64,000 nucleotides of DNA from Candidatus Woesearchaeota archaeon. GTDB lineage: Archaea; Nanobdellota; Nanobdellia; Woesearchaeales; UBA10216. This document shows positions 1 to 64,000 of this stretch, one piece after another. Under the pieces are notes generated by a model that worked only from the letters and a program-made list of their open reading frames with translations, did not search any database and was not told the origin of the DNA. The stretch's first letter is position 1. The number at the start of each line of letters is the position of its first letter. The translations under genes and the position numbers were made by a program. Where the stretch lies: assembly GCA_016180195.1 (NCBI GenBank), contig JACPBS010000010.1:16687-80686 (forward strand). The letters run 5' to 3'.

Positions 1-3
1 TGT

Positions 4-378
4 ATGTTAACGCAATCAAGGCCGAAAAGGAGCTCTTCAGGCTCCAGGTATATCAAGGCAAGGGATAAGCGGCTGTTTGAGTCTGGTAACGTGCCCACGC
101 ACACAAGGATTGGGGACCGGCAGACCAAGCTTGTAAGGGTCAAGGGTGGGGGCCTCAAGTTTAGGACGATAAATTCTAACATGGTTAATGTCCTTGATCC
201 GAAATCGAAGTCTTACAGGAAGGCAGCGATCAAGACAGTGGTTGACAACCCTGCAAGCAAGCACTTTATAAGGAGAAACATCATGACAAGAGGTACTGTT
301 ATCGAGACTGAGCTTGGCAAGGCAAGGGTCACTAACAGGCCTGGCCAGGAAGGAATGATAAACGCAGTCCTTATATGA
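4..378 (+). CDS. rps8e: 30S ribosomal protein S8e
   Basis: Translation (SRPKRSSSGSRYIKARDKR...GKARVTNRPGQEGMINAVLI) matches the S8e family end to end. Size about 124 aa. Confidence 0.85.
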   Translation: MLTQSRPKRSSSGSRYIKARDKRLFESGNVPTHTRIGDRQTKLVRVKGGGLKFRTINSNMVNVLDPKSKSYRKAAIKTVVDNPASKHFIRRNIMTRGTVIETELGKARVTNRPGQEGMINAVLI

Positions 379-1046
379 GATCTTTTTTTATTGAGGCAAG
401 GCTGAATAATAGCATTATCCTTTCTGATGAGCATCTTAGCGTGCTTCCCGCGAAAGTTGGACTTGCAGCTTCTGTGCAGCATGTTCACAGGATTGGCGAG
501 TTGAAGAAGCAGATAGAGAGTTCTGGAAGAGAGGCTGTGCTGTTAAAAGGCTTTCATTCCTTGCATGAAGGGCAGACCCTTGGCTGTGATTTTCCGACTG
601 CTGTTGAAGGGGTTGATGCCGTTGTCTTTGTTGGGACCGGGAAATTTCATTCGCTGGGTTTGTTGAAGGCGGGAAAGGCTGTCTTCATTTCTGACCCGGT
701 AAACATGACATTTCATAAGGCTGACTTGAAGGAGCATGAGAGGCATGAAAAAAGGAGGAAGGCTGCTGCCCTTAAATTCCTGCATTCAACTGAGATCGGT
801 GTTTTGGTCTCTACAAAGCCAGGCCAGCTCAATCTCAATGCTGCAGAGGCGCTGAAGGGCGTATTCAGGGAAAAGAATTTCTATTTCCTTTTGTTTGATA
901 CGGTTGATTTTTCAGAGCTCGAGAATTTTCCTTTTATTGAGTGCTATGTTAACACTGCCTGCCCAAGGATTATGGATGATTATGGCAAGTTTCCAAAGCC
1001 TGTTATCAACCTGGTGGAAGTCCTGAAATTGGCGGATGGTGGTTAA
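375..1046 (+). CDS. dph2: Dph2-like diphthamide synthesis radical-SAM enzyme, two-domain form (N-terminal domain absent)
   Basis: Strong similarity to archaeal Dph2 domains 2-3: FVGTGKFHSLGL, ELENFPFIECYVNTACPRIMDDYGKFPKPV. The ORF cannot extend upstream because it overlaps the S8e stop. Only 223 aa against about 340 aa for canonical Dph2. Confidence 0.6.
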   Translation: MRSFFIEARLNNSIILSDEHLSVLPAKVGLAASVQHVHRIGELKKQIESSGREAVLLKGFHSLHEGQTLGCDFPTAVEGVDAVVFVGTGKFHSLGLLKAGKAVFISDPVNMTFHKADLKEHERHEKRRKAAALKFLHSTEIGVLVSTKPGQLNLNAAEALKGVFREKNFYFLLFDTVDFSELENFPFIECYVNTACPRIMDDYGKFPKPVINLVEVLKLADGG

Positions 1047-1104
1047 TCGTAGTTGAAATACGAATTGCGGGCAATAAAAAAGAGAGCAACAGAGCGTCGT
1101 TCGT

Positions 1105-1235
1105 TTTAGTCGTGCGCTGGGGAGGGTTGTTCCCCAATTTGAGCAAAGCTCAAATTGGCCCATTCAGCCGCAGCTGAATTGGGCTTCGGAAACCCCCAGA
1201 GCCTTTCCTACAGGAAAGGCGTCGCACCATAAGGA
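1105..1235. ncRNA. Structured element R1, a divergent member of the A/B repeat family (strand not determined)
   Basis: Perfect hairpins CCAAUUUGAGC-AAA-GCUCAAAUUGG, AUUCAGC-CGCA-GCUGAAU and GCCUUUCC-UACA-GGAAAGGC. They are flanked by GUGCG...CGCAC. Hairpin order and flanks parallel the insert of element A at 50040-50100, with compensatory base changes. Confidence 0.4.
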
Positions 1236-1276
1236 AAAGAACTTCAGAAAGCTAACTACTTAATTTTTATCCAAAC

Positions 1277-1288
1277 ATTTAAATAGGT
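1277..1288 (+). promoter_or_regulatory. TATA-like box (tttaaata) about 25 nt upstream of the aIF-1A ATG, consistent with a leaderless transcript
   Basis: AT-rich TATA-like motif at the canonical archaeal distance from the start codon at 1310. Confidence 0.3.
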
Positions 1289-1309
1289 ACTGCCCGGACA
1301 CGCATTCCA

Positions 1310-1654
1310 ATGGGTTTGAAAAAGCAGCAGGAGGAGCAGCAGGAGGAACTGCAGCAGGAGATTAGCAGGACCAAGCTTCCTAGGGGAAAGGAAACTTTCG
1401 GGGTTGTCGAGCAGAGATTGGGTGGCACAAGGATGAAGACCCGGTGCCTGGATGGCAAGACCCGCGTCTGCAGGATTCCTGGAAGGCTTAAGAGGAAGCT
1501 TTGGGTCAGGGAGGGTGACATTGTGCTTGTCGAGCCCTGGGAGCTTTCAGGCGATGAAAAGGGGGATATAATTTTCAAGTACAGGAAGGCCCAGATACAG
1601 TGGCTTAAGAAGCAGGGCTATCTCAAGGGTATGGAGGAGTTTGAGGAGTTCTAG
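1310..1654 (+). CDS. eif1a: Translation initiation factor 1A (aIF-1A)
   Basis: GVVEQRLGGTRMKTRCLDGKTRVCRIPGRLKRKLWVREGDIVLVEPWE is the typical eIF-1A OB-fold sequence. Confidence 0.85.
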   Translation: MGLKKQQEEQQEELQQEISRTKLPRGKETFGVVEQRLGGTRMKTRCLDGKTRVCRIPGRLKRKLWVREGDIVLVEPWELSGDEKGDIIFKYRKAQIQWLKKQGYLKGMEEFEEF

Positions 1655-1928
1655 ATTTTAAAACATAATTCACGACTGCAGTCACTAACCCCTTGATGTT
1701 TGAATCGGTGATGGGTTTATTGTTGTATTGCTCCAATATCGGACTCAAGGTGTTGTCCTTGGATTTTATGATTGTTTCAACGTGAATAACATTTCTATCA
1801 TGCATGACATCAATTCCTATAAATTCTTGATCATGATCAGTCATTATTAACTTCGGTTCTTGACAATAATCTATCGTTATTAACTCCACAAAATTATTTG
1901 TTCCACGGAATTTATTGCGTGCTGCGGA

Positions 1929-2570
1929 TTATTTGTTTAAAGCCTCATTTATGGCTTTCTCAAACACAGGGTAAGGTTGAGCCCCTTCGATTAGCTTGCC
2001 GTTTATGAAGAAAGCGGGAGTGCCCGAAACCCCGTAAGCGATGCCGTCATCAAGGTCCTTCTGCACTTCTGATGAGAATTTGCCTGAGTCAAGGCATGAG
2101 TCGAATATTCCCCCGTCAATCCCGATTTCCCTTGCGTATTTTTTCAGGTTTTCCTTGTCGAGGGCGTTCTGGTTCTCGAATAGCTTGTCGTGGTACTGCC
2201 AGAATTTTGATTGCTCGTTTGCGCAGTTTGCGGCTTCGGCTGCGATTTTTGAGTTTGCGTGAAAGGAAAGCGGGAAATCCCTAAGGACAAACCTTGCCTT
2301 GCCTGTGTTGATAAAGTCTTTCTCTATTAATGGCAGGGTTTGCTGCGAGAATCTTCCGCAGTACGGGCATTGGAAGTCAGTGAATCCCACTATGGTTACA
2401 GGTGCGTTTTTTGCTCCGAGCGCAGGATCATTATCTTCGCTTATTGTCGTTTTCCCGGAATTGTCCTCAGGACTTATCTTTCCGTAAAGCATGATGATGC
2501 CTGCTACGCTGGCTATGGAAAGGACAAGGGATATTATGATGAGCGCAATTGCAATATTGTTCTTGACCAT
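1929..2570 (-). CDS. Membrane-anchored DsbA-family thiol:disulfide oxidoreductase
   Basis: N-terminal TM helix followed by a thioredoxin fold with a CPYC active site (FTDFQCPYCGRF) and DsbA-like length. Confidence 0.75.
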   Translation of the reverse strand: MVKNNIAIALIIISLVLSIASVAGIIMLYGKISPEDNSGKTTISEDNDPALGAKNAPVTIVGFTDFQCPYCGRFSQQTLPLIEKDFINTGKARFVLRDFPLSFHANSKIAAEAANCANEQSKFWQYHDKLFENQNALDKENLKKYAREIGIDGGIFDSCLDSGKFSSEVQKDLDDGIAYGVSGTPAFFINGKLIEGAQPYPVFEKAINEALNK

Positions 2571-2620
2571 AAGCTTTACAATTATTGTAATACTTTAAAT
2601 ATTTTTTGGTTTGAGTGTTT

Positions 2621-3061
2621 TTAGTCTTTTGTTTTCAGGTAATGAATTACCAGCAGGATGATTCCTATGCTTATGCTTGCGTCCGCTACGTTGAATGCGG
2701 GCCAAAACCCGAAGTCAATGAAATCTATAACATGGCCCCGGAATATCCTGTCTATTATGTTCCCTGTCGTTCCTCCGAGGATTAGGCCAACTCCGATTTT
2801 CGCGGTCTTGCTTTTTGTTTTTCTGTAGAACAGTAGTATTGCTGCGGAAAATGCGATGCCGATGATTCCCAGGATGAGCGATGAGTTCTTGAAGAGCCCG
2901 AATGCAGCACCTGTATTTTTAACAAGTTGTATCTTGAGAAGCCCAAGATCTATTGGGTAGGAAAGCTTGTTTGCAAGAAATTTCGAAAGCTGGTCTATGG
3001 CAACTATTGCTGCGGTCAGCAAAAGCAGGGCTTTACCATCCTCTTTTCCTGAAATATTCAT
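2621..3061 (-). CDS. lspA: Lipoprotein signal peptidase (signal peptidase II)
   Basis: LspA motifs NTGAAFG, GGTTGNIIDR and FNVAD. Four predicted TM segments. Confidence 0.8.
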   Translation of the reverse strand: MNISGKEDGKALLLLTAAIVAIDQLSKFLANKLSYPIDLGLLKIQLVKNTGAAFGLFKNSSLILGIIGIAFSAAILLFYRKTKSKTAKIGVGLILGGTTGNIIDRIFRGHVIDFIDFGFWPAFNVADASISIGIILLVIHYLKTKD

Positions 3062-3356
3062 CCCCCTGCATCATGCGTTCCACGTTTGCCATCCTCTGGT
3101 TCAGGCTGTCCATTGCCGCCTTGAGGGCATCCAGCTTGGCTGACACTACCTCCAGCTGTTTGCTTGCTGCGTATGAGCTGTTGTTTTGGAAGGCGTCAAT
3201 CTGCTGGGGCATGTATGACTGTGGTTGCGGGTAGGTGCTTTGGGGTGGAACCCAGCTCTGCTGCGGGTCTGGAATTGGCTCCTGCTGGCCAACACCCATG
3301 TCCATTGTTAGCTCATCATTTTTTTTCCAGAACATCAGCTTGTTGAAAAAGCCCAT
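3033..3356 (-). CDS. Hypothetical Gln/Pro-rich coiled-coil protein
   Basis: ORF with a low-complexity P/Q stretch then a heptad-like C-terminus. Overlaps the lspA 3' end by 29 nt. No family recognised. Confidence 0.3.
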   Translation of the reverse strand: MGFFNKLMFWKKNDELTMDMGVGQQEPIPDPQQSWVPPQSTYPQPQSYMPQQIDAFQNNSSYAASKQLEVVSAKLDALKAAMDSLNQRMANVERMMQGDEYFRKRGW

Positions 3357-3368
3357 GATTTTTTCACC

Positions 3369-6300
3369 TCAAATATCTGATCTCTTGATTGTCAGTATCC
3401 TTATGATGCCATTTATAATCTTTTTGAAAAGATTCTCTTCAGCGCCCATTTCTTTTTTTTCGGGCCGGGCATGTTCCTCGGTGATGTTGATCATCACGTT
3501 GTTGGATTTTACCGTGTGTTTTTTGTTGAGGTAGGAAAAAGTAGCGGTTGCCTCAGGCAGCTCCATTTCGTTTGCCTTTATCTTGTATGAGACCTTTTCC
3601 TCTTTTCCGGGCGCGAGGGATATGTTCCATGCCCTGCCTGAGTCTTTCAGTTCAGCTTCGAGCGCTGATTCATGGGTGCTCCTTAAGGTCAGGGTGATTG
3701 TTATCTCGTCTCCTGCTTTTGCATCTTGCTTTGATGAGCTCTTTTCCAGCGATGCAAATGATTTTTCAGATACTTCAACCATGGGGCTCGTTTCTGCGGA
3801 TACTGTATAGTTGTGGTTCCCATAAACGTAGCTTGCAGTGGGCTTCTCAAGCAGTGTGCTGCCTGTTTTGGAAAGCGAGATGTTGGACTTCAGCGTTCTT
3901 TCACCTGTAAGCCCGGCAATAACCCACTGGCTTTCGCCGTCTGTTATTTTTACGTCAAGCGGGGCTTCCTGAAGGTTTATGACCCTTATGGCGATCTCTA
4001 TTGGATCTAAGTTGTTTGCCTTTTCAGGAGCTGTCTTCTCCAGCTTTAGAAGGGGTTTGCTTATAACCTCTATGGTTTTGGAGTTTGAGGCTGTGTATAG
4101 GCGCAGGTTTTGATAGGTGTACGTTGCAGTTGCAGGGGGTATTTCAAAAGGGCCTGGCTCGGGTATTGACATGGTGTCATTTCTCGAGTATTCGGAATTG
4201 GGTTGGACCTGTAAGCTGAACTTCTCGTTCCCATTGATGATCTCGGCGTTGGCAGCCTCGCTGCCTATATTCCTCACGTTAAGGGTTACATTGAACTTGT
4301 CAGTGTTGTTTGCCTTTTCGGATGAATTTTTTGTGAGGATAAGGGCAGGGCCGTAGATGGGGGTTGTCTTTACCTTCAGGGAGGTGGTGGTGTGGTTGTA
4401 AGTGTAGTTGCTTCCTTGTCCGTCGGTGTAGGTTAAGTATGGCTTTAGGAGCACGCGGGTATCATTGAGCTTGGGCCTTATCTTGTGCTTCGATGTCAGG
4501 TAAACAGATTCCCCGGGGTCTATGTCAGGGATCTCCATGCTGGTGATGCCTATGGTGTCGAATTCCGGCTGCAAGGGGAAATGCAGCACAACCCCTTTTG
4601 CGGTTCTCGTGTCGCTTGGGTTTCTTATGACATAGTTTATCTCGCTTTCGTGTCCGGTATAGAATTCAGTGTCTGGAAATGTTGATGTTACTGAAAGCGG
4701 GAATTTTGCTGGAAGCACGGTTATCTTTGTCTCTTTTGAGATATTGTAGTGGCGTATTTCGGAGAATAGGAATTCATTTCCTGAGTCTGAGTACTCTGCA
4801 TTTGTGCGGATCTGGAATGTTTTTTCCTGGTTGACTTTCGGGGCTGTCACCTCATACGTGTAGACTGTGAGGGTGTCTTTTTTTGGAATGCTGATAGATG
4901 ATGAGCTGGTTTGGCCGTATCGGTCGAATTCGGGCGGGATCGTGTCGAATACATTGACATTGTTTATCCCTGTCAGGCGTGGGTTGTTCATTGTTACGGT
5001 AAAGGTGAATGTCTCTCCGCTTTCAACCGAGGTTTTTGATGGTATGTGGTTTATGGTCAGGTCCCTGATGTTTGTTACAGATATGGTGCTCTTCAGGGAT
5101 TTGGCGAATTTTCCCCCGTTAATGTTGTATGTCATGTTGATGTCGATAGGAAAGCCTGTTGTCGAGGAGGTGTTTGGGGCGTAAATTTCCTTTTCGATCG
5201 CGAGCACCTGGACGCCCTTCCCTATCTCGCTGAAATATACATCGGGAAGGTAGCCTACTCCGGTGTATGCGGACACGAGAACATCCTTGATGGGGGCGTA
5301 TGGGTTGAGGTTCTGGACCCAGATCTTTGCCTTGAAAAGCTGGTTTGATTCTATGACTGCATCATTAATGTTTGTTCTTATGGCAACTCCGGCGTCGGAT
5401 ACCTTTACTTCCTTTTTTGTTTCCTGCATTTCAAGATTTTCCTGTGTTGTCAAGTCGGCATATGATGCCCTTATGATTATCTGGGACGCTCCAATGCTGC
5501 CGCTTGAAATGTCAAAAGTGAAAGGCTTGGAAAAGAACCTGTTATTGCTAAGGTTCCTTTTCCTGATCTCGCCAGACCACTTGAACATTCCCTTTCCTGT
5601 CTTTGTAAACTGAAGGGGAGGATAAACGGTGATGTCTGGGCTGAACTCGATTTCAACTGTTGCATTTATACTGTTGTTTCCTTTGTTCGTAATGTTTATC
5701 GTAAAATTATTTGGCTGGCCCACGTATGTTGATGTTTTCCCCACCCCTGATTCTATAAGGAGGAAGTGTGCTGCGTTGATTGTTTGCTCGGAGGAGTATG
5801 CGTTCCTGGTCACGTAACCATCAAAATAGGAAAGGGTTGCTTTTGTGACTTGTTTTGCCTGCTTCTTGGCCTTTATCTTGTATTCGATCTCTTTTGTGCC
5901 TGACCTGCCGATTATTCCTGACCAGGAGACCATGTGGTTTGAGGCGTATGCGCCGTCAACATCGTACACCTCGAACGAATCTGAAAAAGAATCTTGGAAC
6001 GAGGCGTTCCTTGCAACCCCTCCTGTATTTGTCAGGGTGACAGTGAATGTTGCCTCCTCTCCTACCACCAGCTCGCTTTTTGAAACCGATCTTGTAATTG
6101 TGATCGAGGGTATCGTTGAGATTGCCCTTATAGATATCCTTTTCTTCTTTGCGGTGTAGTCGAAGTCAATATTGTCAAGGCAGACTCTGAAATAATCCGT
6201 TGATTCGCAGCTGTTGTTCGTTATTTCCAGCGAGCCCTTTCCGTAATCGGCGATTATTCCGTTTTCCGAGAGGTGGATAAAAATGACCTGCTTGTCAACA

Positions 6301-6407
6301 GTCAGTGAATTGCCCGAATATACGTAGCCTGCGAATACCTGGGAATCAGCTCTTGCAGCGAGCGCGAGCGTGATTAGGATTAACAGGATTATTGGCTCAC
6401 GTCTCAT
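3369..6407 (-). CDS. Large (1012 aa) secreted multi-domain surface protein, S-layer or adhesin-like
   Basis: N-terminal signal peptide (ILLILITLALAARA). Long array of beta-rich T/S/N-rich segments with many N-x-T/S sequons. C-terminal hydrophobic and basic tail. Confidence 0.6.
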   Translation of the reverse strand: MRREPIILLILITLALAARADSQVFAGYVYSGNSLTVDKQVIFIHLSENGIIADYGKGSLEITNNSCESTDYFRVCLDNIDFDYTAKKKRISIRAISTIPSITITRSVSKSELVVGEEATFTVTLTNTGGVARNASFQDSFSDSFEVYDVDGAYASNHMVSWSGIIGRSGTKEIEYKIKAKKQAKQVTKATLSYFDGYVTRNAYSSEQTINAAHFLLIESGVGKTSTYVGQPNNFTINITNKGNNSINATVEIEFSPDITVYPPLQFTKTGKGMFKWSGEIRKRNLSNNRFFSKPFTFDISSGSIGASQIIIRASYADLTTQENLEMQETKKEVKVSDAGVAIRTNINDAVIESNQLFKAKIWVQNLNPYAPIKDVLVSAYTGVGYLPDVYFSEIGKGVQVLAIEKEIYAPNTSSTTGFPIDINMTYNINGGKFAKSLKSTISVTNIRDLTINHIPSKTSVESGETFTFTVTMNNPRLTGINNVNVFDTIPPEFDRYGQTSSSSISIPKKDTLTVYTYEVTAPKVNQEKTFQIRTNAEYSDSGNEFLFSEIRHYNISKETKITVLPAKFPLSVTSTFPDTEFYTGHESEINYVIRNPSDTRTAKGVVLHFPLQPEFDTIGITSMEIPDIDPGESVYLTSKHKIRPKLNDTRVLLKPYLTYTDGQGSNYTYNHTTTSLKVKTTPIYGPALILTKNSSEKANNTDKFNVTLNVRNIGSEAANAEIINGNEKFSLQVQPNSEYSRNDTMSIPEPGPFEIPPATATYTYQNLRLYTASNSKTIEVISKPLLKLEKTAPEKANNLDPIEIAIRVINLQEAPLDVKITDGESQWVIAGLTGERTLKSNISLSKTGSTLLEKPTASYVYGNHNYTVSAETSPMVEVSEKSFASLEKSSSKQDAKAGDEITITLTLRSTHESALEAELKDSGRAWNISLAPGKEEKVSYKIKANEMELPEATATFSYLNKKHTVKSNNVMINITEEHARPEKKEMGAEENLFKKIINGIIRILTIKRSDI

Positions 6408-6964
6408 TTTTTCCCTGCCAAAGCTGTAGCTTTATCGAATGTCGTTTTGATGAATCCGAATGACCCTGAGCCTGGAACGTACCGGATCAGCTTGAATGTT
6501 ATGGTTTCGGGGTATATGCGGATATCCCCTTTTTTATAGCTGGAGATGAATGATTGGGGGCTTGATAAGACTGAGGAGAGCGTTGAAGGGTCTGACGCGA
6601 AGGAGGATTTCAGCATGATGAGCTTGTAGTTGGAGCCAAGTGCCCTTGCATAATCTTTTTGTGAAATGTATCCCGAGAGATTCTGTGTTTGCTGCTCATC
6701 GAGAGGGTAAATAGACTTTCCCTTAAGGATTGCCGCGTAAATCACGCTTTCCTCCTCTTGCACCGAAACTATGCTCGGGGACTTATCAAAGTTTATCTTG
6801 AAGGTGATCGCGTCATATGCGACCGCAAGGAACAGGACTCCGATCATTATTCCTAATATGGATATCCCTATGTGAAGGATGTCGAAAGCTTCCTGAAGCA
6901 TCTTGTGCACAATAAACACTGCTGCTAGAATGATGAATACGACTATCATTATTTCTATCGGCAT
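6404..6964 (-). CDS. Hypothetical membrane protein, translationally coupled to the large surface protein
   Basis: Two N-terminal TM helices. Its stop overlaps the downstream start as ATGA. Confidence 0.45.
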   Translation of the reverse strand: MPIEIMIVVFIILAAVFIVHKMLQEAFDILHIGISILGIMIGVLFLAVAYDAITFKINFDKSPSIVSVQEEESVIYAAILKGKSIYPLDEQQTQNLSGYISQKDYARALGSNYKLIMLKSSFASDPSTLSSVLSSPQSFISSYKKGDIRIYPETITFKLIRYVPGSGSFGFIKTTFDKATALAGKK

Positions 6965-7074
6965 CAGTGCACCTCTTCCAAGGGTCTTGTTCTTTGGCAG
7001 TTAGCATATAAATTTTTCTTATTCTTATGCATGAACCGGCAGTTTTTTATTAGGAAGGCATTTAGGGTGGAATA

Positions 7075-9003
7075 ATGGTTGAACTGAAAAGAGGTTTTGG
7101 TTTCTGGACAGTTCTGTGCCTCTCGATAGGGTCAATTATGGGCACATCAATCTTCTTTGGTGCAGGGATAGGATCAAGATATTCAGGCAATCTCACAGTC
7201 ATTGCGTGGTTGTTCCTTTCGGCAATCTCGATATATATCGCTATGTGTTTCGGGGAGCTTTCAAGCATGTTTCCTAAGAGCGGAGGAACGTATGAGTTCG
7301 GCAAGCAGACTTATGGAAGGTTCATCTCTTTTATTTTAGGATGGACTTCCTGGCTTGTCGGGAACATCTCAATTGTCGTTTTGATAGTGGCTTCAACAGA
7401 TCTTCTTGTCATGGACCTTCCTGGCGACTCTTACCTGCCGATCAAGCCATTGATAGCGCTCTTCATCATTATCCTGTTCAACTTTATCGCATTTGTGGGG
7501 ATAGAGGCAACTTCCATCATGATGATACTTTTTGCGGCAATTATAATAGGGGTTATAGCTGCTATTATCGCCAAGGGGGCATTTGTTTTCAGCTTATCAG
7601 GCGATTTGTTTCTGGGGAATCCTTCGGGGATTTTCGTCACGATATTCTTCCTGCTTGAAACCTACTTTGGATGGGAGGCCGCTACATTCCTGGCTGAGGA
7701 GACCAAGGACGCAAGGAAGAACATACCGAAAGCAATCCTTATTGGAACTGTGGTAATTGCTTTACTCGGCCTTGGCATGCTCCTGGTTACCTTCTCTCTT
7801 ATTCCTGTCAATGAACTGAAAGTTATTGCCTCGCCGACAGCCGAGGTTGCAAGGATTTTGTTCGGGCAGAATGGCGGGACAATTGCCGTCGCCGGGATTT
7901 TTGCGGCTTTGTTAGGTTCAGCAGCTTCCGGAATAATCACCCTGCCAAGGCTTACGCTGGCGATGGCGAGGGACAAGATGCAGTTTGAGCAGCTTAGCGC
8001 AATACATCCAAGGTACAAGACGCCTTACAAGGCCATTTTATTCCAGACAGTTGCAACCTCAATCCTGCTCGTGATGGGTTTTGGAAATTATGGCATCCTG
8101 TTGAGCATACTCGTTCCGCTTGCCATCCTGATGTACATCCCGATCATCATGGCAGTCCCGATTTTGAGGTTTCAGAGGCCTGAGATTGAGCGTCCTTTCA
8201 GGGCGCCGTTTGGAAAGATCCTTCCATTTGTTTTGGGCGGGTTTCTTTTGGTGGCGATGATAATCAGTGTTGGCAGCATAGAGAAAGGGCCTGCTTTGCT
8301 CAATCTGAGCATTTCATTGATGGCAATGGGCCTTCCTCTTTTCCTGCTCTTTGAGCTTTATTACGACCCTAAGATGATAACCGAGGTGAATGACCTGTTT
8401 TCTTATCTTAACCTTATGACCGAGAACATCAGCTTTCCCCATAGGATCCGGAAGGACATAATGAATGTTCTCGGTGAGTTGAAGGGGAAGACTGTGCTTG
8501 AGTTTGGGTGTGGTGTTGGCACAATGACCTCAATGCTGTTGAAGGAAGTCGGTCCAAAAGGCTCTGTTTACGCAACCCATTTCTCGAAGAACGACCTTAA
8601 GATCGCGGGCAAGAGGATAGAGCAGACAAGGTGGGAGACTGAAGGCTATGTTTTCGGCACAGCACGGTTTATCCATGATTCCCAGCAGTTTTATAGGGTG
8701 CATCCGGATATAATTCGGGCGGATGTCATAGTGTCAGTTGGCATGTTAGGTTACATTCAGGATATCAAGGCGATTCTCAAGGACATGAGGGAGATACTTA
8801 CTCCTGGAGGGAGCATTTGTTTTGTGGAATACTCTGACCTTATGCATCTTCTTCCCTCTGTTAGCTGGCTGGGTAATGACAGGAAGATTGAGGAGCTTTT
8901 TAGGGAGGCGGGATTTTCAGTGAGGGTTACCCGTCACAAGGGGCTATTCTGGAACAGGATTTTCATCTATGGCGTTAAGTATAAGGGGATTGTTGTGATT
9001 TGA
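7075..9003 (+). CDS. APC-family amino-acid permease fused to a C-terminal class I SAM-dependent methyltransferase domain
   Basis: About 430 aa with 12 TM helices and a permease-like profile. The cytosolic C-terminal domain carries MTase motif I (VLEFGCGVGTMTS) and a post-I acidic residue. Confidence 0.7.
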   Translation: MVELKRGFGFWTVLCLSIGSIMGTSIFFGAGIGSRYSGNLTVIAWLFLSAISIYIAMCFGELSSMFPKSGGTYEFGKQTYGRFISFILGWTSWLVGNISIVVLIVASTDLLVMDLPGDSYLPIKPLIALFIIILFNFIAFVGIEATSIMMILFAAIIIGVIAAIIAKGAFVFSLSGDLFLGNPSGIFVTIFFLLETYFGWEAATFLAEETKDARKNIPKAILIGTVVIALLGLGMLLVTFSLIPVNELKVIASPTAEVARILFGQNGGTIAVAGIFAALLGSAASGIITLPRLTLAMARDKMQFEQLSAIHPRYKTPYKAILFQTVATSILLVMGFGNYGILLSILVPLAILMYIPIIMAVPILRFQRPEIERPFRAPFGKILPFVLGGFLLVAMIISVGSIEKGPALLNLSISLMAMGLPLFLLFELYYDPKMITEVNDLFSYLNLMTENISFPHRIRKDIMNVLGELKGKTVLEFGCGVGTMTSMLLKEVGPKGSVYATHFSKNDLKIAGKRIEQTRWETEGYVFGTARFIHDSQQFYRVHPDIIRADVIVSVGMLGYIQDIKAILKDMREILTPGGSICFVEYSDLMHLLPSVSWLGNDRKIEELFREAGFSVRVTRHKGLFWNRIFIYGVKYKGIVVI

Positions 9004-9024
9004 CTGCTACGGGGCAAAAAAGCT

Positions 9025-9354
9025 TTATGCTTGGAAAGGGCCTTGACCCATTCTTGTTTCCAGGCTCTCCATTCTTGCCTTTGCTGCCTGCCAAAAATGC
9101 CTGTGCTTTTCCATTGAATTCTCATACCAGTAACGGGCTTCTTCCAGATAGTTTTTGGCCTGGTCAGGATCTCCTGTCAGGCTTTCCTCCACTAAGTCGA
9201 GAATGCAGTTGAGGCCGAGGCCATAAGTTCCGCTGCCACACCTAATTATTTTCTTGTGCATCCTCTCGCTGTCATAGCCAACGCAGACTATTGGGCATTG
9301 CCCTTTATAGTCCTCACAGGATTTAGTGCTGACCTGCCGGGCTCTATAAATCAT
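9025..9354 (-). CDS. Hypothetical Cys-containing small protein, paralogue of 9542-9844
   Basis: Shares the C-terminal helix motif (EEARYWYEN vs AEAAYWLEN) with the upstream ORF. No family recognised. Confidence 0.35.
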   Translation of the reverse strand: MIYRARQVSTKSCEDYKGQCPIVCVGYDSERMHKKIIRCGSGTYGLGLNCILDLVEESLTGDPDQAKNYLEEARYWYENSMEKHRHFWQAAKARMESLETRMGQGPFQA

Positions 9355-9541
9355 TTCTGCAAGCTTGTTCCTGTCTTCTTCCCGAACATCCTAGTTGAAC
9401 ATCGGGTGCCCCATCATGATGGACTTTACATCGTCGTAGTGGGGGCAAAGGGTGCTGAAAATCTCCCCGAACTCATCAATCTCAGAATCAATGAGGTACA
9501 TCAGGAGCCTAATTATGGTTGGAAGTTTTATCATAAAAATT

Positions 9542-9844
9542 CTATGATGAGCTTATTTTTTCCTGAAGATAAGAAATTCGGGCTTGGGCAGTTTCTCTTA
9601 TTGTTCGGCTTCCTATTTCTCCATTCTCAAGCCAGTACGCTGCCTCAGCAACCCATTCCGCAGCCATATCAGTGTTTCCGTTGAAAAGATGAGTTTCTGC
9701 AATACCAAGTACAACCCTAAATCCGTTGCTGTAGATTTGATGGCCGTAATGGGCTATGTCTGATGCGATTTCCTCAGCGTGCCTCTCTAATGTGTATTTC
9801 CCTTCTCCTTCATGCATTTGTCTTGCTTCGAAAAGTTCTATCAC
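9542..9844 (-). CDS. Hypothetical small protein, paralogue of 9025-9354
   Basis: See the paralogue. Tandem arrangement on the same strand. Confidence 0.35.
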   Translation of the reverse strand: MIELFEARQMHEGEGKYTLERHAEEIASDIAHYGHQIYSNGFRVVLGIAETHLFNGNTDMAAEWVAEAAYWLENGEIGSRTIRETAQARISYLQEKISSS

Positions 9845-9972
9845 AGCCAGTCTCCTATGTCCGCCGTTGACGTACCATTGGACCTTATCAAGAATCCTTT
9901 CAATTTCCCTGTATTTCGGGTCTGAATTATCTTCAGCAACCAGTTGGTCTAATCGCCTTCTTTTTATTCAGA

Positions 9973-10572
9973 TCACCTGCTTGCGTCAGCTTGCCTTTCG
10001 ATTTCCAGCTTTCTGGCAATCGCGTTTGAAGCTGTGGTTTTCTGGTATGCCGCAAGTATCTCTTCAGAAAGGGTTTCTACAATTCCTTTTTTCGTGTTGA
10101 ATTTCTTTCCGTATGCGCCCTGTATCATGTGCTTTATCGCGAAATCAATCCTTCTTTGGGGTGAGCAGTCAACTGCTTTCGGGTACCTTGCTCCTCCGTA
10201 CTCAATCGAGATTATTTCCTCCCTTGGTGCGGCGTTCTCTACAGCCTCTACAAACACCTTGACAGGGTTTGTCTTTGTCTTCTGTTCGATTACCTCGAAA
10301 GATTCCTGGACTATGTCGAAAACCCGGTTGGCCTTGCCTGTGTTTGTGTAGGAGGTGTACTTGTGTTTCTTTCCCTTGTGGCCTGATACCATGAGCTTGT
10401 TCATGAGCCTTTCGACTATAAATATCTTTGACTTGTAGAACTTCTGCTTGGCATATCTTGCCCCGGTCCTTGGCACTATTGGCCCCTTCACGGTTATGTA
10501 GTTTACAAGGCCTGTGTCATTTACCTTTATGCCGTCAACACTCCACTTGCCGAATGTCTTTATCTCAGCCAT
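9973..10572 (-). CDS. rps7: 30S ribosomal protein S7 (uS7)
   Basis: The region from the internal Met (MAEIKTFGKW...) matches archaeal S7/eukaryotic S5. The longer ORF upstream is non-homologous extension. Confidence 0.85.
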   Translation of the reverse strand: MAEIKTFGKWSVDGIKVNDTGLVNYITVKGPIVPRTGARYAKQKFYKSKIFIVERLMNKLMVSGHKGKKHKYTSYTNTGKANRVFDIVQESFEVIEQKTKTNPVKVFVEAVENAAPREEIISIEYGGARYPKAVDCSPQRRIDFAIKHMIQGAYGKKFNTKKGIVETLSEEILAAYQKTTASNAIARKLEIERQADASR

Positions 10573-10773
10573 GGTGTAGCGGAAAAAGAGGAGGTATTTA
10601 AAAGTTATGAAAACTTGGGCTGTTAAGTCTGTTGGATGAATATTCAAAAAAAAAATTAGAATACTTTTAGGATTCTAAGAATAATAACAAAGATCATGGC
10701 AATTGATAAAACAACTATTATGTTAAAGTTTTTCTTCAATATATCAGTTAGAACTTCCCTGATGGTGGGCATT

Positions 10774-10986
10774 TTATTTCCCTATAAGTTCGACTTTAGC
10801 TTTGTATTCTTTGGTTACAATTAGCCTGTCATTCTTAGCTTCGCTGTTAGTTCGTCGCCTGTTTCCCAGCCCACGTTTTTCCAGTAAACCTTCGTATTTC
10901 ATCCGGGTCCTCTGAACATGTGATCTCTTCATCCATTGGTTGCCCTTTTGAATTTGGAATCTTATGAGTTTAGGCTGAAACAGCAA
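10774..10986 (-). CDS. Hypothetical basic 70-aa ORF between EF-2 and S7
   Basis: ORF only. Lys/Arg-rich. Not recognisably S12, which would be expected in this position. Confidence 0.2.
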   Translation of the reverse strand: MLFQPKLIRFQIQKGNQWMKRSHVQRTRMKYEGLLEKRGLGNRRRTNSEAKNDRLIVTKEYKAKVELIGK

Positions 10987-13165
10987 CCCCGTCCACTTCC
11001 TTGAGGCCTTTTCTTTGCCTGATTGCCTGGATGACTTTCTGCTGGAGCTCGTATGGGAGCTTCTCGAAAAGCTGGTCTATTACGTAGAAGTTTCCTCTTC
11101 CCTCTGTTGAGCTCCTTAAGTCTGAGGTCATTCCGAACATCTCAGCAACTGGCAGTTTTGCCTTTACTGATATGTGCTCGCCTTCCTGTTGCATGTCTAT
11201 CAGCTGGCCTCTCCTGTTCTGAATGAGCTTTGATATGTCTCCCATGTAGTCCATTGGGGCTTCTATCTGCAATACCTGTACAGGCTCGTAGAGGACTGGT
11301 GCTGAGTTGAGCATTGAGAGCCTTATCGAGTCCCTGACTGCTGGCAGTACCTGTGCCGGCCCCCTGTGGATTGCGTCTTCGTGCAGCTTGGTGTCCATGA
11401 GCAACACCTTTATCTTGGTGCATGGTTCCCTTCCAAGCGGCCCGAAATTCATTACGTCCTCGAATGCATCCATTACCATCTCTATGACTTCCCCTATGTG
11501 GACTATTCCTCTTGTCATGTCAATGAGGATGTTTCCGTTGAATATGTCCTTGACGCGCCTTGATACCTTGCTCTCCATTCCTGCTTCCTCGAATGCTGAC
11601 CATAGGGCTTCGTCCTTTCTCTTGACCCTCATTTCCCCTATCTTCCCTTCTTTGATTGCAAAGTATATTGGATCTTCAAGAGGCTCTACCTTGAAGTAGA
11701 ACTTGTTGTGCTTGTTCGGGCTTTTCCCCTCTACTTCAGGCCCTGGCTTTGATATTGTTTCCCTGTATACGACTATCGGCTCGGAGGTTTGAACGTCAAC
11801 ACCTTTCTCTGTCTTTATCCTGTTTTCGATGACTTCAAGGTGGAGTTCTCCCATTCCGCTCATTAGGTGCTCTCCGGTTTCCTCGTTGATCTCGATCTTT
11901 ATGGTTGGGTCTTCCTTGCTTACCTGCCTGAGAACATCGACCAGTTTTGGAAGGTCTGATGGCTTCTTTGCCTCTATTGCCTTTGTTACCACTGGCTCAA
12001 AAATGTGCTTTATTGCCTCAAAAGGCTCGAAGTCAGGCTGGTCAGATACTGTTTCTCCTGAAAAGACTCCTTTGAGTCCGACAATGCCTATGACGTTGCC
12101 TGCGCTTACCTTTTCCACAGTCTCTCTTTTCGGCCCGTTGTAGATTGAAAGCTGCTGGACCCTTACCTGTTTCTTGCCCATGATCATGTAGATGTCCTGT
12201 CCTTGTCGTACTGTTCCTGAGAAAAGCCTTCCTGCAGCAACCTCGCCTGCGTGCTTGTCCCAGACTATTTTTGTGCATACAAACGCAACAGGCCCGTTTG
12301 GGTCGCAGTTGATCAGCGACTTTCCTGCTTCGGTTTCCGGGTCACCGTGCCAGATCTTCGGTATCCTGTATTTCTGGGCTTCAAGCGGGTTAGGATGGTG
12401 CTTAACCACCATTCCGAGAACAACCTTGTGGAGAGGGGCTTTTTTTGCCAGTTCCTTTATTTTGGTGTCATCGCCTGATTCGTATGCCTCTATCACATCC
12501 TTGAATGTGATCCCTGTCTTCTGCATGTAGGGGATGTTTAGCGCCCATTTATGATAAGCGCTTCCAAAAGAGACTGAGCCAAGGTTTACGTTGGCCTGCC
12601 ATTTTTCCTTGAATTCCTTTTCAGCGATCTGGGCTATCAGCTTATTGACATCATTGATGACCTTGATGAATCTTTCCTGCATCTTGTCAGGGGTAAGCTT
12701 GAGTTCCTTTATCAGCCTGTCTGCCTTGTTGATGAACAGTACTGGCCTGACTCGTTCCTTGAGTGCCTGCCTTAGGACTGTTTCTGTTTGCGGCATGATT
12801 CCTTCAACACAGTCCACTAGCAGAATTGATCCGTCGATCGCGCGCATTGCCCTTGTCACGTCTCCGCCAAAATCAACGTGTCCCGGGGTGTCGATCAGGT
12901 TGATCAGGAATTCCTCACCCTCGAACTCATATACCATTGACACGTTTGCAGCGTCTATCGTGATGCCTCTCTGTTGCTCGTCCTCGTGGAAATCAAGAGC
13001 CAGCTGCCTGCCAGCGAGCTCTTCGCTTATCATTCCTGCTCCTGCAAGGAGATTGTCTGAGAATGTGGTTTTTCCGTGATCAATATGTGCGCTGGTGCAT
13101 ATGTTCCTGATGTGAGTGGGCTTTTCCATAAGCCTCAATACCTTATCAACCATCTTTTCAGCCAT
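10970..13165 (-). CDS. fusA: Elongation factor 2 (aEF-2)
   Basis: GTPase G1-G4 motifs (AHIDHGKTT, DTPGH, NKAD) and domains II-V. Diphthamide-site motif HEDAIHRGPAQ. Confidence 0.95.
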   Translation of the reverse strand: MAEKMVDKVLRLMEKPTHIRNICTSAHIDHGKTTFSDNLLAGAGMISEELAGRQLALDFHEDEQQRGITIDAANVSMVYEFEGEEFLINLIDTPGHVDFGGDVTRAMRAIDGSILLVDCVEGIMPQTETVLRQALKERVRPVLFINKADRLIKELKLTPDKMQERFIKVINDVNKLIAQIAEKEFKEKWQANVNLGSVSFGSAYHKWALNIPYMQKTGITFKDVIEAYESGDDTKIKELAKKAPLHKVVLGMVVKHHPNPLEAQKYRIPKIWHGDPETEAGKSLINCDPNGPVAFVCTKIVWDKHAGEVAAGRLFSGTVRQGQDIYMIMGKKQVRVQQLSIYNGPKRETVEKVSAGNVIGIVGLKGVFSGETVSDQPDFEPFEAIKHIFEPVVTKAIEAKKPSDLPKLVDVLRQVSKEDPTIKIEINEETGEHLMSGMGELHLEVIENRIKTEKGVDVQTSEPIVVYRETISKPGPEVEGKSPNKHNKFYFKVEPLEDPIYFAIKEGKIGEMRVKRKDEALWSAFEEAGMESKVSRRVKDIFNGNILIDMTRGIVHIGEVIEMVMDAFEDVMNFGPLGREPCTKIKVLLMDTKLHEDAIHRGPAQVLPAVRDSIRLSMLNSAPVLYEPVQVLQIEAPMDYMGDISKLIQNRRGQLIDMQQEGEHISVKAKLPVAEMFGMTSDLRSSTEGRGNFYVIDQLFEKLPYELQQKVIQAIRQRKGLKEVDGVAVSA

Positions 13166-13816
13166 TTATTTCACCTTGGATAATGCGTCTTCGCATTGTT
13201 TTGTTATTCTATCAATGTCCTCCATTTCGTAGTTGGAGTCAATCTCAAAGTATGATTTGCGCTTGTTGTAAAATTCTATGAGCGGCTTTGTCTGGTTTTC
13301 GTAGACATCAAGCCTGTTGGCGATGACCGATTCGTCATCATCCTTTCTTTTAATAAGCTTTCCCTTGCATGAGTCGCATATCCCTTCTTTTTTCGGCTGG
13401 CTGTATCTTATATGGTAGATAGCGCCGCATCCAGTGCAGACCCTTCTGCCTGAAAGCCGCTTTATGATTGTTTTCCTGTCCGCATTCAGGTTCAGGATTG
13501 CGTCAGGCTTTGAAAATTTGTCCATTGCATTTGCCTGCTCAACAGTCCTGGGGTAGCCGTCAAGGAAGAATCCTTTTGATGCGTCTTCCTGCAATAGCCT
13601 TTTCCTTACCACCTGGTTTACCAGCTCGTCCGGGACAAGATTGCCTGATTCGACTATTGACTTTACTCGTAGCCCTAGCTCATCGCCTTTCCGGATGGCG
13701 CCTTTGAAGATATCTCCTGTTGATATGTGGGGCAGTCCGTATTTTTTTGAAAGCAGTGATGCAATTGTTCCTTTGCCAACACCGGGAGCGCCAAGAAGGA
13801 CAATTCTCATTTTCAA
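13166..13816 (-). CDS. adk: Adenylate kinase, long form with zinc-ribbon LID
   Basis: P-loop GAPGVGKGT. LID domain CTGCG...CDSC. Confidence 0.9.
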   Translation of the reverse strand: MKMRIVLLGAPGVGKGTIASLLSKKYGLPHISTGDIFKGAIRKGDELGLRVKSIVESGNLVPDELVNQVVRKRLLQEDASKGFFLDGYPRTVEQANAMDKFSKPDAILNLNADRKTIIKRLSGRRVCTGCGAIYHIRYSQPKKEGICDSCKGKLIKRKDDDESVIANRLDVYENQTKPLIEFYNKRKSYFEIDSNYEMEDIDRITKQCEDALSKVK

Positions 13817-14304
13817 AGGACAAGCTGCTCATGGACAGTCTTGTAGGTGTGAAGCTCTTTCTTGTCAAACCATAGGTTGATCTCGTGTTCACTGTCTTCC
13901 TTGTCAGAAGATGCATGGATAACATTTTTTACCGGGGATTTTCTGCTATCAGCATGTTCGTAGCTTACATGGCTGAAATCCCCTCTTATTGTGCCCGGAA
14001 GTGCTGCTTTTGGTTCAGTTGATCCTGTTAGCTTCCTGACGTTTTCTATTGCGTTGGCGCCTTCAAGCACGATTGCAACTACAGGCCCTGAGCTGATGAA
14101 TTCAACCATCTGCTGCCTCACGTGGTCTCCCCTTCTTTTCGCAAGATCTTCGGTGTAATGCCTGAGTGCAAATGATTTGTCTGCCCATTGCATCTTCATG
14201 CCCACTATTTTCAGCCCTGCATCCTCGAATTTTGATACGATCCTGCCAATCAGGCATCGCTGGACGCCGTCGGGCTTTATGAGAACCAATGTCCTTTCAA
14301 TCAT
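13813..14304 (-). CDS. ndk: Nucleoside diphosphate kinase
   Basis: LIKPDGV, NVIHASS(D) active-site His motif. About 160 aa. Confidence 0.9.
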
Positions 14305-14477
14305 TCTTCATCAGCCTTCTCGATTTCCTGGAATTTTCCGAATGTTGATTTCCTTCCGAGCTTGACCAGGCTTTTCTCGCACTTGCTGGAGCAGAAATAA
14401 AAAATCTTTCCGGTCTTTCGGACATACATCTTGCCTGTTCCCTTTTCCATTTCCTCGCCGCAAAAGCTGCATCTCAT
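14301..14477 (-). CDS. rpl24e: 50S ribosomal protein L24e
   Basis: A 58-aa ORF not in the supplied track: [43 protein letters not shown]. This is the typical L24e zinc-ribbon. ATGA overlaps with both neighbours. Confidence 0.75.
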
Positions 14478-14773
14478 TTTCTGCCCTGTGTGAGCTTCCT
14501 TGCCTCGATCTCTGTCTCGCGAAGCATCAGTAAGTCACCGACCCTTACCGGGCCCTTGACATTCCTTCTTAATACCTTGTTGGCATCTTTTCCCTCAAGG
14601 ACCTTGCACCTTACCTGTATTGCCTCTCCCCTGACTCCGGTTCTTCCCATGATTTCCTCAACCCGGGCAGGTGTTGCGATTGAGAATGTTACCTGGCCTG
14701 CTGCAGGCTTTTTTTCTTCCTGGGCGCCCTGTTCGCGCTTCTCAGGCTTCTGCTGCATCTTTTTCTCAACCAT
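14474..14773 (-). CDS. rps28e: 30S ribosomal protein S28e
   Basis: The S28e core is [31 protein letters not shown]...[24 protein letters not shown]. Confidence 0.85.
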
Positions 14774-14774
14774 T

Positions 14775-15104
14775 TTAAGCTTCCTTTATGATTTCCTTGA
14801 TTAGTTCTTTCGCATTGCCTTCCTGTATTATGGCCACGCTGCTGGTCCCGATCCCTAGCCCTGCTGCTGCACCAAGCTCTTCCTTGCTTTGTACCTCTAC
14901 AACAGGAATGCCTTTTTCCTTTGCGATTAGCGGGATGTGCATAACTATCTCTGGCGGGTTAGTATCCTTTGCAACAACAACAAGCTTCGCCACGCCTCGT
15001 TCAATGGCCTTCGTGACCTCGTTTGTGCCCTTTCTGAGCTTGCCTGTTGTCTTCGCTATCTCAATAGCCTCAAAAACCTTCTCAGCCAATTCCTTTGACG
15101 TCAT
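14775..15104 (-). CDS. rpl7ae: 50S ribosomal protein L7Ae (K-turn binding)
   Basis: From the internal Met ([11 protein letters not shown]...[32 protein letters not shown]) it matches L7Ae/L30e. The upstream part of the long ORF is non-homologous. Confidence 0.85.
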
Positions 15105-15255
15105 TTTATCCTCCTGTGATTGAAATTGCCGAATACGCGTACCAGAAAACATCTTCGGGCAATCGCCGTCATCAGCATCGAAAAAGAATAAGGGGTTGTT
15201 TATAATGTTTATGGTTGGCGGAAGGTTTAAACAGAAGTTATTCTTTAGTATAATT

Positions 15256-15471
15256 ATGAAGGTCAAAGGGAAGATATTGAAATGGGGTAACAGCTGGGGA
15301 TTGAGGCTTGACAAGGCTGAAGCAATAAAAACAGGTTTGGCTCCTGATGATGAAGTTGAAGTTGATATTAGAAGAAAGCTGACATTGGTAAAAGATGTTT
15401 TCGGCACTTTGAAAAAGACAGTGGATACGCAAAAGGCCCTTGATGAGATTGACGAACTATTCGAGGATTGA
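15256..15471 (+). CDS. AbrB/MazE-type swapped-hairpin DNA-binding protein (orphan antitoxin-like)
   Basis: [38 protein letters not shown] is a classic MazE/AbrB N-terminal motif. No toxin partner is adjacent. Confidence 0.55.
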
Positions 15472-15720
15472 ATGTATTTTTTCGATACTCACGGTAGAAG
15501 TGTTTCTTGGAAATCCGCAATATGAAAAATATTCCGATTATCCGCTTACTGTAACATTGCTTAATATTGGAGACTTTTATATTTATTAGAACTGTGGGTA
15601 AAGAAGCGGCCGACAAAAGAATTGCTGAAATAGCTTTTAATGCTTTAGAATTTGACAAAAAAAACAATGATCGAAGATTCGAAATTCGTGGATTTATCAA
15701 ACGTTGAATTTGTTAGGTAG

Positions 15721-16044
15721 CTATCCGAAACCTAAATCCAATGGCTTGCCGCTCTTCAGGTCGTCAAATATGTCATGTATGTCAATGACAAGTCCAAGGC
15801 CGACTCCAAGCATCATAAGGGTTTGTCCTGCATCAAGGATGGTCAGGCCCAGGAAGAAAACGAGTGTCATTGTAAAAAGCCTTATTAGGTCATCTATTGC
15901 AAACAGCAACTTGAATATCCCTGTTCCCCTTCTGAAGATAAGGCTTCCTATTCCGATAACCATCTTGGCTTTGTAATGGTGTGCGAATATAATAATTTTG
16001 TCAAAAGCCCGGAAAAAGATTGCTATTGACAAGTAACGAAACAT
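15721..16044 (-). CDS. Hypothetical small membrane protein
   Basis: ORF with two to three hydrophobic helices. A competing plus-strand ORF looks less protein-like. Confidence 0.25.
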   Translation of the reverse strand: MFRYLSIAIFFRAFDKIIIFAHHYKAKMVIGIGSLIFRRGTGIFKLLFAIDDLIRLFTMTLVFFLGLTILDAGQTLMMLGVGLGLVIDIHDIFDDLKSGKPLDLGFG

Positions 16045-16074
16045 TTAAAAAAGAAGGGCGATTCCAGTAAAACT

Positions 16075-16716
16075 ATGGAAGATGTTGGCGGGTTGGAGCC
16101 CCAGAGCAATGGCATTGCTTATATGTTGGTAAGTGTTCCTCTTTCAGGGTATCAGGAACTTTTTAAAAAAATAACAAACACCTCAGTCAACAGAGGGGCT
16201 TCTGGAGAGCCTGATTATATTCCTTTTCTTCGCAAAGAATATAAAATTCCTCTTATTAGCCGACACCCGATTCCGAATAAAGTTTTCGACGAACAGGAAC
16301 TTGCAAGCTCGGGATATATTAACATTGAACCTGATGCAGAAGCTGCGAAAGCAAGAAATCTGTCGCTTGGGATTGGGCGCGTAATGGCTGTTTTATGTCG
16401 CGAATCTACGCCTAGGGGAGAAACAGTATATTCAGTTCGCGAAGGTTATATGCCTGGTAAAAGCCCTGCAAGGGAGATTGGGACAATGATTTCATTGGAT
16501 GACTGGCCTTTCAGCCTGGATGAGGTTGTTGAAAGGGCTTTAGGTCTGGAAACGCGCTCAGATGGCTGCCCTGTTGTGATCATAACGAGCCCGCGGCCTG
16601 AATTGGGCTCGGGTGTGCTTTACCCTCCGAATGCTTTTGGGGGAAGTGTTAAGCTGGCCGTACTAAATGGTAGTTCTTTAATGGGGTTTCCTTATAAGAT
16701 TAATGATGCTTTTTAG
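16075..16716 (+). CDS. Hypothetical protein
   Basis: 213-aa ORF with typical composition. No family recognised. Confidence 0.4.
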   Translation: MEDVGGLEPQSNGIAYMLVSVPLSGYQELFKKITNTSVNRGASGEPDYIPFLRKEYKIPLISRHPIPNKVFDEQELASSGYINIEPDAEAAKARNLSLGIGRVMAVLCRESTPRGETVYSVREGYMPGKSPAREIGTMISLDDWPFSLDEVVERALGLETRSDGCPVVIITSPRPELGSGVLYPPNAFGGSVKLAVLNGSSLMGFPYKINDAF

Positions 16717-16745
16717 CCTGGTCTGATACCCGCCGCTTGGGATTT

Positions 16746-18512
16746 TCATTTTACAAGAACAACGATGCTTCCTGACCCTGATTTTAGAGGGGTCATTGCA
16801 ACGCCTATGAGGTTTAGTGAATTGATCTTTTCCGGGTATCCCTTCATTCCCATCCCCTTTCTTGAACCTGCAACTACAGGATCCCCTATTCTGATCTCCC
16901 CGTTCTCATCGCTTACCTTTACAACTACCCTGCCTGCGACAGCTACGGGCGTGTCTCCGTCGGCTGAAAGCATTATTGCTGTGGAATTTGAGACAACTCC
17001 GAGGATCGGGGATTGGTAGGGCTTGGAGGCCAATGCTCCGTTTCCATCATTGCCTATTACAAGTACATCTCCGGGGTTTGCCTTTTCAGTCATGAATCCT
17101 TCGGCTATGTCAGCATAGCTTCCGCCTGGGGTGTAGAGGATTCCATCGTTGTCAAAGCGCCATCGGTTATAATCAGGGTTGCCTGGAGTTGATTTCTGCA
17201 CGACCAGCGCAATATCAGCATCCCTGCCACCCCTGCTTATGAGGTAGGTTGTTCCAATTCCGGTTCCAAATGCACCCACTGCGTTCTCAATGGTAAATAG
17301 TGTTGCATCATCGTCAAAAGTCCCGTTTGCCTTTCCAAGATATATGCCGTTTTTTGATGCTGAGTAAATGGGGATTGCGACTTTTCCGTTAAAATAACCT
17401 GCAAATTTGCTGCCTTCTCCATAAACTCCAACCGCACCCGCAGTTGGGTGTATGTATCCTAAACGGCCAAGCCCCTGCTGGATTCCGTCGTTAACCCAGC
17501 CTCTTGTGCCTGTTCCCAGTGTTGAAGAGCCATCTACGCCTATTCCTGTTGTGGCTGTGCCCGATACCCCTGAGCTAGCCGTCGCACTTCCAGAAACACC
17601 GATCGAAGTTGCGGTTAAAGCCTGTCCCCAGACTCCAATTGCTGAGTCGCCTGTCGCAACGCCCTCAACGCCCCTTCCAAAATCCCCTGATGACCAGCCA
17701 TGGACACCTGCACTGGAAAAGCCTGTGTTGGTCCCATTTACAGCAGGCTCATAGACCCCTGAATAAATAACATTAAGCCTTCCCCTGGGAGTGCCTGTCC
17801 CAAGCCCTATCTTTCCAAGGTATTGGTAAAGCTCTGAACTGCTTATTGCGCTAGGTCCTAGAAATACAGCTATCCTGTCAGCATTTCCGCTTCCGGTTAT
17901 GCCTGATGGCCAGCCTGTCCTGCAATCCCCGTTAAGGCAGAGCCCAACACTCCCCGTAGGCCCACCAGCCTCCCTATAATTTGCATCGATAATCACATTA
18001 GATCCTCCAGGAGGAGAAAGGTGAATGTTGTTGTTGGCAGACCAGATTCTTCCGTTTATTATCGAGGTGCCCCAGCCCTTTGATTCGCCCTCGATCCTTA
18101 TCATGTTTGTGACGCTTACATTCCCGTCAAAGTACCCTGAAACGCCTGTGGTTGAAGCTCCATACACGCCATAGCCTGAGCCTGAGACGCCTACAGCTCC
18201 TATTCCTTGGGTAGAGCTGCCGACAACACCGTTGCCTGTTGTTGCTTCGCCAAGTACCCCGTAACCTGAGGAATTTGTACTTCTTCCATAAACTCCTCTG
18301 CCGCTTGGTTGATTATTCTCACCCCTTACAGAAACCGCGCCGCTTCCTGAAAATAAACTTCCAGACCAACCCGGGGAACCTACCCTATATTCGGTTGTTT
18401 CTCTGAAAACGCCTCCCTGAACTTCTGCTGCAGTGTGGGTTCCCCCGCCAGCAAAAACTAATCCTATTGATAAACAAAGCATAACAGAAACTAGCAAGCA
18501 CCTCTTTAACAT
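16746..18512 (-). CDS. Secreted Gly/Ser/Thr-rich repeat protein
   Basis: Signal peptide (LLVSVMLCLSIGLVFA). Dozens of short GxGV(Y/L)G-type repeats. Globular C-terminus. Confidence 0.55.
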   Translation of the reverse strand: MLKRCLLVSVMLCLSIGLVFAGGGTHTAAEVQGGVFRETTEYRVGSPGWSGSLFSGSGAVSVRGENNQPSGRGVYGRSTNSSGYGVLGEATTGNGVVGSSTQGIGAVGVSGSGYGVYGASTTGVSGYFDGNVSVTNMIRIEGESKGWGTSIINGRIWSANNNIHLSPPGGSNVIIDANYREAGGPTGSVGLCLNGDCRTGWPSGITGSGNADRIAVFLGPSAISSSELYQYLGKIGLGTGTPRGRLNVIYSGVYEPAVNGTNTGFSSAGVHGWSSGDFGRGVEGVATGDSAIGVWGQALTATSIGVSGSATASSGVSGTATTGIGVDGSSTLGTGTRGWVNDGIQQGLGRLGYIHPTAGAVGVYGEGSKFAGYFNGKVAIPIYSASKNGIYLGKANGTFDDDATLFTIENAVGAFGTGIGTTYLISRGGRDADIALVVQKSTPGNPDYNRWRFDNDGILYTPGGSYADIAEGFMTEKANPGDVLVIGNDGNGALASKPYQSPILGVVSNSTAIMLSADGDTPVAVAGRVVVKVSDENGEIRIGDPVVAGSRKGMGMKGYPEKINSLNLIGVAMTPLKSGSGSIVVLVK

Positions 18513-18544
18513 GTTGCTTTTTTTAACACTTATATATTTAAATT

Positions 18545-19471
18545 TTACCTATTGCACTGGATATCAAACCTTGTGGGATTTGGAACAGCGGTCCTGAAAT
18601 AGTCGTATATTGTCCCATCAGAATGAAGATAGAAATAGTCGTATATTGTCCCATCAGAATGAAGATAGTATTGGGCATCTATGTATTGTGTTATTGAATT
18701 TGTACTAGGATCATAAAGTCCTATTTTTAGAATTGCTCCGTTTTTTCCTTCTAATCCAACTATCAATCTTCCCAAATCCCAGAAAGGCTTTGCAGTTTGG
18801 GAAGCATCCGTAGTTAAGCCTCCTTCACTCACCAAGTTCTTTCCTGCGGTTAATTCTCCTGCAAGTCGAGGTGTTTGTGGGTTTTGTATTCCGAAATCAA
18901 ATAATATAGTGGTGCTGTCTGTGAATAATGTAGATGGCGTAACCTTGACTACCCAGGCAGCAGCACTTGACGTTGTGATGTAATCATTAATGTTTCCTGT
19001 TGTGATGAAAACAGTTCCGTTCATTACCTTAACTTGGCCGTCAATTGCATCGGTGTATGTATCGCCGTAAACCATGATTGCTGTTGGGTTTGTTGAGTCG
19101 GCACAAACAAAGCTTGATTCAAGAAAAGCATAGTTCCTATTAGGAAGCGGTGTTGATGTAGGCGTCGCAGTAGCGGTTGGTGTATATGTTGGTATTGGTG
19201 TTGCTGTTGCGGTTCTTGTGCTTGTCGGGGTTGCTGTTGGGCTGGAATGCGGCGTTGGTGTGTCAAAATCCTTGCTTACAGAGGGGAGATATACTAAGAA
19301 CTGCTGTCCTGGCTTTTGAGTACTGTAACCCTTATTTGCGCTGTTGCTGTTCTGATAGGCCTCCACGCCTCCGTTTCCGGAAAGAGCAGCGATAACTGCA
19401 GCGGTAGCTAGGGTAGCTAAGGTAAGCCCTGCTCTCAGTTCAATTCGCCTTAATAAGTTGTCAAGCGTCAT
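18545..19471 (-). CDS. Secreted protein with a Thr/Pro-rich linker
   Basis: N-terminal anchor or signal, then a PTPTATPTSTRTATATP linker and a beta-rich domain. Contains an exact 12-aa tandem duplication (YLHSDGTIYDYF x2). Confidence 0.5.
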   Translation of the reverse strand: MTLDNLLRRIELRAGLTLATLATAAVIAALSGNGGVEAYQNSNSANKGYSTQKPGQQFLVYLPSVSKDFDTPTPHSSPTATPTSTRTATATPIPTYTPTATATPTSTPLPNRNYAFLESSFVCADSTNPTAIMVYGDTYTDAIDGQVKVMNGTVFITTGNINDYITTSSAAAWVVKVTPSTLFTDSTTILFDFGIQNPQTPRLAGELTAGKNLVSEGGLTTDASQTAKPFWDLGRLIVGLEGKNGAILKIGLYDPSTNSITQYIDAQYYLHSDGTIYDYFYLHSDGTIYDYFRTAVPNPTRFDIQCNR

Positions 19472-19664
19472 GTTTTCATCGGGAAAAAATTTGCGGGCTT
19501 ATATATTTTACCACTTTTTAATAACAATTAATGATTCAAAACAGGCCTTTTTACCATATTAATCTTGTGTTTATACGATATATATTTTATATAATATTTA
19601 TACATGAAAAGAAAAACTTTAAAAAGGACCTGCTTGACCGGAATCCGGCAAAGAGGTGAGCTGA

Positions 19665-20612
19665 ATGAAGTATTCTGGTTTCGCGCTTCTTGCACTTATT
19701 GGTTTGGCGATTGTCCAGGTTGCGTTTATTGCGCAGTCTGAAAATAAGGCAACCGTTGAAATTAGGCAGGAGGAATATTCAGGCAAAGAAGAGGCTTTAG
19801 AAAGCCGTTCCGCTGATCAGGTGGAAGTCAACGAAACACTGGTTGAGGTAGCGCATGAGGTCAGGAAGACCCTTGTAATCCATAGGAAAAAGGGGCAGAG
19901 TGAAACTGTCAGTACGGTTACTGGTTCGGTGATTGAGATACAGGCGCCAGTATCCTCGGGCGTTCAGCCAATGCAGTTTCCTGACCTTTCACCTGCAATG
20001 GTGGGTGGTAGTGCAGTTTACGCAGGGGAGCCCGTTACGTTTGCTGCGGTGATTGAAAACAATGGAAACGGCGTTTCCCTTGATTTCAACATAAAATGGG
20101 TTATGGATTCGAGTGTTGTTGGTTATGGAAGCGTTAGGGGGATTCCTGCAAATTCGCGGCGTTCACTTCAATTTCCCTGGGTTGCTACCCCGGGATATCA
20201 TAATATTACCTTGATCCTGGATACGGATGCCCATGTCAATGAGTCTGACGAGACAAATAACCATGCATCGTACATGTTCGGGGTGCTTGAGAGCAGGCTG
20301 CCTGATCTTTTGCCAACCCCTATCTCGGCTCGGATTGATGGGACTTCTGCGGAATTTGAGAGTGCAGTTTTGAATGATGGGCAAACAAATTCTTCCGCAT
20401 TCAACATAAGGTGGGTTCTTGATGGTTTAACAGTGGGCTATGGAAGCATTGGCCGGATTCCTTCCAGGTCTTCATCAATGGAAAACTCAAGGATAGGCAT
20501 TGAGGTTGAAAGGGGGCTGCATAACATCACATTCTTGCTTGATGCAGATAACCATATCCTGGAATCTGATGAAGCTAATAATCAGGTAAGCCTCCAGTTC
20601 CTGATAGAATAA
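19665..20612 (+). CDS. Secreted protein with two CARDB-like domains
   Basis: Signal peptide. Two repeats ending in the CARDB-typical ESDETNN / ESDEANN motif, each with an NITLILDTD-like core. Confidence 0.6.
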   Translation: MKYSGFALLALIGLAIVQVAFIAQSENKATVEIRQEEYSGKEEALESRSADQVEVNETLVEVAHEVRKTLVIHRKKGQSETVSTVTGSVIEIQAPVSSGVQPMQFPDLSPAMVGGSAVYAGEPVTFAAVIENNGNGVSLDFNIKWVMDSSVVGYGSVRGIPANSRRSLQFPWVATPGYHNITLILDTDAHVNESDETNNHASYMFGVLESRLPDLLPTPISARIDGTSAEFESAVLNDGQTNSSAFNIRWVLDGLTVGYGSIGRIPSRSSSMENSRIGIEVERGLHNITFLLDADNHILESDEANNQVSLQFLIE

Positions 20613-20613
20613 T

Positions 20614-20943
20614 TCATGACAGTGTGGGTATTGGTGGTGGAGCTACATCATTTCCGGCTGGTTGGCTGATTGTGGGTATTTCAGGGGGGACAGATTCATT
20701 CTTCCCTTCCTGGCGGGGAATTGGCGGAGTTTCGGTTTGCTTAACAGGCTCTATTGGCAGTTTATCGTTTTTTTCAGGAAGTTTGGGCGGGATTATTTCC
20801 GATGGTCTGTTAAAATCATCCGCTTCATTGACATAATTGGTCTTGAATAGCATGAATGCGGACAAAGCCAGGAATAATGTCACTACGGCGACGCAAATCA
20901 CCCATAATTTTTCTACTTCTCCCTTTTCATTCATTTTAATCAT
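20614..20943 (-). CDS. Small membrane-anchored Pro-rich protein
   Basis: One TM helix, then a PPxxP-rich tail. Confidence 0.4.
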   Translation of the reverse strand: MIKMNEKGEVEKLWVICVAVVTLFLALSAFMLFKTNYVNEADDFNRPSEIIPPKLPEKNDKLPIEPVKQTETPPIPRQEGKNESVPPEIPTISQPAGNDVAPPPIPTLS

Positions 20944-22169
20944 CCGAAAACGTCTATTACCATCTTAACAAATTTTCCTTCGAACCAGACCATCTTTGTT
21001 GCCCGCGCAATTACAGTTGAATTCCCGCTTCGTGATATATTCAGCTTTCCTGTCCTTGGCTCGTAAGGATCTCCTTCGCAGCAAAGAACTTCCTTTCCTC
21101 CGGGGTATGGTCTTCTGAATCCCGATTTCCAGTCATGGCATGCGTCAGCTGATGCAGAGTCGTAAAATGTGCATCCGTTTGTTCCCTGGCAGCTTTTGTC
21201 GCACTTTCCATTGCTTCGCTGCCTTGTGCAGTCCGAATTGCAGTCATTTGGGCCGTATCCAAGCAGGAAATTTACTGTTGTTGTGTTGCCGCCTTTTATA
21301 AAAAGATTCCTGATGTCAGGTGTGTATGCCCCTCTTGAGGCTATTAGGGTGTAGTTATTTTCAGGAACCGCCATCAGATAGCTTCCGTCGCTTCTTGTAG
21401 TGCTTGAATTCGCAAAGGGTATCGTTTCCACTTTTGCCCCAGTCAGGAGCCCCAGGTCTATGCCTGTGACCGTGCCATTTACGCATCCCCTGCAATTTCC
21501 TGATGGGCAGTAGCTGAAAAAGGAGGAGTTGCAATCGCTTGTGGGGCCGTCGCATCCGTCATCCACCCCGTTCCCGTCAGAGTCAAGCATCCTCCAGTCG
21601 CCTCCAACGCATTTGAATCCGTTCTCGCATGAATTTTCATAGCAGGTTGCGTTGAGGCATAAGGCATAAACCCGTCCTCCGGTTGCAGCAAGCCCGCTTT
21701 GCTTGTAGTTGAAGCAGTCCCCCACATGGGCATCGTCAAAGTCGGATAGCGAGAATGCGCATGCGTCATAGTTTGCATTCAAGCAAGTGGTGTTCGCGTT
21801 GTCCAGGACTGAAGAGGCAAGGACTGGTGAGGAAGCAATGAATAGGGACCATGTAAGGTTTATTGGGTATGCTGAAGTTGTATTTGTGGACGCGTGTCCG
21901 TTTGATGCGTCGGACAGCCATGCTATCGTGTTCCTTGACGTGCTCAGGTTAGGAGCACCCTTGCAGCATATGCTTACCTTGTTGTTTGCTCCGATTGCGT
22001 TTGGCAATGAAGGATGGGCATTTTCCCAGTCAGTCATGTTGATGAGCGTGATTTCGTTGTTGCAGAAGTCCCCTGCGGATAGGTTTGCTGTTCGGCAGGA
22101 AAGCCTTGCTGAGGCACTTGGAGTAAGAAAAACCGCAATTAACAATAACAGGGCGAAATATTTTTTCAT
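20940..22169 (-). CDS. Cys-rich secreted protein with a carboxypeptidase-regulatory-like beta-sandwich segment
   Basis: Start set at MKKYFALLLLIAVFLTPSASA (signal peptide). More than 30 Cys. The GTVTGIDLGLLTGAKVET...SDGSYLM segment resembles a CarbopepD_reg-like fold. Confidence 0.5.
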   Translation of the reverse strand: MKKYFALLLLIAVFLTPSASARLSCRTANLSAGDFCNNEITLINMTDWENAHPSLPNAIGANNKVSICCKGAPNLSTSRNTIAWLSDASNGHASTNTTSAYPINLTWSLFIASSPVLASSVLDNANTTCLNANYDACAFSLSDFDDAHVGDCFNYKQSGLAATGGRVYALCLNATCYENSCENGFKCVGGDWRMLDSDGNGVDDGCDGPTSDCNSSFFSYCPSGNCRGCVNGTVTGIDLGLLTGAKVETIPFANSSTTRSDGSYLMAVPENNYTLIASRGAYTPDIRNLFIKGGNTTTVNFLLGYGPNDCNSDCTRQRSNGKCDKSCQGTNGCTFYDSASADACHDWKSGFRRPYPGGKEVLCCEGDPYEPRTGKLNISRSGNSTVIARATKMVWFEGKFVKMVIDVFG

Positions 22170-22212
22170 ATTACCTCTTTTGTTCTGCCTTATTGTTACG
22201 TATTTATATGTT

Positions 22213-22617
22213 TTATGGTGAAAAAGATGCGGCACAGTACCTGCAGCAAAAGGAGAATGCCTTGCTTCCGAATCTTTGTTTAAAACCTCTGCCATAAACC
22301 TTGCATCCGCAGTGGGCGCATGAGGTTATGCCGTGGAAAAGGGATTCGTAAGCTATGTTTCCGAACATTGTCAGCATTTTTTTTGCAAATTCCTTGCCTT
22401 TTTTTGTCATCCTGTAGGTCTTCTTGTCGCGTTTTCCCGTGTTGCCTGCCGAAATAATGCCTTTCTCGGAAAGAAGGGTGAGGAAAGGGTACACCTGGCT
22501 CGGGCTAACTTTTCGCTCTAGCTTTTCCCTTAGATCCTTTATTATCTCGTAGCCGTGCTTTGGCCTGTCCTTCAAGAGGAGCAATGTATAGAAATTTATA
22601 AGGCTGTTAATCTGCAT
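22213..22617 (-). CDS. PadR-family transcriptional regulator with a C-terminal Cys4 zinc ribbon
   Basis: wHTH with PKHGYEIIKDL...SQVYPFLTLLSEKGII (PadR signature). C-terminal CAHCGC...CCRYC. Start set at the internal Met. Confidence 0.6.
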   Translation of the reverse strand: MQINSLINFYTLLLLKDRPKHGYEIIKDLREKLERKVSPSQVYPFLTLLSEKGIISAGNTGKRDKKTYRMTKKGKEFAKKMLTMFGNIAYESLFHGITSCAHCGCKVYGRGFKQRFGSKAFSFCCRYCAASFSP

Positions 22618-22674
22618 AAGATGGCATTTTGGACCGAAATATTTAAATATTTCTATATATCTTTTTTTAGACAT

Positions 22675-23097
22675 ATGAAGCGTAAGATGGTGATTTCCGG
22701 GGTATTGGCAGTGGTCCTTGTGGTTGCTGGACTGGCTGCTTTTACCTTGATTAGCAAGCCTGTTCCAGTCAAGTATCAGACCCTTACAAGCGATGAGAAA
22801 GGGGTGGTGATTGATGTCACCCCCCTCAGCGTGGGCACCAAGGAACCAATGAAGTTCGATTTCGTGCTTACAACTCATCAGGGGTCTCTGGATTTTGATA
22901 TGACCCGGAATACCGTGATTGTGGATTCGAACGGGAACGTGTACACGCCTACGGAATGGGAGGGAAGCCCGCCTGGCGGCCATCACAGGTCAGGCACGTT
23001 GGCTTTCCAGCCGCTTAAAGCCAAGGCTTCGGGTGTTAAATTGCTCGTTAAGGATGTGGGCGTGCCTGAAAGGTTTTTTGAATGGGTTTTGAGGTGA
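22675..23097 (+). CDS. Hypothetical secreted or membrane-anchored protein
   Basis: Start set at MKRKMVISGVLAVVLVVAGLAA (signal anchor). Beta-rich remainder. Confidence 0.4.
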   Translation: MKRKMVISGVLAVVLVVAGLAAFTLISKPVPVKYQTLTSDEKGVVIDVTPLSVGTKEPMKFDFVLTTHQGSLDFDMTRNTVIVDSNGNVYTPTEWEGSPPGGHHRSGTLAFQPLKAKASGVKLLVKDVGVPERFFEWVLR

Positions 23098-23101
23098 AAA
23101 A

Positions 23102-23371
23102 ATGAGAAATGAGCTTGATGTTAACAGGGTTGGCATAAGCGTTGCGATTACGTCAGAGATCATCTCGTTCGCTTGCCTTTTATTGGTTGTTGCCCTTCCA
23201 AGACATATTATGTTGTTCATTGCCAACAGCATGACTCATTCATTTGACTTTGAGAGCATAATGACCGCAGGCATAACATTGCAGTCTGTTGTCACTGGTT
23301 TGGTTGCAATAGGCTTTTTAAGCTACGTGTCCGGCGCGATTTTTGCCATTGTATATAACAAGCTCAGGTAA
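23102..23371 (+). CDS. Hypothetical small membrane protein
   Basis: Three hydrophobic helices. Begins 5 nt after the upstream stop. Confidence 0.35.
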   Translation: MRNELDVNRVGISVAITSEIISFACLLLVVALPRHIMLFIANSMTHSFDFESIMTAGITLQSVVTGLVAIGFLSYVSGAIFAIVYNKLR

Positions 23372-23975
23372 AAAATTGCATTCAAAATCAGAATGGAGGG
23401 TTGATTTTTTCAACAAATTTGCAGAATTCTATGATTTTACCCGGTTCTTTCTCACCAATACAAAGATCACGGTGGATAATATCCGGCGTTTCCTTCCTGA
23501 AAGGAAGGTTGGGCTGATGGTTGACGTTGGTGGAGGTTCCGGGATAATTAGCAGGGAGTTTCGCGGAAATGCGAGGAAGCTTGTTGTTTTGGACCCGTCA
23601 GAGAGGATGATCAGGAGGGCAAGGTCAAGGGGTCTGAGTGCAGTGAGGGCGTTTGCGGAGGAAACAGGGCTCAAGAATAAGTCTGTTGATGCCATAATCA
23701 TGATAGATTCTTTTCACCATTTTCGTGATCATGAAAAGGCATTGCTTGAGATGTCCAGGATACTCAAGGACAATGGGGTGATAGTGGTGGAGGAAATAAG
23801 GCCTGATTCTTTTCCTGGAAGGTTCCTGTTTTCGCTGGAATGGGCTCTTGGCTGCGGTAGCAGGTTTTTTGCGCCCGATGAGCTTCAAGGGTTGTTTGAT
23901 GATTCTGGTTTCAAATCTGAAACAGTGAAAGTTGGGTTCAGGTATTATCTGAGGGCTGGAAAATGGCGAAAATGA
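23343..23975 (+). CDS. Class I SAM-dependent methyltransferase
   Basis: Motif [14 protein letters not shown], motif II and post-II residues. The ORF begins at a TTG codon, so the true start is uncertain. Confidence 0.65.
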
Positions 23976-26383
23976 TCATACAGATAAGGGGAATGGACTG
24001 CGCAAGCTGTGCAGCAACTATTGAAAAGTCGCTCAAGCGGGTGAAGGGGGTTTCGGATGCTAATGTTAATTTTGCTAGCGGAAAGGCCATGGTAGTGTAT
24101 GATGAGTCCAAGGCAAGTGAAGAGGGGCTGAATAAGGCTGTGGAGAACTCGGGCTACACGGTAGCGAGGACCGGGGCATTGCAGGGGGTGACGTTCTCTG
24201 TAAGGGGGATGGACTCGCAGCATTGTGCTTTGATTGTGGAGAATGCACTGAGGAAAGTGGCCGGGGTTAGTGAGGCTTCTGCCAGTTATCCGGGAATGAA
24301 GGCAATGGTGAAGTTTTCTCCTCCTGCCACAGTTGATCGGCTTAAGTCTGCAATTGTTGATGCAGGCTATTCTGTGGATGAGGAACCGGGTGACATGGAA
24401 AAGGCTGAAAGGGAAAGAGATATTCTAAAGCTAAGGTCAAAGTTCTTGTTTTCGTTTATCCTTGGCATTCCTCTTGCATACATGGCGATGGGAAGCCTCC
24501 TTAATCTGCCCATGCCCGGAATTGACGAGAAGTTGCTTGCAATTTTTCAGCTGGCGTTGACTGCGCCTATCTTGATCATCAATAATGAGTTTTATATCAG
24601 GGGAATAAGGGCTGTTGTTTTTGGAAGGACTGCTAACATGGACACCTTGGTTGCTGTTGGCACTGGGGCTGCTTTTATATACAGTCTTGTTGTGACTTTC
24701 CTTATTGTTTTTGGAAATGCCGCGGTAGGTGTTCATGACCTGTATTATGAGATCGCGGGCCTTCTCTTGATGTTCATAGTTCTGGGCAAGCTGCTTGAGG
24801 CGATTGCCAAGGGAAAGACTTCCGAGGCAATCAAGAAGCTTCTTGGGTTGCAGGCAAAAACAGCAGTTGTAGTCAGGAGGGGTAAGGAGTCTGTTATACC
24901 GATAGAAGAGGTTGTGGCCGGGGATATTGTTGTTGTAAAGCCAGGTCAAAAAATCCCGGTTGACGGCATTGTTATTGATGGCCATTCTTCAGTTGATGAG
25001 TCAATGGTGACCGGCGAGAGCATTCCAGTTGAGAAAGTTAAGGGAAGCACTGTAATCGGGTCTACGATTAATACAACCGGAAGCTTCAGGTTAAAGGCAA
25101 CAAAGGTTGGTAAGGACACGCTTCTTGCCCAGATTATAAAGCTCGTTGAGGAGGCCCAGAGCAGCAAGGCCCCTATACAGAAGCTGGCAGACCAGATATC
25201 TGCATATTTTGTTCCTGCAGTGGCTGGTGTGGCTCTTGTTTCTGCAATTGCTTGGTTTGCTTTGGGGTATGGATTTGTTTTTAGCCTTTCGATATTCATA
25301 GCTGTGCTGATAATAGCTTGCCCGTGCGCAATGGGGCTCGCAACCCCCACCGCAATTATGGTGGGGACTGATTTGGGCGCGCAGAACGGGATACTTTTCA
25401 AGACTGCAGAATCGCTCCAGGTAGCCCACAAGTCAGGAGTGATTGTGTTTGACAAGACAGGCACCCTGACAAGGGGTAAGCCTGAAGTGACTGATTTGAT
25501 TGCTCGTCGTGGCGATGAATTGCTTAGGCTTGCAGCTATTGCTGAGAAAAAATCGGAGCACCCGCTCGCGAATGCAATACTGGATGCTGCCGAAAAGCGG
25601 GGAATAAAAGTGCCTGAACCATTGAAGTTTATCTCTTTAACCGGCAGGGGTGTGGATGCAACATACGGAAGCAAGAGGATACTTTTCGGCAACAAGAGGC
25701 TGATGGCTGAGAGAAAAATCAGCCTGGCTGGCTTTGGGCAGGATATAGAGCGGCTTGAGAATCAGGGAAAGACAGCAATGATCCTTGCTCATGATGGGAA
25801 AGTGGCTGGCGTGATCGGTGTTGCTGACACGATAAAGGCAGATACAAGGGAAGCGATAAGCGAGCTTAAGGGCATGGGTAAGGAAGTGGTTATGATCACG
25901 GGTGATAATAGAAGGACTGCCGGGGCGATTGCATCTCAGCTCGGGATAGATACTGTGCTGGCAGAGGTTCTTCCCGAAGATAAGGAGAAGGAAATCAAGA
26001 GGCTGAAGTCAGAGGGGAAAAAGGTTGCGATGGTTGGTGACGGCATCAATGATGCTCCTGCCCTTGCAGCAGCAGATGTCGGGATTGCAATTGGATCTGG
26101 GACTGATGTGGCGATAGAAACAGGGGATATTGTCCTTGTAAAGAGCAATTTGAAGGATGTTGCCCTTGCATTTAGGCTTAGCAGCTACACGGAAAGGAAG
26201 ATAAAGCAGAATCTTTTCTGGGCTTTCTTTTATAACACGGCAGGGATTCCGATTGCAGCCGGTTTGTTATTCCCGTTCACTGGGTTTCTCCTTAACCCGA
26301 TTGTGGCAGGAGCTGCAATGGCGTTCAGCTCTGTTAGCGTAGTTGGCAATACATTGCTTATGAGAAGATTCAGGGCGAAGTAA
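23963..26383 (+). CDS. copA: Copper-translocating P1B-type ATPase with two N-terminal HMA domains
   Basis: [12 protein letters not shown] and [12 protein letters not shown] metal-binding motifs. CPC motif ([12 protein letters not shown]), [17 protein letters not shown]. Confidence 0.9.
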
Positions 26384-26410
26384 AAAGAGTAAAGCGCATG
26401 AATCGTTTTT

Positions 26411-26578
26411 CTATTTGTTGCATTCATTGCACCAATCCTCGGAAAGCGCTTCCTGCAGGATAAGCCATGCCTCCTGGACTTTTTTCAATTCAGTGTCAGG
26501 TTGCCTGTTTGTCAGTAGATCAGGGTGCGCTCTTTCAAGGAGCCTTATTGCTTGTTTCACATATAGTTGTCTCACCAT
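26411..26578 (-). CDS. 55-aa ORF with a J-domain-like helix II-HPD-helix III segment (speculative)
   Basis: Not in the ORF track. Reads MVRQLYVKQAIRLLERAHPDLLTNRQPDTELKKVQEAWLILQEAL. This resembles the DnaJ J-domain core but lacks helix I. Confidence 0.2.
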   Translation of the reverse strand: MVRQLYVKQAIRLLERAHPDLLTNRQPDTELKKVQEAWLILQEALSEDWCNECNK

Positions 26579-26659
26579 TTGTTGATATAAGCCTGATTAT
26601 GATTTAATGTTTTTGTATATACTAATAAATGTTTTAAATATCAATTGCTCCTTTTCTGC

Positions 26660-27823
26660 ATGCCCGTATACAGCCCGGAAGAAGACACTTATATGATTCT
26701 GGATGAGGTGAAGAAGCATGCATCCGGAAAAGTCCTGGAGATAGGAACCGGCTCAGGGATAATTGCGGTTGCTGCTGCTAAAAATAAGGATGTTGAATCA
26801 GTTACAGCTGTTGACATTGACAGGGAAGCCATTGAGGCTGCTTCAGGACTGGCTAAAAGGGAAAAAGTCAGGATCAGGTTCGTTCACGGCGACTTGTTCG
26901 CGAATATAAAAGGCAAATTTGACACGATAATTTTCAACCCTCCTTATCTCCCGCAGGATGAGGGAATTGAGGATGTGGCTATTTACGGTGGGAAAAAAGG
27001 GTATGAAACCATTGAAAGGTTTCTTGCCTCCAGCAGAAGTCACCTGGCTGAAAATGGAAAAATACTGCTTTTGTTCAGCAGCCTGACGAAAAAAGAAAGG
27101 GTCGATGCAATGATCGCCGATAGCTGCCTTGAATTTCAACCCTTGTCCGAAAAGCCCCTTTTTTTTGAAAGGCTTTATGTCTATCTTATTGAAAAATCGG
27201 CGCTGCTTAAGGAACTTGAGAATAAGGGGGTCCAGCATTTGAAAAGGTTTGCAAAGGGGCATAGGGGCATAATTTACTTGGGAAGGCTGAAAGGCAGGAA
27301 GGTCGCAGTAAAGGCAGAGCGAAAGCACATGGGCGCCAGATGCAGGGTATTGAATGAGGTGAGGTGGCTCGAGAGGCTTAACAAAAAAGGAATAGGTCCT
27401 AAGCTGTTGTTCGGAAGCAATGATTATTTTGTTTATGAGTTTGTTGAGGGCAGATTTATTGAGGATTTTATTAAGGAGAGCGGCAGGAAAAAGATTGTTG
27501 CCGCAATAAAAAATTTGCTGCATCAGTGCTACTTGATGGATGCGCTAAAGGTGAACAAGGAGGAGATGCATCATCCGGTGAAGCACATCATAGTTTCAAA
27601 GGGAAAGCCTGTCATGATAGATTTTGAAAGGTGCAGGTCAACGGAGAAGCCGAAGAATGTCACTCAGTTCCTTCAGTTTTTGTCCGGCGGCCATCTGGCA
27701 AGTCTGTTGCTAAAAAAAGGAATTAATTTTGACAAGAATGAATTAAGGGATATGGCGAAGGAATATAGCCTGAAAAGGGCAGGCATAAAAAGGCTGGTTG
27801 ATGGGATATTTCATGTATTTTGA
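26660..27823 (+). CDS. HemK/Mtq2-like N5-glutamine methyltransferase fused to a Bud32/RIO-type protein-kinase-like domain
   Basis: N-terminal half has VLEIGTGSGIIAV (motif I) and IIFNPPYLP (motif IV, NPPY). C-terminal half has GHRGIIYLG, VAVK and VMIDFE, which are Bud32/RIO-like. The usual HxD catalytic Asp is not apparent (MHHPVKHII). Confidence 0.65.
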   Translation: MPVYSPEEDTYMILDEVKKHASGKVLEIGTGSGIIAVAAAKNKDVESVTAVDIDREAIEAASGLAKREKVRIRFVHGDLFANIKGKFDTIIFNPPYLPQDEGIEDVAIYGGKKGYETIERFLASSRSHLAENGKILLLFSSLTKKERVDAMIADSCLEFQPLSEKPLFFERLYVYLIEKSALLKELENKGVQHLKRFAKGHRGIIYLGRLKGRKVAVKAERKHMGARCRVLNEVRWLERLNKKGIGPKLLFGSNDYFVYEFVEGRFIEDFIKESGRKKIVAAIKNLLHQCYLMDALKVNKEEMHHPVKHIIVSKGKPVMIDFERCRSTEKPKNVTQFLQFLSGGHLASLLLKKGINFDKNELRDMAKEYSLKRAGIKRLVDGIFHVF

Positions 27824-27990
27824 TATGTCAGAAATTGCAAATAAACCTAAAGGTTTATTGCACAATAAACGCCAAGCGTTTATTTGTGCTCTCAACGCAA
27901 ACTGTTCGCTTTAGCGCGCAGTAAGGACGAGCAATTTCTGATCATGAATCAAGAACACGCCCCGGGCTTTAGCCCGGCGGTTCTTGACAA

Positions 27991-28329
27991 TCAATTCAAT
28001 CCCAGGCTTGTTCTAAGTGCTTCATCAACCTTTTCCATAAAATCAACATCCAGTTTCCCTATTTTTTTCAGAAGTCTTGTTTTATCAACGGCTCTTATTT
28101 GGTTTAAAAGGGCTTTTGAATCCTTGTCAAGCCCAAAACCCTTTGGAATCAAAACTTCAAATGGATAAGAGTAATCAGTATTTTTTGAGCTTACAGGTGC
28201 AATTATTGTTGTATCGCTGTATTTGTTTCCAAAATCATTTTGAATAATTATTGCCGGCCTTGATTTATTAATCTCATGCCCCAAAGTGGGATTAAGATTC
28301 ACGATCCATATTTCTCCTCTATTTACCAT
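27991..28329 (-). CDS. mazF: MazF/PemK-family mRNA interferase toxin
   Basis: GEIWIVNLNPTLGHEINKSRPAIIIQND...IIAPVSS...LNQIRAVDKTRL is the classic MazF fold sequence. Confidence 0.8.
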   Translation of the reverse strand: MVNRGEIWIVNLNPTLGHEINKSRPAIIIQNDFGNKYSDTTIIAPVSSKNTDYSYPFEVLIPKGFGLDKDSKALLNQIRAVDKTRLLKKIGKLDVDFMEKVDEALRTSLGLN

Positions 28330-28547
28330 TCTTCAAACTCTGAAGAGGCAGGTTCCCATTCCTTCAAGGTTTCCAGGTTGGATTTCCCCAAGCTTTTGTA
28401 GCCAGTTATTAGTTCTTTTTTCAACTCCATTTTCTTCACCTTCTTAATCAGTCCTGAGATAATCTCGTCATAAGTCTCATTATCTTTTTTTAGCTCATCC
28501 AGGGCAAATTTGGTTTTATAGTGTATTTTCACTGTTGTAACATTCAT
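28323..28547 (-). CDS. Putative cognate antitoxin of MazF
   Basis: Small ORF immediately upstream, overlapping the toxin start by 7 nt. Start set at MNVTTVKIHY, right after a TATA box and direct repeats. Confidence 0.5.
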   Translation of the reverse strand: MNVTTVKIHYKTKFALDELKKDNETYDEIISGLIKKVKKMELKKELITGYKSLGKSNLETLKEWEPASSEFEEW

Positions 28548-28569
28548 GGTATACTTTAGGTATACTTTT
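28548..28569 (-). promoter_or_regulatory. Tandem direct repeat (GGTATACTTT x2, containing the GTATAC palindrome) between the TATA box and the antitoxin start; candidate autoregulatory operator
   Basis: Repeat seen directly. The TATA-like box catataaa lies just upstream on the minus strand. Confidence 0.35.
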
Positions 28570-28690
28570 GCATATAAAAATATTTTCATTTCGAATTGCA
28601 GATTAATAAACATTAGCCAAAAAAAACCGTAAATTTGGGCTATGGAATCGGAAAAGCTTTTAAAAATGAAAACCAGTTTTTCATTCCTTC

Positions 28691-28999
28691 ATGAAAATGA
28701 CCTTCAACCGGAAAGTATACTGCCTTTGCAGGAAAATACCGAAAGGAAAAGTGACGACCTACAAGATTGTTGCAGAAAAGCTGGGCACAAAAGCGTACCG
28801 CGCAGTTGGCAATGCGTTAAACAAAAATCCGGATTCAACCACAGTTCCATGCCATCGCATTGTAGGAAGTGATGGACACCTGACAGGATTTGCAAGAGGG
28901 ATAAGAAAGAAGAAAGGGATGCTGGAAAAGGAAGGGATAAAGATAACCTGTTTTAAAGTCATGGAATTGGAAAAACATGTTTTCAGGTTCGATTTCTGA
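28691..28999 (+). CDS. ogt: Short MGMT/Ogt-family protein (DNA-binding domain with active-site Cys)
   Basis: VTTYKIVAEKLGTKAYRAVGNALNKNP...VPCHRIVGSDGHLTGF carries the PCHR motif. Confidence 0.7.
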   Translation: MKMTFNRKVYCLCRKIPKGKVTTYKIVAEKLGTKAYRAVGNALNKNPDSTTVPCHRIVGSDGHLTGFARGIRKKKGMLEKEGIKITCFKVMELEKHVFRFDF

Positions 29000-29059
29000 T
29001 TATTGGAAACCATAAGGCAGCATGCTGCTGATGAAATACAAAAGTTTAAATCATGATTA

Positions 29060-29485
29060 TTGCGTAAGAAAAGGGGTTATGAGGCCTGGGAATTAAAAAT
29101 GCAGCACTTCATAGAGAAATGGGATTCTTACCTTGGGAAGCTGTTCGCGGTACTGGTTATCGGGATGGCTTTGATCGGGCCGCAAAGCCCGGAGGTCCTG
29201 CGGTATTTCAGCTATTTTGTTTTTGCTATGATCGGTGTTGCTGCTTTTGATATCGTTGCTAACTGGATGCAGCATGAAAGCAAGTTCTGGCACCTGGCAG
29301 CAGTGCTTTCTAATATTATGATGATCGTTAGCTGCCTGTTTATTCTTCAGTTTATGTTAAGCTTTACTTTGCCTTTCCGGATTCCGCCACTTCAGATTTT
29401 TGAGATGCAGAATTTCTTTCTTTACCTGGGTATCTTTTTGTTCATCGAGAATTCAATGTGGACCTGGGTTTATGATCGCGTTTAG
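29060..29485 (+). CDS. Hypothetical membrane protein
   Basis: Four predicted TM helices. No family recognised. Confidence 0.4.
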   Translation: MRKKRGYEAWELKMQHFIEKWDSYLGKLFAVLVIGMALIGPQSPEVLRYFSYFVFAMIGVAAFDIVANWMQHESKFWHLAAVLSNIMMIVSCLFILQFMLSFTLPFRIPPLQIFEMQNFFLYLGIFLFIENSMWTWVYDRV

Positions 29486-30288
29486 AAAGGCCTGAATGCA
29501 ACATATCCCTGGCTTTTTACAGCATCAGCGATGGACGCCCTTGTCTCAACAACGCATGGCAGATCATTGATTTTAAGGCCAAGCTTCCTGAGCTGTGTGT
29601 TATCGAGGTAGCCTTGTTTAAGGTAATTTGCAACTAAGAGTGATTCATCCCCTGTTTTGGTTAAGCGGAGATCATCGTTTTGTCCCATTGGCTTAGCATA
29701 CATCGGAACCTTATCGATTACGGCCATGTATTCTTCCCTTGTATTGGCATCAAGGGTTGGAACTGAAATGCGCGCGTCTGATCTTAAATACCCGAGATCC
29801 CGTAGCTGATCCCGGCTTAGGCCTATTCCGTCTGTAAATTTGGCTACTATGCCTGACAATGGTGTCACAGTAACCCACTGATTTAAATCCAACAGGTCTA
29901 AAACATTGTACCCTGACTTTCTGACAAGACCTTCAGGCACCAAAGGTGGTATGTAATCCAGAATGACAGGGCCTACGCCCTTAATGTCTGTCTGCTCTGT
30001 TGCCCTCATGCCGATTACAGTTCCGTTATGAAGAAGATACATGTGGTGATAATTTGAAGTTCCGTCAAGAGCTCCTGGTTCTTTGCGTTCGCCAACGCTA
30101 TCCTTATATTGCAAAACCCTTTTTTCAGGGAATGAAACTCCTTTTTCTTCGAATACTGTCTTTTGGAGTTCAACCCCTTGTCTTGCTGCTTTCCTTGCCC
30201 TTATGAAGAAATCCCCTTTGCCCCATGCATTATTGACAACTAATAGCTCAAGTGGTGAGAATATTATGCTTTTATCGGACATAATCAC
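29482..30288 (-). CDS. Hypothetical protein
   Basis: 268-aa ORF with globular composition. No family recognised. Confidence 0.4.
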   Translation of the reverse strand: MIMSDKSIIFSPLELLVVNNAWGKGDFFIRARKAARQGVELQKTVFEEKGVSFPEKRVLQYKDSVGERKEPGALDGTSNYHHMYLLHNGTVIGMRATEQTDIKGVGPVILDYIPPLVPEGLVRKSGYNVLDLLDLNQWVTVTPLSGIVAKFTDGIGLSRDQLRDLGYLRSDARISVPTLDANTREEYMAVIDKVPMYAKPMGQNDDLRLTKTGDESLLVANYLKQGYLDNTQLRKLGLKINDLPCVVETRASIADAVKSQGYVAFRPF

Positions 30289-30315
30289 TAAAAAGTAACA
30301 ACTAATATAAAAATA

Positions 30316-31251
30316 TTATGCTTCCCTTTTCTTCTTGGTCTTCTTTATCTCCCTTTCAAGCTTCAGCTTGTCCAGGAGTTCCTTGTACCTGTTCCTTATT
30401 GTTACCTCTGTTACGCCTGCAACATCCGCTACCTCTCTTTGGGTTCTTTTTTCTCCGTGTATGAGTGCGCTAACGTATAGTGCCGCTGCTGCAATTCCGG
30501 TTGGCCCCCTTCCTGATGTTAGCTCTGCTTTCTGTGCCTGTTCCAGTATCTCTATAGATCTTGATTGTGTTTCTGCGCTTAGCTTTAATGCAGATGAGAA
30601 TCTTGGTATGTAGTCTGCCGGGTTGCTGGGCAGTATGCTTATCCCTAGTTCCCGGGTTACAAACCTGTAAGTCCTTCCTATTTCCTTCTTGTCTATTCCG
30701 CTTGCCTCGGCAAGCTCATCAAGTGTCCTCGGTACCTCATGCCTTCTGCATGCTGCATAAAGAGCGCCTGCAACTACTGATTCCATTGACCTGCCTCTAA
30801 CAAGTCCCCTTTGGACTGCAAGTGTATAGACACGTGCGCTTTCCTCCTCAACAGATCTTGGAAGCTTGAGGTATGATGCCACCCTTTGAAGTTCGCCAAG
30901 CGCGAGCTTAAGGTTCCTTTCTATGGCTGTGCTTATCCTGTATTGCCATTTCCTGAGCCTGAAGAACTTGTTCCTGTTTTTGCCGCCGAGCTTGCTCAGG
31001 TCTGCTTTTCTCCCAACTTCTGTTCCAAGGCCTTGGTCATACTGCGTGTATGTCATGGGCGCGCCTGCACGCCTCCTCTTGTCTCCTGACTCTGAGTCGA
31101 ATTCGCGCCATTCCTGGCCGAAATCAACCATCCTGTCTTCTACAACAAGTCCGCAGTCCTTGCAGATAACCTCTCCCTTCTCCTTGTTCCAGAAAAGATT
31201 AATGCCCCCGCACTCAGGGCATTTCTTCACGTAGTCAGGCATTTGATCCAA
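30316..31251 (-). CDS. tfb: Transcription initiation factor IIB (TFB)
   Basis: N-terminal zinc ribbon CPECGG...CKDCG. B-finger and linker. Two cyclin-fold repeats. Confidence 0.9.
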   Translation of the reverse strand: MDQMPDYVKKCPECGGINLFWNKEKGEVICKDCGLVVEDRMVDFGQEWREFDSESGDKRRRAGAPMTYTQYDQGLGTEVGRKADLSKLGGKNRNKFFRLRKWQYRISTAIERNLKLALGELQRVASYLKLPRSVEEESARVYTLAVQRGLVRGRSMESVVAGALYAACRRHEVPRTLDELAEASGIDKKEIGRTYRFVTRELGISILPSNPADYIPRFSSALKLSAETQSRSIEILEQAQKAELTSGRGPTGIAAAALYVSALIHGEKRTQREVADVAGVTEVTIRNRYKELLDKLKLEREIKKTKKKREA

Positions 31252-31372
31252 AACCCCCCATAAATTTATAAATAATAAATAACACTAATATTTAAATTTT
31301 TCTATAAAATTCGACTGAATATTGAATTATTCGAAGTATTTCACTACTTGCTAAAAGAGAAAAATTTATTAT

Positions 31373-32938
31373 GTGTTGTTCATGTTTGCAAGAAAAATGG
31401 CAATTAGGTATTTCAATACGAATGAAGCTATCTTTGGATCTTCACGATACGTTAAAACCGTTGGATTGGCTGAGGCCATTATACGTGGTCAGGCCCCTGA
31501 TGGCGGATTGTACATGCCTGCACAGTTCCCCGCCATAAGTCCGGAGAGGATAGCATTGATGGGCGGGATGCGCTACCCTCAGATTTTCGTTGAGACGATG
31601 AAGGATTTTTTTTATGAAACCCTGCATCAGGAAACGCTTGAGCGTATTGCCCATGAAGCTTATGATTTTGAGCCTTATGTCGAGCATGTTTCAGGGATTG
31701 ACAAGATAGTGAGGCTGGATGAGGGCCCTACTGCTGCTTTCAAGGATTATGCTGCAGTTGTGTTTTTCAGGATTGTTAAGGCGATTGTTGAGCAGGAGCA
31801 GGGGTTTAAAGGTTCGCTCATAAGCAGGGCAAATGACAGGTTGGATGATCTTGTTTACGGGCAATCTCTCAAGGATATTGACCTTTTTACCTATTTTACA
31901 GCAACTTCAGGCGATACTGGAAGCGCAACCGGAATGGGATGCGTGGATGTGCCTGGGATGATGATGTTCATTTTCTACTCTTCCAGGATTGGGGAACATG
32001 TCAGCGATACGCAGGCAAGGATGATGGATTTCATCGGGAAGAACGTGTATGTTATAAGGGCTGACACTGATTTTGATGGCTGTGACCTGATTTCCAAGAC
32101 CCTCCAGATGGATCCTGATCTTGCATTCATGCACAAGTCAACGGCTAATTCAGTGAGCTTGGGGAGGCTTCTTCCTCAGGTTGCATATTATTTCTATGCA
32201 TATTCAAGGGTTGCTGAGAACGGGGAAGAAATCAGGGTGTCTGTTCCATCAGGAAATTTCGGGGACGCTATGGCGGGCTTGTTTTCCATGAAAATGGGGC
32301 TTCCTATAAAGCTGATAGTTGGGGTGAACGAGAATGACGTGTTCGAACGATTCATTAGGACAGGAATGTATGCCCCTTCTGAATCCACCAAGCCATGCCA
32401 TTCGAACTCCATGAATGTGGGTTGGCCCAGTAATGTGAGAAGGGTTTTTAACCTGTATGGGGGGCAGCTGGTTGAGGGAAAAGACCCTGAAACAGGGAAA
32501 AGAATAGTCTATTCTATGAAGATTCCTGATCTTAAAAGGTTAAGGGCAGACATTGCAGCATATGCGATAACCGATGATGAAACCGATGGGCTGATCTGGG
32601 AGTTTTACAATAAGCGCCATTTGATAGATGGACGGATTCATTCAACAATCGAGCCTCATGGGGCTGTTGCTTGGGGTGCTGCAATGAAGTTCAGGCAGCA
32701 AACAGGGTATCTGGGCAGGATAATTTGCTTTGAGACAGCTCATCCCGGAAAATTTCCTGAAAGGCTTCGCACGTTCGGGATCGAGCCTGAACTGCCTGAG
32801 TGCATTTCAACAGTTTTAGAGCTTCCTGAAGGCCGGAGAAGGTTTTGGACCGTGAATAATTATCAGGAGGCAAAAGACCTTGTTGTGCAGATTTACCGTG
32901 TAGAAAGGGGAAGGCAGGGTCTAAAGCCTGTTATCTAG
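31373..32938 (+). CDS. thrC: Threonine synthase, long E. coli/yeast-type
   Basis: PLP-Lys motif PTAAFKDYAA, TATSGDTGSA, SVPSGNFGD, HSTIEPHGAVAW and ETAHPGKF. These are collinear with E. coli ThrC. Confidence 0.8.
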   Translation: MLFMFARKMAIRYFNTNEAIFGSSRYVKTVGLAEAIIRGQAPDGGLYMPAQFPAISPERIALMGGMRYPQIFVETMKDFFYETLHQETLERIAHEAYDFEPYVEHVSGIDKIVRLDEGPTAAFKDYAAVVFFRIVKAIVEQEQGFKGSLISRANDRLDDLVYGQSLKDIDLFTYFTATSGDTGSATGMGCVDVPGMMMFIFYSSRIGEHVSDTQARMMDFIGKNVYVIRADTDFDGCDLISKTLQMDPDLAFMHKSTANSVSLGRLLPQVAYYFYAYSRVAENGEEIRVSVPSGNFGDAMAGLFSMKMGLPIKLIVGVNENDVFERFIRTGMYAPSESTKPCHSNSMNVGWPSNVRRVFNLYGGQLVEGKDPETGKRIVYSMKIPDLKRLRADIAAYAITDDETDGLIWEFYNKRHLIDGRIHSTIEPHGAVAWGAAMKFRQQTGYLGRIICFETAHPGKFPERLRTFGIEPELPECISTVLELPEGRRRFWTVNNYQEAKDLVVQIYRVERGRQGLKPVI

Positions 32939-34192
32939 GATTGCCTCGATTACTTTTTCAATGGATTCCGTGTTGCCATCCACCCTTAATATCTTTCCGT
33001 TCTTTGTTCCCGTAATTGGGGGCCTTCCTTTTTTGTATGAGTCTGTAAGTACAAGCACTGTTGGTTCATCAGGGTCTATTGTGTTTCCCACCAGCCTTCT
33101 TGCTGCAGCAACAACTGCCCCGCTTACAGGCCCCGGATGAAGGTCTGTGTAGATTGATATCAGCATCATGCTCTTGCGTATCTCACTATCGTCAACAGCT
33201 GATGCTGTTCCTTCTGTTTTTTGTATGGTTTCCAGAACCTCTATGCCATTTGCCGGATCACCCACTGACAAGGTTTCAGCCAGTGATTTCTCAGAGGGCT
33301 TTACCGGGATAATTCTTAATTTTCCTGTTTGGCGATATTTTTCCCAGGAGCTAACGATTGGGCTGCATTTGGAGTTCTGGACTGCATGCATACTTGTTTT
33401 AAGTTCTCCAATAAGCCCTGCTTTCTGGAATTCCTCAAGCCCCCTGTATATTTGCCACAATGAAAGTCCTGCAGCTACAGGATAGACGATGTTTCCAGGG
33501 GCTTTCCACCCAAGCTGCTCTGCTATTTCGAACCCGATCGTCTTTGACCCTTGTGAATATATGGGTCTTAATTGCGAGTTGACCCACGCAACACCATTGC
33601 GTATCATATCATTTTCAAGAAGTATTCTTTCCAGCAACCCGCTCACTGCAGAGTAATTTTCATCAACAACAATGACGTATGCTCCGAAAGATTCTGCCTT
33701 CCTAATCAGTTCCTCTTCAGCGCCTGAATGTAGGAGCACGATTGACTTGAGGCCTATTTGGTCAGCCTTGGCTGCAACCGCGGATGAAAGGTTGCCTGTT
33801 GAAGTGCCTCCAAGTGCCCTATAATTATATCCGGAAGAATTGAATTCAATGACCTTTTGCCCGGCAACATCAACACCTCGGTCCTTGAATGTGCCTGTGC
33901 TTGGCTCATCTTCATCTTTTATGTAAAGCCTGTTTGATCCTATTGCCTTCCCCAGTCTTTGCGCCCTGGTTAAAGTTGTGAATCCCACAATTGAATCTGG
34001 GACTGAGTCTGAAGGCAGGAAATCATGGTAGCGATACATGCTTGTCGGGCCTTCCTGTATCCGTGATCTGCTTATCCGGCCCGTTTCATAAAAAGGCACA
34101 TAGGGGGCCATGCAGCAATTGCTTGTATTAACCGGAGCGAATGGAATGCGATCGCCGCAGGAATAGCATTCAAGCCCTTTTTGCAAATCCAT
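32921..34192 (-). CDS. Threonine synthase, short archaeal/Bacillus-type with an N-terminal zinc-ribbon
   Basis: STGTFKDRG PLP motif on a fold-type II core. N-terminal CYSCGD...CC ribbon. The longest ORF begins at a TTG overlapping the next gene, so an internal Met start was chosen. Confidence 0.7.
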   Translation of the reverse strand: MDLQKGLECYSCGDRIPFAPVNTSNCCMAPYVPFYETGRISRSRIQEGPTSMYRYHDFLPSDSVPDSIVGFTTLTRAQRLGKAIGSNRLYIKDEDEPSTGTFKDRGVDVAGQKVIEFNSSGYNYRALGGTSTGNLSSAVAAKADQIGLKSIVLLHSGAEEELIRKAESFGAYVIVVDENYSAVSGLLERILLENDMIRNGVAWVNSQLRPIYSQGSKTIGFEIAEQLGWKAPGNIVYPVAAGLSLWQIYRGLEEFQKAGLIGELKTSMHAVQNSKCSPIVSSWEKYRQTGKLRIIPVKPSEKSLAETLSVGDPANGIEVLETIQKTEGTASAVDDSEIRKSMMLISIYTDLHPGPVSGAVVAAARRLVGNTIDPDEPTVLVLTDSYKKGRPPITGTKNGKILRVDGNTESIEKVIEAILDNRL

Positions 34193-34322
34193 GTGAATAG
34201 GTTTTCGGCAAGCCATTAAATAATTTCCTGCATCATTTATTCCAGTAAGAATATCTGGCGTGTTAGTAAGCGACAAAGTACTGTGCGCAAAACATATATA
34301 ACTGAAAATAAAAACGCAAGGT

Positions 34323-36230
34323 ATGTCAAAGGCATATTTTGCTGAGCACATGGGGAAGGATGATTTCCTGAAGCTGGCAGTGAAGTTTAATCCGAATGCA
34401 AATGTGAATCTTATTGGCAAGGCTTTTGATTTCGCTGAGCAGAGCCATCGTGGCCAGAAGAGGCTTTCTGGAAGGGATTATTTCCTTCATTGCAAGGAAG
34501 TTGCGTACATGCTTGTTAAGCTGAGGCTGGATACAGCCACGATTTGTGCAGGACTGCTCCATGATGTTCTTGAGGATTCTGACAGGAAGGGTGAAGAGAT
34601 CAGGAGAACTTTCGGCGAGGAAATCCATTATCTTGTTGTTGCCCTGACCAAGACGAAGAACATAAGCTTGCAGGCAAGCGATGAGGAAAGGGCGGAAAAC
34701 ATCAGGAAGGTTCTTCTTGCATCTATCAAGGATATAAGGGTGATTTTCATCAAGCTTGCTGACAGGCTCCATAATATGCGCACCCTTAAGTATCAGCCTT
34801 ATGATAAGCAGGTTGCTGTTTCAAGGGAGACCCTTGATATCTATGTTCCGATTGCGTATAAGCTTGGTATGTACAGGATAAAGTCTGAGCTTGAAGATCT
34901 GTGCCTTAAGCATCTTAACCCTTCTGTGTATATGGAGCTGAAGGTGAGGATTGACAAGAAGAAGGAGGAGAGGGAGCAGGAGGTTAAGTCTGTGATCAAG
35001 ACTGTGAAGAACATTCTAAGTTCAAGGGGGATTAAGGCAAAGATCAGCGGGAGGGCTAAGAATTTTTTCAGCATCTACAAGAAGATGCTCAGGAAAGGTG
35101 TCTCGTTTGAGGAGATTCACGACCTGTCCGCGATAAGGATCATTGCTGATAATCCTGATGACTGTTACAGGATTCTCGGCATAATCCATTCGACTTGGAC
35201 TCCTTTGGTCAAGAGGTTTGATGATTATATCGCATTTCCGAAGCCGAACATGTACCAGTCACTCCATACAGAGGTTTTGATCAACAAGAAGCCTGTTGAG
35301 GTTCAGATCAGGACTTGGAAGATGCATCACATTGCCGAAGAGGGGTTTGCCGCTCATTGGAGGTATAAGGATACGGAGAGGGATAAGAGGTTCGATCGGA
35401 AAATAGCGTGGCTCAAGCAGATTCTGGAATGGAGGATGTCCTCAAATGCCAAGGAATTCCTGGAGAACCTTAAGATTGATCTTTTCAAGGACGAGATTTA
35501 CGCTATCACCCCAAAAGGGGATCCTATATCGCTTCCCGAGAAGGCAACTCCGGTTGATTTTGCCTTCGCTGTTCATACGGATATAGGCAACCGCTGTGTC
35601 AGGGCCAAGGTGAATAATGCAATCGTTCCTTTGGATCATGAGCTCAAAAGTGGCGATGTTGTTGAGATAATAACTTCAAAGAATGCCGTTCCTTCAAGGA
35701 ACTGGCTGAAGTTCGTGAAGACAACCTTGGCTAAGAGCAAGATAAGGCACGGGCTTGGTATTCTGCTTCCTGAAGCTCAGTCTGAAAAGGAAATTGCTGA
35801 TGAGGAGCAGGTGATCTCAAGGATTGATTTTGAGAAGAGCTCCATGCTGAAGCTTTCCAGGTGTTGCCTGCCCAGGTATGGTGACCAGTTAACAGGCTAC
35901 AGGATGAAGGATGGTAAGATTGCTGTTCATAAGGCAGGCTGTGATAATTTCAGGCAGCTTGATTCAGGCAGGAAGATGTTGCTGGGTTGGAAGGGCATGG
36001 AGAGCTCGGGGACCGTGAAGCTCCGTGCAGAGGTGATTGAGAGCAGTGGGATGTTCCAGGAGGTTCTTGGTTCGCTTACGAGCAGCGGTGTAAAGATAGA
36101 ATCAATCCGTGCAAAGACGAGCAAGAACAGGCTGTTGATATTGCTCGAAGTGAAGCCTGGAAGCGAGTTGGGAAAGGCGATTGACACCCTAAAAAAGGTT
36201 GAGAACGTGATTGAGGTCAGGATAGAATAG
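34323..36230 (+). CDS. Full-length RelA/SpoT homologue (HD hydrolase + (p)ppGpp synthetase + TGS + ACT)
   Basis: HD motif (HRGQKR...LLHDVLED). Synthetase motifs (RAKNFFSIYKKM, YIAFPKPNMYQSLHT, EVQIRTWKMHHIAEEGFAAHWRYK). TGS (IYAITPKGD) and a C-terminal ACT. Confidence 0.85.
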   Translation: MSKAYFAEHMGKDDFLKLAVKFNPNANVNLIGKAFDFAEQSHRGQKRLSGRDYFLHCKEVAYMLVKLRLDTATICAGLLHDVLEDSDRKGEEIRRTFGEEIHYLVVALTKTKNISLQASDEERAENIRKVLLASIKDIRVIFIKLADRLHNMRTLKYQPYDKQVAVSRETLDIYVPIAYKLGMYRIKSELEDLCLKHLNPSVYMELKVRIDKKKEEREQEVKSVIKTVKNILSSRGIKAKISGRAKNFFSIYKKMLRKGVSFEEIHDLSAIRIIADNPDDCYRILGIIHSTWTPLVKRFDDYIAFPKPNMYQSLHTEVLINKKPVEVQIRTWKMHHIAEEGFAAHWRYKDTERDKRFDRKIAWLKQILEWRMSSNAKEFLENLKIDLFKDEIYAITPKGDPISLPEKATPVDFAFAVHTDIGNRCVRAKVNNAIVPLDHELKSGDVVEIITSKNAVPSRNWLKFVKTTLAKSKIRHGLGILLPEAQSEKEIADEEQVISRIDFEKSSMLKLSRCCLPRYGDQLTGYRMKDGKIAVHKAGCDNFRQLDSGRKMLLGWKGMESSGTVKLRAEVIESSGMFQEVLGSLTSSGVKIESIRAKTSKNRLLILLEVKPGSELGKAIDTLKKVENVIEVRIE

Positions 36231-36277
36231 TTTTATTTGATTAACTTTATAAAAAGGCTTGTTTTTTCATTTGGTCA

Positions 36278-37507
36278 ATGTCAGACAATGTTCAGCCGGA
36301 AGTCAATATAGGCATGGTAGGCCATGTGGATCATGGTAAGACTACGTTGACTGAGTCCCTGACTGGAAAGTGGACTGATACTCACAGCGAGGAGATAAGG
36401 CGAGGTATAACTATCAGGCTGGGGTATGCAGACTCTGCTTTTTTCAAGTGTGAAAAATGCCCTGAGCCTGATTGCTATTCAACCGTTCCTGTTTGCAATT
36501 CCTGTGGTTCCAAGTCTGTTTTTCTTAGGAAGGTCAGTTTTATTGATGCGCCTGGGCACGAGAGCCTGATGGCGACGATGCTTTCAGGTGCAGCGATTAT
36601 GGATGGGGCATTGCTGCTTGTTGCCGCAAATGAGCCATGCCCGCAGCCCCAGACCAGGGAGCATCTTACAGCGCTTCAGATCATCGGCGTAAAAAACATC
36701 GTGGTGGTGCAGAACAAGATTGACATCGTTTCAATGGGCGAGGCTTTGAAGAATCATGATGAGATCAAGGCTTTTCTTAAAGGCACTGGTTTTGATGATG
36801 CCCCTATTGTTCCGATTTCTTCTCAGCAAAGAATCAATGTTGATGCGTTGATTGATGCCATTCAGAAGACCATTCCAACACCTTCAAGGGATTCATCAAA
36901 GCCCCCGTTAATGTTTGTTGCGAGGTCTTTTGATATCAACAGGCCAGGTATTAATCCCCTTGAGATGTCAGGTGGTGTTTTGGGGGGGTCTGTCAAGCAG
37001 GGCATTTTGAAGGTTGGTGATTCGGTTGAGATAAGGCCTGGCAGGCGTTTGGAGCGCGCAGGGAAGACCATTTGGCAGCCCATTTCAACCAAGATAGTGG
37101 ATCTGAAGACAGGCGGTGAAAGCGTTCAGTCTGTAGGTCCTGGGGGTAGTATTGGGGTCATGACCCTGCTTGATCCAAGCATAGTTAAGTCAGACGCGCT
37201 TTCCGGTTCTGTTTTGGGAACTGATGTTTTGCCTGCTGTCTGGAATGATCTTAGTCTTGATGTTTTCCTGCTGGAAAGGGTTGTGGGGGCAAAGGATAAG
37301 CTTGTTGTTGACCCGATCAGGCTTGGCGAGAACCTTATGCTGAATGCCAATTCGGCCGCAACAGTCGGGGCTGTGATTGAGCTTCAGAAAGGAGGCATTA
37401 CCTGCAGGCTTAAGCTCCCTGTGTGCGCAGACAAGGGCTCCAGGGTTACCATTTCCAGGCTTATTGGCTCAAGATGGAGATTGATTGGTTACGGGATTAT
37501 TAAATAG
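36278..37507 (+). CDS. eif2g: Translation initiation factor 2 gamma subunit (aIF-2gamma)
   Basis: GHVDHGKTT and NKID G-motifs. Zinc-ribbon insert CEKC...CNSC. Domains II and III. Confidence 0.9.
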   Translation: MSDNVQPEVNIGMVGHVDHGKTTLTESLTGKWTDTHSEEIRRGITIRLGYADSAFFKCEKCPEPDCYSTVPVCNSCGSKSVFLRKVSFIDAPGHESLMATMLSGAAIMDGALLLVAANEPCPQPQTREHLTALQIIGVKNIVVVQNKIDIVSMGEALKNHDEIKAFLKGTGFDDAPIVPISSQQRINVDALIDAIQKTIPTPSRDSSKPPLMFVARSFDINRPGINPLEMSGGVLGGSVKQGILKVGDSVEIRPGRRLERAGKTIWQPISTKIVDLKTGGESVQSVGPGGSIGVMTLLDPSIVKSDALSGSVLGTDVLPAVWNDLSLDVFLLERVVGAKDKLVVDPIRLGENLMLNANSAATVGAVIELQKGGITCRLKLPVCADKGSRVTISRLIGSRWRLIGYGIIK

Positions 37508-37510
37508 GCT

Positions 37511-37951
37511 CTATTTTTTTGATTTTTCCTTGATAAAGATTGCCGCCGCTGCTAGAACTGTCAGTCCACCTATTGCCCAGAAATAGATCTTGTAGGGCGT
37601 TTCCTGTATGAATGGTGTGCCGATTGTCAGCATCCCGAAGTTTGCTATTATTAGGTTTTTTGATATGCATTTCCCGTATTTGAAGTACAGGAATAGTGTC
37701 AGGAGGAAGAGTGAGACCCCGATCAGCCATATTGGTGTCGCTATCTGCTGCAGGAAGAGCAGCGGCATTCCGGTAACTGTTATTCCTATCACGCTTAAAA
37801 GGGAAATCGCGGCCATGCATATGCTGTGGCAGAGATTATAGGAGCTGAATATTCCGGATATCCCTGACGCGCTGCTTGCCCCGCTTATCAGTTTTTCTTT
37901 TGCTGTTTTTGTGTTTGGCATCCTTTTCCGTTTTTTCCCAGTTCGTTTCAC
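37511..37951 (-). CDS. Hypothetical membrane protein with an intramembrane CxxxC
   Basis: Four TM helices. CHSIC lies in the first helix. Last gene of the redox operon. Confidence 0.4.
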   Translation of the reverse strand: MKRTGKKRKRMPNTKTAKEKLISGASSASGISGIFSSYNLCHSICMAAISLLSVIGITVTGMPLLFLQQIATPIWLIGVSLFLLTLFLYFKYGKCISKNLIIANFGMLTIGTPFIQETPYKIYFWAIGGLTVLAAAAIFIKEKSKK

Positions 37952-38012
37952 GTTGTGAATGCCGAACTTAAGTAGTTTTAATCCATCTTTTTTCTAAAAA
38001 GTGGTGCGGGGC

Positions 38013-39182
38013 CTATTGCTGCGTTGCTGCTGGGTTTTCAATTACTTTCCCTGTTTCAAGGTCCTTGTACGGGTGTCCGGGCCATTGGTCGAACTTTCTG
38101 AATATGTATTTTCCGTCGCTTTCTATTGTTCCCACAACAGTCCATGGGGCATTGAGGTTATTGTATGCTTCGACATCTGAAAGTATTATTGTAGGTACTG
38201 ATGTTATGTTGTATTTCCTTATGAGGCTTTTCCCCTCTGTGCTTGAGATGTCAACGGTCTTTTGCGTGTCAAGCTCGATTCCGAATCCTAGCTTGAGTAT
38301 GCTTATGTGATCTGTGACGTTGTAGCATTGGCCGCATTTGCTGTCGTTTAGCATTATTGCTGATGCCAGGCCTATTGTTTTCCCGGATTCAAGCTCGTAA
38401 TATGGCGGGTTTGCTTCCCTCATCACGTATGTTCCGTCTTTTTCAATCGTTCCTATGGAATCCCATACCTCTGCTATTATTGGGTATTTTGAGGCATCGC
38501 TTGAAAGCAGCATTGCGGGCACCTTTGTTATGTTATATTTCTTGGCAAGCGCCGCACCCTGGTCTGATGATGCATCTAGCTCGTTTTCCTTGTATATCCC
38601 TATGCCTGCCGCTCTCATCTGTGTTGCCATTGAGTTCATGCTTGAGCATTTGGCACACAATTTGGAGTTCAGGTATGTTATGGTTATTCTTCCCACGATT
38701 TTCTGTTCAGCCAGGTCCCTGTATGGTGGTCCTACGCTGCCGAGAACCATGGCATTATTTTCCTTGTTGAACCCTGATAGCGATAATTTTTCTGTTTCCC
38801 CTGTAATGACTATGGTTGGTACGTTTTTTATCCCGTATTTGTTTATGATTTCCTGTGCTTCAGGGCTTGTATAGTCTATGCTTTTTTCGCTTGTTACGTT
38901 GACGTTCAATCCCTTTATGTTCTGTATTAGACCTTCAATCTGGAAGCAGTCTGTGCAGCTTTTATCTGTTATTGATGTCAGTTGGATTGCTGCTGGTTTG
39001 GCAACGTTTTTTGCTTCAGCGAGCTTGGAGCTTATTGTTGAGCTTAGGCTTGATATCTGTGCCTGGTTGAAGATCATTATTGCGAGCAGCACTGCCATCA
39101 TTGCAGGTATTATGATGTTCTTATGCGTCTTGTGGACTGGTAAGTGTTTGTGTTGTTCCATTTGTTTCACCTTAGGCTGCAT
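38013..39182 (-). CDS. Membrane-anchored protein with three thioredoxin-fold repeats (CxxC each)
   Basis: Three repeats with CTDC / CAKC / CGQC, each followed by a KYGI(K)NVPTIVI-type cis-Pro loop. N-terminal TM anchor. Confidence 0.6.
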   Translation of the reverse strand: MQPKVKQMEQHKHLPVHKTHKNIIIPAMMAVLLAIMIFNQAQISSLSSTISSKLAEAKNVAKPAAIQLTSITDKSCTDCFQIEGLIQNIKGLNVNVTSEKSIDYTSPEAQEIINKYGIKNVPTIVITGETEKLSLSGFNKENNAMVLGSVGPPYRDLAEQKIVGRITITYLNSKLCAKCSSMNSMATQMRAAGIGIYKENELDASSDQGAALAKKYNITKVPAMLLSSDASKYPIIAEVWDSIGTIEKDGTYVMREANPPYYELESGKTIGLASAIMLNDSKCGQCYNVTDHISILKLGFGIELDTQKTVDISSTEGKSLIRKYNITSVPTIILSDVEAYNNLNAPWTVVGTIESDGKYIFRKFDQWPGHPYKDLETGKVIENPAATQQ

Positions 39183-39640
39183 CCTGATAGCTGGCTGATA
39201 GCTTCCAGTGTCTGAACTTGCCTGTACATTGTTCCGTTTATCTCCCAGGTCGGGGTTATGGTTATTTGCTTCTCATCGCAGAGCGCTTTTTGCTCGTCGC
39301 AAATCACGTATTTCAGGTTTTTGAAGGATTCGCCGAACATGCTTTTCTGTCTTCCGGTGTACTTGCACCATTCATTTCCATATATGACAACGTCTTTTGT
39401 TGCCAGGCATTTTGTAAATTCATCAACCTTTGCCGCGTTTGCGCTGGATGACTTGAAAATCAGGAATATTCCGAATAGAATCATTAGTGCAACAAACCCG
39501 AGGGCTGCCTTCAGGAAAATGTCTTTCCTGTTGCTTTCCGCCTTGTCTTTTTTCCGCTCTTCCCTTGTTTGTTCCCTTTTTAGCTTTCTTTTCTCAGCCC
39601 TTGTAAGCTCTGGGCTGTCAGGGTTTGTTGGCTCTTCCAT
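39167..39640 (-). CDS. Membrane-anchored glutaredoxin/thioredoxin-fold protein
   Basis: Basic N-terminus, TM helix, then VVIYGNEWCKYTG...ITITPTWEING (Trx-fold signature). Confidence 0.5.
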   Translation of the reverse strand: MEEPTNPDSPELTRAEKRKLKREQTREERKKDKAESNRKDIFLKAALGFVALMILFGIFLIFKSSSANAAKVDEFTKCLATKDVVIYGNEWCKYTGRQKSMFGESFKNLKYVICDEQKALCDEKQITITPTWEINGTMYRQVQTLEAISQLSGCSLR

Positions 39641-39643
39641 TGA

Positions 39644-39853
39644 TTACACCGAAGGCAATGCGCTTTGGATCGTTTCTGTGTTGTCAGGCACAGCAGCTTG
39701 CTGCCCGGCAAATCTTCCGCATCCACCTGCTCCCTGTGGCTGGTTGTTTGCGCTGTATGTTGCGTATCCTGTCTGCTGCGATTTTGATTCGCATCCTGCA
39801 ACAATCAGCGATGTCAGAGCCAGCACTGCCATAACTAGTAATATTTTCCTCAT
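39644..39853 (-). CDS. Small secreted protein with a lipobox (LIVAGC)
   Basis: Signal peptide MRKILLVMAVLALTSLIVAG/C fits the [LVI][ASTVI][GAS]C consensus. Confidence 0.45.
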   Translation of the reverse strand: MRKILLVMAVLALTSLIVAGCESKSQQTGYATYSANNQPQGAGGCGRFAGQQAAVPDNTETIQSALPSV

Positions 39854-39865
39854 TTTTTTTTCCTC

Positions 39866-40066
39866 CTAGCATCCACCTACCATTGTAGGCAGCTCATTTA
39901 TGTTGTTTGTTGACTGTCCTGTGCCTGTATTCGTGGCAGCAGATCCCCCTATTTTTATTGAGCCCTCTTCGATCTTTGCTTTCAGGCTTGTAAGCTGGTA
40001 TGCTTGAACTGCCGAGGCTATTAGCAGGAAGCCCAATACTATGATCATGATAAGGTTTTTGTTCAT
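39866..40066 (-). CDS. Small secreted protein ending in ELPTMVGGC
   Basis: Signal peptide MNKNLIMIIVLGFLLIASAVQA. The C-terminal 8 residues are conserved with the upstream gene despite synonymous codon changes. Confidence 0.45.
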   Translation of the reverse strand: MNKNLIMIIVLGFLLIASAVQAYQLTSLKAKIEEGSIKIGGSAATNTGTGQSTNNINELPTMVGGC

Positions 40067-40076
40067 TTTTTTCCTC

Positions 40077-40784
40077 CTAGCATCCTCCAACCATTGTTGG
40101 CAGGTCTCCGATGTTTGACTTGTCGCCTGCTTTAATTTTTTTGAGCAGATCCTTGTCGTTAAGGACTGCGGGTGTTATCTCGATGCCGTTTTCCACTGCG
40201 GCAACGCCCTTCTCAACCATGTTCTTGGGGTAGTACAATGCTTTCCATCGTGTAAGCTCGGCGAGAACCTGCTCGTTTGTCCATTTGTCAGGCTCATTTT
40301 TCAGGAGGTATTTTGTGAGCCCCCTGAAAGATGCCGCGTGTGCGCATCCGCATGCATCCCTTCCGCTTGGGTCGACCACATATGGTGCGCCGCAGCAGAA
40401 CTCGCAGCTTATCCGGGTTGTAACGTTTATGTATCTTGTTTTTTCATCTGCACTTAGCTGGGAAGTGGGTATTTTTCTGTCAAGGTTTGCCAGGACATTT
40501 ATGCTTTGCTCAGGCGTGTCATAGCTGACTCCTATATCTTCTCCGTAGCTAGGCATTCCTTTGGGTATGATTGCCGCGATTACGTTCTGGACAACATCCC
40601 CGCCCTGCTTTACCTTGAACGACGTGTCTTTGCTGGAGCTTCCCGATCCGATGTTGAAGAATCCTGTTTTCTGCCCGCCAATGGCGGCTGATACTGATAG
40701 CACCTGCAGGCTGTTAAACACAACAAGCAGGGCCAGGATCGCTACTCCGATTAGTTCCCAGTTGTTCTTTATCCTGTCGCGCAT
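40077..40784 (-). CDS. Membrane-anchored protein with a Cys cluster (CEFCCG...CGC), ending in DLPTMVGGC
   Basis: N-terminal TM helix. C-terminal motif shared with the downstream paralogue. First gene of the operon. Confidence 0.5.
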   Translation of the reverse strand: MRDRIKNNWELIGVAILALLVVFNSLQVLSVSAAIGGQKTGFFNIGSGSSSKDTSFKVKQGGDVVQNVIAAIIPKGMPSYGEDIGVSYDTPEQSINVLANLDRKIPTSQLSADEKTRYINVTTRISCEFCCGAPYVVDPSGRDACGCAHAASFRGLTKYLLKNEPDKWTNEQVLAELTRWKALYYPKNMVEKGVAAVENGIEITPAVLNDKDLLKKIKAGDKSNIGDLPTMVGGC

Positions 40785-40958
40785 TCTGAAAGATCCCCCG
40801 ATTCAAAGATTATCAACACCTAAACTATTTTATTAAAAATTTGGGTGTTTCATTATACTTTACAGGCTTTGTAATGCTTATATTTAAATTTTTGTTTTCT
40901 GATAACCTTTACACTCCCCGTAAAATATTTATAGTTGATTCTTCATTTGCTTTTTCTG

Positions 40959-41333
40959 ATGAAGGGCATTAAGTTTAACACCGATTTCGAATCTGTTCTC
41001 AGCCCTTTGGAGAGGGATGTTCTGCAGCTTTTGTGGCCTGACAGGAGGATGAAGGTCAGGCATATTTATGAAAAGCTGAGGCCAAGGAGGGATGTTGCGC
41101 TAAGCAGCGTGGCGGTTATCCTGGACAGGCTTTTTGAGAAGGGGGTTGTTGACAGGGAGATAGAGACAGGAAGGGGCGGGATAAGATATGTCTATTATCC
41201 GCTTCATGACCGCAAGCAGTTCGAGAGATCTTTGATCGAGACAACTGTGAACAGCCTTATTGACCGTTTTGGAACAACTGCTGTTTCGTATTTCAACAGC
41301 AGGTTTGGGGATGAGGGTGAGAAGAAGAAATGA
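40959..41333 (+). CDS. BlaI/MecI/CopY-family winged-helix repressor
   Basis: LSPLERDVLQLLWPDRRMKVRHIYEKL...VAVILDRLFEKGVVDRE is the Penicillinase_R pattern. Confidence 0.65.
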   Translation: MKGIKFNTDFESVLSPLERDVLQLLWPDRRMKVRHIYEKLRPRRDVALSSVAVILDRLFEKGVVDREIETGRGGIRYVYYPLHDRKQFERSLIETTVNSLIDRFGTTAVSYFNSRFGDEGEKKK

Positions 41334-42079
41334 TCTGCAATGAGTGCGCGCCGCTTTTCTTTGGCGACCCTGTGAAGATTGTTATCGCGGTTTCATCGCT
41401 GGCTGTTGCCCTTCTGACCTTTTTGCTTATCCTGAAAAGGGACCTTTCTTATGGGGTCAGGGTGTTTTTGATTTATCTTCACGTGTTCTCGCTTGTTTTC
41501 CCTTTTGTTTTTTATCTTTTTTTCAGCGGGTGCAGCACACTTTTTTCGGGGTGCAGCAAGATTGTTCCTGTGATTTACATGCTGCTGATAACTGGCGTTA
41601 TTTCTGCCATAATCGGCTCTGTTTGCGCGCCAATCGTGTTCATGTGGAGAAGCTCGAGGTGCAGGCTCAATGATCGGGGGATTTCAAGATTTGTATGCAG
41701 GGAATCGGGTGTTGCCGGAATAAGGCCGCCATCGCTTTTCATTGTTGACTCGGCAAGTCCCTTTGCCTTCTCTTTTTCGAACATAAGGCCTGTGATTTTT
41801 GTTTCAGTCGGTCTTCTAGACCTGCTTGGGAGGAAGGAGCTTGAGGCCGTTTTGCTGCATGAGATCATGCACATCAGGAATGGTGCTTCGATTTTCAGGT
41901 TTTCTGCTTTTTTCATGAGGGTGTTCTCCCCCCTTTCTATGTTTGCTTCCCTTGGTCGCGAGCTGGATGAGGAAGAGCTCGGCGCTGACAGGTATGCGTG
42001 CCTGAGGCAGGGCACTTCAAGATTTGTTGAATCTGCAAAAAGGAAGATTGACCTGTTTTTTTACTGGAGGAAAATATAA
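41330..42079 (+). CDS. BlaR1/MecR1-like M56 zinc-metalloprotease membrane protein
   Basis: Four TM helices. HExxH (LLHEIMHIRN) in the cytoplasmic loop. Overlaps the repressor gene stop. Confidence 0.65.
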   Translation: MICNECAPLFFGDPVKIVIAVSSLAVALLTFLLILKRDLSYGVRVFLIYLHVFSLVFPFVFYLFFSGCSTLFSGCSKIVPVIYMLLITGVISAIIGSVCAPIVFMWRSSRCRLNDRGISRFVCRESGVAGIRPPSLFIVDSASPFAFSFSNIRPVIFVSVGLLDLLGRKELEAVLLHEIMHIRNGASIFRFSAFFMRVFSPLSMFASLGRELDEEELGADRYACLRQGTSRFVESAKRKIDLFFYWRKI

Positions 42080-42083
42080 ACTG

Positions 42084-43175
42084 ATGAGGAAATCTGTTTA
42101 CCTGGTCCCGTTTGCAGTTATATTTTTCCTATTCGCTCTGGCTTCGTTTTTCCGTGACTCCATTGATGTTTCGCTGATTTCGAATTTGAGGAATATTTCT
42201 TTTGCTATAGCTTTTCTCGGCGGTGTTATGAGCATATTCTCGCCTTGCTCGATTGCGGTTGTTCCTGCTTTTGTGTCCTATGCATTCAAGGAAAGGCGGG
42301 ATGTTGGAAAGATGACCCTTGCATTTTTTGTCGGTTTTTCCCTGGCTTTTGTAACCCTTGGGTTGCTGATTGCTTACCTCGGTAAGATATCTTTTGTGTA
42401 TTTCCAGAACACATCCTCTGACCTTATCCTTGCCATTGGCTTCCTTTTGGTGATATTTGGGTTTATGGCATTTCTCGGCAGGGGTTTTACTTTCATCAGT
42501 ATCGGGATGAGGCCCGGGCATGACGTGGCGGGTGTTTTCCTTTTCGGCATTCTTTTTGCAGTCGGTTGGAGTGCCTGCAGCGGGCCTATCATCGCGGGCA
42601 TAATTTCTGTTGCAGCAGCATTCAGCAATTATGCGTATTCCGCTCTTCTTCTTTTTTTCTATTCGCTTGGGGTTGCTGTTCCCTTATTCTCGATGGCCTT
42701 CGCATATGACAGGTATAATCTCGCTGAGAATCCTTTTGTGAAGGGCAGGTATTTCGGTTTTTCTGTTCTCGGAAGGGATTTCATGGTTCATTCGACGAAT
42801 GCTGTTGCAGGCATCATGCTTGCAGGGCTTGGTCTCCTGTTTATCGTCTATAGGGGGACGACTTTTCTTACAGGCCTTGATCTTTTTGGCAGGTTTTTGC
42901 TTTTTGTTTTTCTGCTGCTGTGCGCCTATGTTGTGTATGAGCTTGCAGCCAAGAGGCTTGTTTCAGGGGCTAATGGCCGGCATGTCGCGTTTGTCCTGTT
43001 GTTTTTTGTTTCCCTTTCGGTTTTCATGTACATAAACTCTAATTTTATTGTGACAACTGTTGGTTATTCCGAGCTTTTTGACAGGATAATGCTTCAGAAC
43101 AGCGCAGTTTTCAATGTTGTTGGGGTGGTGCTTCTTGCTTTTTTTGTTTTTCTTATCCTGAGGGGAAAATATTAA
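42084..43175 (+). CDS. CcdA/DsbD-family transmembrane thiol-disulfide electron transporter
   Basis: AFLGGVMSIFSPCSIAVVPAFVSY (DsbD_2 signature, Cys in TM1) and a second Cys in TM4 (WSACSGPI). Confidence 0.7.
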   Translation: MRKSVYLVPFAVIFFLFALASFFRDSIDVSLISNLRNISFAIAFLGGVMSIFSPCSIAVVPAFVSYAFKERRDVGKMTLAFFVGFSLAFVTLGLLIAYLGKISFVYFQNTSSDLILAIGFLLVIFGFMAFLGRGFTFISIGMRPGHDVAGVFLFGILFAVGWSACSGPIIAGIISVAAAFSNYAYSALLLFFYSLGVAVPLFSMAFAYDRYNLAENPFVKGRYFGFSVLGRDFMVHSTNAVAGIMLAGLGLLFIVYRGTTFLTGLDLFGRFLLFVFLLLCAYVVYELAAKRLVSGANGRHVAFVLLFFVSLSVFMYINSNFIVTTVGYSELFDRIMLQNSAVFNVVGVVLLAFFVFLILRGKY

Positions 43176-43200
43176 ATACTGCAGGTCTTACTCTTTGAGT

Positions 43201-43374
43201 ATGTTTGAAAACCTGTTCAACAAGACAAATATTCTGCTTGCCTCAATTATACTTGCCTTGTATATCGCATTCATTGTTTCGAGGTTGCTGTTCAGCGGCA
43301 AGAGCAAGTATGAGAAGGACATGGATAGGATCCTCACTTCGGATAAGCACAAGGTGAAGGGCAGGTTTGAGTAA
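43201..43374 (+). CDS. Hypothetical 57-aa single-TM protein
   Basis: Not in the track. Reads MFENLFNKTNILLASIILALYIAFIVSRLLFSG... Confidence 0.25.
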   Translation: MFENLFNKTNILLASIILALYIAFIVSRLLFSGKSKYEKDMDRILTSDKHKVKGRFE

Positions 43375-43388
43375 GGGAAGGGATTGGT

Positions 43389-44120
43389 TTGGATGCGCTT
43401 TTTTTGATCCTTTTTTCAGTTTCGATAGTCAGCCTTGTTTCGATACTTGCTGTTTTTTTTCTTAAGGTTGGCAGCCAGAGGCTTTTTTGGATAATAAGCT
43501 TTGCAGCGGGCACGATGCTTGGGGCTGCTTTCCTTGACATGCTTCCTGAGGCTGTTGAGGTTTCAGGGGGCTCTGTGCTTGTTTACAGCCTTGCCGGAAT
43601 CGCGGGTTTTTTTATCCTTGAGCATTTTATTCATTGGCATCACCACAGGCATGAGAGCAAGTCCTTGAAGTCCGCAGTGTATCCCATACTTGTGGGGGAC
43701 GCGATTCATAATTTCGTGGATGGCACAGTCATAGCTGCCAGTTTCCTCACTGATGTTCGGGTTGGGATAGCTGCAACTGCTGCCATTATCTTTCACGAGG
43801 TTCCGCAGGAGCTTGGTGACGCAGGCATCCTGATATATAGCGGTCTCAGCAGGTTTAAGGCTGCCGTATTTAATTTTGCGTCTGCGATTACTGCGTTCGT
43901 TGGCGCGCTTCTTGCTTTTTATTTCAATGCCCGGTTTGAATGGCTTAATGTTATCCTGGTTAGCTTTGCGGCCGGAGGTTTTATTTACATCGCCGCAGGA
44001 GACCTGCTTCCTGAGCTTAGGAAGGAGCTCGATGTAAAGAAGTCCGGGGTGCACATCATGCTTTTCCTGTCTGGAATCATGGCGATCTGGCTCATAATAA
44101 GGGTGGTTGGGGCGGTCTGA
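43389..44120 (+). CDS. zupT: ZIP-family metal transporter (ZupT-like)
   Basis: HHHRHE loop. GDAIHNFVDG and HEVPQELGDAG signatures. Confidence 0.85.
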   Translation: MDALFLILFSVSIVSLVSILAVFFLKVGSQRLFWIISFAAGTMLGAAFLDMLPEAVEVSGGSVLVYSLAGIAGFFILEHFIHWHHHRHESKSLKSAVYPILVGDAIHNFVDGTVIAASFLTDVRVGIAATAAIIFHEVPQELGDAGILIYSGLSRFKAAVFNFASAITAFVGALLAFYFNARFEWLNVILVSFAAGGFIYIAAGDLLPELRKELDVKKSGVHIMLFLSGIMAIWLIIRVVGAV

Positions 44121-44846
44121 ATGCTTCCTTATTTCACCTTATCATCTTTTAAGCTGGGATTTATCACGATTCATGTCTGGGGGATTTTTGCTGCGCTTGG
44201 TTTCATTGTTGGGATGTTTTTTGCTTCAAGGGAGGCTGCGAAAAGGGGGCTGGACCCTGATGCGATCCATGATTCTGCTCCATGGGTGATGCTTGGCGCC
44301 ATTGTGGGGGCGCGGATTGTTTTCCTTCTGGAGAACCCCTGGGCTGTTTCAGGCTTTTTTGATATTTTCAGTGTTTGGAATGGGGGCCTTGCTTTTCATG
44401 GGGGCTTTTTTGGGGGAGTCGGTGTTTTTTTGGCTTATATGAGGCACAAGGGCTTGAGTGTCTTAAGATATTCAGATGCGATTGCTCCTGGCATAGCTAT
44501 AGGCCATGCGGTTGGCAGGTTAGGATGCCATGTAACTGGCATGCATGTTGGCAAGGAGTCTTCGCTTCCGTGGTCAATATTTCATGAGGGGGCTGCCAGG
44601 CATCCGGTTATTCTGTATGAGATTGCGGCTTTGCTCCTCATTTTTTTTGTTCTTTTGTGGGTGAGGGAAAGGAAATTCTCCCGTGTTGATGGGCGTGTTT
44701 TCTTCATGTACATTGCATTGTATAGCTTCGCAAGGTTTTTCATTGAGTTTTTCAGGACAGACCCTGTTTATTTTGGCTTTTCAGCAGCTCAATTTATTGT
44801 CGTTGCCGTTTTTGCTGCTTCCCTGTTTTTCCTGTTTAGAAAATAG
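44121..44846 (+). CDS. lgt: Prolipoprotein diacylglyceryl transferase
   Basis: WNGGLAFHGGFFGG (Lgt GGLxxHGG motif). GRLGCHVTG is a degenerate Lgt signature. C-terminal ARFFIEFFRTDP...SAAQ. Confidence 0.75.
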   Translation: MLPYFTLSSFKLGFITIHVWGIFAALGFIVGMFFASREAAKRGLDPDAIHDSAPWVMLGAIVGARIVFLLENPWAVSGFFDIFSVWNGGLAFHGGFFGGVGVFLAYMRHKGLSVLRYSDAIAPGIAIGHAVGRLGCHVTGMHVGKESSLPWSIFHEGAARHPVILYEIAALLLIFFVLLWVRERKFSRVDGRVFFMYIALYSFARFFIEFFRTDPVYFGFSAAQFIVVAVFAASLFFLFRK

Positions 44847-45524
44847 CTATTCTATTGTTTTCAGGAACTCTATCGCCATTTCCCGGATATTGCTTTCAGT
44901 GCTTATGCCTGTCCACGGGTCTTTTTCATGGACTATGTTGACAACCACTATGTTTGCTCCGTTGAATATTGCGCTCCTTGATTCCTTGAGGTCTATGCCC
45001 CCTGCTGCCGAGATTAGCACACTGTATTTGCTCCTTATCTTGTTTATGTGCTTGTACTGTATAACCTTTCCCCGTGTTCTCTCTTCGTCCCTTCCCCTGT
45101 GCATTATAACCACATTTGGAGGTTCCTTGAGCTTTCTGATGACTGATAAGGGTTCCTGAATTCCGAGCATGTCTATCATTGAAAGCATTCCTGCATTTGT
45201 GCATGCTTTTATGAATAGGTTTGTTGTTTCTGTTGGCGCAGACCCGTGTACTGTGGCTGCATTAGCCCCTGCATCGCGGGCTTCATTCACTTCATCTTCT
45301 GCTCCGTCAAGGGTTTTCAGGTCCGCTACTATTATTCCGTCCCAGATATGTGATAGTTTCTTTATTCCCTTGAGTCCTTCCCGCTTTATGAAGGGTGTTC
45401 CTGCCTCGATCATTATCCTGCTGTCTTTTGGCAGTGTTAAGATTACCCTGGCTGCTGAGGACAAGTCGTGGTTGAATGCTATCTGCAGGTATCTTATTTT
45501 TGGGTCGAGCAAAGGATTTTTCAT
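44847..45524 (-). CDS. 3-hexulose-6-phosphate synthase / KGPDC-family (OMP decarboxylase fold) protein
   Basis: LQIAFNHD...IMIEAGTPFI...VADLKTLD pattern of HPS and KGPDC enzymes. Confidence 0.55.
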   Translation of the reverse strand: MKNPLLDPKIRYLQIAFNHDLSSAARVILTLPKDSRIMIEAGTPFIKREGLKGIKKLSHIWDGIIVADLKTLDGAEDEVNEARDAGANAATVHGSAPTETTNLFIKACTNAGMLSMIDMLGIQEPLSVIRKLKEPPNVVIMHRGRDEERTRGKVIQYKHINKIRSKYSVLISAAGGIDLKESRSAIFNGANIVVVNIVHEKDPWTGISTESNIREMAIEFLKTIE

Positions 45525-46270
45525 CTTTTGACAATCTTTCCAAGCAGGTCTCCCATGTCTGAGGGGAGGAACAGCACTATCTTTTCAGAAGGGTCTGCTG
45601 CTATGTCCCGTATTGTCTGCAAGGTCCTGAGGTGAAGTGCGCCGTGGCTTTTGGAAAGGTTTTCTGCTGCTTTCCTGAGATTATCAGAAGCCTTCAGTTC
45701 CCCGTCTGATGCTATGATCATCGCTCTTCTTTCCCTTTCAGCTTCTGCCTGCTTGGCCATTGCCCTTTTCATTTCAGATGGAAGCTCTATTTCCTGTATC
45801 TTGATTGCCTCTATATCAACACCCCATCCTGATGTTTCTGAGTCAACTATGTTTTTTATGCTCCCCGCTATCTTCTCTCTTTCCGCAAGAACGAAATCCA
45901 GCTCATAGTTGCCCATTACATCCCTTAGTGCTGCCTGCGTGTATTGCCTGACTGCGTATTCAAAATCCTCTATCTTGATAACAGCGATCTCGGGCTTTTC
46001 AACCTTGAAATAAACCACTGTATTTGCCAGCACAGGTATGTTGTCCTTGGTCATTACTTCCTGTCTGGGTATGTCGGCTGTTTTTATCCTTAAGTCAACT
46101 GTCCTTATTCCTTCTATGATCGGAATGAAGAATATAAGTCCGGGTCCTTCCACCCTTGAATACCTTCCCAGCCTGAATATGACTGCCCTCTCATATTCTA
46201 TCAGCACCCTTATTCCTAGAATGGCTATAAAAAACAGAAGTACTAAAACAGAAATCAGGAACCAGACCAT
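45521..46270 (-). CDS. SPFH/band-7 (stomatin-like) membrane protein
   Basis: N-terminal TM. Stomatin core (RLGRY...DIPRQEVMTKDNIPV...AALRDVMG) and C-terminal coiled coil. Confidence 0.8.
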   Translation of the reverse strand: MVWFLISVLVLLFFIAILGIRVLIEYERAVIFRLGRYSRVEGPGLIFFIPIIEGIRTVDLRIKTADIPRQEVMTKDNIPVLANTVVYFKVEKPEIAVIKIEDFEYAVRQYTQAALRDVMGNYELDFVLAEREKIAGSIKNIVDSETSGWGVDIEAIKIQEIELPSEMKRAMAKQAEAERERRAMIIASDGELKASDNLRKAAENLSKSHGALHLRTLQTIRDIAADPSEKIVLFLPSDMGDLLGKIVKR

Positions 46271-46373
46271 TTTTTCACCTCTATTTCATTTTGAGGAGCG
46301 TAAGTTTTTAATGTTTTTTTTTTTGCTCCCGTTATGTTTGACAAACCTGACTATTATTAAAAGCTCAGGTGTT

Positions 46374-46649
46374 TTATTTTATCTTTGATATGTCCTTTCT
46401 CAGCTTTGAAAGGTCGGTTTGCAGCTTTTCCGTGGCTTCTATTATTGCTTTTCTGGGTTTTATCTCGCCATCAGTTTCCAGCAGCATTCTTGGGATGCCT
46501 ACAAGAGGATGGTCCAGGTTGTATGTGCTTACCTTGACATGCTTGTTTGACCACAATGCAGTCTTTACGCTGTTCAATAACGAGTGCCCTTCCCCCTTGA
46601 CTTCGAGAAATATCTTTTTTGGAGTTTCCTCAACGATATTTATTTCCAT
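46374..46649 (-). CDS. rpoL: DNA-directed RNA polymerase subunit L (Rpo11)
   Basis: MEINIVEE...EGHSLLNSVKTAL...HPLVGIPRMLLETDG. A TATA box tatttaaata lies about 25 nt upstream. Confidence 0.75.
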   Translation of the reverse strand: MEINIVEETPKKIFLEVKGEGHSLLNSVKTALWSNKHVKVSTYNLDHPLVGIPRMLLETDGEIKPRKAIIEATEKLQTDLSKLRKDISKIK

Positions 46650-46673
46650 TTTTAACTTGTGTTTCACGCCTAT

Positions 46674-47282
46674 TTAAATACCTTTCGCTAGCCTGAAGCA
46701 GCTGACTTCAATTCGCTCTATCTTTTTTTTGTGAAAGCTCATTGTTTTTTTCAGCGGCATCATGAACTGGAGCTTGTCAGTGATTTTGTATTTGTTGTCT
46801 TCCGAGATCGCCTTTAGGAATCCTTCAGTCGCGGTCTTGTGGAAGCTATAGATTATTGGTGCTGTCTGGAATGCCTTTTCCAGGAACTCCCTGTCCGAGT
46901 GCCTTGTTTTTGTTCCAAATGGGGGGTTTTGGATCACGATGTCTGTTTTTTCATTGAAGCCTGAAATGTCCGAGCAGATTATTTTCGCCTTGAGGCCTGC
47001 TGATGATAGGTTTTCTCCTGCTATTTCCAGTGCTTCAGGGTCTTTGTCAACAAGCATTGCCTTTTTTGCACCGAGAAGCAGGCAGCCTATGCCCAATATC
47101 CCTGTTCCGCATCCGAGGTCCGCGATGCTTTTGCCTTTTAGGTCGCCTTTCATGTAGGCAGTCCAAATCACTTCGGCAGCTGTTTCAGAATCAGTCATGT
47201 ACTGTTCTGATGTCGCGCTTGGGGAGGAAAACCCCTTGAGTTTTGATAGGATCACTGCGAGCTGTGATTGGCTGGATATCAT
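46674..47282 (-). CDS. METTL5/COG2263-type N6-adenine RNA methyltransferase
   Basis: DLGCGTGILGIG (motif I) and VIQNPPFG (NPPF motif IV). Confidence 0.7.
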   Translation of the reverse strand: MISSQSQLAVILSKLKGFSSPSATSEQYMTDSETAAEVIWTAYMKGDLKGKSIADLGCGTGILGIGCLLLGAKKAMLVDKDPEALEIAGENLSSAGLKAKIICSDISGFNEKTDIVIQNPPFGTKTRHSDREFLEKAFQTAPIIYSFHKTATEGFLKAISEDNKYKITDKLQFMMPLKKTMSFHKKKIERIEVSCFRLAKGI

Positions 47283-47390
47283 GCTGCGATGATCAATATT
47301 GGTAATATAAAAAATATCCTTTCAATCACCAAAAACTATTTAAGCAACCCTTAACAGGTTTGTTGCTTTTGAGTTGTGGGGTGGTAATTA

Positions 47391-47921
47391 ATGCGAAAAG
47401 AGGTCTTATCTAGTTTCCTGACTGAAGCCCAGGAGGTTAGGGCTGAGCTGGGAATTGCATTGAAGGATATCTATGAAGAGTTTGATGAGCATCTTGAGGC
47501 TATAAACCAGTCAACAGAGGAGGTTCAGGCTAACCATGAATACCTCTGTAGGCTTGATTGCAAGATTGACAGGCTGGGCGAGAGGGTTGAGCAGATTGCT
47601 TTGACGCTTAAGAATGCGGGCATGAATTTTGAGGAGGCAAGGATAGAGGATATCAAGCTGAGTGAAAAGGAAAAGGATGTCTTTCTCGTGATGTACACTG
47701 CAGACAAAATGCTTTCTTATAGGGACATATCTTCAGGGATCAGGGAAAGCGAGTTTCTGGTGCGTGGGCATATCACGAACATGATCCATAAAGGCATTCC
47801 TATAAAGAAGAAATACATCAACAATGAGGTGAGGATGCACCTCGATGTCCGCTTTAGGGAGCATCAGGCCAAGACTAACTTTTTGGGGATAAGCCAGAAG
47901 ACAGTAAGGGAGTTTGGCTAA
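47391..47921 (+). CDS. Hypothetical protein with an N-terminal coiled coil and a possible C-terminal wHTH
   Basis: ORF only. Composition-based. Confidence 0.4.
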   Translation: MRKEVLSSFLTEAQEVRAELGIALKDIYEEFDEHLEAINQSTEEVQANHEYLCRLDCKIDRLGERVEQIALTLKNAGMNFEEARIEDIKLSEKEKDVFLVMYTADKMLSYRDISSGIRESEFLVRGHITNMIHKGIPIKKKYINNEVRMHLDVRFREHQAKTNFLGISQKTVREFG

Positions 47922-47929
47922 CTCCCTTA

Positions 47930-49000
47930 TTATCCCCTGCTTTGTCTGATTGCGTTGGCCCTTGAGTCAAAACAATTCCTGCTTCTGGAGTCCGCAGAGA
48001 AAATGGTTGCCTTATATCCTGAGAGGAGCCGTCCCAGAGTTTCGGGCAGCATGTTTTCTCCCCCAGTTGACCTTGCCATCTCGGACATCCTGCTTATCTG
48101 CTGTCCCATTTCTCTCGCTCCGGTCATCACGCATCTTGAAAGCTCACTGAATGCGCTGTAGACCGCATCCATTCCTATATAGCTTTCCCTGAAGAACCTG
48201 TACACCTCTTTTGTCCTGTCAACATGCTCTGCAACATCACCTACATAGTTGTTAAGCCTGTCAAGAAGAAGCACTCCGTAGTTTACCAGCTCTATATGTG
48301 TTTTCAGCAGGTCAAGTTCCGCTGACCTGAACACGATGGTCTGGTTGCATTTGGAAAGCTCGTTGTCAAGGGACATCAGCTTCCTGTGAAGTGAGCTGTG
48401 GGCCTTGTAGAGCATTGGATATTGAGGGTCATTCGGGTGCGCCTTGCTTAGCCTTGCTTCAGCTTCCTTGTAAAGCGAAAGCACTTCCTTTGATGACAGC
48501 TCTATGCCTTCATAATTCTGGATGGAGTCGAAGAATTTTGCCAGAACCGTGTCATCCCTGTAAACAACTATGTTGTCCAGCACATGCTCTGAATAGACCA
48601 GGGCTCCTGTCAGTGATGTGCTTAGTGCCCTTATGACATCCACCTCGTCCTCAAATAGCTGCTCCAGGCTTTTTGGATCCTGCCTCCTTCCGCTGATCTT
48701 TTCTATCGCAACCCTTGCCACCCTGTCTCCTATGTAAAGGATTGTTGAGTTCTCAGTCCTTATCCTGTGGTCAATTGCTGACTGAACCATCACAAGGCTG
48801 TCCAGTCCCTCCTTCACATCAAGAAAACCTGACGATCCGGCATTTTGTCTTCCTGTTAATGCTTTTCTCAGCTCTTCAGCTGTGCTTTCATGTCCCCTTG
48901 TTTCTCGATTCGCGTATCCTTGGCTTTCAAGTTTCTTTATGAATTCATCATCTGCATCATTCCCGTTCAGTCCTCCCTTTAGCACATGCATTTTTTGCAC
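47930..49000 (-). CDS. Hypothetical alpha-helical protein
   Basis: 356-aa ORF. Downstream of and probably co-transcribed with 49010-49513. Confidence 0.45.
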   Translation of the reverse strand: MQKMHVLKGGLNGNDADDEFIKKLESQGYANRETRGHESTAEELRKALTGRQNAGSSGFLDVKEGLDSLVMVQSAIDHRIRTENSTILYIGDRVARVAIEKISGRRQDPKSLEQLFEDEVDVIRALSTSLTGALVYSEHVLDNIVVYRDDTVLAKFFDSIQNYEGIELSSKEVLSLYKEAEARLSKAHPNDPQYPMLYKAHSSLHRKLMSLDNELSKCNQTIVFRSAELDLLKTHIELVNYGVLLLDRLNNYVGDVAEHVDRTKEVYRFFRESYIGMDAVYSAFSELSRCVMTGAREMGQQISRMSEMARSTGGENMLPETLGRLLSGYKATIFSADSRSRNCFDSRANAIRQSRG

Positions 49001-49009
49001 CTCGCATTG

Positions 49010-49513
49010 TTATTTCAGAAGCTTTTCCAGCTCGGCTTTCAGGATCTCATTCTTTTGCCTGCCCTCAAGCCTGTTCCATATGGATTTGGAATATTCCTTT
49101 GCATCAGCCCTGTTAAGCATGAGTTCGATCCGTTTTTCCCTGTCAAGAATATTCAATGCTTTCCCTGCATGCTCTGATGCCTGTTCATGGCTCATTGACC
49201 CGTAGTCTATGCCTCTAAGCCTGTAGTCCAGATCCCCTGCATGAATCCCGTTTTCCCCTATCCTGACAGGCAATTCCTCTTTTTTCCCATGGGATTCATA
49301 GACAAGGGTGTATTCGAGATCCCCGTTCCTTTGCGCTGCTTTAATTGAAATCTCCGGCTTTTTTTTGCCGAAGTATCTGTCAACTGAATTGTCAAAATCT
49401 GTTTTTCCGCCTATATATGCTATGGTTGAAACAGCTGCTCCAAGTACAAGCATTCTTTTTATCGGGGTGAAAAAGCCCGCATCATTTTTCCTCGTGTAGT
49501 TCTGCTTTATCAT
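49010..49513 (-). CDS. Hypothetical membrane-anchored protein
   Basis: N-terminal TM, then a charged domain. Confidence 0.4.
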   Translation of the reverse strand: MIKQNYTRKNDAGFFTPIKRMLVLGAAVSTIAYIGGKTDFDNSVDRYFGKKKPEISIKAAQRNGDLEYTLVYESHGKKEELPVRIGENGIHAGDLDYRLRGIDYGSMSHEQASEHAGKALNILDREKRIELMLNRADAKEYSKSIWNRLEGRQKNEILKAELEKLLK

Positions 49514-49576
49514 GCATCATATTATGCGGTTTGTTTTATTATCAGTATCGGGAAATAATCCGATTATTATCCGTGC

Positions 49577-49903
49577 ATGATGGAATGTCTTCGGTGCCGG
49601 TGCGAAGATTCCGAAACCGCATCCATTTGTGAGAAAATTTTTATAACAATGGAAAAAATTATAGCCATGCTGCAGTGTTATTTGAAGGGGGCTTGCCATG
49701 GACTTTATGGCCCTGGAACAGTGGTTTACGCGAGGAGAAGTGATGGTGCCGTAGTTAAGGGAGAATTCTATACCATCGAAAGCGTTATGAACGATAATGG
49801 AAGCTGCGGGAAAACCCTTGAGCTGGCACTGAGGGAAGTGGAAGGTTCGTATTCCCGAAATACGTTCAGGGTCAATGAGGAATGCCTGTCAAGGATGGCT
49901 TAG
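49577..49903 (+). CDS. Hypothetical small Cys-containing protein
   Basis: ORF only. True start uncertain. Confidence 0.3.
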   Translation: MMECLRCRCEDSETASICEKIFITMEKIIAMLQCYLKGACHGLYGPGTVVYARRSDGAVVKGEFYTIESVMNDNGSCGKTLELALREVEGSYSRNTFRVNEECLSRMA

Positions 49904-49929
49904 GGTATGTGATCCCTTGGTTAAACAAA

Positions 49930-50175
49930 GGCGAATTGGGTTTTACAAGCAGAATACGTCTTCTAACAGTTCTTCTAATAGTGCCAACAACTGTTGGCGA
50001 TCCGGGGGATGCCCCATCCGGGGTGGCGAGAAGCTCCCAAATTGAGCAAAGCTCAATTGGGCCAAATCACGCTGAAAGCGTGATTTGGGTTTTTGCCAAA
50101 CCAAAAAAGCGTCCAACCATTGTTGTTGGCACAATCAAGGAAAACAGGCAACAATTTTTTACTCATGCTGCGGAG
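49930..50175. repeat. Structured repeat element A (candidate ncRNA or MITE), 54 nt upstream of the argS ATG
   Basis: Shares two near-identical blocks (about 70 nt and 60 nt) and the ACUCAUGCUGCGGA terminus with element B. Contains an 11-bp closing helix and an R1-like hairpin insert. Confidence 0.5.
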
Positions 50176-50227
50176 ATGCTGCTGGTATGCATAACCTTAA
50201 TAAACATCATTCCTGTTTCAATCTGCT

Positions 50228-51898
50228 ATGAATGTTTTTAGGGATGCAGTTGCAAAGCTCATTTCAGATGAGACAGGTATTCCAAGGGAAGAGGCTGAGC
50301 GGCACATTTCCATTCCCCCTTCTCAGGACCTTGGTGACTTTGCATTTCCTTGCTTTTCGCTTTCAAAGAAGTTAAGGATGGCTCCTGACAGGATTGCTGT
50401 TGATTTGAAGTCCAAGATCAGCCCAGGCAGGTTTTTTGAGAAGGTTGAGGCTCATGGCCCCTACCTTAATTTCTTCATGAACAGGGCATGGATGGCTGGG
50501 AAGGTTGTTGATGCAGTGATGGTTGAGGGTAAGGATTATGGGTCCTTGAAGTCCAAAGGCACTGTTTTGGTGGAGCACACGAGCATTAACCCGAATGCAA
50601 GCCCTCATGTGGGCAGGGCGAGGAACAGCATTATTGGGGATTCCATAGTCAGGCTTCTTAGGTTTCATGGCTACAAGGTTGATGCGCATTTTTTTGTCAA
50701 TGATATCGGGAAGCAGATCGCTCTTCTTGTGCTTGGATGCAGGGGCAGGAAGCTCGCTTTTAAGGATATGCTTTCAGAGTATATCAGGATTAATTCTGAG
50801 CTTGAGGCAGACCCGGGCATTGAAAGGGATGTTTTTGCCCTATTGAAAAAGCTTGAGGATGGTGATAAGGAAGTCCGGAAGGAGTTCAGGCAGGTTGTTG
50901 AAATGTGCGTTAAAGGGCAGTCAGGAATCCTTTATGAGCTAGGCATTAGGTTTGACTGCTTTGACTATGAGTCTGATTATCTTTTCAGCCGGAAGACTGG
51001 CGAGGTTCTAGGCAGGCTTGAATCCTCAGGGAAGGTGTTTGTTGATGCTGAAGGCAGGAAAGTTCTCAACCTTGAGGGATTTAATCTGGACATGAAATCG
51101 CCGGTTCTTGTTTTAACGCGGGCGGATGGGACTTCCCTTTATGGATTGAGGGATTTGGCTTATACTGTTGACAAGTTATCGAAGGGAAGGAACATAGTTG
51201 TGCTTGGGGAGGATCATAAGCTTTATTTCAGGCAGCTTTCTGCAGCGTTATCTCTCCTTGGCTTTCCTGCTCCTGAGGCTGTGCATTACTCGTTTGTCCT
51301 GCTGGCCAGCGGGAAGATGTCAACAAGGTCCGGGAACGTTGTTTTGCTTGAGGATTTTATGTCTCAGGCGTTGGAAAAGGCGGAAGCTGAGATAAGGGGG
51401 AGGAAGAAGGCCCGTTTTTCGAAGCAGCTTGCGCGCAGCATCGGGTATGGAGCATTAAAATATCACATAATAAAGGTCAGCCCTGAGAAAAATGTAACGT
51501 TTGACTGGGATCATGCCCTTAGCTTTGAAGGCGAGTCTGCTCCTTATATCCAGTATGCCCATGCAAGGATAGCCGGTATTATCAGTAAGGCAGGCCATTC
51601 AAAAAAGGGCAAGGTTGATTATTCTCTCCTTAAGACTTCTGTGGAGCATGAGCTGGTCAAGCTGCTTGCTGATTTCCCTGATGTGGCTGAGAAGGCTGCC
51701 CTACAGTTGAGGCCTCATCTTATTGCTAATTATGCGCAGTCCCTTGCAGACTGCTTCAACAGGTTCTATCATGAATGCCCGGTTATCAGCGATGATCATG
51801 ATCTAAGCACAGCCAGGCTTGTGCTTGTCTCTGCTGCCAGGCAGGTTCTCGAAACCAGCCTTAATCTTCTCGGGATCGAGGCTGTAAGGAAGATGTAG
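50228..51898 (+). CDS. argS: Arginyl-tRNA synthetase
   Basis: Class I core with the HVGRARNSIIGD HIGH-region. Arg-specific add-on N-terminal domain. C-terminal DALR anticodon-binding domain. Confidence 0.9.
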   Translation: MNVFRDAVAKLISDETGIPREEAERHISIPPSQDLGDFAFPCFSLSKKLRMAPDRIAVDLKSKISPGRFFEKVEAHGPYLNFFMNRAWMAGKVVDAVMVEGKDYGSLKSKGTVLVEHTSINPNASPHVGRARNSIIGDSIVRLLRFHGYKVDAHFFVNDIGKQIALLVLGCRGRKLAFKDMLSEYIRINSELEADPGIERDVFALLKKLEDGDKEVRKEFRQVVEMCVKGQSGILYELGIRFDCFDYESDYLFSRKTGEVLGRLESSGKVFVDAEGRKVLNLEGFNLDMKSPVLVLTRADGTSLYGLRDLAYTVDKLSKGRNIVVLGEDHKLYFRQLSAALSLLGFPAPEAVHYSFVLLASGKMSTRSGNVVLLEDFMSQALEKAEAEIRGRKKARFSKQLARSIGYGALKYHIIKVSPEKNVTFDWDHALSFEGESAPYIQYAHARIAGIISKAGHSKKGKVDYSLLKTSVEHELVKLLADFPDVAEKAALQLRPHLIANYAQSLADCFNRFYHECPVISDDHDLSTARLVLVSAARQVLETSLNLLGIEAVRKM

Positions 51899-51947
51899 TC
51901 TGTGGTTTTCGCTACTTTTAAATATCGGGCTCATATCCCGGCAGCTG

Positions 51948-54900
51948 ATGGAAGGGCTTGATTTTAAGACTACTGCTGATATCAAGGTTCCACAGAGGAT
52001 TGTGGACCAGGTGATTGGTCAGGAGGACGCTGTCAGGACTATTAGGAAGGCTGCAAAGCAACGGAGGCATGTTCTTCTCATAGGCAATCCTGGAACTGGC
52101 AAGTCAATGTTGGGGATGGCCCTTGCTGAGCTTCTTCCTAAGGAGAAGCTTGTTGATGTAATTTCCTTTTCAAACCCTAATGACGAGAACCAGCCTTTGA
52201 TCAGGACGGTTCCGGCTGGCCAGGGCAGGGAGCTCGTGACTAAGTCCAGGCTTGAGGCGACGAATGTCTTCAAGTACCAGAACGCAATTATGCTTGCTCT
52301 TCTCATAGTGACGATCATTTCGCCATGGTGGGCATTTAACCATTATACAAACGTTGGGGGTTATCTTCTTGGCGGTTTGATGTTCATCGCTTTTTTCCTT
52401 GGAGGGATGGTTTTTTTCGCGAGCTTCATCCTGTTCATTAATTTTGGCAGGAAGGCTGATAACAGGGGCAGGATTCCGAAGGTCATAGTTGATAATTTCA
52501 GCAAGAAGCAGGTTCCTTTTTTTGACGCAACCGGGGCTCATGCAGGTGCATTGCTTGGCGATGTATTGCATGATCCTTTCCAGTGTATCCCTGGCGACGA
52601 ACTTATTCATTTGCCTAATGGAAAGCCGGTTAAGATCAAGGATCTGGTTGATCCATTTTTAGATTCAGATGGCGAGAAGGAACTTCGTGATCAGGATCAA
52701 TTCGATGTGTTGTCCGGCATAAAATCTGGTTTCGGATTCACTTCTGCGAAAGTTTTTAGGGTTTTCAGAAGATTTTTTGATGATGAACTGATTGTTTTGG
52801 AGACTTCGAGGGGTTATAAGATCAGGGTTACTCCGAACCATCCTGTTGCCATTTATTCGCCTGCGGGCCATATTGACTTCATTCCTGCAGCCTCAATTTC
52901 AAGAAAAATGAGATGTGTTGTTCCAAACAGGATTCCTATCACGGCTAGTGAAAGGTTAAGCCCTTCTTTTATTAATTTCCTTGCAGAAACCTTGTCAGAT
53001 GGCTGCATAAGGGAGAGGTCTGTTGCTTTTAAAGTTAGAACAAAATGGAAGGCAGAGGCATATAAAGCCACGATCAAGGCTATTGGTCATGTTCCGAGAA
53101 TAATAAACAGGGGCGGCGATATTGAAATTTATTTAAATTCTGCAGAACTTGTAAGAACCCTTTTAAAAATGGGGGTAAAAAAGAATGGGAAAAAAGAACT
53201 TCCTGAAGTATTATTTGGCTTGCCAAAAGAGGGCGTATTTAGATTTTTGGCCCGTTACATCTCGATAGATGGATATGTGGGTAAGCAGGGTCAGTTTGAA
53301 ATAGTTTCCAAGGAGCTTATTCCAGATATTACTGCGCTCCTCCTTAAGATAGGTGTTAGGGCAAAAATAAGGCATAGGCCTGACCACGGGTTTGGGTTGG
53401 CAAAGGGCATAATTCAGCCACGAATTATCTTTTCAGATTTTGAGTTTGCAGGAGTTTATAGGGAGTTGACGATTAATCCAACTCATAAGGCAAACCTGGA
53501 TTCCTATTTGAGTTCGACCAGTTTCAGGCATGTTTCGAAAGATGATGTGATTCCTGTTGAATTTGGCTGGATGGAAAGGATCAGGCTAAAGGCCGGGCTT
53601 AGTAAGGGTAAAACTCATGATGCATATTATGCCTTAAACCCGGAAGTCCCAAGCCATTCGGCTCCAACACGGCGTTTGCTTCAAAAGGTTTTGGATAGGT
53701 TCCTTTCTTTTACCAACGATGAAGACCTTTTTAGGCTGCGTGATGTTGTGCAGGGCACTTTTGATTTTGATGAAATTGTTTCCGTCTCAAAGGAGAAATT
53801 CTTGGGGCATGTTTATAATCTAACCACCAGTACTGGTACTTATGTGGTTGCGCAGTTGCTCACCCATAATTCCGGCGGCCTTGGAACGCCTGCCCATGAG
53901 AGGGTTGTTGCTGGAATGATCCATAAGGCGCACATGGGTGTTCTTTTTATTGATGAGATAGCAACGCTTCAGCCTTCGACCCAGCAGGAGCTTTTGACTT
54001 CGCTGCAGGAAGGCAAGTATTCCATAACAGGTCAGAGTGAGAGGTCTGCTGGCGCCATGGTCAGGACTGAGTCAGTTCCGTGTAATTTCATTCTTGTTGC
54101 TGCCGGGAATATAGAGACAATCAGGCAGATGCACCCTGCATTAAGGTCAAGGGTTAGGGGTTATGGGTATGAGGTTTTTATGAAGGAGACCATGCCTGAT
54201 ACTGAGGAAAACAGGCTTAAGATCGCGAATTTTGTTGCTCAGGAGGTGTCCAAGGACAAGAAGATACCTCATTTCAGCAGGGATGCTGTGGATCAGATAA
54301 TAATTGCTGCCAGGAGGGCTGCTAACAGGAAGGGTCATTTGACGCTTCATCTTAGGGAGCTTGGAGGGCTTGTCCGTGCAGCAGGTGACCTGGCTACAGA
54401 GGAAAGTTCCAAGTTTGTTGAAAAGAAGCACGTCCTCAATGCGAAGAAGATGGCCAGAACCCTTGAGCAGCAGATCGCTGACAAGATAATTGAGCACAGG
54501 AAGGAGTATGAGGTCATTATTACCTCTGGCAAGAAAATTGGCAGGGTGAATGGGCTTGCGGTTCTTGGGGGCGGCACATCTTATTCAGGTCTTATCATGC
54601 CTATCGAGGCCGAGGTCACGCCTGGCGGGGAGGCTAAGGAAATTATTGCTACAGGCAAGCTGGGGGAGATTGCCAAAGAGGCTGTGTTGAATGTTTCTGC
54701 TATCATAAAGAAGTTTTTCGGAGAGGATATCAGGAAGACCCGTGATATCTATGTCCAGTTCCTCCAGACCTATGGGGAGGGTGTTGAGGGGGATTCTGCA
54801 AGCATCGCGGTGGCAACAGCAATAATCTCTGCATTGAAGGGCATCCCGGTAAAGCAGGATGTTGCGATGACTGGCAGCCTTTCTGTTCGCGGAGAGGTGC

Positions 54901-55118
54901 TTCCTGTTGGAGGGGTCTCATCAAAGGTTGAGGCTGCGCTTGAGGCGGGCATAATGAATGTGATTGTCCCGAGGACTAATCTCAAGGATATCATCATGGA
55001 CAAGTCGGATTACTCTAAAATAAGGATAATTCCCGTTGATAACATCGGTGAAGTTCTTTCAGAGGCCCTTGAGTGGAAGGGTAATGAGCACATCCTGAAG
55101 AAGATCTCTTATGCTTGA
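51948..55118 (+). CDS. lonB: Archaeal membrane-bound Lon protease (LonB) interrupted by an intein
   Basis: Walker A LLIGNPGTGKS. Two TM helices inserted in the AAA module. SGGLGTPAHERV and GVLFIDEI motifs. Ser-Lys protease domain (DSASIAVATAI...K). Confidence 0.9.
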   Translation: MEGLDFKTTADIKVPQRIVDQVIGQEDAVRTIRKAAKQRRHVLLIGNPGTGKSMLGMALAELLPKEKLVDVISFSNPNDENQPLIRTVPAGQGRELVTKSRLEATNVFKYQNAIMLALLIVTIISPWWAFNHYTNVGGYLLGGLMFIAFFLGGMVFFASFILFINFGRKADNRGRIPKVIVDNFSKKQVPFFDATGAHAGALLGDVLHDPFQCIPGDELIHLPNGKPVKIKDLVDPFLDSDGEKELRDQDQFDVLSGIKSGFGFTSAKVFRVFRRFFDDELIVLETSRGYKIRVTPNHPVAIYSPAGHIDFIPAASISRKMRCVVPNRIPITASERLSPSFINFLAETLSDGCIRERSVAFKVRTKWKAEAYKATIKAIGHVPRIINRGGDIEIYLNSAELVRTLLKMGVKKNGKKELPEVLFGLPKEGVFRFLARYISIDGYVGKQGQFEIVSKELIPDITALLLKIGVRAKIRHRPDHGFGLAKGIIQPRIIFSDFEFAGVYRELTINPTHKANLDSYLSSTSFRHVSKDDVIPVEFGWMERIRLKAGLSKGKTHDAYYALNPEVPSHSAPTRRLLQKVLDRFLSFTNDEDLFRLRDVVQGTFDFDEIVSVSKEKFLGHVYNLTTSTGTYVVAQLLTHNSGGLGTPAHERVVAGMIHKAHMGVLFIDEIATLQPSTQQELLTSLQEGKYSITGQSERSAGAMVRTESVPCNFILVAAGNIETIRQMHPALRSRVRGYGYEVFMKETMPDTEENRLKIANFVAQEVSKDKKIPHFSRDAVDQIIIAARRAANRKGHLTLHLRELGGLVRAAGDLATEESSKFVEKKHVLNAKKMARTLEQQIADKIIEHRKEYEVIITSGKKIGRVNGLAVLGGGTSYSGLIMPIEAEVTPGGEAKEIIATGKLGEIAKEAVLNVSAIIKKFFGEDIRKTRDIYVQFLQTYGEGVEGDSASIAVATAIISALKGIPVKQDVAMTGSLSVRGEVLPVGGVSSKVEAALEAGIMNVIVPRTNLKDIIMDKSDYSKIRIIPVDNIGEVLSEALEWKGNEHILKKISYA
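52584..53870 (+). mobile_element. Intein (about 429 aa) with a LAGLIDADG homing-endonuclease domain inside LonB
   Basis: Begins CIPGDELIHL. Two LAGLIDADG-like motifs (NFLAETLSDGCI, FLARYISIDGYVG). Ends VVAQLLTHN followed by Ser. Extein junction restores DPFQ|SGGLGTPAH. Confidence 0.8.
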
Positions 55119-55189
55119 TCACTTTTGAATAGTAAGAAAACTATTTAAACTTTTTGTTCCTGAAATGCAACCAAAAGAGGTGCTTTGAG

Positions 55190-55849
55190 ATGGCTAACAC
55201 GGATTTTTCGTTAATGTATCCGCTGTTTGAGCTTTGGGACAGCTTCGCAAGGGCAGTTCCATCGATAATTGGCGGATTGTTTGTGATTGCAGTTGGTTAT
55301 GTTGTCGGTGCTGCGTTTGGTTTTTTGACACATAGGTTTTTGGAGAAGTCAGGCATCGATCATCATGTTAAGAGGGCAGGTGTTGCCCATTCGATCGGGT
55401 TTGTCAGCATTTCGAATCTTGCAGGTGGCATTACCAAATGGTACGTTTTTTCGTTGTTCCTTATCCCTGCGTCAGAGATAATGAGGCTTGGAACAATATC
55501 CACCCTTTTAAGGGATCTTGCGACATGGATTCCTGATCTGATCGCAGCAGTGATTATCCTGCTTGTAGGCCTTATCATTTCAGACTACATTGCTGATAGG
55601 ATGCTGCACGCAAAGAGGAAGGGAGTCAAGCTTGCAAGCTCTGCAGTCCGATGGTTCCTGATATTCTTTGTGGCAATGACAGCACTGGACCAGATAGGCA
55701 TTAACATATCGTTTGCCACGACCACCAGCTTGATCCTGGTTGCAGGTTTTGCGCTTGGCCTTGCTATCGCGCTCGGGCTAGGGTTCGGGTTTGCATTGAA
55801 AGAAGAGGCAAAGACAACGATCAAGCACATCAAGAAGAACGTGGTTTGA
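55190..55849 (+). CDS. Hypothetical polytopic membrane protein
   Basis: Five to six TM helices. Start set at MANTDF. Confidence 0.45.
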   Translation: MANTDFSLMYPLFELWDSFARAVPSIIGGLFVIAVGYVVGAAFGFLTHRFLEKSGIDHHVKRAGVAHSIGFVSISNLAGGITKWYVFSLFLIPASEIMRLGTISTLLRDLATWIPDLIAAVIILLVGLIISDYIADRMLHAKRKGVKLASSAVRWFLIFFVAMTALDQIGINISFATTTSLILVAGFALGLAIALGLGFGFALKEEAKTTIKHIKKNVV

Positions 55850-56069
55850 CGGATAGCTAATAAGACAGGTAACTGCAAGAGTGCTGTTTGCCTTATCGGT
55901 AATCAGTATATTCGGCGTGTTATTTGTTTTTTTCTTTTTTTACTGGCTTTTCTTTTTCATTGTTCCTTCTGTCGTGGGCAGGTATTATCTTCGGATTGAA
56001 GGGATTGAATTCGTCTGATCAACTTTGGCAAAGATTGGATTGGCTGAGGATAGCTCCGATTGGGATTTT

Positions 56070-56756
56070 TTATTTCCCCATCCTTCTTTCCCTTACTTCA
56101 TATTCGGCAAGGCATTGCATGATGTCTTCCTTTTCAAGTTCGGGGAACAGCTTGTCAATGAATATGAGCTCTGTGTATGCGAGCTGCCATAGGAGGAAGT
56201 TGCTCAGCCTTTTTTCCCCTCCGGGCCTTATAAGCAGGTCCGGCTCGCTTGAAAGGTAAAGGTAGCTTGAGAAGGTATCCTCGCTTATTTCGGGTTCGTT
56301 CCCTTTTTTTGCTTCGATTGCTATCCTTTTGGCAGCCTCAACTATTTCAGTTCTCCCGCCGTATGCGATTGCGAAGTTAACGGTCATCCTTTTTTGGGAC
56401 TTTGTGATTTCCTGGAGATCAGCCATTTCATTCTGCAGCTGCATGGGCAGCAGGCTTAGATTGCCTATGAACCTTACCCTTGTTCCAGTATCCTTTAGCC
56501 TGCTGTCGTTCTTTGCCTTTTTTATTGATTCGCTGAACAGCATGAACAGCGCGTTTATCTCAACAGCGCTCCTCTTGAGGTTCTCGGTAGAAAGAGTATA
56601 AAGCGTGACCTCCCTGACACCTGCGTCCTTTAGCCATCCAAGCACCTCAATTAGCTTTTTCGCCCCATATTCGTGGCCTTTGAGCCGGTTCATTCCGAGC
56701 TTTTTTGCATACCTTCGGTTGCCATCAAGTATTATTGCGACGTGTCCTGGCGGCAT
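56070..56756 (-). CDS. uppS: cis-Prenyltransferase (undecaprenyl/dehydrodolichyl diphosphate synthase)
   Basis: HVAIILDGNRRYAKK, ALFMLFSESIKK and RPGGEKRLSNFLLWQLAYTEL motifs. Confidence 0.85.
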   Translation of the reverse strand: MPPGHVAIILDGNRRYAKKLGMNRLKGHEYGAKKLIEVLGWLKDAGVREVTLYTLSTENLKRSAVEINALFMLFSESIKKAKNDSRLKDTGTRVRFIGNLSLLPMQLQNEMADLQEITKSQKRMTVNFAIAYGGRTEIVEAAKRIAIEAKKGNEPEISEDTFSSYLYLSSEPDLLIRPGGEKRLSNFLLWQLAYTELIFIDKLFPELEKEDIMQCLAEYEVRERRMGK

Positions 56757-56806
56757 TTATTATGTCAATCAACAATTATTTAAATAAGTATTGCAGAAGC
56801 TGGATC

Positions 56807-57463
56807 ATGGCTAAGGTTTCGCCTTCCATCCTTGCTGCTGATTTCAGCTCTTTGGGAAAGGAGGTGTACAGGGTCGGCAAGGCTGCTGATATGATTCATT
56901 TTGATGTCATGGATGGCCTTTTCGTGCCGAATATCACTTTTGGTCCTGCGGTTCTTGCTTCAATTCGAAGACATACGGCCTTGCCCATCGAGGCGCATCT
57001 TATGATCCAGAAGCCTTCAGGCTTTTTGGATCGGTTTGCTGTCTCTGGAGCCACGTTCATTACCGTTCATGTTGAAGCTGATTCGAGTATTCGTACGTTG
57101 AAAAGGATAAGGGAGTTGGGTGCTTTGCCTGGAATCGCATTGAACCCTTCAACCCCTGTCTCCGCGGTTAAGCCTGCCCTGGGCCATGTTTCCTTGGTTC
57201 TTGTGATGACTGTGAATCCGGGTTTTGGAGGGCAGGGTTTTATCATGTCATCCATTTCAAGGATTAGGCAGATAAGGTCCATGATCCTGGAACAGGATCT
57301 TGATGTGCTGATTGAGGTTGACGGAGGCATTAATCTTGATACGGCCAAGAAGGCTGTAGGTGCAGGGGCAGATGTTCTTGTGGCCGGTTCTTATGTTTAT
57401 GGGAGCAGAAACCCTGCTCAGGCGATAAATGCGTTGAAGAAGCTAAAATGCAAAGATATTTAA
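56807..57463 (+). CDS. rpe: Ribulose-phosphate 3-epimerase
   Basis: SPSILAADF, HFDVMDG and VMTVNPGFGGQ signatures. Start set at MAKVS, with a TATA box about 25 nt upstream. Confidence 0.85.
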   Translation: MAKVSPSILAADFSSLGKEVYRVGKAADMIHFDVMDGLFVPNITFGPAVLASIRRHTALPIEAHLMIQKPSGFLDRFAVSGATFITVHVEADSSIRTLKRIRELGALPGIALNPSTPVSAVKPALGHVSLVLVMTVNPGFGGQGFIMSSISRIRQIRSMILEQDLDVLIEVDGGINLDTAKKAVGAGADVLVAGSYVYGSRNPAQAINALKKLKCKDI

Positions 57464-57487
57464 ATAATTAATCACTATCCAGTAGTT

Positions 57488-58336
57488 ATGAATCTGGATG
57501 GGATAGTTTCAGCTTATGAAGTCAGGGATAGAGTTGCGAGGCTTGGTGAATGGCCTTTCCTGAAATGCCTGGCTTACGCTGCTGCAGTTGCGAATTCATT
57601 TTCTCCCTTACTTGTTAATGCTCTGTCAAATCAGGATTATGGGCAGGCCATGATTCAGGCTGCTGTAAATGGAGCAATATCTTTCCCTGCATCATATGTT
57701 TTTTCCCGAATGCTTGTAAGGTACCGGTGTGAATCCATGGTGGATGAGCTTACAGGCCTTCCCAATCTTAGGGCGCTGAAGCAGAGAATGCCAGAGGAAC
57801 TGAGCAGGGCATATAGGCAGCAGTCTCCTGTTTTTTTCCTGCAGATGGATCTTAAGGGGCTGAAATACGTAAATAATAATTTCGGGCTTGATGCCGGAAA
57901 TCAGCTGCTTCTGGAAGCTGTTTTGCGGATGAAGGAGCAGTTGAGGCCTTACGACTTTGTCGGAAGGTGCAGTACAACCGGGGGTTCTGATGAGTTCGTG
58001 GCAGTGCTTCCTTTGGGGTCCAATTACCCTAACAATGGCTTGTCTGGCTACGCATATTCTGTTTGCGAAAGAATAGTTGATTCAGGGAGTAGATCTCCTA
58101 TCGAATTCATGAATGGCAGGTTTTCTGAGAGGATTTCCCCCGAATTCAGGTGCGGAGCCCTCGTATACAGTCCGCCGGAGAAAAATGGGCATGCATTCGA
58201 TTCATGCGGGGAATCAGCAGAGATCCTTAAACAGCTAGGAATCCTGCTTGTAGACGTGAAGAGCCGCAACGAGATCATAGTTAGGGAATTTGGCAGAAAA
58301 GAAAATGTTCATAATTTTCCAACAGGAAAATTATGA
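57488..58336 (+). CDS. GGDEF-like domain protein (degenerate GGSDEF motif) with a hydrophobic N-terminus
   Basis: DELTGLPNLRAL, FLQMDLKGLKYVNNNFGLDAGNQLL and GRCSTTGGSDEFVAVLP are collinear with diguanylate cyclase domains. Confidence 0.65.
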   Translation: MNLDGIVSAYEVRDRVARLGEWPFLKCLAYAAAVANSFSPLLVNALSNQDYGQAMIQAAVNGAISFPASYVFSRMLVRYRCESMVDELTGLPNLRALKQRMPEELSRAYRQQSPVFFLQMDLKGLKYVNNNFGLDAGNQLLLEAVLRMKEQLRPYDFVGRCSTTGGSDEFVAVLPLGSNYPNNGLSGYAYSVCERIVDSGSRSPIEFMNGRFSERISPEFRCGALVYSPPEKNGHAFDSCGESAEILKQLGILLVDVKSRNEIIVREFGRKENVHNFPTGKL

Positions 58337-58353
58337 GCTGGTTAGAGGAAGAT

Positions 58354-58602
58354 TTATCTCCTCTTCTTCTTTCTTCCTCCTCGTGCCATCTTGGCTCTTG
58401 ACACGTCCCCTTTTCCATCTATGAAGTAAAGGTATCCTTTCTCCTTCTTGACGCCGGGCTTAGCGACTACTTCCTGCTTCTGTCTTCCCTTCTTTCCTCC
58501 TCCCCGGACCATCTTTGCCTTGGCCACGTTTCCTTTCTTGTCGACAAAGTACAGGTAGCCTGATTCCTTCTTAACTCCTACTTTTGCAACCTTTTCAGCC
58601 AT
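58354..58602 (-). CDS. Small basic protein made of two tandem about 35-aa repeats
   Basis: KKESGYLYFVDKKGNVAKAKMVRGG and KKEKGYLYFIDGKGDVSRAKMARGG. Lys/Arg-rich. Confidence 0.5.
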   Translation of the reverse strand: MAEKVAKVGVKKESGYLYFVDKKGNVAKAKMVRGGGKKGRQKQEVVAKPGVKKEKGYLYFIDGKGDVSRAKMARGGRKKKRR

Positions 58603-58690
58603 TATGTTTCACCCTTTTTAGATTTTTATCCTCGGAAAATCTGCTTTTCCTGCCTGCTCCTTCGTTAAGCTTATATTTAAATGTTGCGTT

Positions 58691-59161
58691 TTACCGACGA
58701 GAATCAGCCAGTTCATCTGTTTTTGCAAAGTATTCCTTTGCGCGCTGGACGATGCTTTGAAGCACGAATTTTTCTATTTTCTGATCATAGATCTCGTTAA
58801 GCGACATGAATTCGGTTATCCTGTACTTGTTCAGGACTTTTTCGATTATGAACAGATCCTTTAGCCTCTTTAGCTGCCTTCTGATGTTTGAGGAGGCTAT
58901 CCCGGTCAGTTGAAGCTTGTGTTTTTTCCTGTTTTCTATGACTTTCTTCTCGATTTCCGTTGCGCTCAGGGCTTTTCGCTTTTTCTTGCTCCTCAGCAGG
59001 ACTTGAAGCACGTCAACCATGACATCCCTTGAGTCGCCGGGTTGGAGCATGCCGATTGTGAGGCAGACTTTTTTTATGAGCTCCCTTTCCTTGAGGTTCA
59101 TTGGTTTCTCATACTTTCTGAGGGTAAGCTCTGAAAGCGGAGTGTCGCGCGATATGTTCAT
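58691..59161 (-). CDS. Putative wHTH DNA-binding protein
   Basis: Helix-turn-helix-like segment (LTGIASSNIRRQLKRLKDL) then a beta wing. Start set at MNISRD. Confidence 0.35.
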   Translation of the reverse strand: MNISRDTPLSELTLRKYEKPMNLKERELIKKVCLTIGMLQPGDSRDVMVDVLQVLLRSKKKRKALSATEIEKKVIENRKKHKLQLTGIASSNIRRQLKRLKDLFIIEKVLNKYRITEFMSLNEIYDQKIEKFVLQSIVQRAKEYFAKTDELADSRR

Positions 59162-59396
59162 GACAGGAATATTTAAGAAATGATTATATAAAAATTTTTT
59201 TAATGCATTGGTTTTCAAAATTTTGTTGAAATTTTGCGTCGGAAAATTTTTTGCATGAAAAAAATTTCTTTTTTCCATCCTGCGTTTTGATTTTTTTCTG
59301 AAATTTCTCGTCGAGGATTTTTTTGTTTTTTAAAAAAATAGAAAGGTTTAAATATATGTTGCAGCAATAATAATGCATCAGGTGATAATTACCAAG

Positions 59397-59888
59397 ATGA
59401 GTGAAACTGAAGAAACATCTTCTGACAAACAAATTTCAAGGCGCGGAAAATTCGGCGTTAAGTTTGGTTTCGGCCCGCACCTGACCTTGGATGCATATGA
59501 CTGCGATCAGGAAAAGCTTGATGACATGAATGTTCTTTACGGGCTGTTGGATACGCTTCCGGGAAGGATAGGCATGACCAAGCTTATGCCTCCATACATA
59601 CTTTACTATGATGGAAAGGAGAAGCCTGAGGACAGGGGATTCAGCGGAGTCGTTATAATTGCTGAATCGCATATCACTATCCATACATATCCTGAGAAAA
59701 GATTCCTTACATGTGACATTTATTCATGCAAGAATTTTGATATAGACCGCACAGTCGAGTATCTTGTCAAGGCATTCTCGATAGGGAACTTCAGCAAGAG
59801 GGTGACGAACAGGGGTAGGGAGTTTCCAAAGGACATGAACATGGTTGAAAACATAGTGAACCATGACAGGTCCAAGGCAGACCAGTAG
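59397..59888 (+). CDS. Pyruvoyl-dependent decarboxylase of the SpeH/AdoMetDC family (possible arginine decarboxylase)
   Basis: SGVVIIAESHITIHTYPE matches the AdoMetDC proenzyme cleavage and active region. Confidence 0.7.
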   Translation: MSETEETSSDKQISRRGKFGVKFGFGPHLTLDAYDCDQEKLDDMNVLYGLLDTLPGRIGMTKLMPPYILYYDGKEKPEDRGFSGVVIIAESHITIHTYPEKRFLTCDIYSCKNFDIDRTVEYLVKAFSIGNFSKRVTNRGREFPKDMNMVENIVNHDRSKADQ

Positions 59889-59921
59889 TTTGTTGCTGGC
59901 AAATTTTATATATTTCTTAAC

Positions 59922-60812
59922 ATGACCAGGAAAATGAATCCTCACTTTTCATCCCCTTTTAACTTCGGGGCAATCCCCAGGCAGCTATCGGGTTATGAGA
60001 AATCCAGAATAGTGATCCTTCCTGTCCCCTATGACGCGACAACCTCGTTTAAGCCGGGTGCAAGGGATGGCCCGTCAGCTATAATCTCCGCATCCAGGAG
60101 CATGGAGCTTTTTGACTTGGAGTCTGGGAAGAACCTTTCCGAGCTCGGGATATGTACGCTTGACGAGCTCGACATTCTTGTTGATCCTGAGAAGATGGCA
60201 AGCAGGGTTTGTGAAGCAGTCATGCAGCTTTTGCATGACAAGAAGTTTGTTGTGATGCTTGGAGGGGAGCATTCTCTAAGTATAGGCTCTGTAAGGGCAT
60301 TCAAGGACTCTTATCCTGGGTTGTCAGTTCTTCATCTCGATGCTCATGCAGATCTTAGGGACGAGAACGGGGGTTCGAGATTTGATCATGGCTGTGCAGC
60401 AAGGAGGATTTCGGAAATCTGTCCTGTTGTTCAAGCGGGAATCAGGAGCCTGAGCAAGGAGGAAGCTGATTTCATCAAAGAATCCAAGCAAAGGATATTC
60501 TTTGCAAAGGACATGGCGGAGAATGATTCATGGATGGATGAGGCAATATCCGCATTGGGGGATGAAGTTTATGTTACCCTTGATCTGGATGTATTAGACC
60601 CGGGCATTATGCCTTCTGTTGGCACTCCCGAGCCCGGTGGCCTGGGATGGTATCCCCTTCTCGCTTTCCTGAAAAGGGTGTCTGGGAAAAAAAAGGTGGT
60701 TGGATTTGATGTTGTTGAGCTTTCGCCGCAGAAGAACGTGTCTTCAGATTTCCTTGCTGCGAAGCTTGTTTACAAGATGATGGGTTACTTCAATGAAAGG
60801 AATTTACACTAA
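59922..60812 (+). CDS. speB: Agmatinase (ureohydrolase family)
   Basis: GGEHSLS, DAHADLRD and TLDLDVLDP manganese-binding motifs. Confidence 0.85.
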   Translation: MTRKMNPHFSSPFNFGAIPRQLSGYEKSRIVILPVPYDATTSFKPGARDGPSAIISASRSMELFDLESGKNLSELGICTLDELDILVDPEKMASRVCEAVMQLLHDKKFVVMLGGEHSLSIGSVRAFKDSYPGLSVLHLDAHADLRDENGGSRFDHGCAARRISEICPVVQAGIRSLSKEEADFIKESKQRIFFAKDMAENDSWMDEAISALGDEVYVTLDLDVLDPGIMPSVGTPEPGGLGWYPLLAFLKRVSGKKKVVGFDVVELSPQKNVSSDFLAAKLVYKMMGYFNERNLH

Positions 60813-61545
60813 GTTCTCGGCTAAGGGCTATCTTCAGGAGTATTTCATGGAAAATGAGTATGACTATGATGATGAGAGCAAGTTTCTCCTTCAATTCTTT
60901 CATGACACCTATTCAATGATGGGGCCCAGAAAGAGGCTTTTGGAGGTGGGGGGAGGCCCTATAATATATTCGATAATCAGCGCCAGTTCTGCCGTGGATG
61001 AGATTTTCTTCTCAGATTACCTTGAGGAAAACCTTGGCGAGGTAAGGAAATGGCTTCAGAAGAAGGACGATGCATTCAACTGGGACAAGTACTTTGAGCT
61101 GGTTTTGAGGCTGGAGAAAAAAGAAGTTACCCTTGCAGCTTTGGAATCGTGCAAGGAGAGATTAAGGCGCAAGGTAAAAAAGCTGGTCCGATGTGATATA
61201 TTGAATTCAAATCCGATCGGCGATTCCGGGAAGTTTGACGTGGTTGCAAGCAATTTTTGCGTAGAGGGGGTTGTATCAACAGCCGATGACTTCAGGCAGT
61301 CCCTTGGAAACATTGTTTCTCTGCTTGGCAAGGACGGTCTTTTGGTCATGACTTTATTGAAAAATGGCACTTCGTACAAGGTCAGGGACCAGTTGTTTTC
61401 TGTTTTTCCAGTCAACGAGGCTTTCATTGAAGCCCAAGTTAAGGCCCTGGGATTCTTTAAGATAAAAATAAGGTCAATTGACATCGAAGATAAGGATCGC
61501 GGTTATTCTGGTTTTATAGGTTTGACTGCTAAGAAAAAAAATTGA
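60793..61545 (+). CDS. NNMT/PNMT/TEMT-family small-molecule N-methyltransferase
   Basis: YLQEYF, LEVGGGPIIYSIISA, DYLEENLGEVRKWLQKKDDAFNWD and RCDILNSNPIG are collinear with the nicotinamide N-methyltransferase family. Confidence 0.7.
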   Translation: MKGIYTKFSAKGYLQEYFMENEYDYDDESKFLLQFFHDTYSMMGPRKRLLEVGGGPIIYSIISASSAVDEIFFSDYLEENLGEVRKWLQKKDDAFNWDKYFELVLRLEKKEVTLAALESCKERLRRKVKKLVRCDILNSNPIGDSGKFDVVASNFCVEGVVSTADDFRQSLGNIVSLLGKDGLLVMTLLKNGTSYKVRDQLFSVFPVNEAFIEAQVKALGFFKIKIRSIDIEDKDRGYSGFIGLTAKKKN

Positions 61546-61599
61546 ATTGGTGAGCATTGCTTAAGTACAGGCATTCAGTATCTTCAACCTAATTTGACA

Positions 61600-61870
61600 A
61601 CTATTCGCAGAATAGCCTCCTCCATAAGAGCAGCCCGGTCTAACAGTTGTTCTAATAGTGCCAACAACGGTTGGCGATCCGGGGGATGCCCCATCCGGGG
61701 TGGCGAGAGCTTTTTTCGCCCAGCAAAAAAGCGTCCAACCATTGTTATTGTTGGCACAATCAAGGAAAACAGGCAAAAATTTTCAGATAAATTTCGCCTT
61801 GGGTTCAAATCCCCACCCTTTAGGTCGAAGATTGCTCCGATCAGCGGATTTTTGTTACTCATGCTGCGGA
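61600..61870. repeat. Structured repeat element B (candidate ncRNA or MITE), 53 nt upstream of a DUF2156-like gene
   Basis: Same two conserved blocks and terminus as element A. Instead of the hairpin insert it carries a tRNA T-arm-like segment GGGUUCAAAUCCCC near its 3' end. Confidence 0.5.
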
Positions 61871-61922
61871 CCCATTTTCAAAAACTTTATTAACTTGCTA
61901 TGCAATTAACTTTTTCAGGATA

Positions 61923-62843
61923 ATGGCATCAGCTTCTATGTTGGATTACGGTGTCAAAGTTATAGAACTGTCTGATAAGCCTTTTTTTGAGAGGGCTTAC
62001 AGTTCATTGAAGATGCCTCTCGCGGATCAGGACTTTTCTATGATTTACATCTGGGATAAGCTTATCAACATTAGATGGTTCCCTCTTAATGGTAATCTTT
62101 GTGCATTTGCTGATTTCGGAGGCAGTACTGTCCTGTGGGGCCCTGTTATTGGGGGTGGAAAGCTTAAGGAAACATTGAGTGCATGCTTCTCTTTGCTCGG
62201 AAAGGACGGAAGGCTTTGCTACCTGCCCGAGGAGCTTTATGATGAGTACAGCGAGCTTGAAGGCTTCAAGCTCGTCAGTCAAAGCCAGGAGTATATTTAT
62301 TCGGTGAAGGACCTTGTCGAGCTTAAGGGTGGCAGGTACGGCAAGAAAAGGAACCTAATAAACCATTTCCTTTCGAATTACCGCCCCATGGTCGAGGTTT
62401 TTGACTCGGAAAGGCATCGTAAGGGTTGCCTTGAGCTTTTGGATGTCTGGAAAAGGCAGAAGGCCGAGTCTTCATCAATAAATAAGAGCATAAGGTTCCA
62501 GTTCAATACCGAAGCGCGGCTGGCAAGGGAGACAGTCATTCTGGCAGACGAGCTGGGTCTTAAGGGGCTTGTAGTGGTTATAGATGGCAGGATCCAGGGA
62601 ATGACCTTTGGAAGCTTGCTTAATGCGGACACATGCAGCGTTATTGTTGAAAAGACCAATCTTATGTTTAAGGGTCTTCCTGAATTCATTTTTTCTGAAT
62701 TTCTGAAGAGATGCTGGGGTTCCTGTACATTTGTGAATGCGCAGGAGGATATGGGTGTCGAATATCTCAAGTCAGCCAAGATGAGCTATCATCCTGTGAG
62801 GCTGCTGAAAAGCTATATGGTGGTTAGGGATGAAGCTGATTGA
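61923..62843 (+). CDS. DUF2156 / MprF C-terminal-like protein (putative aminoacyl-tRNA-dependent transferase)
   Basis: KKRNLINHF motif and a C-terminal GNAT-like segment. Paralogue of the next gene. Confidence 0.45.
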   Translation: MASASMLDYGVKVIELSDKPFFERAYSSLKMPLADQDFSMIYIWDKLINIRWFPLNGNLCAFADFGGSTVLWGPVIGGGKLKETLSACFSLLGKDGRLCYLPEELYDEYSELEGFKLVSQSQEYIYSVKDLVELKGGRYGKKRNLINHFLSNYRPMVEVFDSERHRKGCLELLDVWKRQKAESSSINKSIRFQFNTEARLARETVILADELGLKGLVVVIDGRIQGMTFGSLLNADTCSVIVEKTNLMFKGLPEFIFSEFLKRCWGSCTFVNAQEDMGVEYLKSAKMSYHPVRLLKSYMVVRDEAD

Positions 62844-63774
62844 GGATGTGAAGGGCAATGAAAGCCTTATCACTGGCTGTATCAAGCGGCATGGCAGCTC
62901 TCCTGAACATAATTATTTTCATTACCTTGATCTTGAGGAGCCTTCCGGGAAGAATGTGTTCATAAGCTTTGGCAGCTGGAAGGGGCTTCTTGCCCAGTTT
63001 TTTCCCAGCATGAATGAATGGGTCGTTCTGGGTAATGTGCTGGCGCCGGAGAATGAAAGGCTTGATCTCCTTGTGGAGGCTGCGGGCAGGCTTTCAGCTA
63101 AGTTTGTGGTAGAATCTTCAGATGAGTTCAGGAGGGAAGCGGCGAAACGGGAAGGGGTGAGGGTTGCTGACCCGAGATTTGCGCTTTATTGGCCTGTGTT
63201 TGATTTTTCAGAATGGTCGGGTGACAGGATGGAGGGGGGTGTTTGGAAAAAGCTTAGGAACATCAGGAATCGTTTTGCCAGGATGAAAAAGTTCGAGATT
63301 GTTGATTCTGCTGATGTTCCAAGGGAGCAGCTCAATGCCCTGGTTATGGAGTGGGTTATGCGCAGGAAGCAGAAAGGCCTTGATATAAGCAGGCGTGGCA
63401 ATAATAAGGCGTTTTATCATAGATACCTCAACATGGTTGAAAGCGGATTCAAGGGTTTCGGGCATGCAAAGACTATGATTGTTGACGGAGAGCCCTGCAG
63501 TATAATGGCTGGCTGGGATATCCCGAATTCTGAGGGCGGCTATTATTCTTCTGTTGGCATTTACAGTTATAAGCATGAGGGGTTGGGTGAATTTGCCAAT
63601 ATGCACGATCTTTCGATGATCAAGGAATGTGGCTATCGTTTTGTAGATTTTGGAGGAAGCCCAAAGCCTTTGCTTGATTACAAGCTCAAGTTCAGGCCTA
63701 CTTCCATATACAAGACCTGCACGTTTGTGTTGCAAAGCCCGAATCCCTTGGTGATTGGTCCGATTCAGGTATAG
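62830..63774 (+). CDS. DUF2156 / MprF C-terminal-like protein, paralogue
   Basis: WKKLRNIRNRFARMKKFEIVD motif. Overlaps the upstream gene by 14 nt. Confidence 0.45.
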   Translation: MKLIEDVKGNESLITGCIKRHGSSPEHNYFHYLDLEEPSGKNVFISFGSWKGLLAQFFPSMNEWVVLGNVLAPENERLDLLVEAAGRLSAKFVVESSDEFRREAAKREGVRVADPRFALYWPVFDFSEWSGDRMEGGVWKKLRNIRNRFARMKKFEIVDSADVPREQLNALVMEWVMRRKQKGLDISRRGNNKAFYHRYLNMVESGFKGFGHAKTMIVDGEPCSIMAGWDIPNSEGGYYSSVGIYSYKHEGLGEFANMHDLSMIKECGYRFVDFGGSPKPLLDYKLKFRPTSIYKTCTFVLQSPNPLVIGPIQV

Positions 63775-64000
63775 GAATCCTCGCGTTCCATTCTTTCCTG
63801 GGGGTTAGTTGAACTGTATTTCCTGAAAATCTTCTTTATAGTTTTATATTGCTCGTTTCTTTTTGGTTCTGGGCCCAGCTCTAAATCTACTTGCATGTAG
63901 AACCTTACGAATTGTCCGTGAAGGGCTTCAGCTCTTTCTTTTGCGCTAGTATGATGATGAATCAGTTCACGCAATGACGGTCTATAATGTTCAATTTGTC

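Follow-up and report, generated by a model that had tools for sequence, protein, structure and literature searches.

A predicted arginine decarboxylase-agmatinase-N-methyltransferase operon beside a DUF2156 gene pair in a Woesearchaeota genome

Genes and Features of the Locus

The window analyzed here, a 64,000-nucleotide stretch of contig JACPBS010000010.1 from a Candidatus Woesearchaeota archaeon, contains a run of five genes (Table 1), and all the open reading frames that an initial annotation had placed there are present at the coordinates it gave. The first encodes a SpeD-like pyruvoyl protein (SpeDA), which NCBI names adenosylmethionine decarboxylase (MBI2133874.1) and in which inspection by eye shows an ES|H processing motif and a Cys. 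The enzyme is probably an arginine decarboxylase rather than an AdoMet decarboxylase; in fact, arginine decarboxylase activity has been demonstrated for a SpeD homologue from Woesearchaeota whose gene clusters with speB and speY (PMC10407285). It could nevertheless be a true AdoMet decarboxylase, as it passes TIGR03330, although barely (79 bits over a cut-off of 75.65), and retains the Pro of the HTYPE motif, which may be the one described as conserved in AdoMetDC (PMC10407285). The agmatinase (SpeB) follows, and no DHS/SpeY homologue is found within the 64-kb window. The BRE/TATA-like box ahead of the decarboxylase gene is, judged by its sequence, a candidate promoter for the speDA-speB-methyltransferase unit.

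Table 1. Features of the locus, in window coordinates.
Feature	Position	Strand	Description
BRE/TATA-like box AAAGGTTTAAATA	59342..59354	+	About 20-30 nt 5' of the decarboxylase gene; same motif and place in relative L030
SpeD-like pyruvoyl decarboxylase (SpeDA)	59373..59888	+	AdoMet_dc (PF02675), 95 bits
Agmatinase (SpeB)	59922..60812	+	PF00491, 247.7 bits; TIGR01230 agmatinase equivalog, 260.6 bits (cut-off 174.3)
NNMT/PNMT-family SAM-dependent N-methyltransferase	60793..61545	+	PF01234; MBI2133876.1
Repeat element B	61639..61870		Between the methyltransferase gene and the DUF2156a promoter-like box
BRE/TATA-like box AAAAACTTTATTAAC	61880..61894	+	About 30 nt 5' of the DUF2156a start
DUF2156a, free-standing dupli-GNAT, LPG_synthase_C family	61923..62843	+	PF09924, 103.5 bits (gathering score 27.5)
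DUF2156b, remote paralogue of DUF2156a	62830..63774	+	Profile and fold support

The spacer downstream of the methyltransferase gene (61546-61922) does contain the repeat previously called element B, of which a second copy lies at 49962-50174 with blocks 93-97% identical. It has no Rfam or tRNA match, it is missing from the orthologous spacers of two relatives (L012 and L030), and four short-read contigs (L001-L004) all terminate inside it. In this genome element B is an insertion between two gene units and is not part of the gene cluster proper.

The Methyltransferase

The assignment of the third gene to the NNMT/PNMT family is well founded: the peptides quoted in its favor are present, and the protein gives a full-length match to PF01234 (profile positions 13-238 of 261; E 2.2e-42) at 145.5 bits, far over the gathering score of 25. 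Its PDB sequence matches are NNMT (E 1e-29), INMT and PNMT, and its AlphaFold model (pLDDT 95.3) has the NNMT fold (Foldseek TM 0.88-0.92). The SAM-binding motifs are intact. A comparison of the substrate pockets, which the initial annotation had proposed, revealed a shared Tyr/Glu catalytic scaffold (Y13, Y17, F155, E158, equivalent to PNMT E185, and Y195) from which the nicotinamide- and phenylethanolamine-binding residues are absent, D197, S201 and S213 of NNMT and K57, E219 and D267 of PNMT being replaced or deleted; this numbering, which we take to be that of the human sequences, is self-consistent in the comparison. Two further residues, H37 and D98, are specific to the clade. The family had been called unexpected in archaea; it is indeed rare there, but not absolutely so, since carriers include several Woesearchaeota, one Bathyarchaeia MAG and other archaeal MAGs.

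Linkage of the Methyltransferase to Decarboxylase Genes

The first 20 nt of the methyltransferase gene overlap the end of the agmatinase gene. The order SpeDA-SpeB-methyltransferase recurs in L012, whose methyltransferase is 62% identical to that of the window and is followed by DUF2156a, with a 43-nt spacer. Across bacteria and archaea, the methyltransferase family was seen in about 22 independent contexts, and in 14 of these it has a basic-amino-acid decarboxylase for a neighbor; the decarboxylases belong to five unrelated types (SpeD-like, PvlArgDC, SpeA, LysA-like and OKR_DC). In Leptospirales (L007-L011 and L015) an OKR_DC decarboxylase is divergent from the methyltransferase; a SpeA of 804 bits lies immediately 5' of it in Opitutales (L014), and a SpeA-like gene, 39% identical to the latter by tblastn, 4 kb downstream in Desulfonema (L016). 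Fold-III decarboxylases stand beside it in L018 and L022, and SpeD-like ones in L023, L025 and L029. The order is DHS-like, methyltransferase, AguB, AguA, SpeD-like in L005; PvlArgDC, methyltransferase and a guanidinoacetate-N-methyltransferase-like gene in L118; and methyltransferase followed by an overlapping PvlArgDC in L119, whose layout of open reading frames is shared by L120. This linkage across five decarboxylase types and many phyla, together with the gene overlap and the recurrence in L012, bears out the proposal that decarboxylase, agmatinase and methyltransferase form one group. The decarboxylase linkage also suggests that the substrate is agmatine or the diamine made from it.

Eight contexts (L019, L020, L021/L121, L024/L026/L027, L028 and L013) have no polyamine genes near the methyltransferase, which in L021/L121 adjoins TrmB. 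Such unrelated neighbors, a patchy distribution, a star-like tree mixing bacteria and archaea, and the absence of the gene from close relatives that share the surrounding block would all suit an N/S-methyltransferase gained by horizontal transfer and acting on small molecules or xenobiotics in general, comparable with animal INMT/TEMT, that sits here by accident and has no polyamine role. We regard this as very improbable, because the gene overlaps the agmatinase stop codon and its adjacency to five non-homologous decarboxylase families has arisen repeatedly and independently in distant phyla; since very few genes encode decarboxylases of these kinds, chance adjacency is very unlikely.

On the evidence of gene neighborhood, the methyltransferase probably N-methylates agmatine or putrescine. 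The three genes at 59373-61545 would constitute an operon that turns arginine into agmatine and agmatine into putrescine and urea, in which the methyltransferase would add one or two methyl groups to the primary amine of agmatine or putrescine. Were methylation of agmatine to come first, N-methylputrescine would be the agmatinase product; N-substituted agmatines are in fact accepted by SpeB enzymes (PMC13625781). An agmatine-hydrolyzing enzyme lies near the methyltransferase in only 3 of the 14 decarboxylase-linked contexts, which favors the direct decarboxylation product as substrate. Our literature search found no paper on such a role for prokaryotic PF01234 proteins, and we know of no report of N-methylated agmatine or putrescine from archaea.

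Alternatively, the enzyme may work later, on putrescine or on a longer polyamine (homospermidine or its bis-guanidino precursor) and not on agmatine. Its position after, and coupled to, the agmatinase in the window and in L012 would fit this order, as would the deoxyhypusine-synthase/SpeY-like gene beside it in L005 and L029, the upstream gene in L017 of the saccharopine-dehydrogenase family, which has the fold of carboxyspermidine dehydrogenase and homospermidine synthase, and the LysA/ODC-like decarboxylases of L018 and L022, which could give putrescine or cadaverine directly. However, 11 of the 14 linked contexts have the decarboxylase alone, with no agmatinase, deiminase, SpeY or SpeE in the fetched flanks; SpeA, PvlArgDC and SpeDA are arginine-specific by family or experiment; and the guanidino-group methyltransferase homologue of L118 and the guanido phosphotransferase of L025 suggest that the guanidino group is retained. 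A later step is rather unlikely.

The DUF2156 Pair

DUF2156a matches the free-standing DUF2156 structure 2HQY (E 3.7e-21; 245 bits with the family profile), has no hydrophobic segment (maximum KD19 1.39), and has 65 homologue clusters, mostly from Woesearchaeota. The start of DUF2156b overlaps its end by 14 nt. DUF2156b is more divergent: by itself it scores 22.8 bits against PF09924, under the gathering score, and 22.6 bits against Acetyltransf_6 (threshold 22). Of the two genes only DUF2156a passes the PF09924 threshold individually, yet DUF2156b does so at the family level, many of its 93 homologue clusters carrying PF09924. Its model (pLDDT 91.8) finds its best Foldseek matches in MprF soluble domains and 2HQY (E 1e-13, TM 0.65), with Sbb17/Sba18 (streptothrisamine) and FemX also among the matches. 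The two proteins align at E = 0.023 in pairwise BLASTP and their families at 94.8% hhalign probability (E 4.9e-8, 270 columns, 15% identity). The description of the pair as tandem paralogous DUF2156 genes is thus right as to family, and right as to paralogy solely in the sense of an ancient divergence.

The initial annotation had also drawn the pair into the same amine-modification pathway. If all five genes did serve one pathway, DUF2156a and DUF2156b would use aminoacyl-tRNA to acylate agmatine, putrescine or the methyltransferase product, and the end product would be an amine carrying both methyl and aminoacyl groups, or else a conjugate of an amine with a lipid; the dupli-GNAT superfamily does include aminoacyl-tRNA-dependent amine acylators. 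Furthermore, despite inversions, SpeDA/SpeB have DUF2156a/b as neighbors at five loci (the window, L012, L030, L032 and L036), the last three of which, from close Woesearchaeota relatives, represent three different arrangements (L037 and L032 are one contig). The methyltransferase occupies two positions in the block: it follows SpeB and precedes DUF2156a in the window and L012, and lies between DUF2156b and IleRS in L013. The adjacency in L030, L032 and L036 and the methyltransferase inside the block in L013 count against full independence of the pair.

On the other hand, the expected conservation in relatives was found for SpeDA-SpeB-DUF2156a-DUF2156b, but the methyltransferase is missing from L030, L032 and L036. 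The adjacency is confined to one clade sharing a syntenic 10-kb block of unrelated housekeeping genes, and since UPPS, ribulose-phosphate epimerase, a GGDEF protein, two small proteins and IleRS are conserved with it, it is not specific. Polyamine genes are absent near DUF2156a already at 40-45% identity (L034 and L038-L040) and at all more distant loci; in particular, SpeDA, SpeB, DHS, the methyltransferase and DUF2156b are absent within about 7 kb in 79 of 80 metagenome DUF2156a loci (L038-L116) and in L034 and L035. Conversely, methyltransferase loci outside Woesearchaeota never have a DUF2156 gene nearby. The pair is widespread in Woesearchaeota with or without the methyltransferase, and lacks it in most relatives; the same search method gave 65 and 93 DUF2156 clusters and 5 methyltransferase clusters. 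Finally, the box 5' of DUF2156a is conserved as AAAAA(C/G)TTTATTAA in L012, after the methyltransferase, and in L030, right after speB; from its sequence, AAAAACTTTATTAAC is a candidate promoter of DUF2156a itself. The link between the DUF2156 genes and polyamines is weak, and a single pathway appears distinctly improbable.

We favor, with moderate confidence, two units brought together by lineage-specific synteny, a polyamine-methyltransferase operon and the DUF2156 pair, with the repeat element between them. The second (61880-63774) would have a promoter of its own and encode two soluble dupli-GNAT proteins, translationally coupled and belonging to the DUF2156/MprF C-terminal domain family, which would move an aminoacyl group from aminoacyl-tRNA to a hydroxyl or amine of an acceptor. 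By analogy with this family, the two are probable aminoacyl-tRNA-dependent transferases, with the head group of a membrane lipid as the likeliest acceptor.

Comparison with Known Systems

The nearest named prokaryotic family is GntF of cyanobacterial guanitoxin biosynthesis, also of PF01234, whose NCBIfam model (NF041360) the window protein matches at 100 bits (cut-off 60). GntF is a predicted N-methyltransferase forming pre-guanitoxin from L-arginine-derived intermediates; its substrate is a small cyclic guanidine whose primary amine it N,N-dimethylates. The window gene, in contrast, lies in a speDA-speB context without other gnt genes, and its product is predicted to act on linear agmatine or on a diamine; the GntF equivalog label would be an over-annotation. 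With animal PNMT, INMT and NNMT (3ROD, 2A14, 1HNN) the protein has in common a full-length collinear fold, the SAM motifs and the Tyr/Glu scaffold, but it is prokaryotic, operonic with polyamine genes and changed in its substrate-binding residues. The plant putrescine and coca spermidine N-methyltransferases perform the chemistry predicted here, SAM-dependent N-methylation of a polyamine primary amine; they derive from spermidine synthase (PMC10407285; PMC9894180). As they lie outside the PF01234 sequence family, any common function would be convergent.

DUF2156a and DUF2156b share the dupli-GNAT fold with the free-standing proteins 2HQY (Bacteroides) and fungal ErgS and with the C-terminal synthase domain of MprF, and both have the Lys/Arg-rich connecting helix of DUF2156/MprF proteins (GKKRNLINHF and WKKLRNIRNRF, respectively). 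Like the 2HQY/ErgS group they have no fused aminoacyl-tRNA synthetase, and unlike MprF they have no flippase or transmembrane domain; they differ from all of these as two very divergent tandem paralogues in an archaeal host.

The SpeD-like decarboxylase and agmatinase resemble the SpeDA-SpeB(-SpeY) clusters of DPANN archaea and bacteria (Li et al., 2023, PMC10407285; PMC13625781), and L036 additionally has a DHS/SpeY-like gene, like the published SpeDA-SpeB-SpeY clusters. Those clusters have been described without a methyltransferase, unlike that of the window; what is new here is the addition of an N-methyltransferase to a known kind of arginine decarboxylase-agmatinase operon in a DPANN archaeon.

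Gene Array and Spacer

On a 102-kb contig of a Candidatus Woesearchaeota MAG, MBI2133874.1 and MBI2133876.1-78.1 have the same sequences as proteins of the window. The ORF map shows five genes, all co-directional: a SpeD-like decarboxylase, an agmatinase (SpeB), a methyltransferase (MT) of the NNMT/PNMT family and two DUF2156 genes, DUF2156a and DUF2156b. The agmatinase gene runs 20 nt into the MT gene, and DUF2156a runs 14 nt into DUF2156b. A tblastn search of the 64-kb window detected no DHS/SpeY, agmatine deiminase, N-carbamoylputrescine amidase or further decarboxylase.

Genes and repeat of the window and gene orders at homologous loci (L numbers: loci or contigs from other genomes or metagenomes)
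Sequence	Feature or gene order	Position	Strand	Match or remark
Window	Repeat (element B)	61639-61870		About 215-230 nt; second copy at 49962-50174, in blocks of 93-97% identity
Window	GGDEF protein	57488-58336	+	PF00990, 65 bits, N-terminal half of profile only; GGSDEF at residue 165
Window	82-aa protein	58354-58602	-	No Pfam match
Window	SpeD-like decarboxylase	59373-59888	+	AdoMet_dc PF02675, 95 bits
Window	Agmatinase	59922-60812	+	TIGR01230 equivalog, 260.6 bits (cut-off 174.3)
Window	MT	60793-61545	+	NNMT_PNMT_TEMT PF01234, 145.5 bits (gathering score 25); MBI2133876.1
Window	DUF2156a	61923-62843	+	LPG_synthase_C/DUF2156 PF09924, 103.5 bits (27.5)
Window	DUF2156b	62830-63774	+	PF09924, 22.8 bits (under gathering score 27.5)
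L012	SpeD-like, agmatinase, MT, DUF2156a			MT 62% identity
L030	UPPS, ribulose-phosphate epimerase, GGDEF protein, 82-aa protein, 195-aa-protein homologue, SpeD-like, agmatinase, DUF2156a, DUF2156b, IleRS			DUF2156a 67% identical
L032	As L030			SpeD/SpeB inverted
L036	IleRS, DUF2156b, DUF2156a, agmatinase, SpeD-like, DHS, small proteins, epimerase, UPPS			41% identical
L013	IleRS, MT, DUF2156b homologue	2824-7692		Another Woesearchaeota MAG; MT starts 13 nt past IleRS stop and converges on DUF2156b
L005	Deoxyhypusine-synthase-like, MT, N-carbamoylputrescine amidase-like, agmatine deiminase, SpeD-like
L007-L011, L015	484-aa OKR_DC decarboxylase divergent from MT			Leptospirales
L014	SpeA biosynthetic arginine decarboxylase directly upstream of MT			Opitutales; 804 bits
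L016	SpeA-like 4 kb downstream, same strand			Desulfonema magnum, CP061800; 39% identical to L014 SpeA (tblastn)
L017	Saccharopine-dehydrogenase-family gene near MT
L018, L022	Fold-III LysA/ODC-like decarboxylases adjoin MT
L023, L025, L029	SpeD-like genes adjoin MT
L025	Methyltransf_25, guanylate-kinase-like, MT homologue, ATP:guanido phosphotransferase, SpeD-like	4194-8309		Candidatus Altimarinota MAG; phosphotransferase 236 bits
L029	MT homologue by DHS and two SpeD-like genes	6001-6652		MT matched in two tblastn pieces
L118	PvlArgDC, MT homologue, guanidinoacetate-N-methyltransferase-like	2814-4800
L119	Unknown 670-aa protein, MT homologue, overlapping PvlArgDC, 243-aa protein, PAPS-reductase-like	3965-9251		IMG/VR 'viral' contig
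L120	ORF layout as in L119	3962-9153		Compared by ORF layout
L021	MT homologue divergently paired with TrmB-family regulator	5110-6729		Bathyarchaeia MAG
L121-L123	As L021			Metagenome contigs
L024/L026/L027	Two-component system near MT
L046	Free-standing DUF2156 with small GNAT domain	7001-8378		Bacterial

The gap before DUF2156a, which separates it from the MT gene, is 377 bp here and 43 nt in L012 and L030, and it holds a repeat. This element has a long-range helix (GTGCCAACAAC...GTTGTTGGCAC) and a variable internal hairpin region, and folding of its minus strand gives z = -3.27; the 61.6-kb copy carries an extra 71 nt that include a tRNA T-arm-like GGGTTCAAATCCCCA. Despite the latter, no RNA family or tRNA was detected in the spacer by Rfam (gathering and E-value modes) or ARAGORN. 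The orthologous spacers of relatives lack the repeat, its core matched nothing in a scan of viral contigs, and four of four short-read contigs with this MT gene end inside it. It is an insertion and not a component of the cluster.

Family, Residues and Distribution of the Methyltransferase

The initial annotation had described the MT as collinear with animal nicotinamide and phenylethanolamine N-methyltransferases (NNMT and PNMT), and this is borne out. The protein passes the PF01234 threshold by a wide margin, covering profile positions 13-238 of 261, and its closest solved relatives by sequence are NNMT (E 1e-29), INMT and PNMT, with no other solved types. Its AlphaFold model, computed with 70 homologues as input (pLDDT 95.3), superposes on NNMT in Foldseek (TM 0.88-0.92, rmsd about 2 Å, about 260 columns), so the claim is correct for the predicted structure as well; the model displays the class I methyltransferase fold and the N-terminal helical lid of the family. 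In PF01234, SAM is bound by the glycine-rich motif I, an acidic residue after strand 2, an Asn and the Asp of the CD motif, and by alignment the MT keeps this set as LEVGGGP, D75, N80 and D135, corresponding to NNMT G63, D85, N90 and D142.

The fold and the SAM motifs are thus common to MT and NNMT, but the substrate residues are not. An alignment of 87 prokaryotic homologues included human NNMT and PNMT, all diagnostic residues of which came out at their published numbers. The family scaffold is retained (Y13, Y17, F155, E158 and Y195), including the equivalent of the catalytic PNMT E185 (E158; D167 in NNMT). In contrast, the nicotinamide-binding D197, S201 and S213 of NNMT, positions that are variable across the 87 homologues, are replaced by L188 (T187 in the HMMER alignment), G192 and V204, while of the substrate-binding residues of PNMT, K57 is changed to L, E219 to G, and D267 falls in a deletion. 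On these replacements, therefore, the MT is assigned to PF01234 as a family member and not as an orthologue of the animal enzymes. H37 and D98 tend to be kept in the decarboxylase-linked MT clade, NNMT, PNMT and unlinked CPR sequences differing there, a pattern that is no more than suggestive.

The MT also passes the NCBIfam equivalog model NF041360 (100.1 bits, cut-off 60) for GntF, a predicted methyltransferase acting on an arginine-derived intermediate of guanitoxin. Yet the gnt (guanitoxin) cluster is absent around it, the neighbours being the SpeD-like decarboxylase, agmatinase and DUF2156 genes of an archaeal host, and the GntF label would therefore be an over-annotation. The 60-bit cut-off seems too permissive and may spread a wrong name.

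A word-indexed search returned just 5 clusters of MT homologues at E <= 1e-5; the exhaustive HMMER search returned 1562 at E <= 1e-3 and 90 at E <= 1e-30. Seventeen loci came from a scan with one genome per species. The family had been called unexpected in archaea: it is unusual there but not absent, its archaeal carriers among these loci including Woesearchaeota, Bathyarchaeia and other archaeal MAGs, and its bacterial carriers Opitutales, Leptospirales, Desulfonema magnum, Obscuribacter, Cloacimonetes, several CPR lineages and Gammaproteobacteria. In the neighbour-joining tree, archaea and bacteria are intermixed, consistent with horizontal spread; the tree is too star-like to tell one acquisition from two behind the two insertion positions of the MT in Woesearchaeota.

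Neighbourhoods of the Methyltransferase

The flanks of MT loci were annotated by local tblastn probes together with Pfam and NCBIfam; the contigs of two homologues (P0008 and P0011) are too short to inform. In 14 of about 22 independent contexts the MT stands beside a basic-amino-acid decarboxylase. The linked decarboxylases belong to five unrelated families, three of which are arginine-specific, SpeA and PvlArgDC by family definition and the SpeD homologue by experiment: the Woesearchaeota homologue PIN80235 was shown to decarboxylate arginine but neither ornithine nor lysine (PMC10407285). Decarboxylase or polyamine genes were not found near the MT in L019, L020, L021/L121-L123, L024/L026/L027, L028 and L013.

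An agmatine-hydrolysing enzyme is also nearby in just 3 of the 14 decarboxylase-linked contexts, and therefore the common denominator is the product of decarboxylation, most simply agmatine. This reading fits the guanidino-directed neighbours in L118 and L025, the action of GntF on an arginine-derived intermediate, and the finding that SpeB enzymes tolerate N-substituted agmatines (PMC13625781). The NNMT-fold MT would probably N-methylate agmatine or putrescine. We consider its link to the arginine decarboxylase-agmatinase pathway likely; that agmatine specifically is the substrate is a tentative proposal.

Some of these arrays deserve a separate mention. Those of L118, L119 and L120 may be small pathways for agmatine derivatives, and that of L025 hints at a phosphorylated, methylated guanidino compound, phosphagen-like or guanitoxin-like. 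The MT homologue of L029 probably reflects gene disruption or faulty assembly.

In the window, the SpeD-like protein has the Ser/His/Cys processing triad (AES|HITIH...C) and its gene adjoins the agmatinase gene, the same context as that of the validated Woesearchaeota enzyme (PMC10407285). A Pro invariant in true AdoMet decarboxylases is lost in the arginine decarboxylases derived from them (PMC10407285); the SpeD-like protein has a Pro in HTYPE, which may be the diagnostic residue.

The DUF2156 Pair

DUF2156a is a clear PF09924 member by sequence. Its nearest relative is 2HQY, a free-standing protein of Bacteroides that the family profile matches at 245 bits; the two align end to end, GKKRNLINHF lying at the place of the linker helix. 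DUF2156b alone stays under the gathering score, yet its homology to PF09924 proteins is supported at the family level: many of its 93 homologue clusters match PF09924, and its family profile aligns with that of DUF2156a in hhalign (94.8% probability, E 4.9e-8, 270 columns, 15% identity). The best fold matches of its model (pLDDT 91.8) are the soluble domains of MprF and 2HQY; behind these rank tandem GNATs, the aminoacyl-tRNA-dependent peptide synthases Sbb17/Sba18, and FemX. A positively charged helix linking two GNAT domains defines the family (PMC8913301), and in the DUF2156b model two alpha/beta halves are joined by a Lys/Arg-rich helix at 137-152, WKKLRNIRNRFARMKK; such a helix lies between the GNAT halves in both proteins. 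The only match of the DUF2156b profile in a PDB sequence search, 2fb5 (E 0.047), is weak and spurious.

The two genes had been called paralogous, which profile and fold homology uphold, but they are ancient paralogues and not a recent tandem duplication; a pairwise BLASTP (E 0.023) is nearly uninformative. In bacteria, free-standing DUF2156 proteins of the 2HQY type have a small acetyl-CoA-type GNAT domain either encoded after them or fused to them (L046; proteins P0184, P0206 and P0208), which may be a clue to the function of this subfamily.

One Pathway or Two Units

Decarboxylase, agmatinase, MT and DUF2156 pair had been read together as one small-molecule amine modification cluster. The linkage of the first three is supported by the contexts described; membership of the DUF2156 pair is not. 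In Woesearchaeota relatives (L030, L032, L036) the polyamine genes remain adjacent to the pair, but within a syntenic block of about 10 kb made of functionally unrelated genes and from which the MT is absent. Outside this clade the adjacency is lost: SpeD, SpeB, DHS, MT and DUF2156b were not found within about 7 kb of DUF2156a at L034/L035, L038-L040 (40-45% identical) or about 75 more distant loci, nor was a DUF2156 gene found near the MT at loci outside Woesearchaeota. Moreover, the window, L012 and L030 share a BRE/TATA-like box, AAAAA(C/G)TTTATTAA, some 30 nt ahead of DUF2156a (in L030 it directly follows the agmatinase), which suggests a separate transcription start.

If the five genes were instead one module, DUF2156a and DUF2156b would acylate agmatine, putrescine or an N-methyl derivative from aminoacyl-tRNA, or attach an amine-bearing group to scavenged host lipid, and a DPANN archaeon would thereby make a polyamine conjugate by a tRNA-dependent route; we know of no such conjugate in any organism. 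The adjacency conserved through three rearrangements is compatible with this model, as are two insertion points of the MT inside the block: in L013 it occupies a second position, between DUF2156b and IleRS, on a contig that ends before the expected DUF2156a and SpeB, and this keeps an integrated model alive. The wider distribution argues against it, and we regard it as very improbable. The best-supported reading is that of two units, an arginine decarboxylase-agmatinase-N-methyltransferase operon and a separately promoted pair of free-standing, predicted DUF2156 transferases.

The GGDEF protein of the block occupies a conserved position in L030 and L032; archaea rarely have diguanylate-cyclase-like proteins. 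The 82-aa protein is very basic, with two repeats of KKExGYLYFxDxxGxVxxAKMxRGG, and is 83-89% identical in relatives in which neighbouring genes reach only about 60%; it may be nucleic-acid-binding or ribosome-associated.

Comparison with Known Systems

In the literature searched, no publication on a prokaryotic PF01234 enzyme in polyamine metabolism was found, and the only polyamine N-methyltransferases found were plant enzymes derived from spermidine synthase. If the clade methylates agmatine or diamines, it would represent a convergent, prokaryotic route to N-methylated polyamines and extend the agmatine-centred pathways, which were recently revised, by an unsuspected branch. About 90 close clusters (E <= 1e-30) would gain a function, the 20-odd homologues examined spanning CPR bacteria, DPANN archaea, Leptospirales, Desulfonema, Opitutales and 'viral' contigs, and a likely annotation error would be flagged, the cut-off of the GntF model being passed. 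The DUF2156 pair poses a separate question on tRNA-dependent modification in DPANN, and the archaea carrying it are thought to depend on host lipids.

The plant-type putrescine N-methyltransferase has a fold derived from spermidine synthase, whereas the MT matches only PF01234 and generic methyltransferase domains; this, together with its NNMT, INMT and PNMT relatives, argues against such an identity. MprF carries an N-terminal multi-pass flippase domain fused to its synthase domain, which DUF2156a and DUF2156b lack, each being a free-standing protein of about 310 aa with no 19-residue window above a hydropathy of 1.4. With SpeDA, the decarboxylase described in PMC10407285, the window shares a SpeD-fold proenzyme, the processing triad and a speB neighbour.
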